Origin: Candidatus Multivorans sp.
GTDB taxonomy: Bacteria > Acidobacteriota > Thermoanaerobaculia > Multivoradales > Multivoraceae
Assembly: GCA_965224025.1 (NCBI GenBank)
Contig: OZ245033.1
Location: forward strand, 512,001-576,000
DNA length: 64,000 nt
Reading direction: 5' to 3'
Each line of letters begins with the position of its first letter. The stretch's first letter is position 1. Position numbers and translations under genes: made by a program. This document shows positions 1 to 64,000 of the stretch, piece by piece. The notes under the pieces were generated by a model. It was not told where the DNA came from. It was given only the letters and a program-made list of their open reading frames with translations, and searched no databases.

Positions 1-19
1 GTGCAACTGCACTCGAGCG

Positions 20-1576
20 GTGATTCCGGCTTGGCTCCGCCCGTGCGGATCGCCCGCTCTTGTTCGGAAGGCGGCGGCTTGTTCGAGGCGCTGGATCCAA
101 GAGGCCGAGAGATCCGTTCGTTCTCTGCGCCGCTTCGCAGCCGCCCGAGCAGCCTCTCGGACCTGGCCGCAACGCGGTGAGTTGGCGGCCCTTGGGGCGC
201 GCACCGGCCATCGGAGGGCGTGGGCGCCTCTCGGCGTCGCTCTTGGCGTGTCTGCCTGGGCGCCCTTGACGCTCCTGGCTCAGGAAAGATCCTCCGGTCC
301 GATACTCGACGATCTGAGGTCGGTCGCGCTGCCGGAGCGGGTCGCCTGGGCCACCGATGTGCGCTGGTTGGAGGAGGATGTCCTGCTCCTGGGCGTGCCG
401 GAAAGCGGGATCCACTCCTGGCGCCTCGGTGAGCAAGACGCCGAGCTGGAGGTCACGCTCCTTGGAACCGATCACTCCGCGCCCCGTCGTCAGGACTATG
501 GACGCTTCGGGGGGGTGCCCGCGGGCGGCGTCGCCTTCGGCAACGGTCTGTTCGGTGTCTACCTGCAGGAGCCGAGCGGCATCCGACTGCTCAAGGATGT
601 CGAGCTGGTGGGCGACATCGACCGTCGCGGCGCTCTGACCGCGGCGGTCGGCCTCGCCAGAACGGAGGACAGGAACTGGGAGCACCACGTCGCCTGGCTG
701 TTCGAGGGAACGGCTGTACTGCCGCTCGTGCCGACGCGAGACGAGGGTCTGGCCTTCGCCCGGTCCTTCAGCGTGGACCTCTCGGTGATCCGGTTCATCA
801 CTGACGATCGCGTGCTGGTGGTTCCCGGCGCCGAACCTGGGGTTTTCGTCTACGACGGCAACGGTGTGCTCCTGGAGAGTCTGCTGTCCGAGACGTTCTC
901 GGCCGATGCGATCGGCGAGATCGGAGAAGCGGAGGGGTTGCTGATGACGGGGCGCTCCCCCTGTCGGGTCGCCTGGCTCAACCGCTGGCGGGTGATCGAT
1001 GAGGTCGCCGTGGACGGCGCCGGCGGCATCTACTTCTTCGTTCGCAGCTTCTCTGCCGAGACTTCCGGCGTGAGCGGGCCGGCCGCCGCCTCGTCGCGAC
1101 CGACGGCCGTGATCGACGAAGCCGCGAGAACCCGGGCCGTGGCGGCGGATCTGATCCAGCGGGCGAAAGACGGCAAACCTGTCCAGCTTCATGTCGGCAG
1201 CCGGAAGGAAGCCGACGACTTGATCGCGGCGCTGCGTGCGTCGGGCGAACCGGTCGCGAACGAGATTGCGGCAGCCGTCATGGACATGAGGACCAGGATT
1301 GCCGCCATGGGTCCGACCGGGAGCGGAGATCCGCCGGAAGCCGGGGACTATCCGCCGGTGGGGAGGGTCTGTTGGGACCTCGTCCACACTCGCCTGGACG
1401 ACTTCGGGGCTGTAGCCCGCCGTCCCTGTGCCATCGAGTCGGAACTCGGCGACACCCGCCTGCACGCCGACATTCGCGGCGACCGGGCGGTCCTGCTCTT
1501 GAGGAGCGACTCGTTCACTCTGAAGTACGGGCGAGCTTCCAAGATACTCGTGGGCCGCATCGGGGCGCCGGAATGA
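20..1576 (+). CDS. Hypothetical exported protein, possibly beta-propeller-like; true start uncertain and probably downstream of 20
   Basis: Long ORF with a hydrophobic signal-like stretch (APLGVALGVSAWAPLTLLAQ) and beta-rich repeats; stop is 4 nt before the next ATG. Confidence 0.55.
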   Translation: MIPAWLRPCGSPALVRKAAACSRRWIQEAERSVRSLRRFAAARAASRTWPQRGELAALGARTGHRRAWAPLGVALGVSAWAPLTLLAQERSSGPILDDLRSVALPERVAWATDVRWLEEDVLLLGVPESGIHSWRLGEQDAELEVTLLGTDHSAPRRQDYGRFGGVPAGGVAFGNGLFGVYLQEPSGIRLLKDVELVGDIDRRGALTAAVGLARTEDRNWEHHVAWLFEGTAVLPLVPTRDEGLAFARSFSVDLSVIRFITDDRVLVVPGAEPGVFVYDGNGVLLESLLSETFSADAIGEIGEAEGLLMTGRSPCRVAWLNRWRVIDEVAVDGAGGIYFFVRSFSAETSGVSGPAAASSRPTAVIDEAARTRAVAADLIQRAKDGKPVQLHVGSRKEADDLIAALRASGEPVANEIAAAVMDMRTRIAAMGPTGSGDPPEAGDYPPVGRVCWDLVHTRLDDFGAVARRPCAIESELGDTRLHADIRGDRAVLLLRSDSFTLKYGRASKILVGRIGAPE

Positions 1577-1580
1577 CGCG

Positions 1581-4500
1581 ATGTCGGTCCGGCTGATCGT
1601 TCCCTCGGTCATCGCCCTGGCGTGGCCTGCGTTGGCGCTGGCTCAAGGGGAGCAGGCGATGCGGTTCGTCTGCCTCGGCGCAGACTACCGCCCTGTTTCT
1701 TCGGAACCTCTGCTTGTCGCATCGCCTCGGCAGGCGTGGGCACAACTGGAGCAACTCGCGGAGAAGGCGCCTCTTGCTCACTGCTGGTCGTGGAACCGTG
1801 ACTGCGCGGTCGCCCGCGTCCTGCCCGGAGAGGACCCCGCTGGCGGCTGCCAGGTGGATCGCCGCTTGCGGCTTCGGGTCGTGTCGCCCCAGGCGCGCGG
1901 GGAATTGGCGGGTCCTCCCGGAAGTGTGAACGTCACGGCGGCGCCGGTTGACATGTGGCGGGAAGTGCCGCTCAGCCTGCTGCCGACGGCGGCTTCGGAT
2001 CCCTCGGGGTTGGCCGTGATGCCTCGGAGCGAGGGGCCATGGCGCGTCCATGCCCGCGTGGGAGAGAAGCTCTCGGCGTGGCGGGAAGTGCTGCCTGAGC
2101 AAGACGCGGTCGAGTTGGTCCTGCAGCCCTCGTTCGGCCTTGCCGTTCAGGTCACCGCGGACCATGCACCCCTGGCGCGGGCGCGACTGTCTCTCGTGCG
2201 GCCGGCCAGGGGGCTTTACCGTCCGGAGGAGCTCCTCGTCTTCGAGCGGGTGGACGACGCCGGCCGGGTCGCGTTGACGGTACCCGAGCAGGATCGCTCA
2301 ATGGTCGTCGTGGCAGGAATGGAACGGCTCGGGGCCGCGTTCCGCGGACCCCGCGAGGTGCCGGCCACGGTGGAACTCGACGCGGGTTTCGTCGTTCGTG
2401 GGCGCGCTGTGAACGACGGCGGCGAACCCGTGGCCGCCGCTCGTGTTGTCGGCTCTTCCTGGATTCCAGGCAATGCGAGGCTGCTGCAGCGCCACGAAGG
2501 GGAGTCGGGCCCCGACGGGCGGTTCCGCTTGTCCGGGTACTCGGCGGGCGCCGCGTCGCTGCAAGCGGAGCGCGGCGAACTGCGCTTCTCGCGGGTGCTC
2601 GACCTGGAAGGCTCCGTGGATCTGGGTCAAGTGATGCTGACGGAACCGAAGTTGCTGTGGATCCGGATTGTCGACAGTCTTCGGCAGTTGCCGATCGGTC
2701 AGGCGAAGGTCCGATCCGAAGACAGCGAGTGGAAGTCGGTCGACGCGGACGGCCTCGTGCGTCTGCCCCTGCTTCAGGGGAGGGAGATCTTTGCCGAAGC
2801 CAAGGGCTATCACCACGAACAGTTGACGTTGCCCAGGGACGTCGGCGTCACAGCGGAGGAACCTTTCGTGGTGGCGCTGGTGCCGGTCCTCCTCGTGGAG
2901 GGCCGGTTCTTAGCGGCGGATGGGCGAACGCCGGCCGTCGGGGGACGGGTCACAGCGCTGCGGGACGTGGACGGCGGCGGGGGCACTGCGTTCGGCCAGA
3001 TGAACCCGGACGGCGCCTTCTCGGTTGAATTGGGAGCGGGATCCTGGGAACTCCAGCTCTCGTCCGGGAACGCCGGGACGCTCCGGCTTGACGTGGCGGG
3101 ATCGGCAGGGGAGACGCTGGACCTCGGAGACTTGACGGCACCCGCGTCAGCCTGGGTGTCCGGTTTCGTCGTGGACCCGGAGTACCGGCCGTTGTCGCGG
3201 GCGGTCGTTTCGCATACGCCGCCGTATGCTTCCGGTCCGCTGATGGCGTGGGCCCTGGGCCAGACGGACTCCGTCGAAACGAACGACGAGGGGTACTTCG
3301 AGTTGTTCGGTCTGGCGGCGGGGGTGTCGACTCTTCGGGTCGAGGCGGAGGGACTCGCACCGCTCGAGTTCGACGTCAGGGCCGAAGAGATGGAGCGGCT
3401 CGACGCCGGCACGGTTGAGATGTCGCGAGGCCGACGCGTCACGGTGCGGTCGGACGTGGAGGGCGGCGTGATCGTGATCGACACCGGAGGCCTGGGCCAT
3501 CCGCGGGATCGGATGACGGCCGAACTGATCGAACGCCGAGCGGTGGTCGATACCGTCCCCGACGGGTCCTTTCGCCTGACGGTCCTCGCCGACGGCGTTC
3601 CGGTTTGTGAGCGGGACGAGGGAAGCGAGACGGGCGATGTGGACGTGCGTTGCGACCGGAGCACGACGATCGTGTCGGGCAGGGTCGCGATGGGAGGTCG
3701 TCCCGGAGACGGCATTCTGCTGTGGCGACAGAAGGGACGCGCCGAGCTGCCGGAGGGCGTGATCAAGACGGTTGGCGGTTTGCCCAGGATCCGGCCGATC
3801 ACGAACCGGCCGCGGGAACGGGACGCCACCCTGGACGTGGAGGGCCGCTACCTGATGGACGATGTGCTTCCGGGCGCCTGGGAAGTGATCTGGATGCCTC
3901 CGGAGGGCGGAATGCAGGAAGTTCGCGAAGTGACGGTGCCTGACGGTTCCGGCGAGGAGTTCGTCCTGAACCTCGACTACAGCGGTGCATCGATCGAGGG
4001 AGTCGTAGCGGGCGCGGCGGGCGAGTCAGCGGCCCACGCAACGATAGACATCTTCCCCGGTCGTCGAGCCGTCGTGGCGGATGCCAACGGTCGCTTCCAG
4101 GTTCTGGGGCTCTCGCCCGGCGCCTATCAGTTGCGGGCGCGGTTGCGTCATCAACGGTCCGCACTTGTCGACGTTCGGTTGCGGGATGTTGCGGACCGCA
4201 AGTCGGTGCAACTGACGTTGACGGACGAGCCGCCGAACGAGGAACTCGTGATCCGCATGGACGGCGGCGACTCGGGCTTCTGCTTCGTGGAGACGGATAC
4301 GGGCGTGTCGCAGATCGTCCGCGTCGACGCGGCGACAGCCAGGCGGAAGCTCTCGCCGCCTCTCGCCGAGCGGGCGCGGATCGCCTGCCGAACGGATGGA
4401 CGGTACGTCCTCACCGGCTGGCGGAATCTCAGGCAGGCGCTGGATCAGGGGGTCGATCTCGACGCACGGGAATCGGAGTCCACGATCGTGCTCGTTGGCG

Positions 4501-4709
4501 ACGCGCCGGGCGCCATGGTGGAAATCACCGGTCCGGGCGGCTGGAACCTGGGTGCGCTGCGCATCTGGTTCGGCGGCGCGCGGACATTCCGGGTCGGAGA
4601 GTCGATCCCGAATCTCCCGGAGGGGACCTACACCGTGCGCTGGAACGAACAGGCGGCTACGGTGCGCACGGAGCGGCGGCGCGTTGCCGAGGTCGAGATC
4701 GTGGATTGA
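1581..4709 (+). CDS. Large secreted protein with repeated carboxypeptidase-regulatory-like (beta-sandwich) domains
   Basis: Signal peptide MSVRLIVPSVIALAWPALALAQ; repeated motifs VRGRAVNDGGEPVAAARV, SGPDGRFRLSG, TNDEGYFELFGL, ADANGRFQVLGLSPGAYQL. Confidence 0.7.
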   Translation: MSVRLIVPSVIALAWPALALAQGEQAMRFVCLGADYRPVSSEPLLVASPRQAWAQLEQLAEKAPLAHCWSWNRDCAVARVLPGEDPAGGCQVDRRLRLRVVSPQARGELAGPPGSVNVTAAPVDMWREVPLSLLPTAASDPSGLAVMPRSEGPWRVHARVGEKLSAWREVLPEQDAVELVLQPSFGLAVQVTADHAPLARARLSLVRPARGLYRPEELLVFERVDDAGRVALTVPEQDRSMVVVAGMERLGAAFRGPREVPATVELDAGFVVRGRAVNDGGEPVAAARVVGSSWIPGNARLLQRHEGESGPDGRFRLSGYSAGAASLQAERGELRFSRVLDLEGSVDLGQVMLTEPKLLWIRIVDSLRQLPIGQAKVRSEDSEWKSVDADGLVRLPLLQGREIFAEAKGYHHEQLTLPRDVGVTAEEPFVVALVPVLLVEGRFLAADGRTPAVGGRVTALRDVDGGGGTAFGQMNPDGAFSVELGAGSWELQLSSGNAGTLRLDVAGSAGETLDLGDLTAPASAWVSGFVVDPEYRPLSRAVVSHTPPYASGPLMAWALGQTDSVETNDEGYFELFGLAAGVSTLRVEAEGLAPLEFDVRAEEMERLDAGTVEMSRGRRVTVRSDVEGGVIVIDTGGLGHPRDRMTAELIERRAVVDTVPDGSFRLTVLADGVPVCERDEGSETGDVDVRCDRSTTIVSGRVAMGGRPGDGILLWRQKGRAELPEGVIKTVGGLPRIRPITNRPRERDATLDVEGRYLMDDVLPGAWEVIWMPPEGGMQEVREVTVPDGSGEEFVLNLDYSGASIEGVVAGAAGESAAHATIDIFPGRRAVVADANGRFQVLGLSPGAYQLRARLRHQRSALVDVRLRDVADRKSVQLTLTDEPPNEELVIRMDGGDSGFCFVETDTGVSQIVRVDAATARRKLSPPLAERARIACRTDGRYVLTGWRNLRQALDQGVDLDARESESTIVLVGDAPGAMVEITGPGGWNLGALRIWFGGARTFRVGESIPNLPEGTYTVRWNEQAATVRTERRRVAEVEIVD

Positions 4710-4796
4710 TCGCGGCGGTCGGGCAGGCGGCCTCGCTGCTCGAATGCAGCGCACGTTTCGCCGCGGACTGTTGGTGGATCGAGCGTTGACGGCTGC

Positions 4797-6575
4797 TCAG
4801 TCGAGCGGCCAGATCAACGGAATCAGCGGCACGGAGATCACGAAGAACATGATCTTGAGCGGGGCGCCGAACTTCAGGTAATCGCTGAAGCGGTAGCCGC
4901 CGGGGCCGAAGACCATCGCGTTCGTCTGGTAGCCCATCGGGGTCAGGAAGCTGGCGGATGCGGCGAAGGCGACCGTCATCATGAAGGGCTTGGGGTCGAG
5001 GCCCATCGAGGCGGCGGCGGTGCCGGCGATCGGCACCATGAGCACCGCGGTCGAGTTGTTCGAGACGATCTCCGAGAGCAGGGCCGTCGCCAGGTAGACC
5101 AGCGCGATGACCGCCCAGGGCCCGTAGTCGGCGCCGGCGTTCGCGATCGTCTCGCCGATCATTGCCGCGAGGCCGGTCTTCTCCATCGCGATTCCCATCG
5201 GCAGGATGCCGACGAGCAGGAAGATGACGGTCCAGTTGATCGCTTCGTAGGCCTGCTGCACCGAGATGCCGCCGAAGACGATGAGCGCCACGGCGCCCAG
5301 GATCGACGCCTTCAGGATCGAGGTGACGCCGGTCGCGGCGACGACGACGACGATCGGGATGATCACCACGGCGAGCCACCAGCGCCGCGGGATGACGAGG
5401 CGCAGCTTGACGTCCTGCTGCAACGGGATGAAGTCCTCCGTCTCGTAGAGGGCTTCGATCCGGGACCGGGGGCCGAAGACGAGCAGGGTGTCCCAGTTGT
5501 GGAGAACGATGTGGGCGAGCTTCTCGCGGATCGGTTCGCCGGTGCGGTTGAGCGCCAGGACGAAGCAGCCGAAGCGGCGGCGGAAGTCCAGATCGCGGAT
5601 CGTCGAGCCGGTGAGCCGGGAGACCGGCGAGAGCTGGATCTCGGCCATGATGTTGTTCTGGTCCGAAAGTTCGCGATCGTCGACCTTGACGTCGGTCAGG
5701 AGGTGCAGGCCGTAGTGGTCGCGGAAGTTGACGATGTCCTCCATGCGCCCTTCGACTATCAGGAGGTCGCCCCCCTCGATCGGCCGGGCGCGCAGGTCGA
5801 CCGCGATCCGTTCCTCGCCGCGGAGGATCTCAAGCACCGTCAGGCGGAAACGTTCGTTGATGTGGGCGTCGAGCACGCTGCGGCCAATGAGCTGGCTTCC
5901 GTCCGGCACCTGGACCTCGGTCAGAAACGACGACAGTTGGTACTTGGCGGTGAGGTCGGAGGTGGCGGCGCGGGGCTTCAGAAAGCGCATCGGCACCAGG
6001 ACGATGTAGATGAGGCCGACGACCAGCAGGATGAGTCCGAGACCTAGAAACTCGAACATGCTGAAAGCGCCGTAGCCGCTCTCCTCCGACCTCGAGCTGA
6101 CCAGCAGGTTGGTCGAGGTGCCGATCAAGGTGCAGGTGCCGCCGATGATGGAGAGGTAGGAGAGCGGCAACAGGATCCGCGACGACGATACGTCGTAGTG
6201 CTTCGCGATCTGGATGCCGACCGGCATCAGGATCGCCAGCGCGGCGGTGTTGTTGACGAAGGCCGAGAGCACGCCGCAGACCAGGATCAGGGCGATGGCG
6301 CCCGTCCAGTGCGTGGCGCCGGACATCTGGGAGAGCTTCTGGCCGAAGCGGTCGATCAGGCCGGTATGAGCCAGTCCATAGCTGAGGATGAACATCATCA
6401 TCACCGTGATCACGGCGTCGTTGCTGAAGCCCCGGATCGCTTCCTGGGGCGTCACCAGGCCGAACAGCAGCAGCAGACCCAGGCTGGAAAGAGCGACCGC
6501 GTCGATAGGCAGCCACTCGAAGCTGAAAGCCAGGAACGTGAACGCGATGATCGCTACGAGAATCCAGATATCCAT
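4797..6575 (-). CDS. SLC13/DASS family permease with two TrkA-C (RCK_C) domains
   Basis: Many TM helices; SAFVNNTA, GGTCTLIGTSTN, SEIVSNNSTA, FLTPMGYQTN motifs; central soluble RCK-like repeats. Confidence 0.9.
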   Translation of the reverse strand: MDIWILVAIIAFTFLAFSFEWLPIDAVALSSLGLLLLFGLVTPQEAIRGFSNDAVITVMMMFILSYGLAHTGLIDRFGQKLSQMSGATHWTGAIALILVCGVLSAFVNNTAALAILMPVGIQIAKHYDVSSSRILLPLSYLSIIGGTCTLIGTSTNLLVSSRSEESGYGAFSMFEFLGLGLILLVVGLIYIVLVPMRFLKPRAATSDLTAKYQLSSFLTEVQVPDGSQLIGRSVLDAHINERFRLTVLEILRGEERIAVDLRARPIEGGDLLIVEGRMEDIVNFRDHYGLHLLTDVKVDDRELSDQNNIMAEIQLSPVSRLTGSTIRDLDFRRRFGCFVLALNRTGEPIREKLAHIVLHNWDTLLVFGPRSRIEALYETEDFIPLQQDVKLRLVIPRRWWLAVVIIPIVVVVAATGVTSILKASILGAVALIVFGGISVQQAYEAINWTVIFLLVGILPMGIAMEKTGLAAMIGETIANAGADYGPWAVIALVYLATALLSEIVSNNSTAVLMVPIAGTAAASMGLDPKPFMMTVAFAASASFLTPMGYQTNAMVFGPGGYRFSDYLKFGAPLKIMFFVISVPLIPLIWPLD

Positions 6576-6594
6576 GGGCAGCCGCCTCTAGCAG

Positions 6595-7431
6595 CTAGCC
6601 GATCGGCAGGCGGCGGTGGGAAGCCACGGGCATCGAGCGCCGCACTTCGGCGACGCGCCGCCGGTCGATTTCGGCGATCGCGATCCCCGCCGCGTCCCCG
6701 GCGTCGGCGAGGACGTGACCCCAAGGGTCAATGATCACCGAGTGGCCGTAGCTGTGACGAAGCCCGCGGTCGTCGTGTTTACCGGTCTGGGCCGCGGCCA
6801 ACACGTAGCATTGGGTCTCGATCGCGCGGGCGCGCAGCAGCGGGCGCCAGTGGTCCTTCCCCGTCATCAGGGTGAAGGCGGAGGGCACGGTCAGGATCTC
6901 CGCGCCGTCCGCGGCCAGCCGCAGGTAGAGCTCGGGGAACCGCAGGTCGTAGCAGATCGTGAGGCCGAAGCGGCCTAGGGACGTGTCGACGGTGACCGTG
7001 TCCGCGCCGGGCACGGCCGTCTTCGACTCCAGGAACCGCACCGCGTCGGAGACGTCGACGTCGAAGAGGTGGATCTTGCGGTAGGTCGCGACGATCTCGC
7101 CGTGGGGATCGAACAGGACGCTGGTGTTGTAGCAGCGGCTGCCGTCTTCCTCCGGCGAGAGCTCGTTGTAGGAGCCAAGCAGCAGGTAGATGCCCCGGTC
7201 GCGCGCCAGTGCGGCGAACCGCCCGCAGGTCCTTCCCGAGGTCGGCTCGGCCAGTTTCACCTTCTCCTTGTGCGGCCCGAGGTAGTTCGTGTTCTCCGGC
7301 GTGGTCACGAACTGCGCGCCGCGGTCCGCCGCGGTCTCGATCCAGTGCCGGGCCGTCTCCCAGTTGGCCTGCTCGTCGGACGTGGCGCCCATCTGGACGA
7401 CGGCGGCGAGGTAGGTGGATGTGTCGTGCAT
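6595..7431 (-). CDS. Carbon-nitrogen hydrolase (nitrilase superfamily, Nit/deaminated glutathione amidase-like)
   Basis: Catalytic triad motifs TPEN, YRKIHLFD, ICYDLRFPE; ARAIETQCYV; YGHSVIIDPWG. Confidence 0.9.
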   Translation of the reverse strand: MHDTSTYLAAVVQMGATSDEQANWETARHWIETAADRGAQFVTTPENTNYLGPHKEKVKLAEPTSGRTCGRFAALARDRGIYLLLGSYNELSPEEDGSRCYNTSVLFDPHGEIVATYRKIHLFDVDVSDAVRFLESKTAVPGADTVTVDTSLGRFGLTICYDLRFPELYLRLAADGAEILTVPSAFTLMTGKDHWRPLLRARAIETQCYVLAAAQTGKHDDRGLRHSYGHSVIIDPWGHVLADAGDAAGIAIAEIDRRRVAEVRRSMPVASHRRLPIG

Positions 7432-7455
7432 GGAGTTGATGTCCTCAGCTCACTG

Positions 7456-8981
7456 AGCCTAGTCCCATACGAAGATGAGCCTCAACGGCGGTTGATCGGG
7501 AGTTGAGCCGGGAGAGTGGGTCGGGCCGGTTTTCTGGTTGCTGATCGGAGCAAAGCGGAGATCAGCACCAAGGACCAACCGTAGCGCGGGGACCGCGAGG
7601 CTGCGGCCAAGTGTAGTGAGAGAGATGGATGAGCTGCTCATGCGACGGTGGCATCGCGGCGTCGGATTTCGGCGAAGAGCGCGACCAGCGCCTCGTTGAC
7701 GGTGGCCGCGGCGGCGAGGTCGTCGAGTGCCAGGGCCTCCTGGTCGAGCTGCTCGAAGGTGACGCCGGGCCGGAGGTACCGGGCAGCGCCGTCGAGCGAC
7801 TTCAGCTTGAGGTAGGGCGTGGTGACGTTGTCGAAGGGGTAGGTTTGCGGATGCGTCCCTTGGCGTTGGTCTTCTCGACGGGGAAGTGGCAGGGCCGGTG
7901 GTAGTTGAGGAAGGGAGCGAGCACGTCGCGCAGGAAGCCGTTGACGAGGGCGGCGTGTGCCGGGGGATGTGGTCGTAGCCGAGGTAGCGCCGGACCACCG
8001 AGGCATTCTTGCTTTCGACCAGGGCGTTGTCGTTGCAGCGTCTCGGGCGGGTCCTGGTGACTCCTCGACGTGCGGCTTGCGCAGCAGCGCGGCCACGCGG
8101 TGGTTGACGTACTCGGAGCCGTTGTCGGCGTGGAAGCCACAGACGACGAAGGGAAAAGCCTCGATCGACCCTTCGAGATCCGGGACCAGGAAACGCTCCG
8201 AAATGCCTTCTACGGCGGCCACAAACTCGTACTGCGTGACCTCGTCCACGAGGTTGATCTCGTACAGACCCTTCTGCCCGTCGAGGTCGCCCTGATGGAC
8301 GGAATCCACCCGCAGGAAGCCCGGGCGACCGGCGGGATGAGGCTTGCGGCGCTCTCCGATGCTCACCTGCGTCGGCCGCGTCCTGGCCACCGTCAGCCGG
8401 CGCCGTCGGTACGTCACGGACTGGCGGAGACGGTACAGATGGCTGTTGGAGAGCCCCGACAGACGCTCGAACCGAGCATCGCCGAAGACCTCGTACTGAC
8501 GCTGCATCAGGCGCCGCGTCACCGCGCCGCACAGACCGCCCAGGGTCTCGTCCACCTCCGCCAGCAAGCCGATGTCCGCTTTCGTGTAGCGCCGGGGAAA
8601 CGGGCGCTTCGGGCCTCGGCGCCGGTCTTCGATCCGCCCCGTCTCCCGGTACTGAGAGATCAACCGCGCGATCTGAGCCCGGCCGAAGCCGGTCACCTTG
8701 ACCAGGAACCGCCGCACCAGGCCCTTGTCCGACCGCGCCAGCCGCAGGTAGCGCGAACGCACCAGTACACGCCGGACAAAGTCATACGCATGAACCCGCT
8801 CCACGAAGCGGAAGTCGACCGGCTCGCTGCCGGCCATGAAGTCGCGGACCTCGTCCAGCGTCCGCAGCCTTTCGATGTCGAGTCGCAAGATCATCCTCCA
8901 ATGATCCCCAACACCCGCTCAGGCTCATCTCTCGTGGGATTGACATCCTCCCTTCAGGCTCATCTCTCATGGGACATGGCT
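7456..8981 (-). mobile_element. Insertion sequence (DDE/rve-type, ISNCY/IS481-like; exact family not assigned), copy A
   Basis: Imperfect terminal inverted repeats AGCCTAGTCCCATACGAAGATGAGCC / AGCCATGTCCCATGAGAGATGAGCC; 5-bp direct repeat CACTG at 7451-7455 and 8982-8986. Confidence 0.85.
7638..8894 (-). pseudogene. Integrase-core transposase with about three compensating single-base frameshifts (decay or sequencing error)
   Basis: LRVDSVHQGD and FHADNGSEY are in frame; NDNALVESKN and FLNYHRPC lie in other frames (~8060-7845); colinear with the intact homolog at 46273-47544. Confidence 0.8.
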
Positions 8982-9028
8982 CACTGGATCCTAGCGTTGA
9001 GGAATACGATAAGGTAGTCCGCACCCAC

Positions 9029-9060
9029 AACCGGAGGTCCTCCATAACCGGAGGTCCTCC
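9029..9060 (+). repeat. Tandem direct repeat AACCGGAGGTCCTCC x2 (17-nt period) immediately before a GTG start
   Basis: Copies at 9029-9043 and 9046-9060; each has GGAGG followed by its complement CCTCC. Confidence 0.85.
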
Positions 9061-9063
9061 TAA

Positions 9064-9459
9064 GTGAGGAAAGACAGTTGGTTTCGCGGGCCGTTTCTGA
9101 GCGTGCTCTTCTTTGCGCTGCTGATCGGTCCGATGCCGGCGCTCGGGGACTTCGTACCGCCCAACCTCGGCGAGATGGAGAGGATCATTCAGGACGCAAT
9201 CAAGGCTGCACTCCGGAATGCCGCCAGAGACGTGGGTGACACGGCGGAAAGTGTCTGCGCATCGTTGAGGAGGGAGAATCGAGTCGTTTCGGGCGTGCGC
9301 GCCGCGGTCTTCTTCATGGCCATCGCGTACATCGTCTTGGAGGAACTTGAGGAGGATCCCGACAGGAAAGCCCAGATGCGGGCCTTCCTGGCTGTCGTCG
9401 CGGCGAGCGATCTGACCTACGATGCACTAGATGATCTGTGCATTGCCATGGGGTTCTGA
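9064..9459 (+). CDS. Small hypothetical exported helical protein
   Basis: GGAGG upstream; signal peptide (FLSVLFFALLIGPMPALG); 131 aa. Confidence 0.55.
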   Translation: MRKDSWFRGPFLSVLFFALLIGPMPALGDFVPPNLGEMERIIQDAIKAALRNAARDVGDTAESVCASLRRENRVVSGVRAAVFFMAIAYIVLEELEEDPDRKAQMRAFLAVVAASDLTYDALDDLCIAMGF

Positions 9460-9465
9460 GCCGCA

Positions 9466-9669
9466 GTGCGGTTGGTTTGGTTCCGGGCGGCTTCCTCGAT
9501 CTTCCTGGTCGTACTCTTGGTGAAGTTCGTTCCTTGGAACGTGGTCACCGTGCTGACCGTTTGGGCGCCTGGCCTTCTTGTGGCCTATGGTTACTGGCCT
9601 TGGAAGCCGGGAGCGGGAAGTCCGCTCGCGCCCGCAGAGAGCCGCAGGAGACACGAGACAGAGGAGTGA
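9466..9669 (+). CDS. Small hypothetical membrane protein (two hydrophobic segments)
   Basis: 67 aa, begins 6 nt after the upstream stop. Confidence 0.4.
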   Translation: MRLVWFRAASSIFLVVLLVKFVPWNVVTVLTVWAPGLLVAYGYWPWKPGAGSPLAPAESRRRHETEE

Positions 9670-9675
9670 GCGCAG

Positions 9676-10329
9676 CCCTCTCTGCCAACGTACATGACAC
9701 AGCGGCCATCCCGTTGAATAGTGGAGGGCACACGTTGGCAAGGAGGATCAATGTCAAGACGAAAGCAGAGGTTTGGCGGCGGCTCGGAGCTCCCGGCCGC
9801 GGGGGTTGAGGAGCGTAGCGACGAGGCCCCCCCGGCCGGCGCGGCGCCCGCCGGGGCGGTTCCCGACCCGGAAGTGCTGGCGAGACCGACCAGGCGGCAG
9901 TTCACGGCGGAGTACCGGCTGCGGATTCTGGAGGCAGCGGACCGATGCACCCACCGCGGCGAGGTGGGTCGGCTGCTTCGGCGAGAGGGTCTGTACAGCT
10001 CCCATCTGGCCAACTGGCGCAAGGCGCGTCGAGAGGGCGCGCTATCCGGTCTGAGTCCGAAGAAGCGGGGCCGCAAGCCGGCCGAGGCCAACCCTCTGAC
10101 GCCGAAGGTGAAGCGGCTGGAGGCGAAGGTGAAGCGGCTGGAGAAGGAACTCGCCGCCGCACACACGATCCTGGACGTCCAGGGAAAAGTTGCAGGGCTG
10201 CTGGGATTCAGCCTCGAAGACGGGAAGGACTGCTGATGGCGGCAAGGTCCCTGGCCCGGCAGGTGGAGACTGCAGAGACGACTCACTAAATCCAGAACAC
10301 CGCTGTGTCAAAGTCGTTGACAGGTTCCG
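9676..10329 (+). mobile_element. Internally deleted IS3-family element (orfA intact, orfB almost entirely lost)
   Basis: Imperfect IRs CTGCCAACGTACATGACACAGCGG / CTGTCAACGACTTTGACACAGCGG, each 6 nt from the ends; 4-bp direct repeat GCAG at 9672-9675 and 10330-10333. Confidence 0.75.
9751..10236 (+). CDS. IS3-family transposase OrfA (HTH + leucine zipper)
   Basis: RRQFTAEYRLRILEAAD...LLRREGLYSSHLANWRK...AHTILDVQGKV; 21-bp in-frame tandem duplication (KVKRLEA/KVKRLEK). Confidence 0.8.
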   Translation: MSRRKQRFGGGSELPAAGVEERSDEAPPAGAAPAGAVPDPEVLARPTRRQFTAEYRLRILEAADRCTHRGEVGRLLRREGLYSSHLANWRKARREGALSGLSPKKRGRKPAEANPLTPKVKRLEAKVKRLEKELAAAHTILDVQGKVAGLLGFSLEDGKDC

Positions 10330-10562
10330 GCAGGCTCTGGCCTTTGGCTTGGCTGCTGACGGAATCGAGCCGACTGAGGTCGGAGCGGGATGCTGCGAAG
10401 GCGATCTGCTGAGTCTCTGGCGCTTGCCGTCCCGTGGTCCGGAATCCGGCAGCGGGACCCCTTTGTTCACCGGCGGCTCCCGATAGTGCCTTACTGCTTG
10501 GCGACTGCCTGGCAGGAGTGTCCCGTGCAGGCGCAGCGATCCAAGCTAAGCTTCCGCCACCC

Positions 10563-13500
10563 ATGTGCGGGATCGTCGGCATCCTGATGCGCCCCCACCC
10601 CGGGCCGGCGACCTGTTCGCGGAGACTGCTGGAGGGGCTCACCGCGACCGGTCGCCGCGTAGAGGCAGCTATTGGCGACCTGGATGGGACCGATGCGGAT
10701 GCGCTCGCGTCGGCTCTGACCGATGCCGCCTCGGGGATCGCGAGCTGGAACCGGCGGCTGCGCGCCCGTGCCGCGGTGCGCTCCCTGGTGCGGGACCCGC
10801 CGCTGTGCGCCGCGGTAGAGGACGCCCTGGGGCCGACCTTCAAGGCACTCAAGAGGCTGGAGTCGACCCTGGACGCCGGCGGGGCGGCGGTCGGCGACGC
10901 GGGCCTGGAAGTGGTCAACCGGGCGGCGGGCGCCCTGGCGGACGCCGAGTGGGCGATCCGCCGCGACCGGCTGCGGACTGCCGCCGAGGTCGGTGCTCTG
11001 GCGCCGGCCGGCGTCAGCGACGCGGGGCTCGACGTGCTGATCGGCGTCCAGCACGCCCTCTCGTCTCTCGATCGCCTCGAGATCCGCGGTCGCGACTCCG
11101 CCGGCCTGTTCCTGCTGCTCTCGGGACACGGCCTCGACCCGGCCCATCCGGTGGTCCAGGCGGAACTCGAACGGCGGACCGGGGATTCGCTGTTCGGCCA
11201 TCGGGCGATCGTCTACGGCGGCGGACGCCTGAGCCTGATCTACAAGTGCGCCGAGGAGATCGGCGAACTGGGCGACAACGTGCGCTTCCTGCGCGCGGCG
11301 GTGGCGGACGATCCGGTCCTGGCGGCGGCGCTCGAGAGTCCGGATGTCGAGGCGGCCATCCTCGGGCACACGCGTTGGGCCAGCGTCGGCCGGGTCAACG
11401 AGGCGAACGCGCATCCCTTGAACGAGGCGGAGGCGAGTGCCGGCGAAGCACGCTCGGAGCACGCGCCGCAGGTGGTGGCCGCGATCAACGGCGACATCGA
11501 CAACCACGCCGACTTGGCGGTGTTGGAGAAGCTGGACGTCGACCCGCGGATCACGACCGACGCGAAGGTCATGCCGGTACTGATGTCGCGCCGGCTGACC
11601 CGCGGCGACGGGCCGCTCGAGGCGTTCCGCGGCACGGTTTCGGGGTTCGAGGGTTCGCTGGCTGTGGGCGCGCTTTGCGGCGACGATCCGAACCGGCTCT
11701 ACCTGGCGATCCAGAGCAGCGGTCAGGGGCTCTATGTGGGACTCGCGGACCACGCCTTCGTAGTCGCCAGCGAGCCGTACGGTTTGGTGGAGGAGACCTC
11801 CACGTATCTGCGTCTGGACGGCGAGGCGGCGGCCGAACCCGACCGGCCGGGCGTCGCCAGGGGCCAGATCGCGGTGCTCGACGCGCGGCGGGCAGGCGAC
11901 CTGGAGGGTATCGAGCGCTACGGCATGGACGGCTCGCCGCTGCCGGTGGACGGAGAGGAGCTGGAGCGGGCCGAGATCACGACCCGCGACATCGACCGGG
12001 GCGAGTTCCCCCACTTTCTGCTCAAGGAGATCAGCGAGGCGCCGCGATCGGTGCGGAAGACGCTGCGCGGCAAGTTGCTCGAGGATGCTGCCGGACGCCT
12101 CCGGGTGACGTTGGGCCGGCAATCGATACCGGAGGCCGTGGCGCGCGACCTGGGAAGCGGCGCGACTACCAGGATCGTGATCACCGGCCAGGGCACGGCC
12201 GCCGTCGCCGGTTTGGGGATAGCCGCCTCGATCGAGGGGCGGCTGCGGGAGCGGAATCTCCGCGGGCTTCGCGTCGAGGCGATGCCGGCGACGGAACTCT
12301 CGGGCTTCCACCTGCTGCCGGACATGACGGACACCCTGGTCGTCGCGGTCAGTCAGTCGGGCACGACGACGGACACGCTGCGCACTCTCAATCTGACGCA
12401 GCGCCGGGGGTCGCGGGCCATCGCCATCGTCAACCGCCGCGACTCGGACCTGGCGGACCGGGCGGACGGCGTGCTCTACACCTCGGACGGCCGCGACGTG
12501 GAGATGAGCGTGGCGTCGACCAAGGCGTTCTACTCCCAGATCGCGGCCGGCATGCTGCTCGCCGTGACGATCGCCGACTTCGTTGCGGGCGGGACCGACG
12601 AGCGGCCCGCGGCCGACCGGCTGCTGCGCGAGCTGCGGGCGTTGCCGGCGGCGATGGAGCGCACCGTCGCGCTGCGCGACGAGATCGCCGCGGCGGCGCG
12701 GCGGTACGCGCCGAGGTTGCGGGACTGGTCGGTGGTCGGCAACGGCCTCGACCGCATCGCGGCGGAGGAGATCCGGATCAAGCTCTCGGAACTCTGCTAC
12801 AAGGCGATCGCCTGCGACGCGACGGAGGACAAGAAGCACATCGACCTGTCGTCCGAACCGTTGATCCTGGTGTGTGCGACGGGAGTCCAGGGGTCGACCG
12901 CGGCCGACACGAGGAAGGAGATCGATGTCTACCAGGCTCATCGCGCGACGCCGATCGTCATCGCCTCGGAGGGCGCCGGCTTCCAGGCTGCGCCGGCGGT
13001 GATCGAAGTGCCCGAGGCCGCGCCGGAGTTGTCCTTCGTGCTGGCGACGGTCGTCGGTCACCTGTTCGGCTACCACGCGGCGCTCGCCATCGACGATCTC
13101 GCCAAGCCGCTGCGAGCGATCCGCGCCGCGCTCGGTTCGGTCTTGGGCGCCGCGCCGGGCTCCCGACCGGTCGCCCGGCTGCGTGAACTGGCGGCTGCCG
13201 AGATCGACGGGGTTCGTGAAGGTCTGGCCGACGGCAGCTACGACGGCAACCTGCACACCGGCAGGGCGGTGCGTCTGGCCGTGGCGCTCGACCGCCTGGG
13301 AGGCGACGGGTCCGCTGCCGGCGGCGAAGCCGAGACGGCGACGTTGCTGGAGGATCTGCGGAGCGCCCTGAGCCCGGCCATCGACGATCTGACCCGGCAC
13401 GTCGACACGATCAAGCACCAGGCCAAGACGGTGACCGTGGGCATCTCCCGCCACGACCAGACCCTGGGCCGGATGTCCCTGGCGACCGCCCTGCTCGAGG

Positions 13501-14114
13501 CCGGCGCGCCGGAGGAGGCGATTTCGTCCGAAGACCGTCGGACGATGGGCGCGCTCGATCCCTTCGTCGACCAGGTGCTCGGGTACGTTCGCTACCAGCT
13601 CTGGTGCGGAGGCGACGGTCCGGCGCCCGGCGACGCCGCCACGATCCGCGTGCTGCGGGCCGGCGGCCTGTGCCGCGATCTGCAGTCGCGGACCGTGCGG
13701 GAGCCGCTGCTCCAGGGCACGAAGTACGCGGTCGCGGTCGAGGGCCGGTTGATGGCGGCGCGGGGGCGGACGGATGGCCGGGTGTTCATCGGCGTGCCCG
13801 AGTTCAGCGACGGCGAAGTCTCGGCGCTCAACCTGATCCACGTGCGCTTCCGGGAGCGCGCGCCGGCGCCCGAGCTGCGCCGCCTGCTCTCCGGCTACCG
13901 CGAGCGCTACGCCGGCCTGCGCGACCAGGTGCTCAAGAGCGCGCCGGAGTTCGACGACCGGCTGCTGGCGGAACTTCCGGTCGAGGACCTCCTCATCGAC
14001 CCCGTGTCCCAGCTAGCGGAGCGTTGGCAAAGCCCGGGGAACGCGGGCGTCTCGCCCGCATCCGGCGCGGGCCGAGGCCACGACCCGGCCCTGCTCAAGG
14101 TGGGACAGCCGTGA
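10563..14114 (+). CDS. glmS: Extended glutamine--fructose-6-phosphate aminotransferase-like protein (1183 aa)
   Basis: N-terminal MCGIVG (Ntn Cys); LEIRGRDSAG, GHTRWAS, NAHP, NGDIDN, SQSGTTTDT, VASTKAF, AKTVTV motifs. Confidence 0.8.
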   Translation: MCGIVGILMRPHPGPATCSRRLLEGLTATGRRVEAAIGDLDGTDADALASALTDAASGIASWNRRLRARAAVRSLVRDPPLCAAVEDALGPTFKALKRLESTLDAGGAAVGDAGLEVVNRAAGALADAEWAIRRDRLRTAAEVGALAPAGVSDAGLDVLIGVQHALSSLDRLEIRGRDSAGLFLLLSGHGLDPAHPVVQAELERRTGDSLFGHRAIVYGGGRLSLIYKCAEEIGELGDNVRFLRAAVADDPVLAAALESPDVEAAILGHTRWASVGRVNEANAHPLNEAEASAGEARSEHAPQVVAAINGDIDNHADLAVLEKLDVDPRITTDAKVMPVLMSRRLTRGDGPLEAFRGTVSGFEGSLAVGALCGDDPNRLYLAIQSSGQGLYVGLADHAFVVASEPYGLVEETSTYLRLDGEAAAEPDRPGVARGQIAVLDARRAGDLEGIERYGMDGSPLPVDGEELERAEITTRDIDRGEFPHFLLKEISEAPRSVRKTLRGKLLEDAAGRLRVTLGRQSIPEAVARDLGSGATTRIVITGQGTAAVAGLGIAASIEGRLRERNLRGLRVEAMPATELSGFHLLPDMTDTLVVAVSQSGTTTDTLRTLNLTQRRGSRAIAIVNRRDSDLADRADGVLYTSDGRDVEMSVASTKAFYSQIAAGMLLAVTIADFVAGGTDERPAADRLLRELRALPAAMERTVALRDEIAAAARRYAPRLRDWSVVGNGLDRIAAEEIRIKLSELCYKAIACDATEDKKHIDLSSEPLILVCATGVQGSTAADTRKEIDVYQAHRATPIVIASEGAGFQAAPAVIEVPEAAPELSFVLATVVGHLFGYHAALAIDDLAKPLRAIRAALGSVLGAAPGSRPVARLRELAAAEIDGVREGLADGSYDGNLHTGRAVRLAVALDRLGGDGSAAGGEAETATLLEDLRSALSPAIDDLTRHVDTIKHQAKTVTVGISRHDQTLGRMSLATALLEAGAPEEAISSEDRRTMGALDPFVDQVLGYVRYQLWCGGDGPAPGDAATIRVLRAGGLCRDLQSRTVREPLLQGTKYAVAVEGRLMAARGRTDGRVFIGVPEFSDGEVSALNLIHVRFRERAPAPELRRLLSGYRERYAGLRDQVLKSAPEFDDRLLAELPVEDLLIDPVSQLAERWQSPGNAGVSPASGAGRGHDPALLKVGQP
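14037..14069 (-). repeat. REP-like palindrome (family A) inside the 3' end of glmS
   Basis: Reverse complement of CGCGCCGGATGCGGGCGAGACGCCCGCGTTCCC, as at 20674-20706. Confidence 0.8.
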
Positions 14115-15082
14115 GGATCCTGCTCACCGGCAGCGCCGGGTTCATCGGCTTCCACGTCGCCAGGGCTCTGCTCGACCGCGGCGACGAAGTGATCGGGTAC
14201 GACAGTTTCAACCGGTACTACGACCCCAGGCTCAAGGAGAGCCGCAACGCGATCCTCGAGGAGTACCCGAACTTCCGTCTGGTCCGCGCGGACATCGGCG
14301 ATCGCGAGACTCTCGAGGCCGCCTTCGACGGACTCGTCGGCGGTGCGAACGGCGACGAGACCCGGGTCTGCCACCTGGCGGCCCAGGCCGGGGTACGCCA
14401 CTCGATCGCGCATCCGAACGCATTCGTCCGCGACAACGTGCAGGCCTTCACGCACGTGCTCGATCTGTGCCGCAAGAGGGAGGTCGGCGGCCTGATCTAC
14501 GCTTCGAGCAGTTCGGTCTACGGCGACAGCACGCGGGAGCGGCTGAGCGAGAACGACAGCACCTCGGCTCAGTGCTCGCTCTACGGTGCGACGAAGAAGA
14601 TGAACGAGCTGATGGCCTCGGTGTACAACCACCTCTACGGCCTGCGGGTGACCGGTCTGCGCTTCTTCACCGTCTACGGCCCTTGGGGGCGTCCGGACAT
14701 GGCGCTGTTCCTGTTCACCGGCGCCCTGCTGCGCGGCGAGACGATCAAGGTCTTCGGCCACGGCCGGATGTACCGGGACTTCACCTACGTCGACGACATC
14801 GCCGCGGGCGTCGTCTCGGCGATCGACCGCAACCACGAACTTCTGGTCTGCAACCTCGCTGGGGGGCGGACCGAGGAACTGATGGCGTTCATCCGGCAGA
14901 TCGAATCGAGCTGCGGCCGCGAGGGCGAGAAGGAGTTCCTGCCCGTGCAGCCCGGCGATGTCGTTCGCACGTCCGCCGACCTAGCCACGGCCAGAGAGTT
15001 CCTGGGCTACGAACCGACGACAACGATCGACGTCGGCATTCCCCGTTTCGTCGACTGGTACCGCAGCTACTACGGCCTCTAG
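14111..15082 (+). CDS. NAD-dependent nucleotide-sugar epimerase (UDP-glucuronate 4-epimerase-like)
   Basis: GTG overlapping the glmS stop; TGSAGFIG, HLAAQAGVR, YGATKK, RFFTVYGPWGRPDMA, RDFTYVDD. Confidence 0.9.
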   Translation: MRILLTGSAGFIGFHVARALLDRGDEVIGYDSFNRYYDPRLKESRNAILEEYPNFRLVRADIGDRETLEAAFDGLVGGANGDETRVCHLAAQAGVRHSIAHPNAFVRDNVQAFTHVLDLCRKREVGGLIYASSSSVYGDSTRERLSENDSTSAQCSLYGATKKMNELMASVYNHLYGLRVTGLRFFTVYGPWGRPDMALFLFTGALLRGETIKVFGHGRMYRDFTYVDDIAAGVVSAIDRNHELLVCNLAGGRTEELMAFIRQIESSCGREGEKEFLPVQPGDVVRTSADLATAREFLGYEPTTTIDVGIPRFVDWYRSYYGL

Positions 15083-15285
15083 GAGTCGAGTCGCGGCGTC
15101 CGCGCCGCGCTGACGCACGGGAAACTTGTTCCATGCAAGGCGAAGCCTCGTTAGACCCACCTGCGGCGGCAGCGGGCCAGAAGGCCCGCGCACCCAGAGA
15201 TACGTCGGCGATGCCTCGCGTCGCTCTACGCAGTTGCAGCGCGGCGGCGAGCCGGGTGGCGCGATCCGCGCCGTGGCCGTGCTAG
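15079..15285. repeat. CTAG-bounded composite palindromic repeat
   Basis: First 39 nt identical to 27360-27398; also contains a REP variant (15171-15200) and a partial GGGTGGCGCGATCCGCGCC palindrome. Confidence 0.75.
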
Positions 15286-15491
15286 CTTCCGTCCCCCCAT
15301 GGATCGGACCCAAGCGACGCGGAACCTGACTTACGGCGCCATGCTGATGCGCGGCGCCCAGGGAGAGGTCCGTCCCGTCGGCCACCATCCGACGTCCTGA
15401 ACATCTGAGACCGGCGGACCTCTCCACTGCCGGAGAGGCCGTCGCCGATAACTCCTCCGGTACACGACCGTCCGGCACCGAGGAGCTCATC

Positions 15492-16916
15492 ATGAGCGAC
15501 AACCCGACTTCACCGTTTCTGGGCGAGGCAGGAGCGTACTACAGGAAATTGCTGCGGCCCGTCTTCGAGGACCGCAGGTTCGTGCTGCCCGGTGCGATCG
15601 CCGTCGGCCTCGGCAACGTGTCGCGCGAACTCCGCCGACTCGGCGCCGCGCGGCCCTTTCTGATCGCCGGCAGCCGGGGAACCGGCCCCGTACCGTCCCC
15701 GGAGGAGGCGGCGCTGCGAGTGCTCGACATTCGCGGCACGGACCCGCTGGACCACAACCGCAACGTGCAGCGGGCCCTGGCCGACCTGCCGTCCGCGGTG
15801 CAAGATGCGGTCGACGTTTGGGATCCGGAGGGCTCGGCGCGGACCCTGCACACGGACCCATTGGCCGAGCCTCGACCAGTTGCCGGACGAGGCGCCTATG
15901 CCGCGCGGCCCGCGGAGTCGATCGCCCTCGAAGACAAGGTCGTCATCGACGCCTTTTGGGACGCCGTCGGCGTACCGCGCGCACCGTCCCAGGTCGTTCC
16001 GGCCCAGTACAGAGCGCTTCGTGCCGCCGCCAGTGCCCTGGACCGCGGCTACGGCACCGTGTGGGCGGCGGACACCCGGAACGGTACAAACGCTGGGGCC
16101 GTCGGGCTGCGGTGGGTGCGTCCCGGCAACGACGGAAGGGAGGCCGCGGCGTCCCTGTTCCGGATTGCCGACCGCGTACGGGTCATGCCCTTTCTGGAGG
16201 GCATTCCCGCGAGCATCCACGGCATCGTGTTCCCGGACGCGGTCGCGGTCCTCCGGCCAGTCGAAATGCTTGTGCTCCGACCGACGGACGGCGACCGGCT
16301 GTTCTATGCCGGCTGCTCGACCTGGTTCGATCCGAACCCCGAGGACCGCGAAACGATGCGCGCACTCGCCCGCCGCACCGGCGCCGCGCTGCGCGAACAA
16401 GTCGGCTTCCGGGGCGGGTTCTCGATCGACGGCGTCCTTGCCGAAGAGGGGTTCCTGCCGACCGAACTCAACCCGCGGCCCGGGGCCGGTATCGCCACCT
16501 TGGCCGGCGCGCTCGACGACTTCCCGGTCATTTCGCTCTGCCTGGCCATCGCGGAAGGCGAACCGCTCGACTACCGGCCGGAACTCCTCGAACGCGCGGT
16601 GGTCCAGGCCGCCGACGCCCACCGCGTCTGCGGTGGCGGCAGAACGACACGCCGGACCCTCACCGACACCGGCAGGATCGATCTGGTGAGAGACGGCGAC
16701 GACTATCGCGAGGCCGCATCAGGGGAAGATCCCGAAGCCGCGATCCTGTTCGGACCCGGCCCGATCGGCGGGTTCCTGCGCTTCACGCTGAATCCCGACC
16801 GCAACGCACCAGGGCCACCCTCCGCACCGGAAGCCGCGCGAGCCTTCCAATTGGCGGATCGTCTGCTCGGCACCGACTTCGGGGTCCTCGAAGCCGCGCG
16901 CGATTTGAGGCCGTGA
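15492..16916 (+). CDS. ATP-grasp-fold protein of unknown function
   Basis: ALEDK...VPRAP, VMPFLEG, FRGGFSIDG...TELNPRPG motifs; GAGGAG RBS. Confidence 0.65.
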   Translation: MSDNPTSPFLGEAGAYYRKLLRPVFEDRRFVLPGAIAVGLGNVSRELRRLGAARPFLIAGSRGTGPVPSPEEAALRVLDIRGTDPLDHNRNVQRALADLPSAVQDAVDVWDPEGSARTLHTDPLAEPRPVAGRGAYAARPAESIALEDKVVIDAFWDAVGVPRAPSQVVPAQYRALRAAASALDRGYGTVWAADTRNGTNAGAVGLRWVRPGNDGREAAASLFRIADRVRVMPFLEGIPASIHGIVFPDAVAVLRPVEMLVLRPTDGDRLFYAGCSTWFDPNPEDRETMRALARRTGAALREQVGFRGGFSIDGVLAEEGFLPTELNPRPGAGIATLAGALDDFPVISLCLAIAEGEPLDYRPELLERAVVQAADAHRVCGGGRTTRRTLTDTGRIDLVRDGDDYREAASGEDPEAAILFGPGPIGGFLRFTLNPDRNAPGPPSAPEAARAFQLADRLLGTDFGVLEAARDLRP

Positions 16917-16984
16917 CACCTGGTCCGGCCGCTCAACGGATACTCTTGGTTCCTGAGCCATCCGGCAGTTCGCGAGGAGAGGAA

Positions 16985-17806
16985 ATGACCGACGTCGACC
17001 TGACCATCCTGGAAGTCACGGCGCCGTGGGAGTGGCCAAACACTGCAGGCGAGGCCGTCTTGAAGAGACTCCGCGACAAACAGGCCGACGAAGCCGAACG
17101 CCTTCTGGCCGCCGAACTGGCCGGCGAGATCGTCATCGTCAGCCAGGACCTCACGAAGGCGCTGTCGGCGATCGTCTCAGACCCGGGCGCTTCCGACGAA
17201 CTCCGCGGCCGGGCCGCAATCGCGCTTGGGCCGGTGCTCGAGGAGATGGACGTCCACGAACCGCTCGGCAACGAACTGGATCCGCCACCGATTCCGCCAC
17301 ACGAGTTCCAGAGGATCCGGTGGGAACTGCAAGCCGTCTACCGAGCGGCAGACACGCCGAAGGAGGTGCGCCGCCGGATTCTGGAGGCGTCGGTCCGCGC
17401 GCCCGAGGCCTGGCACCAGGGAGCGATTCGGGAGGCGTACGACCGCGACGACGACGAATGGCGGCTGACCGCCGTCTTCTGCATGGGTCGCGTCCAGGGT
17501 TTCACGAGCGAGATCCTGGCGTCGCTGAAGGACCCGGCTGAAGCGGTCCGTTTCGAAGCCGTCCAAGCGGCCGGATTGCGTGAGGTCCGTGCCGCCTGGC
17601 CGCACGTGGCCCGTCTGCTCCGGTCGCCGGACACCGACAGGCAACTGCTGCTCGCGGCAATCGAAGCCAGCGTCGGCGTTCGCGGGAAAGCGACGATCGA
17701 GTTCCTGGGTCATCTATCAGCGTCCAAGGACGAGGAGATCGCCGAGGCAGCCGAGGAAGCGACGATGATGGCGAACGCGCTCTACGGCGATCTCTCTGAG
17801 TGGTAG
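16985..17806 (+). CDS. HEAT-repeat protein
   Basis: Helical repeats LRGRAAIALG, WRLTAVFCMG, VRFEAVQAAG; GAGGAGAGG RBS. Confidence 0.75.
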   Translation: MTDVDLTILEVTAPWEWPNTAGEAVLKRLRDKQADEAERLLAAELAGEIVIVSQDLTKALSAIVSDPGASDELRGRAAIALGPVLEEMDVHEPLGNELDPPPIPPHEFQRIRWELQAVYRAADTPKEVRRRILEASVRAPEAWHQGAIREAYDRDDDEWRLTAVFCMGRVQGFTSEILASLKDPAEAVRFEAVQAAGLREVRAAWPHVARLLRSPDTDRQLLLAAIEASVGVRGKATIEFLGHLSASKDEEIAEAAEEATMMANALYGDLSEW

Positions 17807-17838
17807 CGGGAGCCTGTCGAGCCCGCACGCCGGCGCCG

Positions 17839-18495
17839 TCAGTCCGGCAGGGTGGTTCGGCAATCCGCCACCAAACTGTCAACGCGCGACCGAAAGTCCC
17901 TCTTGACCAGATCCCACTCGATGTCGGCCAGGAGCCGCAACGGCGGATCGCGTTCTGCGTCGTCAAAGTGAACGAGACTGCGAACGACGTGTCCCACGTC
18001 CCGCACCTCGAACTTCTCTTGGTACAGAGCCAGATACTCCGCCAGCGGACGGTGACGCGTCACCAGTACCCAGAGATCGACGAAGTCCTTGCGACTGCCG
18101 CGATTGGCGATGGCCGACAGCTTCATGGCCGCGATGTCATCTCGATTGGCTAGCCGCATGGCGTCAGTGTCGGACGACACGGTCGGGCCCAGAAGTGGGT
18201 ACTTGTACTCGATCACCGACACCTGGACGCCAAGCACGTCGAGGTAAACGGTACCTGCACTCAGCGACGTGACCGAGTGTTCCGGTATGTGCCGCCGCAA
18301 GAGGCGCAGCACGTCCTCGGTATCCGGCAGCCGCTCGGTGAAGACATCCAAGTCCACCGAGACCCGATGCCCCTCCATGAGGGCGAGGCCCGTTCCGCCC
18401 GCCAGGTAGTAGTCCCCGCCGGCCAGAGCCCGCGAAACGAGGTCGAAGGCGGCACGCGCTTTCGGCTCAAGAGCCTCCCAATGCAGCGTGCTCAT
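17839..18495 (-). CDS. AbiEii/AbiGii-family nucleotidyltransferase (putative type IV TA toxin)
   Basis: YLAGGTGLAL..GHRVSVDLD; IAAMKLSAI..RGSRKDFVDL. Confidence 0.85.
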   Translation of the reverse strand: MSTLHWEALEPKARAAFDLVSRALAGGDYYLAGGTGLALMEGHRVSVDLDVFTERLPDTEDVLRLLRRHIPEHSVTSLSAGTVYLDVLGVQVSVIEYKYPLLGPTVSSDTDAMRLANRDDIAAMKLSAIANRGSRKDFVDLWVLVTRHRPLAEYLALYQEKFEVRDVGHVVRSLVHFDDAERDPPLRLLADIEWDLVKRDFRSRVDSLVADCRTTLPD

Positions 18496-18797
18496 CCGCG
18501 CCACGCGGCTTCGCGTTTCCGAGCCGCCCGCACCCACTCAGCCGTCCGTTCTTCCGTCACCGAGCTGGCGAAGGCCCAGAAGTTGAGTTCGCGCGGCGGG
18601 AGCACCCTCCGGCCGCGTTCCTCCAGGAAACGCCGTCGCCGTTCCGGGCTGCAGGTCGACAGGAGCCATCGCATCGGCTCCCAGCCTCCGCGAGCCATGA
18701 CACGTTCGATCACGACCTCGGGCAGCTCGGGCTCGGCCCTCAGCGCTTCAAGATCGTATTCCCAGAGTAGACGCTCGACCGCAGTGGGGAAACGCAC
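18492..18797 (-). CDS. Small partner protein of the AbiEii gene (DUF6922-like putative antitoxin)
   Basis: LLWEYD...VIERVMARG...WLL pattern; ATGA overlap with the toxin gene. Confidence 0.7.
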   Translation of the reverse strand: MRFPTAVERLLWEYDLEALRAEPELPEVVIERVMARGGWEPMRWLLSTCSPERRRRFLEERGRRVLPPRELNFWAFASSVTEERTAEWVRAARKREAAWRG

Positions 18798-18801
18798 CTG
18801 C

Positions 18802-20595
18802 TCATTCTACCGGGGCATCGCCGCGGCGCCGCCGCTGGTACAGGAAGGAAACGGCCACCAGCAACGCGCCAACAATCAGGAAGGAGAGGATCCGGTAGCC
18901 CTGGTCCAGGAAGGACAGGTCGATGAGGAAGGTCTTGGCGACCACGACCAGCAGCAACGCCAGACCCTGCCATCGGAGGGCGGCGGCTTCGCGGCGGATG
19001 CCCGCGGCAACAAGCACCGCCGCCCACGCCAGCCACAGCGCCGATAGAGCGACCTGCGCGGCGAGATTCAGGTCCAGGTCGAGACTGAGTCCCTGCACGA
19101 AGTCCCACGTCTCGAGCGACACGGCGATGAGCGCGGCGACGTTGGCGATGCCGAGACCGATTGCCCAACCCACGCGCTCCAGGGGCAGCGGCTCTTCCAG
19201 GATGCGGCGCGCGGTGAACCCGGCTACGGCAAGCCCGATCGCCGCCCCGGCCAGGGTGAGGAACCGGAGGTTGACGAACAGGATCTGATCGGCCTGCCCG
19301 AGGAGCGCCTGCGGCGCCATCAACAGGACGACGCCGAACAGCCCCACCGAGAAGACGCGCATCCACAGCGATGGCAGGCGGGCCCCGGCGATCGCCAGCG
19401 CGACGGCTTCGGCCGTCCAGGCCACCGTGGTCCAGTCGCTTTCGAGCCGGATCGGGAAGGCGATCGTCGCCAGCAACGCCGCCTGGACCGCGAACAAGTC
19501 CTGCAACTGCCGTCCCTGGCGGTCTTGGCCGGCGCTCCGGCTCCCGAACACGCGGGACAACACGAAGTAGAGAGCGGCCAGCGCCAGAACGGCGCCGGTC
19601 AGCAGCCAGCGGTGTTCGTCGTACAGAAGTTGCTGCAGCAGCAGCACGTAGAAGCCGAGCGCCAATGCGAGCACGCCGATCTCGCTCGGGTGCAGGCGGC
19701 GCGCGAGACGCACGCGGGCCAGAGGCAGTGCGATGTAGACGATATAGAAGAGCGTCCCGAAGAGAGCGGTCGAGAGCAGCCGGTCGGGTTCGTAGAACTC
19801 CGCGTGCCAGGCGACGAAGTAGACGACCGTGGCGACCAGGGCCGCGGGCGCAAGAACGCGAAAGCCTCGCAGGAGTGCCAACGCGAGCAGGCTGGCGCTG
19901 AGCAGAGCGAGGTAGCTGAAGAGAACGACCTGCGCGTCGTCGCCGGTACTCAGAAGCGTCGGCGTCAGGTACCCGCCCGCGAGCGCAAGAGCCGCCAATT
20001 GCTGCGAGTCGCGGCGCACCGAAAGGCCAATGACCCCCGCGGTGACGAGAGCGAGGAAAACGAACGCGGCCAGCTGCGGCACGAGGGCGTAGAAGTCCCA
20101 GGCGGCATAGCCCGCGAGGTAGACGACGCCGGCGCCGAGAGCCGTCACCCCCTCGGCGAAGTACCGCATGCCGCGCGCGGCGAGCCACTCGCCGTAGACG
20201 CCGAGCGCCACGCCGCTGACGAGCCCGATCAGGACTCTTCCCGTCGGCCCGATCCACTCGTTCTCGAATGCGTAGCGGAGAAAGAAGGCCGCGGCGAACA
20301 GGAGCGTGAGGATGCCGAGGCGGTTCAGCCAGCGACCGCCGATCAGCGCCTCCAGATCGAGATCGCGCCAGGCAGCGGGCTTGGCTTTCGGAGCGTCCCC
20401 AACGCGAGGGCCGGCCTCGGCTGGCGTCACGGTGCGCGCGGCAGTCGCGTCGGGAGTGTCCACCGCCGCAGGCGCCGATTGCGACGGCGCCTTTTCGCCG
20501 GCGCTCCTCAGAGCCGCCACCTCGCGCTGCAGTTCCAGCACGCGGGCTTCAAGAGCCAGCACACGCTCGTCGAGTGGTTCTGGCGGCTCTGTCAC
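18802..20595 (-). CDS. DUF2339-family multi-pass membrane protein
   Basis: N-terminal coiled coil, DLEALIGGRWLNRLG, many TMs, C-terminal KTFLIDLS...YRILSFL...SFLYQR. Confidence 0.85.
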   Translation of the reverse strand: MTEPPEPLDERVLALEARVLELQREVAALRSAGEKAPSQSAPAAVDTPDATAARTVTPAEAGPRVGDAPKAKPAAWRDLDLEALIGGRWLNRLGILTLLFAAAFFLRYAFENEWIGPTGRVLIGLVSGVALGVYGEWLAARGMRYFAEGVTALGAGVVYLAGYAAWDFYALVPQLAAFVFLALVTAGVIGLSVRRDSQQLAALALAGGYLTPTLLSTGDDAQVVLFSYLALLSASLLALALLRGFRVLAPAALVATVVYFVAWHAEFYEPDRLLSTALFGTLFYIVYIALPLARVRLARRLHPSEIGVLALALGFYVLLLQQLLYDEHRWLLTGAVLALAALYFVLSRVFGSRSAGQDRQGRQLQDLFAVQAALLATIAFPIRLESDWTTVAWTAEAVALAIAGARLPSLWMRVFSVGLFGVVLLMAPQALLGQADQILFVNLRFLTLAGAAIGLAVAGFTARRILEEPLPLERVGWAIGLGIANVAALIAVSLETWDFVQGLSLDLDLNLAAQVALSALWLAWAAVLVAAGIRREAAALRWQGLALLLVVVAKTFLIDLSFLDQGYRILSFLIVGALLVAVSFLYQRRRRGDAPVE

Positions 20596-20659
20596 TACTT
20601 GGTTACCTTCAAGGCAGCATCAGACGGTACCACTCCCCCTGACGGTGGCGGGCGCTAGA

Positions 20660-20708
20660 CCAGACCGGCGCTTCGCGCCGGATGCGGGCGAGACGCCCGC
20701 GTTCCCAG
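20660..20708 (+). repeat. REP-like element family A (empty 49-nt copy)
   Basis: CCAGACCGGCGCTTCGCGCCGGATGCGGGCGAGACGCCCGCGTTCCCAG; two hairpins; related copies at 22693, 34454, 60219, 14037. Confidence 0.85.
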
Positions 20709-20813
20709 GGGCCGGATCCGTCTGAGCGCAACCCCTAGTTGGGCCAGTAGATGTGCTCATCGTCCGGAGCGCACCCGTCGCCGGCGCGAGCCGCCAGTGT
20801 TATCTTGCGCCGC

Positions 20814-21165
20814 ATGATCGACCTCTACTACTGGCCCACCTCGAACGGCTGGAAGGCCTCGATAGCGCTCGAGGAGATCGAACTGCCCTACAGCGTCGTG
20901 CCCGTCAACATCGGCCGCGGGGACCAGTTCAAGCCGGAGTTCCTGCGCATCAGCCCGAGCAACCGGATGCCGGCGAATCGTCGACCATGAACCGATGGGC
21001 GGCGGCGAGCCGCTGGCGATGTTCGAGTCCGGCGCCATCCTCCTCTACGTTGCGGAGAAGAGTGGCCGCTTCCTGCCCCAGGGCGTCCGCGAGCGCTGCG
21101 ACGTGACACAGTGGGTGATGTGGCAGATGGGCAATCTCGGCCCGACGCCGGGCCAGCACAATCAT
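20814..21165 (+). pseudogene. Glutathione S-transferase (YfcG-like) N-terminal part, frameshifted and truncated
   Basis: MIDLYYWPTSNGWK...SPSNRMPA, then in another frame [15 protein letters not shown]...[13 protein letters not shown]; ends abruptly at the ISL3 remnant. Confidence 0.85.
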
Positions 21166-21403
21166 GGTCTTCAGGCTGTTGTGTGGGCATGGAGCTGCAA
21201 GAGAGGCTGCCGATCGGCCTTGGACTGGCGAGATGAAGAGTGCCAAGACGTTCGAGAGGCTGTTGGGGGTCAAGCCGCCGTGGCGTGTGCGGGAGGTGGT
21301 GCTTGGCATGGACGAGCGGCATCCGCGTCGCCGGGGTCCGGTGGTTGGCGGCACGGTGGAGATCCACGTCGAGTTCGGAAAGACCTCGCCGACCGGCGAG
21401 TGA
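21166..21403 (+). mobile_element. ISL3-family remnant (left end plus transposase N-terminus)
   Basis: Starts GGTCTTC at the GST break; ORF from 21233 [22 protein letters not shown]...VEIHVEF resembles ISL3 transposase N-termini. Confidence 0.6.
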
Positions 21404-21434
21404 CGCCCGAGGCGCGACGATAGAATCCCCACCC

Positions 21435-22100
21435 ATGAGTCGGTTCTTCGACAAGACCCGCCTGCCGAAGGCGGGCGAGGCGCTTCCGGGGCGCGCCGAG
21501 ACGATTCCCGTCGCTCCACGCCACTACGTGCTCAAGGCGCCAATCGGGGAGCCGTACCCGGAAGGCAGCGAGCTGGCGATGTTCGGCCTCGGCTGTTTCT
21601 GGGGCGCCGAGCGCAAGTTCTGGGAAGCTCCCGGCGTGATCACGACCGCTGTCGGCTACGCCGCCGGGGCAACGCCGAACCCCACTTACCGCGAGGTCTG
21701 CAGCGGCATGACCGGTCACAACGAGGTCGTCCGCGTGGTGTTCGACCCCGAACGGATCTCGTACGAGGAGCTGCTTCGCATTTTCTGGGAGAGCCACGAC
21801 CCGACCCAGGGCATGCGTCAGGGGAACGACATCGGCACCCAGTACCGCTCCGGCGTCTATGTCTACTCCGAGGACCAGCGGCGGGCCGCCGAAGCGTCCC
21901 TCGGGGCGTACCAGCAGCGGCTTTCCGCCGCGCGCTTCGGCCGGATCACGACCGAGGTCTTGGATGCCCCCGAGTTCTACTTCGCCGAGGACTACCACCA
22001 GCAGTACCTGGCGAAGAACCCCGGCGGATACTGCGGCCTCGGCGGCACCGGTGTGACCTGTCAGACGGGACTCGAGCTGCCCGCGAGCCAGGCGGTCTGA
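21435..22100 (+). CDS. msrA: Peptide methionine sulfoxide reductase MsrA
   Basis: [41 protein letters not shown]. Confidence 0.95.
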
Positions 22101-22121
22101 GAGCGGCAACAAGGGAGAACG

Positions 22122-22358
22122 ATGGCGGACTCTACGGCCGCGCTAGCACGCGCTATCGGCTGGCTGCTCCTGATCGGCGGGGTGCTGGCGCTGGGCGGCT
22201 TCGCCATCTACGCGCTCATCGTCGACCGGGAAGCGCCCCTCTACATCAAACTCGGCGTCGGCGGCGTCTACGGCGGTCTGGCGCTGCTCCTGCTGTCGGT
22301 GCTGCGGCAGCGGCTGATCGCCCGCAAGACCGACAAGTACAAGGACGTGCAGATCTGA
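22122..22358 (+). CDS. Small two-TM membrane protein
   Basis: AGGGAG RBS; two hydrophobic helices; operon-like with the YbjQ gene. Confidence 0.7.
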   Translation: MADSTAALARAIGWLLLIGGVLALGGFAIYALIVDREAPLYIKLGVGGVYGGLALLLLSVLRQRLIARKTDKYKDVQI

Positions 22359-22375
22359 CCGCAGGGAGATCCCGG

Positions 22376-22690
22376 ATGCTGATTGCGACCACAGAGACGA
22401 TTGCCGGCCGGAACATCACCGAGACTCTGGGGCTCGTGCGCGGCAACACGATCCGCGCGCGACACGTGGGCAAGGACATCACCGCGGCCCTACGCAACCT
22501 GGTCGGCGGCGAGGTCACCGAGTACACCAAGATGGTGGCCGAGAGCCGCGAGCAGGCGCTCGACCGGATGGCCGCCCAGGCCGAGAGGCTCGGCGCCGAC
22601 GCCGTGGTCGCCGTGCGCTTCACGACCTCCGTGATCACGAGCGGCGCCGCCGAGCTGCTGGCGGTGGGGACGGCGGTGAAGCTGGACTAG
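22376..22690 (+). CDS. YbjQ/UPF0145 family protein
   Basis: LGLVRGNTIRARHVGKD...VGGE...SREQALDRM...GADAVV...GTAVKL. Confidence 0.9.
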   Translation: MLIATTETIAGRNITETLGLVRGNTIRARHVGKDITAALRNLVGGEVTEYTKMVAESREQALDRMAAQAERLGADAVVAVRFTTSVITSGAAELLAVGTAVKLD

Positions 22691-22947
22691 ATCCAGACCG
22701 GCGCTCCGCGCCGGATGCCGGCCGGAGGCCGGCGTACCTGTACCTTTCTCGGGTGGATTCTGGTGGGTCGTTGAGAGAGGTGGAATCGACCAGTAGCCGT
22801 CGCGGCTGCGGTAGCTGTGGGAAACCGGCTTGCCGGTTTTCCAAGGTCCGGCGGGAACGGTCTGCCGTTTTCCGCGGGACCGGCAGCTTCCGCAGCCGAG
22901 ACCGCCGGTCGGTTGCGTCTCCGGCCTGCCGGAGTCACTGAAGGAAA

Positions 22948-23102
22948 GTCGGCAAGCAGCCAGGAGCGACCACCGGCGTACTGTGCTTCGAGCACCTGGC
23001 TGGGACCCGTGCCCTGGCTGCTTCGCCGCGTTGGACGCCCAGTGGAGAGTCAGTGCCTTAGAGCACCAGTACAGGTACGGGCAGGCAACGCGGCATGCCG
23101 AC
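22948..23102 (+). ncRNA. IS110 bridge RNA core (target-binding and donor-binding loops)
   Basis: Closing stem GTCGGCA/TGCCGAC; two stem-internal loop-hairpin arms whose loop strands match the element's own target and donor junction sequences. Confidence 0.85.
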
Positions 23103-23137
23103 CAGGCAACACTACCGCAAGGGAGAAGGAGGACGAG

Positions 23138-24390
23138 ATGACCAGGACGTGGTTCGTCGGCGTGGACTGGGGGTCCGAGACCCACCACGTGTGTGTGCTG
23201 GATCGGGACGGCAAGGTGAGGGGGGAGCGGGCGTTCGACCACAGCGGCAAGGGACTTGCCGCCATGGCCGACTGGCTCCTTGGACATACCCGACCGACGT
23301 CTCCGGACGAGATCGGCGTCGCCATCGAGGTGCCGCACGGACCGGTGGTCGAGACTCTCCTGGAGCGGGGCTTCGCCGTGCATTCGATCAACCCCAAGCA
23401 GCTCGACCGCTTCAGGGACCGCTTCTCCGTCGCCGGCGCCAAGGATGACCGCCGCGATGCACGGGTGCTCGCCGCCGCGCTTCGCACCGACCCCGAGTGC
23501 CTGAACCGCGTGCAACCATCCGATGCCGCCATCGTCATGCTGCGCGAGGTGTCCCGCGCCCGCAAGCAGTTGGTCAACCAGAAGAACCGCCTGGAGAACC
23601 AGGTCCGCGACCAGCTCTGGCGCTACTACCCGCAGTTTCTCGCCGTGGTCAAGAACGAGGTGTCGGCGCCCTTCGCGCTGGCCTTGTGGCGACTGGCGCC
23701 GACCCCCGGCAAGGCTCGACGGCTGCGCGAAGCCACGCTCGCCAAACTGCTCAAGGAACACCGCATCCGGCGCCTGACCTCCGCCCAACTGCGCGATCAA
23801 CTGCGGGCCGAGCCGATCGCCGTTTCCCCGGACACCGTTAAGGCCGCCGTCGAACACATAGGACTCCTCCGGCCGGTGCTCGACACCGTCTGCCGCCAAC
23901 TCGCCGACGCCGACAAGCGGCTGGAGCGGATGACCCGCGCACTCGAGGCCCCGGCCCAACGGGAAAACGACGACGACTCCCCTAAGCCGAGCGACGCCGC
24001 CATCCTCAGGTCGCTGCCCGGACTCGGCAAGGTCGGCCTCGCCACCCTGCTCTCCGAGGCCGATCAAAGCCTGGGCCGCAGAGACCACGAGGCACTGCGT
24101 TGCCTCTGCGGAGTGGCGCCGGTGACCGTCAAGTCCGGCAAGAAGCTCATCGTCATGCGACGACTCGCCGCCAACGAACACCTCAGCGACGCCGTCTATC
24201 ACTGGGGACGAGTCGCCATCCAGCACGACCCGATCAGCCGCGCCAAGTACGACGCCATGAAAGCCCAGGGAAAGACGCACGGACGCGCCATCAGACAACT
24301 CGTCGACCGACTCCTCGGCGTCGCCTGCGCCATGCTCCGAGGCCGACTCTCTTCGACCCCAACAAGCGATGCCATGCCCAGGTCGCATGA
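23138..24390 (+). CDS. IS110-family DEDD recombinase; 1-nt frameshift near 24345 affecting the last ~15 codons
   Basis: VGVDWG, AIEVPH, KDDRRDA (DEDD); APVTVKSGK (catalytic Ser region); AGGAGG RBS; probable native end TLFDPNKRCHAQVA* is in another frame. Confidence 0.9.
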
Positions 24391-24451
24391 CCTCCCTGAC
24401 CCGCAGCAGCCTCCCCAAAACACACTTGCTAAAGGGTGGAGAGTCCCAGCA

Positions 24452-25585
24452 TCACTCGCCGCTTCGCGGCTCGTTGCGCAGGCTCATCCGCTCCAGCACG
24501 CCCGCGACGAGCAGCGGCCACACCAGGGTGGCATCGGCGGGAACTTCGGCGAAGCGGCCGCCTTCGGAGGCGGGGACGAACTTGCCCCAGGACACCCCTT
24601 CGCTGTAGCCGCAGCCGGAGAGGCCGCCCCAATGCTCCGGTTCCGGGCAGATGCGGACGCCGTAGCGGAAGCGCTGGGGATCGGCTTCTTCGCCGTCCCG
24701 GCGCGCCGCCGCCTCGAGATAAGGCGCGACCTGCTGCGCCCAGTTCCGCGGCACGCCGCCGCCGATCGTGAAGATGCCGAGCCGTACAGCGCCGGAGACG
24801 AGGTCCGTGTAGTGCTCCAGGTCGAGGAAGGGATCGAAGCGAACCGGCGCCAGCCCGCGCTGGCGGCGCGCCCGATTGAACAGCGCGAAGTCGAGTCCGA
24901 TCTCCGAGTCCGTGAACGCGGGCACATAGACGGGGACGCCACGGCGCCAGGCGGAGGAAAGCACACCGCGCACCGGCCGGTTCTGGCCCGGCTCCGCCTC
25001 CGCCGGTGAACCCTCGCCTTCGCCCAGCCACCGCCCGAACGCCTCGTTCAGAGTCCGCGAACAGGCGACCTCGCCCTCCGGCCACTGCTCCAGGATGGCG
25101 TGGACGATGAGCTCAACCCGGTCCAGGTTGCTCTCCAGCTCCAGCGTGTCGTAGATGCGGTCGAAACCGGCGTAGTACGCGGAGCGGTCGTCCAGCGCGC
25201 CGTCGCCCGCCGGGACCTTGAAGTGGACCATGCCGGCGGACTCGACGAAGCCGTGGACCATCAGGGCCCCGGTGCAGACGATCGCGTCGAGCAGCCCGTG
25301 GTCGATCATGTCGCACAGGACGAGCCCCTGCTTGGCCGCGGTCAACGCGCCGGTGAACGTGCCGACCACCAGGCAGTCCGGATCCACAGCCATGTCATGG
25401 AGCACGTCCGCCGCCTCGCCAAGCTGACGGCCCCCGAAGGAGGTCGACTTCATCGCCGCGAGCAGATCCGAGAAGGACTCGACGGAGCCCAGATCGAGAG
25501 CCTCGAGCGGTTCCAGTCCTTGGCCGTCGCCGAACTCGGTCGGGCGACGCGCGCCGCCCGAGGACTTGGAAGGTCGATCGCTCAT
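24452..25585 (-). CDS. Deoxyhypusine synthase-like protein (probable homospermidine synthase activity)
   Basis: TSFGGRQLGEA, DRIYDT, PAFTDSEIG, IGGGVPRNW, GGLSGC..SEGVSWGK. Confidence 0.85.
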   Translation of the reverse strand: MSDRPSKSSGGARRPTEFGDGQGLEPLEALDLGSVESFSDLLAAMKSTSFGGRQLGEAADVLHDMAVDPDCLVVGTFTGALTAAKQGLVLCDMIDHGLLDAIVCTGALMVHGFVESAGMVHFKVPAGDGALDDRSAYYAGFDRIYDTLELESNLDRVELIVHAILEQWPEGEVACSRTLNEAFGRWLGEGEGSPAEAEPGQNRPVRGVLSSAWRRGVPVYVPAFTDSEIGLDFALFNRARRQRGLAPVRFDPFLDLEHYTDLVSGAVRLGIFTIGGGVPRNWAQQVAPYLEAAARRDGEEADPQRFRYGVRICPEPEHWGGLSGCGYSEGVSWGKFVPASEGGRFAEVPADATLVWPLLVAGVLERMSLRNEPRSGE

Positions 25586-25824
25586 GAAGTCGCAGTCGAA
25601 GCTATCGCGGCAGGGAGTGGTGCACGACGCCGGTTTCGGCCCGTTTCTTGCTCAATGGAGCATCCATGTCCCGGTCAACTCAGGCTGTGACAGGATCCGC
25701 ACGCAAGGCAACGTACGTTTCGCTGCCGAAGGAGGGAGCTGCCGGCAGCGATTCCGAGGTTGGCCCCCTACCACTTCGGATCCGGATTCCGGCACGGGCG
25801 AGCCGAGTCCCGACTACGGCAGCG

Positions 25825-27363
25825 ATGAGCTGGACAGTTGTGAACTCGCGCGAACCCAGGGAGCTGGAACTCCTATACCGCCTGAGCCAGACGCTCGGTG
25901 AAAGCCTCGAGCTGCGCGACGTGACCCAGCCCGCGCTCTCCACGCTGGCGGAGCACCTGAACCTGAAGCACGGCACGATCACGCTGCTGAACCGGAAGAC
26001 CGGCGAGATCCACATCGAGGTCGCCCACGGATTGAGCGGCCAGCAGACCTCCCAGGTCCGCTATCGCCTGGGCGAGGGCGTCACCGGCAAAGTGATCGAG
26101 ACCGGCGAGCCCGAAGTGATCCTGAAGACGAGTGAGTCCGAGACCTTCCTCGACCGCACCCGCCGCGGCAAGAGCGCGGAGGTCTCCTTCCTCTGCGTGC
26201 CCATTCGCACGGGCAACGAGACCTACGGCGCGCTCAGCGTCGATCGGTCCTACGATCCGGACCACGATCTGAATGGCGACGTCCGCGTGCTCCTGATCGC
26301 CGGCGCCCTGATCGCGCAGGCGGTCAAGCTGCGCCGCACCGCGGAGGAGGAAAAGGAGCAACTCGAGGAGGAGAACGAGCGCCTGCGCGCCCAGCTCCGC
26401 GACCGCTTCCGGCCCGCCAACATCGTCGGCAACTCGCACGAAATGCAGGAGGTGTACGACCAGATCGCCACCGTCTCCGGCAGCAACACGAGCGTTCTGA
26501 TCACCGGCGAGACGGGAACCGGCAAGGAGCTCGTGGCGCAGGCGATCCACTACGACAGCGCCCGCGCCACCAAGCCGTTCGTCAAGGTCCACTGCGCGGC
26601 GCTGCCCGAGAGCGTGATCGAGAGCGAGTTGTTCGGCCACGAGCGCGGCGCCTTCACCGGCGCGATCCACCAACGCAAGGGCCGCTTCGAACTCGCCCAC
26701 ACCGGCACCATCTTCCTGGACGAAGTCGGCGACGTGCCTCTGCTGATCCAGATCAAGATGCTGCGGGTGCTGCAGGAGCGGGAGTTCGAACGAGTCGGCG
26801 GCAGCCGGACCCTGAAGGCGGACGTACGGATCATCGCCGCCACCAACAAGGACCTGTCCCACATGACCGCGCACGGCGCTTTCCGGGAGGATCTGTTCTA
26901 CCGCCTGAACGTGTTCCCCATCCACGTGCCGCCGCTGCGCAAGCGCAAGTCGGACATCGTCCAGTTGGCCGACTTCTTCCTGGAGCGTTACGCGCGCGCC
27001 AACGGCGCCAACGTGCGCCGGCTCTCAAGCGCCGTGATCGACATGTTGATGAGCTATCACTGGCCCGGCAACGTGCGGGAGCTCGAGAGCTGCATTGAAC
27101 GCGCGGTCCTGGTGGCAAGGAACGACGTGATCCACCCCCACCACCTGCCGCCGACCCTTCAGACCGCGGAGAGTTCCGGCACCGAGCCGCCGGGCAGCTT
27201 CCGCTACCTGATCGAGAACTACGAGCGCGACCTGCTGCGCGACGCCCTGAAGAGTGCCCGCGGAAACGTCGCCGAGGCGTCGCGCAAACTGCGCACCACG
27301 CCGCGGATCACCGGCTACAAGATCAAGAAGTACGGCATCGACGCGAACCGCTACGCCGGCTAG
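25825..27363 (+). CDS. Sigma54-dependent activator, GAF-AAA+-HTH (NifA-like architecture)
   Basis: GAF region (LGEGVTGKV, FLCVPI); GETGTGKE, ESELFGHERGAFTGA, FLDEVG, WPGNVRELE; C-terminal HTH. Confidence 0.92.
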   Translation: MSWTVVNSREPRELELLYRLSQTLGESLELRDVTQPALSTLAEHLNLKHGTITLLNRKTGEIHIEVAHGLSGQQTSQVRYRLGEGVTGKVIETGEPEVILKTSESETFLDRTRRGKSAEVSFLCVPIRTGNETYGALSVDRSYDPDHDLNGDVRVLLIAGALIAQAVKLRRTAEEEKEQLEEENERLRAQLRDRFRPANIVGNSHEMQEVYDQIATVSGSNTSVLITGETGTGKELVAQAIHYDSARATKPFVKVHCAALPESVIESELFGHERGAFTGAIHQRKGRFELAHTGTIFLDEVGDVPLLIQIKMLRVLQEREFERVGGSRTLKADVRIIAATNKDLSHMTAHGAFREDLFYRLNVFPIHVPPLRKRKSDIVQLADFFLERYARANGANVRRLSSAVIDMLMSYHWPGNVRELESCIERAVLVARNDVIHPHHLPPTLQTAESSGTEPPGSFRYLIENYERDLLRDALKSARGNVAEASRKLRTTPRITGYKIKKYGIDANRYAG

Positions 27364-27478
27364 GAGTCGAGTCGCGGCGTCCGCGCCGCGCTGACGCAGA
27401 GGAAACAGGGCGTGTTCCATGCAAGCGTGCGCCACAGAACATGGGGTACGCCGATCTTCCTGCCGCGCACGCTGCTAG
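27360..27478. repeat. CTAG-bounded palindromic repeat, second copy
   Basis: Shares CTAGGAGTCGAGTCGCGGCGTCCGCGCCGCGCTGACGCA and TGTTCCATGCAAG with 15079-15139. Confidence 0.75.
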
Positions 27479-27644
27479 CGCCGCAGATCGCCGTGTGCGC
27501 CCACGTTTGTCTCCCCTTCATGCGGCCTGCAACAAAATTGTACGAATCAGGTGTGACTCCTGATCAAGACCGGCCACAACACCACGGGGGCGAAGCCCCT
27601 GACGCGTAACGGTTTGACGCCGCAACAGCCGGCGCCGGCCGCGG

Positions 27645-27661
27645 TTGGCACCCGTGTTGCT
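27645..27661 (+). promoter_or_regulatory. Sigma54 (-24/-12) promoter
   Basis: TTGGCAC-CCGTG-TTGCT, exact TGGCAC-N5-TTGC spacing, about 44 nt before the porin ATG; candidate enhancer palindrome ACAAAATTGT at 27532-27541. Confidence 0.85.
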
Positions 27662-27704
27662 ACCCCACGCGCTACCAGCAACCATGCCCTAGAGGAGGTC
27701 ACCA

Positions 27705-28397
27705 ATGATCGGGAAATCAGCAATCTTCGTTTTACTCGCTCTGCTCAGCCTGGCCGCCGCCCCGGCGTCGGCCGACGCTGAATACGCCCTCGACTTCGCG
27801 TCGGCCTACGTCTGGCGCGGAATCACCTTCACCGACGGCGCGGTGTTCCAGCCCTCCGTCACCGCCTCGAACGACAGCGGCTTCGCCATCAACGTCTGGG
27901 GCAGCCTCGACATCGACGACGCGAACGACATGAGCGGCGAGTTCAACGAGATCGATCTCACCGCCTCCTACGGCTTCGGTTCGGACGCCGTCTCGGCCGA
28001 AGTCGGGTTCATCGAGTACCTGTTTCCGAACACGCCCTTCGACGGCACCCGTGAGGTCTATCTGACCGTCGGCTGGGACATCACCGCCTCGCCCAGCGTT
28101 TCGCTCTACTACGACATCGACGAGGTCAAGGACTTCTACGCGAACGTCGGCGTCTCGTTCGGCGGCGACGTGAGCGACGCTCTGGCCTGGAGCATCGACG
28201 TCTCGGCCGGCCACGCCGGCGACGACTTCGCCGCGGCCTACGACGGCCTTTCCGGCGGCATGTACGACGGCAACGTCACCTTCGGCCTCTCCGGCGGCGC
28301 GTGGTCCGCGTTCGTCAGCTACGTCGACGCTCTGGACAGCGACGCGCTGCCGGAACAGCCGGTCGACTTCCTGGCCGGAATCGGTTTTTCTTTCTAG
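27705..28397 (+). CDS. Putative outer-membrane beta-barrel/porin (TorF/TIGR02001-like)
   Basis: Signal peptide; DFASAYVWRG...QPS, EIDLTASY, YLFP; C-terminal Phe (IGFSF); GAGGAGG RBS. Confidence 0.75.
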   Translation: MIGKSAIFVLLALLSLAAAPASADAEYALDFASAYVWRGITFTDGAVFQPSVTASNDSGFAINVWGSLDIDDANDMSGEFNEIDLTASYGFGSDAVSAEVGFIEYLFPNTPFDGTREVYLTVGWDITASPSVSLYYDIDEVKDFYANVGVSFGGDVSDALAWSIDVSAGHAGDDFAAAYDGLSGGMYDGNVTFGLSGGAWSAFVSYVDALDSDALPEQPVDFLAGIGFSF

Positions 28398-28440
28398 AGC
28401 GGTCGGCGCTCCGCGGCGCGTTGTTGTCCGCGGGTCAGAA

Positions 28441-28524
28441 CCCGGGTGGCGCGATCCGCGCCACCCGTGAACCAGTCCGGGCGCCCGTCAGCGGGCGCAC
28501 GGATGGCAGACCCGCGGCTACATC
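28441..28524. repeat. Palindromic intergenic repeat family B
   Basis: CCCGGGTGGCGCGATCCGCGCCACCCG...; ~80-nt homology with 35911-35991. Confidence 0.75.
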
Positions 28525-28588
28525 CGCTACGCCAGTCCCCGGGCGCAACCAGGCGCCCGAAGCTCGACGAGCTTCGGGCGCTTTCCCG

Positions 28589-29410
28589 TCATCGACCGGT
28601 GAACTGCGGCGCCCGCTTCTCCATGAAGGCCGTGACGCCCTCGCGGTGGTCGTCGGTCTCGCCGCAACGGATGTGCGAGATCGCCTCCCGGTCGAGGATG
28701 GACCGGAAGTCCTGCGTGACCGCCAAGTTTACGTTCTCCTTCATCCAGCGGTAACTAACCAGCGGCCCGTGGGCGAGCCGCGACGCGAACTCCATCCCTT
28801 CGGCGTGAAAGCTCTCCGCATCGTAGACGCGGTTCACCAAGCCGATTCGCCGTGCCTCTTCGGCATCGATGATGTCGGCCGTGAAGAACAGTTCCTTGGC
28901 GATCGCCGGGCCGACCAGGCGGGTCAACTGCCAGGTCGTCCCCCAGTCGCCGCCGAAGCCGACCTTCGAGTATGCGGTGCCGAACTTCGCCGTGCTCGAG
29001 GCCAGCCGCAGATCGCAGCTTGCCGCCAGGCCGAGACCGGCGCCCATGGCGAAGCCGTTGACCAGGGCGATCGTGACCTTGGGAACGGAGTGAACGAGCC
29101 AGGCGGCCTCCTGACCTTGCCGCAGACCGTCGATCCGCTCTTCGAGCGTCGCCGGAGCGCGGCCGCTCGACTTGCCCATGCCGGAGACGTCACCGCCGGC
29201 GCAGAAGGCGCGGCCTTCGCCGGTCAGCACAATCGTGCCGACATCGGGATCGGCCGCCAGCCGCGGCAGCTCCTCGTGGAGGCCGCTGGTGATCTCGGCG
29301 GACAGGGCGTTCAGCTTCTTGGGACGGTTGAACGTCAATAGGGCGACGCGATCCTGGACGTCGACCCGCAAGTCCGGTTCGGGAGTGCTCTTCATCTCGG
29401 CCACGGTCAT
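28589..29410 (-). CDS. Enoyl-CoA hydratase/isomerase family protein
   Basis: FNRPKKLNAL, GRAFCAGGD, NGFAMGAG, DHREGVTAFMEKRAPQF. Confidence 0.92.
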   Translation of the reverse strand: MTVAEMKSTPEPDLRVDVQDRVALLTFNRPKKLNALSAEITSGLHEELPRLAADPDVGTIVLTGEGRAFCAGGDVSGMGKSSGRAPATLEERIDGLRQGQEAAWLVHSVPKVTIALVNGFAMGAGLGLAASCDLRLASSTAKFGTAYSKVGFGGDWGTTWQLTRLVGPAIAKELFFTADIIDAEEARRIGLVNRVYDAESFHAEGMEFASRLAHGPLVSYRWMKENVNLAVTQDFRSILDREAISHIRCGETDDHREGVTAFMEKRAPQFTGR

Positions 29411-29675
29411 CTCGCGTTTCTCCTGGCTCCTGTTTCTCAGAGGAAGACCCGGAGTGTAGCCCGTCGAAGCGGATGCCGGCCTACGGCCGGCACGTTTTTT
29501 CTGGCCGCCCGCTTACGGGCGACGCCGCCAAGCGGCGAAACCCGTTGGAAACCAGCCGCCGGCCATAGGCCGGCGACCTTCTCTCATCGCGGCGCGCCAC
29601 ACGCGAACCAATGCGTGCGCCCGTTGGGGCGCACGCATTGGAACACTTCGCGCGCTCGCGCGTTGTAAGGGTGAA

Positions 29676-30341
29676 ATGCCGGTGGCCGCTCTCAGGCCCG
29701 ACCCGCTGGCGGTGCCGACGAAGCTCCGAAGCACCCCGGCGAAGATGACCGCCCCTGCCGGCGCGGCCCCCAGGGACCGCGCTGCGGACGACGGACGGCT
29801 CATGGCGCGTGTCAAGCAGGGCGACGAGCAGGCGTTCGCCGACTTGGTGGAGCGCTACAAGAACCGCCTCGTGAACTACCTGACCCAGATGACCCGCAGC
29901 CGCGAACGCGCCGAAGATCTGGCCCAGGACGCCTTCGTACGCGTCTACCGTTCGGCGGGCCGCTACCGGGAACGGGGCCAGTTCCAGGCGTACCTGTTCC
30001 GCATCGCCACGAACCAGCTTCGCAGCGAGGAACGCAAAGCCGCCCGCTGGCGCGGACTGCTGCCATCCCTGGCGGCGGAACACCGGCACCGTGCGCCGGT
30101 CCCCTCGCCGCAAAGAACAGCCCTGGGCGCCGAGGCGGTGGACGCCGTCACCAGAGCCATCCGACGGCTACCCCTTCACTACCGTGCACCGGTCGTGCTG
30201 AGGGAGATCGAAGGCTGGCCATACGCCCGCATTGCCAAGACGCTCGGGTGCCGAGAAGGAACAGTCAAGTCGAGGGTCCACCGCGGCAAGAACCTGCTTC
30301 GCGAAGACTTGTGCGAGTACTGGAACGGAGGACAGAGATGA
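29676..30341 (+). CDS. ECF sigma-70 factor (start may be 29745)
   Basis: AEDLAQDAFVR, YLFRIATN, LREIEG..YARIA..LG..EGTVKSRVHRG. Confidence 0.9.
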   Translation: MPVAALRPDPLAVPTKLRSTPAKMTAPAGAAPRDRAADDGRLMARVKQGDEQAFADLVERYKNRLVNYLTQMTRSRERAEDLAQDAFVRVYRSAGRYRERGQFQAYLFRIATNQLRSEERKAARWRGLLPSLAAEHRHRAPVPSPQRTALGAEAVDAVTRAIRRLPLHYRAPVVLREIEGWPYARIAKTLGCREGTVKSRVHRGKNLLREDLCEYWNGGQR

Positions 30342-30769
30342 AGGACTCTGACGGAGTCCATCGCGGACTCCCGGATCTGAAACGCCTGCCCCGCGTCGAT
30401 GCTTCGGCGGACTTCACCGCCGGGGTTCTACGGCGTGTCCGGACCGATGAAGCCCGCCGGCCTGTGCCGCGTTTGCGTCTGGCCGTCGCCTGCGTCGCGG
30501 TCGTCGTCGCCTCGGCCGCCGCCGGTGCCTGGTGGGCACGGCAGTCGGCGCCGGAACCGGCGCCGATCACGGCTGAAAGCATCGAGCAATTCAAGTTCGA
30601 GCATCAGGAGCTGATCCAGGAACTGGAGTCCCTGCGCCGCCTCGCCGAAGACACCCAGCCCTTCGTGCCGGTGTCCATCGATCCTCAGACTGAGGTCCTC
30701 TTCGACCTGCGTGACATCGAACCGCTTCCCGTTCGCTACGCGGCTGCTTCCAGCCGGAGAATTCAATAG
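30338..30769 (+). CDS. Putative single-pass anti-sigma factor
   Basis: ATGA overlap with the sigma gene; LPRVDASADFTAGVL then one TM helix. Confidence 0.65.
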   Translation: MKDSDGVHRGLPDLKRLPRVDASADFTAGVLRRVRTDEARRPVPRLRLAVACVAVVVASAAAGAWWARQSAPEPAPITAESIEQFKFEHQELIQELESLRRLAEDTQPFVPVSIDPQTEVLFDLRDIEPLPVRYAAASSRRIQ

Positions 30770-30779
30770 GAGATCCGTT

Positions 30780-31664
30780 ATGACCACGACCCGTTTCTTC
30801 GTTCCCCGTCTGCCATCGGGCACCGCCCGCCGACCCACCCTCGCGACGCTCCTGGCCGCGGCCCTGGCCTTGGGCTTCGGCCCCGCGACCTTCGCGCAGG
30901 AAGCCGAAGAAGAGGAGCGCTCCGTCCGCGTCATGGTGCTCGGAGACGGGCAGGTCGAGGTCCTGGAGGATGCCGAGAACGCCCGCGTCCTGGCAGTCAA
31001 GCTCGCCGCTTCGGCCCAGGAGGCTCAGGTGAAGGCCCGGGAGATGGCCCATCGGTTCCAGCCGACACTCGCCCTTCATTGGGGCGGCGCCTATCTGGGA
31101 GTCGAACTCGTCAATCTGAACGAGCCGCTGCGAGCCCACTTCGGAGTCCCCGAAGGCAGCGGAGTCCTGGTTTCCAACGTCGTCGAGGGCAGCCCGGCGG
31201 CCCGCGCAGGTGTCCTGGTCGGCGACATCCTGACCGGCTTTGACGGCGAGGACGTAGCGAGTTCCCGGCGACTCACCTCAATGGTCCGGCGCGCCGAGGC
31301 CGGCGACCCTGCCGATCTTGAGATCTGGCGCGACGGCAAGGTCGAGACGCTCAGCACGACCCTGGACGAACGACCTCGCCCCGACCTCAGAGCGGATTCC
31401 TTCTCCTTCTCCTTCCGTGGCCGTGAGGATCTTGACGGCGACGGCGAGGTCGACGTGTTCGTAGGACCCGAGGACGTGCACGAGAAGATCCAGGAGTACT
31501 TCAACGGCGACGAGTGGAAGGAGCGCCACGAACACGTGCAGCGTTTCCTCCACGAGCGGCGCCCCGACATGACAGCACTGGAGGAGCGCCTTGAGACCTT
31601 GAAGAAGCGGCTGGCAGAGCTAGAACAGCGGCTGGAAGACAGGCGCCCCAACAACGAGAACTAG
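30780..31664 (+). CDS. Exported PDZ-domain protein with C-terminal coiled coil (no protease domain)
   Basis: Signal peptide; AYLGV...GVLVSNVVEGSPAARAG...GDIL. Confidence 0.8.
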   Translation: MTTTRFFVPRLPSGTARRPTLATLLAAALALGFGPATFAQEAEEEERSVRVMVLGDGQVEVLEDAENARVLAVKLAASAQEAQVKAREMAHRFQPTLALHWGGAYLGVELVNLNEPLRAHFGVPEGSGVLVSNVVEGSPAARAGVLVGDILTGFDGEDVASSRRLTSMVRRAEAGDPADLEIWRDGKVETLSTTLDERPRPDLRADSFSFSFRGREDLDGDGEVDVFVGPEDVHEKIQEYFNGDEWKERHEHVQRFLHERRPDMTALEERLETLKKRLAELEQRLEDRRPNNEN

Positions 31665-31691
31665 GCCGCCACACCTTTCTCCAAGGGCGCG

Positions 31692-32080
31692 CTAGTCCTG
31701 CTCGAGACCGACACGGCGCCGAAGGGCACCTAGCAGCTCGAGATGCCCTTGGCCATGGTCATGATGTCGGGATCGATGCTGAAGTGGTCCATGGCGCACC
31801 ACTTGCCGGTGCGGCCGAACCCGGTGATGATCTCGTCGGTGATGATCAGCAAGCCGTAGCGGTCGCAGATTTCCCGGATCGGCGATGGAGGGGTGCGTGT
31901 AGGCGTAGTTCTCGAGCTGGGCCGCGATGGCCCGCTTCATCCTCGGGTGGTTGTGCGGCAGGTTGACCGCGATCGGCCCGCCCGAGGCATCGAAGTAGCG
32001 GTTGCCGTCCCTGTCGTAGATGAAGACGCCTTCGGCGCGCCGATCTCGACGTCCATCGGGTGGTAGGAGAACGCATGGCG
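31692..32080 (-). pseudogene. Collapsed remnant of a class III aminotransferase
   Basis: Fragments in several frames: AEGVFIYDRDGNRYFDAS, HNHPRM, ICDRYGLLIITDEIITGFGRTG, PDIMTMAKG. Confidence 0.75.
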
Positions 32081-32371
32081 CCAGTCGCCTTCGGGACGGA
32101 GAGTCTGGGACAGAGGGTGCGCTGCGGTCGCGGGAGCGGTTGCCACGGCGTCGATCCTGTGGACGTGGAGTGAAGGGCGGATCACAGCAACCCGCCGTTT
32201 GGCTTCGACACGCTGAGCCACGCGCTCGCCACCCGCCCCCATCGGTTGGTTCCCCTATGCTGCTACCGTTCCGTAGTGTGCATCTTGAAGGCGCACACTA
32301 CGGTTCCCAGGTGGCGCGGAGCGCGCCACCTGGGTTCCGCTTCCCCGCCGGACCGCCGGTCGGAACGAACA

Positions 32372-33889
32372 ATGTCCCAACCCACAGGCAGCGAACGGAT
32401 GGAACGCATCGTGGCGCTCGCCAAGCGCCGCGGCTTCGTGTTCCCGGCGTCCGAGATCTACGGCGGCATCAACGGGTTCTGGGACTACGGCCCGCTCGGC
32501 GTTCAGCTCAAGAACAACCTGCGCGACGCCTGGTGGCGCGACATGGTCGAGAGCCCGCCGATCGGCCCGGACGGCAGTCCGCTGTCCATCGTAGGCATCG
32601 ATTCGTCGATCATCCAGAACCCACGGGCATGGGAGGCGAGCGGCCACGTCGGCGGCTTCTCCGACCCGATGGTCGACTGCCGGCAGACCAAGGCCCGCTT
32701 CCGGGCGGACCACCTGCACGTGCTGCGGCCGAAGCGCGATCAGGACCCGCCGGCGTACTTCGCCTACCTCGAGGGCGAACCGGCGCCGGCGCTCAGGACG
32801 GCGCGCAAGGCGATGCGCGGCCGGCCCACCCTGGACGACTTCGAGTCGCTGCCGCTGGCCGAGCTCGACGCCGCCGAGCGTGACCACGTGTGGGCGCCAG
32901 GCGCCTCGGCGCCGGGGACGCTGACCGAGGCCCGGGACTTCAACCTGATGTTCAAGACCTTTGTCGGCGCCGCTTCCGGCGAGGAGAACACCGCCTACCT
33001 GCGGCCCGAGACGGCCCAGGGCATCTTCCTGAACTACAAGGGCGTGCTGGACACGTCGAGGGTGCGGCTTCCCTTCGGCATCGCCCAGATCGGCAAGGCC
33101 TTCCGGAACGAGGTGACGCCGAGGAACTACATCTTCCGCACCCGTGAGTTCGAGCAGATGGAGATGGAGTGGTTCTGCCACCCGTCCGAGGCCAAGCTCT
33201 GGTTCGAGTTCTGGACCCAGGCGCGGATGGACTGGTGGAGCGGCCTGGGCCTGGCCGGCGACCGGCTGCGCCTGCGCCGCCACGAAGCGTCCGAACTGGC
33301 CCACTACGCCCAGACCGGCGAGGGCACCTTCGACGTCGAGTACCAGTACCCGTTCACCGAGCCGGGTTTCGGCGAGCTCGAGGGAGTGGCCCACCGCGGC
33401 AGCTTCGACCTGGAGCAGCACCAGCAGTGGAGCGGCGTCAACCTCACGACCTTCGATCAGCAGACGCGCGAGCGCTTCGTGCCCCACGTGATCGAACCCG
33501 CCGCCGGCCTGACCCGGGGCGTGCTGGCGCTGCTTTGCGAGGCGTACACCGTCGACGAGAGCCGGCCCTCGTCCGAACTCATGCGTTTCCCGCACCGCTT
33601 GGCGCCGATTCACGCCGGCGTCTTCCCCTTGGTGAACAAGGGCGGAATGCCCGAGATCGCGGAGGCGCTCTACCTGGAACTTCGCCGCTACTACCGCATC
33701 CAGTACGACGCGAAGCAGTCGATCGGCAAACGCTACGCGCGAATGGACGAGGCCGGCACTCCCTGTTGCTTCACCATCGACGGCCAGACACTCGATGACC
33801 AGACGGTAACCGTCCGCGACCGCGACACCGGCGCCCAGGAGCGAATCGCGTTGGACGCCGCGTCACGGTACCTGCACGACCGTCCCTAG
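32372..33889 (+). CDS. glyS: Glycine--tRNA ligase, homodimeric (alpha2) type
   Basis: KRRGF..SEIYGG...DYGPLG, ASGHVGGFSDP, YLRPETAQG, FRNEVTPRNYIFRTREFEQME, IGKRYARMDEAGTP. Confidence 0.93.
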   Translation: MSQPTGSERMERIVALAKRRGFVFPASEIYGGINGFWDYGPLGVQLKNNLRDAWWRDMVESPPIGPDGSPLSIVGIDSSIIQNPRAWEASGHVGGFSDPMVDCRQTKARFRADHLHVLRPKRDQDPPAYFAYLEGEPAPALRTARKAMRGRPTLDDFESLPLAELDAAERDHVWAPGASAPGTLTEARDFNLMFKTFVGAASGEENTAYLRPETAQGIFLNYKGVLDTSRVRLPFGIAQIGKAFRNEVTPRNYIFRTREFEQMEMEWFCHPSEAKLWFEFWTQARMDWWSGLGLAGDRLRLRRHEASELAHYAQTGEGTFDVEYQYPFTEPGFGELEGVAHRGSFDLEQHQQWSGVNLTTFDQQTRERFVPHVIEPAAGLTRGVLALLCEAYTVDESRPSSELMRFPHRLAPIHAGVFPLVNKGGMPEIAEALYLELRRYYRIQYDAKQSIGKRYARMDEAGTPCCFTIDGQTLDDQTVTVRDRDTGAQERIALDAASRYLHDRP

Positions 33890-34453
33890 AGCCGCGCCAT
33901 CCTGGCGCGGCCGGGCGCCGCGACCGGTCCACGTTGTCGTGTACGGGGGGCGGCTCTCGGGTCGGTGGAAGCGGAGCGGAGGAGGTCCGTTGGAAGGATC
34001 CTGGAAGGCTCACCCGGAGACAACCGAGCGAGTTGGAAGATCCGAGCAGGAGGCTGAACCGGCAAGTAGTGGCGCAGGCGAACGGCTGGAACAAGCGTCG
34101 TTAGTACGCGGCCGCGCCGCCGGTCGGCTCTCGGGTTACTGGCAGGACTGTTGGTGAGGGACCTCCTCCGGTGTGTTCCACTCTTCTCGGGACGACGCTT
34201 GCAGTCCCGACACACAGGGGTCAAGCAAGCGTCGTGCCAGAACGGTCAAGCGGCCGCTAGGAGGTCTGTTCCGCCGCGGCCTTCTGGGCCGTGCGCCGCG
34301 GGGTGCGCCGCCGGTCGAGGCGGCTGTGACCTCGATCGGCGGAGGACATGCTTGGCTTGAACGAAGGTAGCGGAATGGGGTTCGGAGAAGCGCCGTGCCA
34401 GGCGCTGCACGCCTCCAAGCCGCCCTAGCGCTGACGGGCAGAACTACCGGAGG

Positions 34454-34497
34454 CCGGCGCTTCGCGCCGGATGCGGGCAGGATGCCCGCGTTCCCAG
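34454..34497 (+). repeat. REP-like element family A (empty copy)
   Basis: CCGGCGCTTCGCGCCGGATGCGGGCAGGATGCCCGCGTTCCCAG. Confidence 0.8.
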
Positions 34498-34540
34498 GTC
34501 AGATCCTTCTTCCGCGCAGTGTCTTAGTAAGGTTCCAAGC

Positions 34541-34978
34541 ATGACCGCCGCCGACCACCAAGGCCTAAGCGGCCTTCACAAGACCTTCTACCGCATCGTG
34601 CAGTGCATCCCCGAGGGCCGTGTCGCCACCTACGGCCAGATCGCCGATCTCGCCGAACGTCCCCGCAATGCCCGGCAGGTCGGCAATGCCCTTGCCCGAC
34701 TAGGAGTTTGCGCCGCGGAACGCGGCGAAGCGAGTTCTGAGACGCAAGGTCATGGTGAGGACGGGATGGGTCGAAAGTCCGAGTCTGCGAGGCGTTTCGG
34801 GGCGGGGGACGACAGCGTGCCCTGGCACCGGGTGGTCAACGCCCGCGGCGAGGTCAGCGAACGCGGTCTCGACCCTCTGGAGAGCGTGGACCGGCAGCGC
34901 TTTTTCCTCAAAGAGGAGGGCATCGTGTTCGATCGGTGCGGCCGCATTGATCTGGACCGTTTCGGGTGGGCGCCATGA
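34541..34978 (+). CDS. Alkyltransferase-like protein (MGMT/ATL family)
   Basis: IPEGRVATYGQIA...ARQVGNAL; PWHRVV (Trp in place of the catalytic Cys). Confidence 0.88.
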   Translation: MTAADHQGLSGLHKTFYRIVQCIPEGRVATYGQIADLAERPRNARQVGNALARLGVCAAERGEASSETQGHGEDGMGRKSESARRFGAGDDSVPWHRVVNARGEVSERGLDPLESVDRQRFFLKEEGIVFDRCGRIDLDRFGWAP

Positions 34979-35907
34979 TCGCGCGGCGCCGACCGCGCCC
35001 GCCGGCTCTCCTTGCTTTGATCGGCATCGCCGCCGTTTTCGGCTGCGCCGGTTCGCCGGAGGAGTCGACGCGGGCCGTGACTTCGGAGCCGGCCTCTTCG
35101 ACCGCGCCCGAACCGGCGCCCCAACCCCCGCCCGAGGGCATGGTGCACGTACCCGCCGGCGCCGTGCCCCGCTCCGGAGGGGAACGCGAGGTCGCTGGCT
35201 TCGACCTGGACGCCTACGAGGTCACGAACCGGGACTTCGCCGCATTCGTCGACGCGACCGGCTTCGTCACCGAGGCCGAGCGTTGGGGCTGGTCCCTCGT
35301 CTTCCACCCCGAAGAGACGGCGAACCCCGAACTAGAGCAACGGCTGGTGGAAACACCTTGGTGGCTGGGCGTCAACGGCGCCGACTGGCGACATCCCCGC
35401 GGCCACGGCGCCGAGGCCGAGCCAGATCTCCCGGTCGTGCACGTCAGTTGGGGAGACGCCGTCGCATTCTGCGCCTGGCGCGGTAAGCGGCTGCCGACCG
35501 AGGCCGAATGGGACCTCGCAGCGGCAGCCGGCAACGACGGCGCCGGTCACGCCCACTACCCCTGGGGCGACGAACCCGCCCCCGAGGGCGAATGGGTGGC
35601 AAACGTGTGGCAGGGAGACGACTTCCCGAATCGAGATGAGGCCGCGGATGGGCACGCCTACCTGGCGCCGGTCGGCTCCTATCCCTCGAACGCGCTTGGC
35701 GCCTTCGACCTCGGCGGCAACGTGTGGGAGTGGGTAGACGACTGGTACCTGCCCGGCGGCGCCGGCGGCCACAAGGTCCTCAAGGGTGGCTCCTGGCTCT
35801 GCGCCGCGAGCTACTGCGAGGGCTACCGCAACGCGAACCGCAACCACTCGCTTCCCGACTCAGGTCTCGACAACACCGGCTTCCGCTGCGCCCGCAACCT
35901 GCGCTGA
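34975..35907 (+). CDS. Formylglycine-generating enzyme family lipoprotein
   Basis: Lipobox AVFGC; EVTN, PVVHVSW, RLPTEAEW, GNVWEW, KGGSWLCAASYC, TGFRC. Confidence 0.88.
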   Translation: MIARRRPRPPALLALIGIAAVFGCAGSPEESTRAVTSEPASSTAPEPAPQPPPEGMVHVPAGAVPRSGGEREVAGFDLDAYEVTNRDFAAFVDATGFVTEAERWGWSLVFHPEETANPELEQRLVETPWWLGVNGADWRHPRGHGAEAEPDLPVVHVSWGDAVAFCAWRGKRLPTEAEWDLAAAAGNDGAGHAHYPWGDEPAPEGEWVANVWQGDDFPNRDEAADGHAYLAPVGSYPSNALGAFDLGGNVWEWVDDWYLPGGAGGHKVLKGGSWLCAASYCEGYRNANRNHSLPDSGLDNTGFRCARNLR

Positions 35908-35910
35908 GAT

Positions 35911-35991
35911 CCCGGGTGGCGCGGCCCGCGCCACCCGCGAACCACTCCGGGCGCGAGTCTGCGGGCGCGCGGATGGAGCCCAGCGACCATC
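35911..35991. repeat. Palindromic intergenic repeat family B, second copy
   Basis: CCCGGGTGGCGCGGCCCGCGCCACCCG..., homologous to 28441-28524. Confidence 0.75.
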
Positions 35992-36283
35992 AGGCGGCCG
36001 ACTTGCCCCGCCCATAAAGTCCTGTCCTACAGGCATTTGTGGGCAGACTTGCGCCCGCTTCGCCGGGCTCCGGACTACGCATTTCAACGAATATTCAGGA
36101 ATTCATGAAACTTCCAACAATTCAAGCACGGTTCGAAAAGAAAAACTGTTGAAGTGCCGATCAATTCGTGCTACCGTCCGCAAACCTATTCTTTCGTAGT
36201 GGACGAGCCAACGTCCATTCGCCGCGATTCCGCAAATCGAGTACCCCGCGGAGGGGTCGACGACTTCAAGAGGGAGAACCGAA

Positions 36284-37387
<1,104 letters not shown>

Positions 37388-37422
37388 AGTCGACCCGCGA
37401 CCGCCCTCCGGGTGGCCGCGGG

Positions 37423-37980
37423 CTACGGTTCCCTGGACTCCGTAGCCCGCGCCATCCGCTTCAACTGCTCGGCGAACTCGCCGAGCACTTCAGCGGCGAT
37501 GTCGATCTGCGTCTGGGCCTCGTCCCATTCACTCTGTTCGATCGCCTCCCGCACTCCCGGCAGCGTCTTCACGCCGTAGCCGGTGTAGAGACCGGGCGAA
37601 TACAGGTGGTGCCGGAACCAGGGACGGCCCGGCAGACCGTGGGCTCGCGTCAATAGCCTTTCGCTGCCCAGGATGAGTTCGTCGAGTTCTTCCTGCGCGG
37701 CCTCTTCGCCGTTCCGAGCCGCCGATGCCAGCGACTCGTCGGCAGACCCGGCCGCGCGCACGAGCCGATCGTGCGCGTTCCTGAGCGGTGCGAAGTTCAG
37801 ATACGGGGCCGGCGCTTGAGCTTCCGGCTCCACGAAGGGCCGGGTCGGATCCGCCGCCAACCGGAAGGCCCCGCTCCGCACCAATTCGCCCTCCCGTTCC
37901 AGCTGCGTCCGTTCGTTCGCGGCAAGCTCGACGACCTCGTCGATGTAGCGGCCGACAGTCGCCGCGGTGGCGCCGAACTC
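37423..37980 (-). pseudogene. C-terminal fragment of an M28 glutamate carboxypeptidase (transferrin-receptor-like dimerisation domain)
   Basis: ERLLT..GLPGRPWFRHHLYSPGLYTGYGVKTLPGVREAI; N-terminal catalytic part absent. Confidence 0.75.
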
Positions 37981-38030
37981 GGCACCGAAGCCACGGTCAG
38001 GCCGAGGGCCAGCAGCGGAGCGACGGCACC

Positions 38031-38073
38031 CGGAATGCCGGCCAGAATGCCGGCGTACCTGTACCTTTCTCGG
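38031..38073 (+). mobile_element. Orphan IS110 left junction (REP half plus first 14 nt of the IS)
   Basis: GCCGGCGTACCTGTACCTTTCTCGG (38049-38073) identical to 22728-22752. Confidence 0.8.
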
Positions 38074-38099
38074 CGGAGCTCTGAAGCAGACGTCTCATC

Positions 38100-38957
38100 T
38101 CATACCCCCCGATCCGCCGCCGCCAGCACTGTGTTCCGCAGCAGCATCGCCACGGTGGTGGGCCCCACGCCGCCGAGACGCGGGGTGATCCAGCTCGCCA
38201 CCTCGCCGACCGACTCGTCGACGTCGGGCAGAAGCTTCCTCCCCTCCCAACTGATGCCGCCGCTGACCACGACCGCGCCGGGCTTGATCATCTCCGGCTG
38301 AACGAATCGCGGCACGCCCAGGGCCGCGACCACGATGTCGGCCCGGCGTGTGAAGGGCGCCACGTCCCGGGCGCCGGTATGCACGACGGTGACTACGGCG
38401 TTCGCCCCCGGCTGCTTCAGGGTCAGCAGCAGGGACAGCGGGCGTCCGAGGGTCGGCCCCCGGCCCAGGACCACGACCTCGCGACCGCCGATGTCGATGC
38501 CGTAGTGGACGAGCATCGCCTGGATTCCGGCCGGCGTGCAGGGCACCGGCCCGCGCTCCTGGAGCACCAGCTTGCCCAGGTTGGCCGGGTGCAGGCCGTC
38601 GGCGTCCTTCTTCGGATCCATGCGCGCCAGGGCCTCGTTGAAGTCGAAACCGGCGGGGACCGGGTGCTGGATGATGTAGGCGTCGACTTCCGGGTCCGCG
38701 TTGAAGCGGTTGACGGCGGCGAGCAGTGCGGTCTGGCCGGCGTCCTCCGGTATCTCTGCGTTGAACGACGCGATCCCGACCTCCTCGCAGGTCTCGTGCT
38801 TCTTGCGGACGTAGCCGCTGGACGCCGCGTCGTCGCCGACCAGGATCGTGCCCAGACCGGGGCGAATGCCGGCCGCGTGAAGTTCTTCGACCCGCTCCGC
38901 GACTTCGGCGAGTACCGCCTCGGCGACCGGTTGGCCTGCAAGCAATTGAGCTGTCAT
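38100..38957 (-). CDS. folD: Bifunctional methylene-THF dehydrogenase/cyclohydrolase
   Basis: ILVGDDAAS..YVRKK, KDADGLHP.NLG, PCTPAGI, ITPRLGGVGPTTVAML. Confidence 0.93.
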   Translation of the reverse strand: MTAQLLAGQPVAEAVLAEVAERVEELHAAGIRPGLGTILVGDDAASSGYVRKKHETCEEVGIASFNAEIPEDAGQTALLAAVNRFNADPEVDAYIIQHPVPAGFDFNEALARMDPKKDADGLHPANLGKLVLQERGPVPCTPAGIQAMLVHYGIDIGGREVVVLGRGPTLGRPLSLLLTLKQPGANAVVTVVHTGARDVAPFTRRADIVVAALGVPRFVQPEMIKPGAVVVSGGISWEGRKLLPDVDESVGEVASWITPRLGGVGPTTVAMLLRNTVLAAADRGV

Positions 38958-58129: not shown

Positions 58130-58540
58130 TCAGACCCGCGCCGCCACGTCGACTCGGGCCTGCGCCGTGTCCACGCGGTCCTTGAGTCCGGCCTGGTCCT
58201 CGAAGCTGGCGCGGTCGTACTCGGCAGCCAGCTCGTCGCGCTCGGTCGCGGCCGCGGCGGCGTCGATGTCCTCGGCAGGCTCCGCGGTCTCGGTGAGCAC
58301 CGCCACGGTGTCGTCGGCGACTTCGCAGAAACCCGGCGCCACCGCGACGAAGCGGCGTGGACCGCCGGCCGACGGCTGGTAGCTCAGTTCACCCGGCCGC
58401 AGCGTGCTGATCAACGCCGTGTGCCCGGGCAGGATGCCCATGTCGCCCTTGCGACCGGGCAGGCCGACGTCCGAGCACTCGACTTCGAGCAGCTTCTCGG
58501 CGTGGGTCACCAGGATGAGGTTCAAGCCGGCCACGTTCAT
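58130..58540 (-). CDS. atpC: ATP synthase epsilon subunit
   Basis: LPGRKGDMGILPGHTALIS.LRPG, GFCEV; position after atpD. Confidence 0.92.
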   Translation of the reverse strand: MNVAGLNLILVTHAEKLLEVECSDVGLPGRKGDMGILPGHTALISTLRPGELSYQPSAGGPRRFVAVAPGFCEVADDTVAVLTETAEPAEDIDAAAAATERDELAAEYDRASFEDQAGLKDRVDTAQARVDVAARV

Positions 58541-58569
58541 TCGCTCCGCTGGTTCCGCTTCCAGGCCGT

Positions 58570-60202
<1,633 letters not shown>

Positions 60203-60218
60203 CTATGTCCTGCTCCCG

Positions 60219-60282
60219 GATGCGGGCAGGGATGCCCGCGTGCCCAGGTCAGATGCGGTCAGGGATGCCCGCGTTCCCAGGT
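60219..60282 (+). repeat. Two tandem REP family A half-copies (33-nt period) in the atpG-atpD spacer
   Basis: GATGCGGGCAGGGATGCCCGCGTGCCCAGGTCA / GATGCGGTCAGGGATGCCCGCGTTCCCAGGT. Confidence 0.8.
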
Positions 60283-60302
60283 TGTGTGTGCCTCTCTCGT
60301 CT

Positions 60303-61193
60303 CTATCCCTCAAGGGCGTTCGCGCCGGAGACCACTTCGATCAACTCGGTCGTGATCTCGGCCTGGCGCGAGCGGTTGTATTGCAGGGTCAGCGTGTCGA
60401 TCAGTTCGCCGGCGTTCTTCGTCGCACTGTCCATCGCCGTCATCCGGGCCGCGTGCTCGGCAGCCTGCGACTCGAGCAGCACGCGGTAGATCTGGAAGGT
60501 CACGAAGCGCGGCAGCAGGTCGTTCAGAATCTCGGCCTCGGACGGCTCGCACAGGTAGTCGCGATGGTCACCGTCTGAAGCGCTGCCCTCTTCTCCGACC
60601 ACGTGCTCCCGTGCGATGGGCAGCAGGCGTTCCCAGCTCACCCGCTGGCTCAGCACGGAGATGAACTCGTTGTAGACCGCGTAGACCGCGTCGTACTCGC
60701 CGTCGGAGAAGGCCTTGGAGACCTCGGCCGCCAGCTCCTGGGCGGTGCCGTAGTTCAGGTCGCGGAACAGGCCGCGGCGGACGCCGCGCATCGGGCTGCC
60801 GCGGTGCGTGAAGAAGTCGGCGCCGCGGTTGCCCAGGGCGAGAATCTCGCCGCCGCCATTCAGCGTGGCCATTTCCTGCTCGGCCCGGCGCTGGACGTGG
60901 GCGTTGAACGCGCCGCAAAGGCCCTTGTCGCCCGTGACCACCATGACCAGGGTCTTGCCCGAGCCGGCCTCGCCGCCCGCCGGCGTCAGCAGCGGATGCT
61001 CCACCTCGCTCGCCGACACGGCGGCGAGATGCTCCGTCACCTTGCGCAGTTCCAGGGCGTACGGACGCGTGGCGAGGATCTGGTCCTGCGCGCGACGCAG
61101 CTTCGCCGCGGCGACCATCTTCATCGCCTTGGTGATCTGCTGCGTGTTCTTCACCGACCGGATGCGCCGGCGAAGATCGATCAGGCTCGCCAT
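60303..61193 (-). CDS. atpG: ATP synthase gamma subunit
   Basis: ITKAMKMVAAAK, DKGLCGAFN, ARMTAMDSATKNA, RQAEITTEL. Confidence 0.97.
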   Translation of the reverse strand: MASLIDLRRRIRSVKNTQQITKAMKMVAAAKLRRAQDQILATRPYALELRKVTEHLAAVSASEVEHPLLTPAGGEAGSGKTLVMVVTGDKGLCGAFNAHVQRRAEQEMATLNGGGEILALGNRGADFFTHRGSPMRGVRRGLFRDLNYGTAQELAAEVSKAFSDGEYDAVYAVYNEFISVLSQRVSWERLLPIAREHVVGEEGSASDGDHRDYLCEPSEAEILNDLLPRFVTFQIYRVLLESQAAEHAARMTAMDSATKNAGELIDTLTLQYNRSRQAEITTELIEVVSGANALEG

Positions 61194-61229
61194 CGTTCGG
61201 GACTACCCAAAAAAACGTCTTTGCCGGTC

Positions 61230-62768
<1,539 letters not shown>

Positions 62769-62865
62769 GTTCTCTCTACTCCCTTGGGATGCGCCCCGGG
62801 CTTCGGAGCGTCTCGAAGTCCTGACTGTCGCTAGGCGGCAGCCCCGGAGTTTGGCGACTCCGCCG

Positions 62866-63414
62866 TCAACCTGGATTCCCCTCTGTCAACCTGGACTCGA
62901 GCGCGGCCAACTGGCCCCGAACGGTCGCGTCGTAGCGGTAACTGCCGAACTGCGCCACGAAGCCGCCGATCAGACTCGGATCGACCTGCGCTTCCAACCG
63001 CACCTCGGCGCCGGAGAGCCGCTCGAGGGCTCCCTGGAGCCGCGCCTGCTGATCGGCATCGAGCTCCTCGGCCGCGGTCACGGTGGCGCTGACCACGCCG
63101 CGGGCGCGGTCGAGCAGCTCGTCGATCGCCTCGAGGATCGCCGGCAGGTGCACCAGGCGGTAGTTGTCGAGCAGCAGCCGGAGCAGCCGCCGCGTCAACT
63201 GCCCGGCTTCCAGCATGTCGGCGATCTCGTCGACCACCTCCCGCTTCGTCGCCGGCGGCACGCCCGGGTTCGAGGCCATGCGGCCCAACCGCGGCACGGC
63301 GCGCATCGCGTCCGCGAGGGCGGCCAGTTCGTCACGGGTGGCCTGGGCCACGTCGAGCGAACCGGCGGCGCCCATCAGCGCCTGCGCGTAGGGCCTCGCG
63401 TACCGGTAGATCAT
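62866..63414 (-). CDS. atpH: ATP synthase delta subunit
   Basis: [26 protein letters not shown]. Confidence 0.92.
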
Positions 63415-64000
63415 CGCGCGTCCGCTCCGGATGACGTCTCGTCGGCGCGGCTCTCCAGGCTGAGCAGTCCGCGATCGAGGATGCGCCGGCGCGCGGCCGA
63501 ATCGACCTCCCGCTCCAGGCGGGCCGTCGCCAGTGAAGTCGCGAGTCGCGCCGCGTGCTGCGCGAGCTCGACCCGAGCCCGCGCCGCGCGGCTCCGGATC
63601 TCGGCGCGGGTCTGTTCCATCATCCGCTCGCGCTCGCGCTCGGCCAGCGCGACGATCTCCTGTGCCTCGCGCTCGCCCTGCCGCTCCGCGCGCTCGACGG
63701 CCTGCGCGACCTCCGCCTCCAGCGCGGCGAGTTGACCGGCGAGGCCTTCGCGCAACTCCTCGGCGTCGGCCCGCTGACGGCGGGCGGTCATCAGGCTGTC
63801 GCGGATCTGGATGCGGCGATTCTCGAGCGCGGCCGCGGCCTTGGGCCAGATCAGGTAGCCGAGCCCGCCGAAGAACACGAGCATGTTGAACCAGGAGAAG
63901 ATCCACCGCGGCAGGCCCAGGAAGTGAGTCGCTTCGCCGTGGCCGCCGACTTCGGCGCCCAACGCCGCGGCCGCGCCGGCGAACAGCGTCCAGAGCAACA
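63411..64000 (-). CDS. atpF: ATP synthase b subunit (5' end runs off the window)
   Basis: TM segment WFNMLVFFGGLGYL followed by long coiled coil; position before atpH. Confidence 0.85.
   Translation of the reverse strand, partial: LLWTLFAGAAAALGAEVGGHGEATHFLGLPRWIFSWFNMLVFFGGLGYLIWPKAAAALENRRIQIRDSLMTARRQRADAEELREGLAGQLAALEAEVAQAVERAERQGEREAQEIVALAERERERMMEQTRAEIRSRAARARVELAQHAARLATSLATARLEREVDSAARRRILDRGLLSLESRADETSSGADAR

Follow-up and report, generated by a model that had tools for sequence, protein, structure and literature searches.

The window, a stretch of 64,000 nucleotides of contig OZ245033.1 from Candidatus Multivorans sp., carries an IS110 element of 1708 bp (one CC core counted) inserted in a REP-like repeat, which is flanked by convergent ybjQ-like and deoxyhypusine-synthase-like genes (Table 1). 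The element spans from the core CC at 22737-22738 to the GAGAGT that ends at 24444, and the core is repeated at 24445-24446. An earlier note on this DNA had given 22693-24450 as the element, an interval that takes in host flank and is corrected here to 22737/22739 to 24444/24446. Its proposal of a two-nucleotide CC core is borne out by the orthologous locus of a congener (G332), which is empty and reads ...GGCCGGCGTA-CC-CAGCATCACTCG, i.e., left flank, a single CC and right flank, and CC is the sole sequence common to both junctions when these are compared. A contig in sequencing run X5 joins 22736 to 24445, with 1708 nt skipped and two ambiguous letters. Several other contig joints in the four runs compared lie within the recombinase gene or REP sequence, and the circle junction was not found in the contigs of these runs. 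The left end is non-coding and 399 nt long (22739-23137), and the right end measures 54 nt, from the stop of the intact frame (24388-24390) to 24444; the terminal sequences, TGTACC... and ...GAGAGT, do not form inverted repeats.

Table 1. Features of the IS110 element and its insertion site (positions in the window).
Feature	Position	Strand	Basis or remark
Left half of REP-like target	22698-22736	+	Sequence; hairpins CCGGCGC-TCC-GCGCCGG (22698-22714) and GCCGGCC-GGA-GGCCGGC (22717-22733)
Left target (LT) CCGGCGTA	22729-22736	+	Overlaps 3′ arm of second REP-like hairpin
Core dinucleotide CC, left copy	22737-22738	+	Shared by the junctions; single CC in G332 empty site; X5 contig
Non-coding left end (LE), 399 nt, starting with right-donor TGTAC (22739-22743)	22739-23137	+	Copy-versus-copy boundaries
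TACCTT, -10 half of putative junction promoter, complete only with ends joined	22741-22746	+	Conserved geometry
94-nt structured module, outer stem and two hairpins, between -10 and bridge RNA	22804-22897	+	Fold, consensus pairs
Predicted bridge RNA, 155 nt	22948-23102	+	Fold, consensus; target-binding arm 22956-23023, donor-binding arm 23026-23094
Left target guide CCGGCGUAC	22973-22981	+	Sense of LT plus first core C; pairs with bottom strand
Right target guide GCUGGG (22999-23004), then putative handshake guide AC (23005-23006)	22999-23006	+	AC complementary to the left donor's last two bases (GT)
Left donor guide GUGGAGAGUC	23042-23051	+	Sense of IS right end plus first core C
Right donor guide GUACAGG (23069-23075), then putative handshake guide UA (23076-23077)	23069-23079	+	UA complementary to the left target's last bases; match continues through CG
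IS110 recombinase gene	23138-24390	+	D10, E64, D104, D107 and S333 present; 1-nt deletion after 24345
TTGCTA, -35 half of putative junction promoter, in the short right end	24426-24431	+	Conserved geometry
Left donor (LD) GTGGAGAGT, the element's terminal bases	24436-24444	+	Sequence, copy boundaries
Core CC, right copy (24445-24446), and right target (RT) CAGC (24447-24450)	24445-24450	+	Sequence, copies, G332 empty site

The genome holds 12 full-length copies with 97-100% identity, all of which show the junctions ...GCCGGCG(T/C)A-CC-TGTACC and GAGAGT-CC-C(A/G)G(C/T). Seventeen left junctions are occupied, and 51 target 14-mers are unoccupied in the genome, against 2.1-4.0 expected; 31 of these 51 lie directly behind a hairpin arm. 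The same repeat context is found upstream of most copies and most free targets, and the REP part recurs at many sites across the genus.

The protein is an IS110 DEDD/Ser recombinase, as previously assigned, with matches to PF01548 (DEDD_Tnp_IS110, E 1.1e-34, residues 7-165), PF02371 (E 1.4e-12) and NF033542 ("IS110 family RNA-guided transposase", 174.3 bits vs a cut-off of 140), and its alignment to IS621 (8wt6, 2e-11) and ISCro4 (9t56, 1.5e-9) matches the catalytic D, E, D, D and S positions. With the IS621 residue numbers taken from Hiraizumi et al. 2024 (PMC11208158) and a 2-residue offset in the PDB chain allowed for, D10, E64, D104 and D107 fall on the catalytic positions of IS621 and S333 on its serine (position 243 of the chain, 241 in native numbering), and none of the five residues varies in 11 homologs. 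Among related records, the nearest are from Acidobacteriota; the protein cluster with the intact recombinase is mixed, includes TauD-like dioxygenases and yielded no usable name. In this copy, one nucleotide is missing after 24345; the last ~17 residues are exchanged as a result, and the reading frame continues beyond the end of the element. The lost C-terminal segment, DRTLFDPNKRCHAQVA, aligns with a conserved C-terminal helix ending ..FD.. in IS621 and ISCro4, and M399, L400 and D407 are invariant in homologs. The substitute tail is unrelated and extends into host DNA. The frameshift, already presumed in the earlier note, is real, since the missing base is present in other copies and in contigs of runs X2, X4 and X5. 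This copy probably relies on the recombinase from the 10 of the 12 full-length copies in which the 417-codon frame is uninterrupted. One such copy, with a U-type guide, is at G000:C1:743480-745190.

The three-way junction with two arms that had been drawn at 22948-23102 is reproduced by the minimum free energy fold (-79.2 kcal/mol, z = -4.14, 0 of 200 shuffles as stable), which contains the closing stem GUCGGCA/UGCCGAC as well as the outer stem and the inner hairpin of each arm, and it persists when all 399 nt of 22739-23137 are folded (z = -6.09 for the whole left end). The consensus structure of 12 homologs has 33 pairs, eight of them with compensatory changes; its cells are paired in 96.7% of cases vs 30-43% with the partners slid, and none of 500 shuffles attained a covariation score as high as that observed. 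An Rfam scan of 22400-24800 on both strands (E <= 1) gave no match, so that the RNA call rests on the alignment made here.

All guide strings and coordinates reported earlier agree with the sequence. In the target-binding arm, CCGGCGTAC (22973-22981) is identical to 22729-22737, and GCTGGG (22999-23004) is the reverse complement of CCCAGC (24445-24450); in the donor-binding arm, GTGGAGAGTC (23042-23051) is identical to 24436-24445, and GTACAGG (23069-23075) is the reverse complement of CCTGTAC (22737-22743). Each of two internal loops holds one guide on its 5′ side and one on its 3′ side, in the order published for IS621. The left guides cover the first core base only, and the base that follows, U in the target and A in the donor loop, stands opposite a core C. 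Both right guides extend past the core, as had been noticed (GCTGGGAC with GTCCCAGC; GTACAGGTACG with CGTACCTGTAC), and these extensions probably correspond to the handshake guides described in PMC11208158. In this copy, AC of the target loop can pair with GT of the donor but not with TA of the target, and UA of the donor loop conversely with TA of the target but not with GT of the donor. Across 11 aligned elements, inspected visually, the base that opens the donor-loop handshake guide complements the final target base in eight but not in the other three (G260, G260b and G088).

Instead of belonging to an RNA, the copies of flanks and ends could act as DNA, e.g., by binding the recombinase or through DNA-DNA pairing. 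The matches are indeed known from DNA alone, and the subterminal inverted repeats described for IS1111 relatives are DNA features. However, compensatory changes in 8 of the 33 pairs preserve the stems around the guides, which suggests that selection acts on a folded single strand; in addition, the loop order is that of IS621, whose RNA is reported to be necessary in vitro (PMC11208160), and the recombinase belongs to an RNA-guided family (NF033542). A role of these segments at the DNA level is very improbable.

We also considered whether the four matches could be due to chance in a GC-rich, repeat-rich region, using 10,000 dinucleotide-preserving shuffles of 22759-23137. A match as long as that of the left target guide (9 nt) occurred in 32 shuffles, of the left donor guide (10 nt) in 19 and of the right donor guide (7 nt) in 394. 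The 6-nt match of the right target guide was equalled in 2815 of the 10,000 shuffles, is not significant alone and is what speaks for chance; however, three or four guide matches together were found in 0 of 10,000, and in elements that have other targets, guide matches are again present at the homologous positions. These homologs, from other genomes and with recombinases 38-93% identical, have nearly constant donor ends and differing targets. For eight target families, the own-target score sum was 120, compared to a permuted mean of 58.4, and was reached by 1 of 40,320 permutations, the identity. A wider set comprised 80 loci, of which 14 were unresolved; a left guide of at least 7 nt together with a right guide of at least 5 nt was present at the expected offsets in 46 of the 66 resolved elements, and the own-target sum was 466 vs 212.7 for permuted targets (maximum 314), with 0 of 100,000 permutations as high. 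In this set, the own target ranked first, alone or jointly, for no more than 19 of the 36 distinct targets because many targets are near-identical variants, and the constancy of the core in the wider set follows from the method, as boundaries were located with patterns requiring CC. The covariation of target guides with flanks in homologs, on which the earlier note had staked its reading beforehand, is thus present, and a chance origin of the matches, refuted by shuffles and permutations alike, has a negligible probability.

In summary, the guides, the covariation of the fold and the covariation between guides and targets support the earlier reading of a natural RNA-guided recombinase with a CC core, and we are confident that the element is a copy of an IS110-group insertion sequence that moves by RNA-guided conservative recombination.

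The further claim that the RNA is programmed against a REP subfamily holds in part. The guides of this copy match the minor subtype CCGGCGTA-CC-CAGC perfectly, but guide position 22979 is U or C among the copies, and the U found here also allows wobble pairing with the major REP subtype. Guide and flank agree in 9 of the 12 copies within the genome, which are too few for a test. In a hand tally of a small number of related copies from G000 and G349, the U-guide copies had a T-type flank in four cases and a C-type flank in five, and the C-guide copies had a T-type flank in one and a C-type flank in eight; copy 2, with a C guide in a T-type flank, has a C:A mismatch. For ISPpu10, G.U and G.T wobbles are reported to be tolerated at single guide positions (bioRxiv 10.64898/2026.03.19.712850), which fits the U/C, A/G and C/T variation at the occupied sites here.

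A putative promoter is split between the two ends of the element. Its -35 half starts 21 nt before the IS end and is separated by a 17-nt spacer from the -10 half, which starts 2 nt after the core, and this geometry gave the best-scoring pair in 11 of 12 homologous elements. The junction promoter is thus conserved in sequence, and its activity is predicted. In the integrated element, a scan for the sigma-70 consensus gave no promoter-like sites; the two terminator-like sites are both on the minus strand within the gene. Between the putative -10 and the bridge RNA lie about 200 nt, including the very stable 94-nt module (-69.4 kcal/mol and z = -8.6 for the intact version), whose consensus has 37 pairs, six with compensatory changes, whereas homologs with short left ends have about 45 nt between promoter and bridge RNA. 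This stretch could be a hindrance to transcription from the junction promoter. The module recurs close to the ends of a different, unrelated repeated element of this genome.

The element and its RNA design being real, the chances are about even that this particular copy is decaying and non-autonomous, with an inactive frameshifted recombinase and with recombinase, and possibly RNA, coming from sister copies, or that it is already fixed. The replacement of DRTLFDPNKRCHAQVA and the invariance of M399, L400 and D407 in homologs speak for this, as does a second 1-nt deletion (one A missing after 22855), which weakens the 94-nt module (-67.2 vs -69.4 kcal/mol), and action in trans is documented for IS621 (PMC11208160) and ISPpu10 (bioRxiv 10.64898/2026.03.19.712850). 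However, the 22855 deletion lies in a run of A and may be a single-base error of long-read assembly, the five catalytic residues are all upstream of the shift, and the bridge RNA, ends and cores are intact, with guides that match the copy's own flanks at 9/9 and 6/6 positions. Moreover, copies 13 and 14, in which the left end is deleted and which are natural deletion variants for the 94-nt module, carry the same frameshift allele, which has therefore been propagated or exchanged.

For the element as a whole, the formation of a circle, the production and binding of the RNA and the chemistry of strand exchange are what we infer from the published work on IS621 and ISPpu10. By this analogy, the element would excise as a circle, in which the right end joined to the left end would create the promoter, with TTGCTA and TACCTT separated by the 17-nt spacer over the CC core. 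This promoter would then drive both the left-end RNA and the recombinase mRNA. The 155-nt bridge RNA would bind the DEDD/Ser recombinase, its first loop pairing with both strands of CCGGCGTA-CC-CAGC at the 3′ edge of the REP-like hairpin and its second loop with both strands of the circle junction GTGGAGAGT-CC-TGTAC. Strand exchange would take place at the CC core, and the two 2-nt handshake guides would pair with partner DNA only after the exchange.

The class of mechanism was already known, as the earlier note had stated, having been described in 2024, and there are published accounts of bridge RNAs, handshake guides, REP targeting and natural retargeting (e.g., PMC11208160, PMC11208158 and PMC11187229). 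With IS621 of E. coli, as described in PMC11208160 and PMC11208158, the element shares a DEDD RuvC-like domain and a Ser-containing Tnp domain, a long left end encoding an RNA upstream of the gene, a 2-nt core and a REP target. Also shared are the order of the target loop first and the donor loop second, with the 5′ side in top-strand sense and the 3′ side complementary, the putative 2-nt handshake guides and a predicted promoter rebuilt over the joined ends. The two recombinases are only remotely similar (phmmer E = 2e-11, alignment limited to two stretches), with 417 aa here compared to 328 aa in the IS621 chain of 8wt6, and the nearest records to the present element are from Acidobacteriota, not Enterobacteria. 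The core is CC, in contrast to the CT reported for IS621, ISPpu10 and IS622, and the left guides reach the first core base only, whereas all four guides of IS621 are described as pairing with both core bases (PMC11208160). The roughly 200 nt with the 94-nt module between the -10 and the RNA are likewise unlike IS621.

Like ISPpu10 of Pseudomonas putida (bioRxiv 10.64898/2026.03.19.712850), the element is multi-copy and uses one class of REP as insertion site; the REP target of ISPpu10 is described as forming a conserved stem-loop, and in the present element, a hairpin arm extends into the left target, the hairpin being present at 31 of the 51 free sites. The IS1111 group, with its seekRNA (Siddiquee et al. 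2024, PMC11187229), shares a DEDD transposase and an RNA guide from a non-coding region, and natural re-programming among its relatives is reported. According to the same paper, its RNA lies downstream of the gene, whereas it is upstream here, as in the IS110 type, and that group has target-matching segments reversed in order and long subterminal inverted repeats.

Apart from its CC core and the 94-nt module that precedes the RNA, the element has no unusual features. An IS110 "CC core" was absent from the main texts searched, and the supplements of the 2024-2025 surveys, with thousands of elements, may already hold the clade; for the 11-nt end motifs, the main-text matches listed were papers unrelated by title, primer-like and not on insertion sequences. 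A bolder reading, which we hold only tentatively and consider rather unlikely, is that the Acidobacteriota-centred clade is a distinct variant of bridge recombinase, which would combine a fixed CC core (read by both right guides and often half-read by the left ones), a functional 94-nt three-way-junction module and a single U/C change in the left target guide that tracks two REP subtypes, as retargeting in progress. The module might insulate or terminate transcription, stabilise the RNA, or serve as a processing signal that controls the timing of the guide.

Since the parts of the mechanism are all published, the element adds a member to the family and leaves the understanding of the mechanism unchanged. 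It is a clean natural example of bridge RNA design: besides 12 copies, 51 free targets and an orthologous site that is empty, there are dozens of homologs with varied targets and near-constant donors. Together, these are well suited for learning the guide rules that apply beyond Enterobacteria and Pseudomonas. The bridge recombinase tools described in PMC11208160 and in the IS622 preprint have CT or GT cores, and a CC-core clade with GC-rich targets could widen the sequence space for engineered bridge recombinases.

The element lies between convergent YbjQ-family and deoxyhypusine-synthase-family genes. The orthologous ybjQ-side locus of a congener (G332) lacks the element and reads ...GGATGCCGGCCGGAGGCCGGCGTA-CC-CAGCATCACTCG..., which fixes the element boundaries and the 2-nt core. 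A contig of sequencing run X5 also connects 22736 to 24445, although its shorter side has only 23 letters, so that it is weak evidence for an element-free junction. The strings and coordinates from which the earlier note had read a bridge RNA were all found in the window as given (see the table). In 10000 dinucleotide-preserving shuffles of 22759-23137, single guide matches arose 32 (left target), 2815 (right target), 19 (left donor) and 394 (right donor) times, and three or four together in none. Hence, the right target guide is not significant alone, and the four-guide set is significant.

Features of the IS110 element, its surroundings and the related repeats
Feature	Position	Strand	Sequence or remark
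YbjQ-family gene	22376-22690	+	PF01906, 5e-37
Left junction, core CC	22737-22738		...GGCCGGCGTA-CC-TGTACCTTTC...
94-nt module	22804-22897 (also L018:1516-1609, L019:1515-1608, L020:1515-1608)		outer stem and two hairpins
Left target guide	22973-22981		CCGGCGTAC, same as left flank plus first core base
Right target guide	22999-23004		GCTGGG, reverse complement of core plus CAGC
Left donor guide	23042-23051		GTGGAGAGTC, same as right end plus first core base
Right donor guide	23069-23075		GTACAGG, reverse complement of core plus TGTAC
Right junction, core CC	24445-24446		...GGGTGGAGAGT-CC-CAGCATCAC...
Deoxyhypusine-synthase-family gene	24452-25585	-	PF01916, 4.4e-67
Second repeated element, source genome (G000:C1)	near 3672584 (L018), 4048787 (L019), 2474161 (L020), 1301954 (L021), 3408859 (L026)		

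The proposal had been staked on guides changing together with the flanks in homologs, and this is what was observed. In a phylum sample of 400 other genomes, relatives (E <= 1e-40, 38-93% identity) were present in 9, and their boundaries were set by copy-versus-copy comparison and conserved end motifs. All 24 tabulated loci start with CC-TGTAC and end with GGTGG(G/A)(G/A)AGT-CC, while the flanks vary between families. At the homologous left-end positions, each element repeats its own left flank in the same sense and, about 25 nt further on, its own right flank in reverse complement (left and right target guides GTCCGCGCACC with TCTCTGGG, GGGGTCCC with GAAAAGG, and AAAGCCGC with CTGGAGGGG). For eight target families, the own-target scores added up to 120 (permuted mean, 58.4), and of the 40320 permutations only the identity got as high.

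A wider scan used the best 80 of 527 relatives, mostly from Acidobacteriota MAGs (Candidatus Multivorans, Thermoanaerobaculia, Vicinamibacterales), with a few from Alphaproteobacteria, Rhodothermales, Binatota, Gemmatimonadetes, Spirochaetia and one Bifidobacteriaceae. Boundary patterns demanding CC resolved 66 of these loci and left out 14; in 46 of the 66, the expected offsets hold a left guide of 7 nt or more together with a right guide of 5 nt or more. Across 36 distinct targets, the own-target scores summed to 466, compared to 212.7 after permutation (sd 19.9, maximum 314; 0/100000 permutations reached 466), and for 19 of the 36 no other target scored higher than the element's own. The Rhodothermales loci L124, L130-L132 and L135 (53-55% identity), outside the pattern-resolved set, lack the GTACAGG donor-guide anchor and so have different ends. 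Two copies of one homologous element in another genome (L042 and L051 in G334) differ at the left junction, one form being GCGAC-CC-TGTACC and the other GCGAC-CT-TGTACC, with a left target guide ...GCGACUC, which may reflect natural core variation or core wobble.

Guide and flank also vary within the source genome. Copies carry either U or C at guide position 22979 and either T or C at flank position 22735, concordantly in 9 of the 12 full-length copies. Two copies combine a U guide with a C-type flank, which could be accommodated as a U:G wobble with the bottom strand, and one combines a C guide with a T-type flank, giving a C:A mismatch. The right guide is invariant, and the natural target variants CAGT versus CAGC and CGG versus CAG are wobble-compatible with it. 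In a related element of genome G349, all four copies have the U guide, with flanks T, C, T and C.

The three-way junction described for 22948-23102 was reproduced (-79.2 kcal/mol, z = -4.14, 0/200 shuffles equally stable), and it was unchanged when the 399-nt left end was folded whole (z = -6.09). An alignment of 12 homologous RNAs gave a consensus of 33 pairs, 8 of them with compensatory changes, in which the two outer stems and the two inner hairpins are present. Paired cells made up 96.7%, compared to 30-43% with partners slid by 1-3 columns; the covariation score was reached by 0/500 shuffles and the count of doubly changed pairs by 2/500. The closing stem, where the alignment is out of register, is compensatory by eye (GUCGGC/GCCGAC, CGGGC/GCCCG, GGGCC/GGCCC) and lies outside the 8 counted.

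The recombinase ORF (ATG at 23138) matches PF01548 (DEDD_Tnp_IS110, 1.1e-34) and PF02371 (1.4e-12), scores 174.3 bits against a cut-off of 140 for NCBIfam NF033542 ('IS110 family RNA-guided transposase') and aligns with the solved recombinases of IS621 (2e-11) and ISCro4 (1.5e-9). D10, E64, D104, D107 and S333, which align with the catalytic positions of the latter two, are invariant in 11 homologs. In the window's copy, one base is missing after 24345, so that the last ~17 residues (DRTLFDPNKRCHAQVA in other copies) are replaced and the frame enters host DNA, extending to 25009 antisense of the deoxyhypusine-synthase-family gene; a second deletion, of one A after 22855, lies within the left end. 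The 417-codon frame is uninterrupted in 10 of the 12 full-length copies, the window's copy not among them and copy 12, with a 2-nt insertion, left unscored. The 90%-identity cluster of an intact recombinase (L003:1902-3152) also contains 304-aa TauD/TfdA dioxygenases of Acidobacteriota MAGs, which looks like a clustering artefact.

The source genome (5.14 Mb, 67.6% G+C) holds these 12 copies at 97-100% identity, besides truncated and internally deleted ones, and all 12 are inserted in the context ...GCCGGCG[T/C]A-CC...CC-C[A/G]G[C/T]. There are 17 occupied left junctions and 51 free 14-mers CCGGCG[CT]ACCC[AG]G[CT], where 4.0 (composition) or 2.1 (first-order model) would be expected; 31 of the 51 lie directly behind a hairpin arm. 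The most frequent free target is CCGGCGCACCCAGT (38 sites), and CCGGCGTACCCAGC, the perfect target for the guides of the window's copy, occurs free once. The REP-like repeat recurs at many places in same-genus genomes. A REP target, as had been claimed, is borne out, and a REP subfamily is suggested only. In the right flank of copy 10 (G000:C1:298600-298680), two tandem free targets, CCGGCGCACCCAGT and, 35 nt on, CCGGCGTACCCAGT, directly follow the occupied one, forming a small REP array beside the IS copy.

No sigma-70-like site was found in the integrated element. When the right end is joined through the core to the left end, the sequence runs TTGCTA, 17 nt and TACCTT, a geometry that is the top-scoring pair in 11 of 12 elements, with TTGACA as the -35 in several. 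This candidate junction promoter agrees with those described for IS621 (PMC11208160, PMC11208158) and ISPpu10 (10.64898/2026.03.19.712850). The left end also contains the 94-nt module (-69.4 kcal/mol, z = -8.6), which has ~18 genome copies and no match in Rfam. It is near-invariant across IS110 left ends despite recombinases that are just 65-76% identical; copies 13 and 14 and locus L022 lack it. At 84-87% identity, it is also present close to the ends of another repeated element of the same genome, whose end region reads ...GTTGGCAACGCTCGGAAAGTGAGCCACC...GAGTGTACGCGAGTCTTCTCTCGTCGG... before the module (L018-L021, L026).

Loop order, strand rule and a core within the guides have been published for IS621 (PMC11208160, PMC11208158), and so have handshake guides (PMC11208158), REP targeting and wobble tolerance for ISPpu10 (10.64898/2026.03.19.712850) and natural re-programming (PMC11187229); bridge RNAs are predicted for 85.7% of IS110-group elements in ISfinder (PMC11208160, PMC11208158). 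The present element differs from these systems in its CC core, its larger recombinase (417 aa) and its leader of roughly 200 nt, and the left guides of the window's copy stop at the first core base. In a search of main texts, no mention of a CC core together with IS110 was found. In summary, the fold, the guide matches and the homolog covariation support the earlier interpretation of an RNA-guided IS110 recombinase with a CC core. Judged from sequence, the element is very probably a bridge-RNA-guided IS110, with a predicted RNA, circle and activity, in a class whose existence, design rules and REP targeting are already in print.
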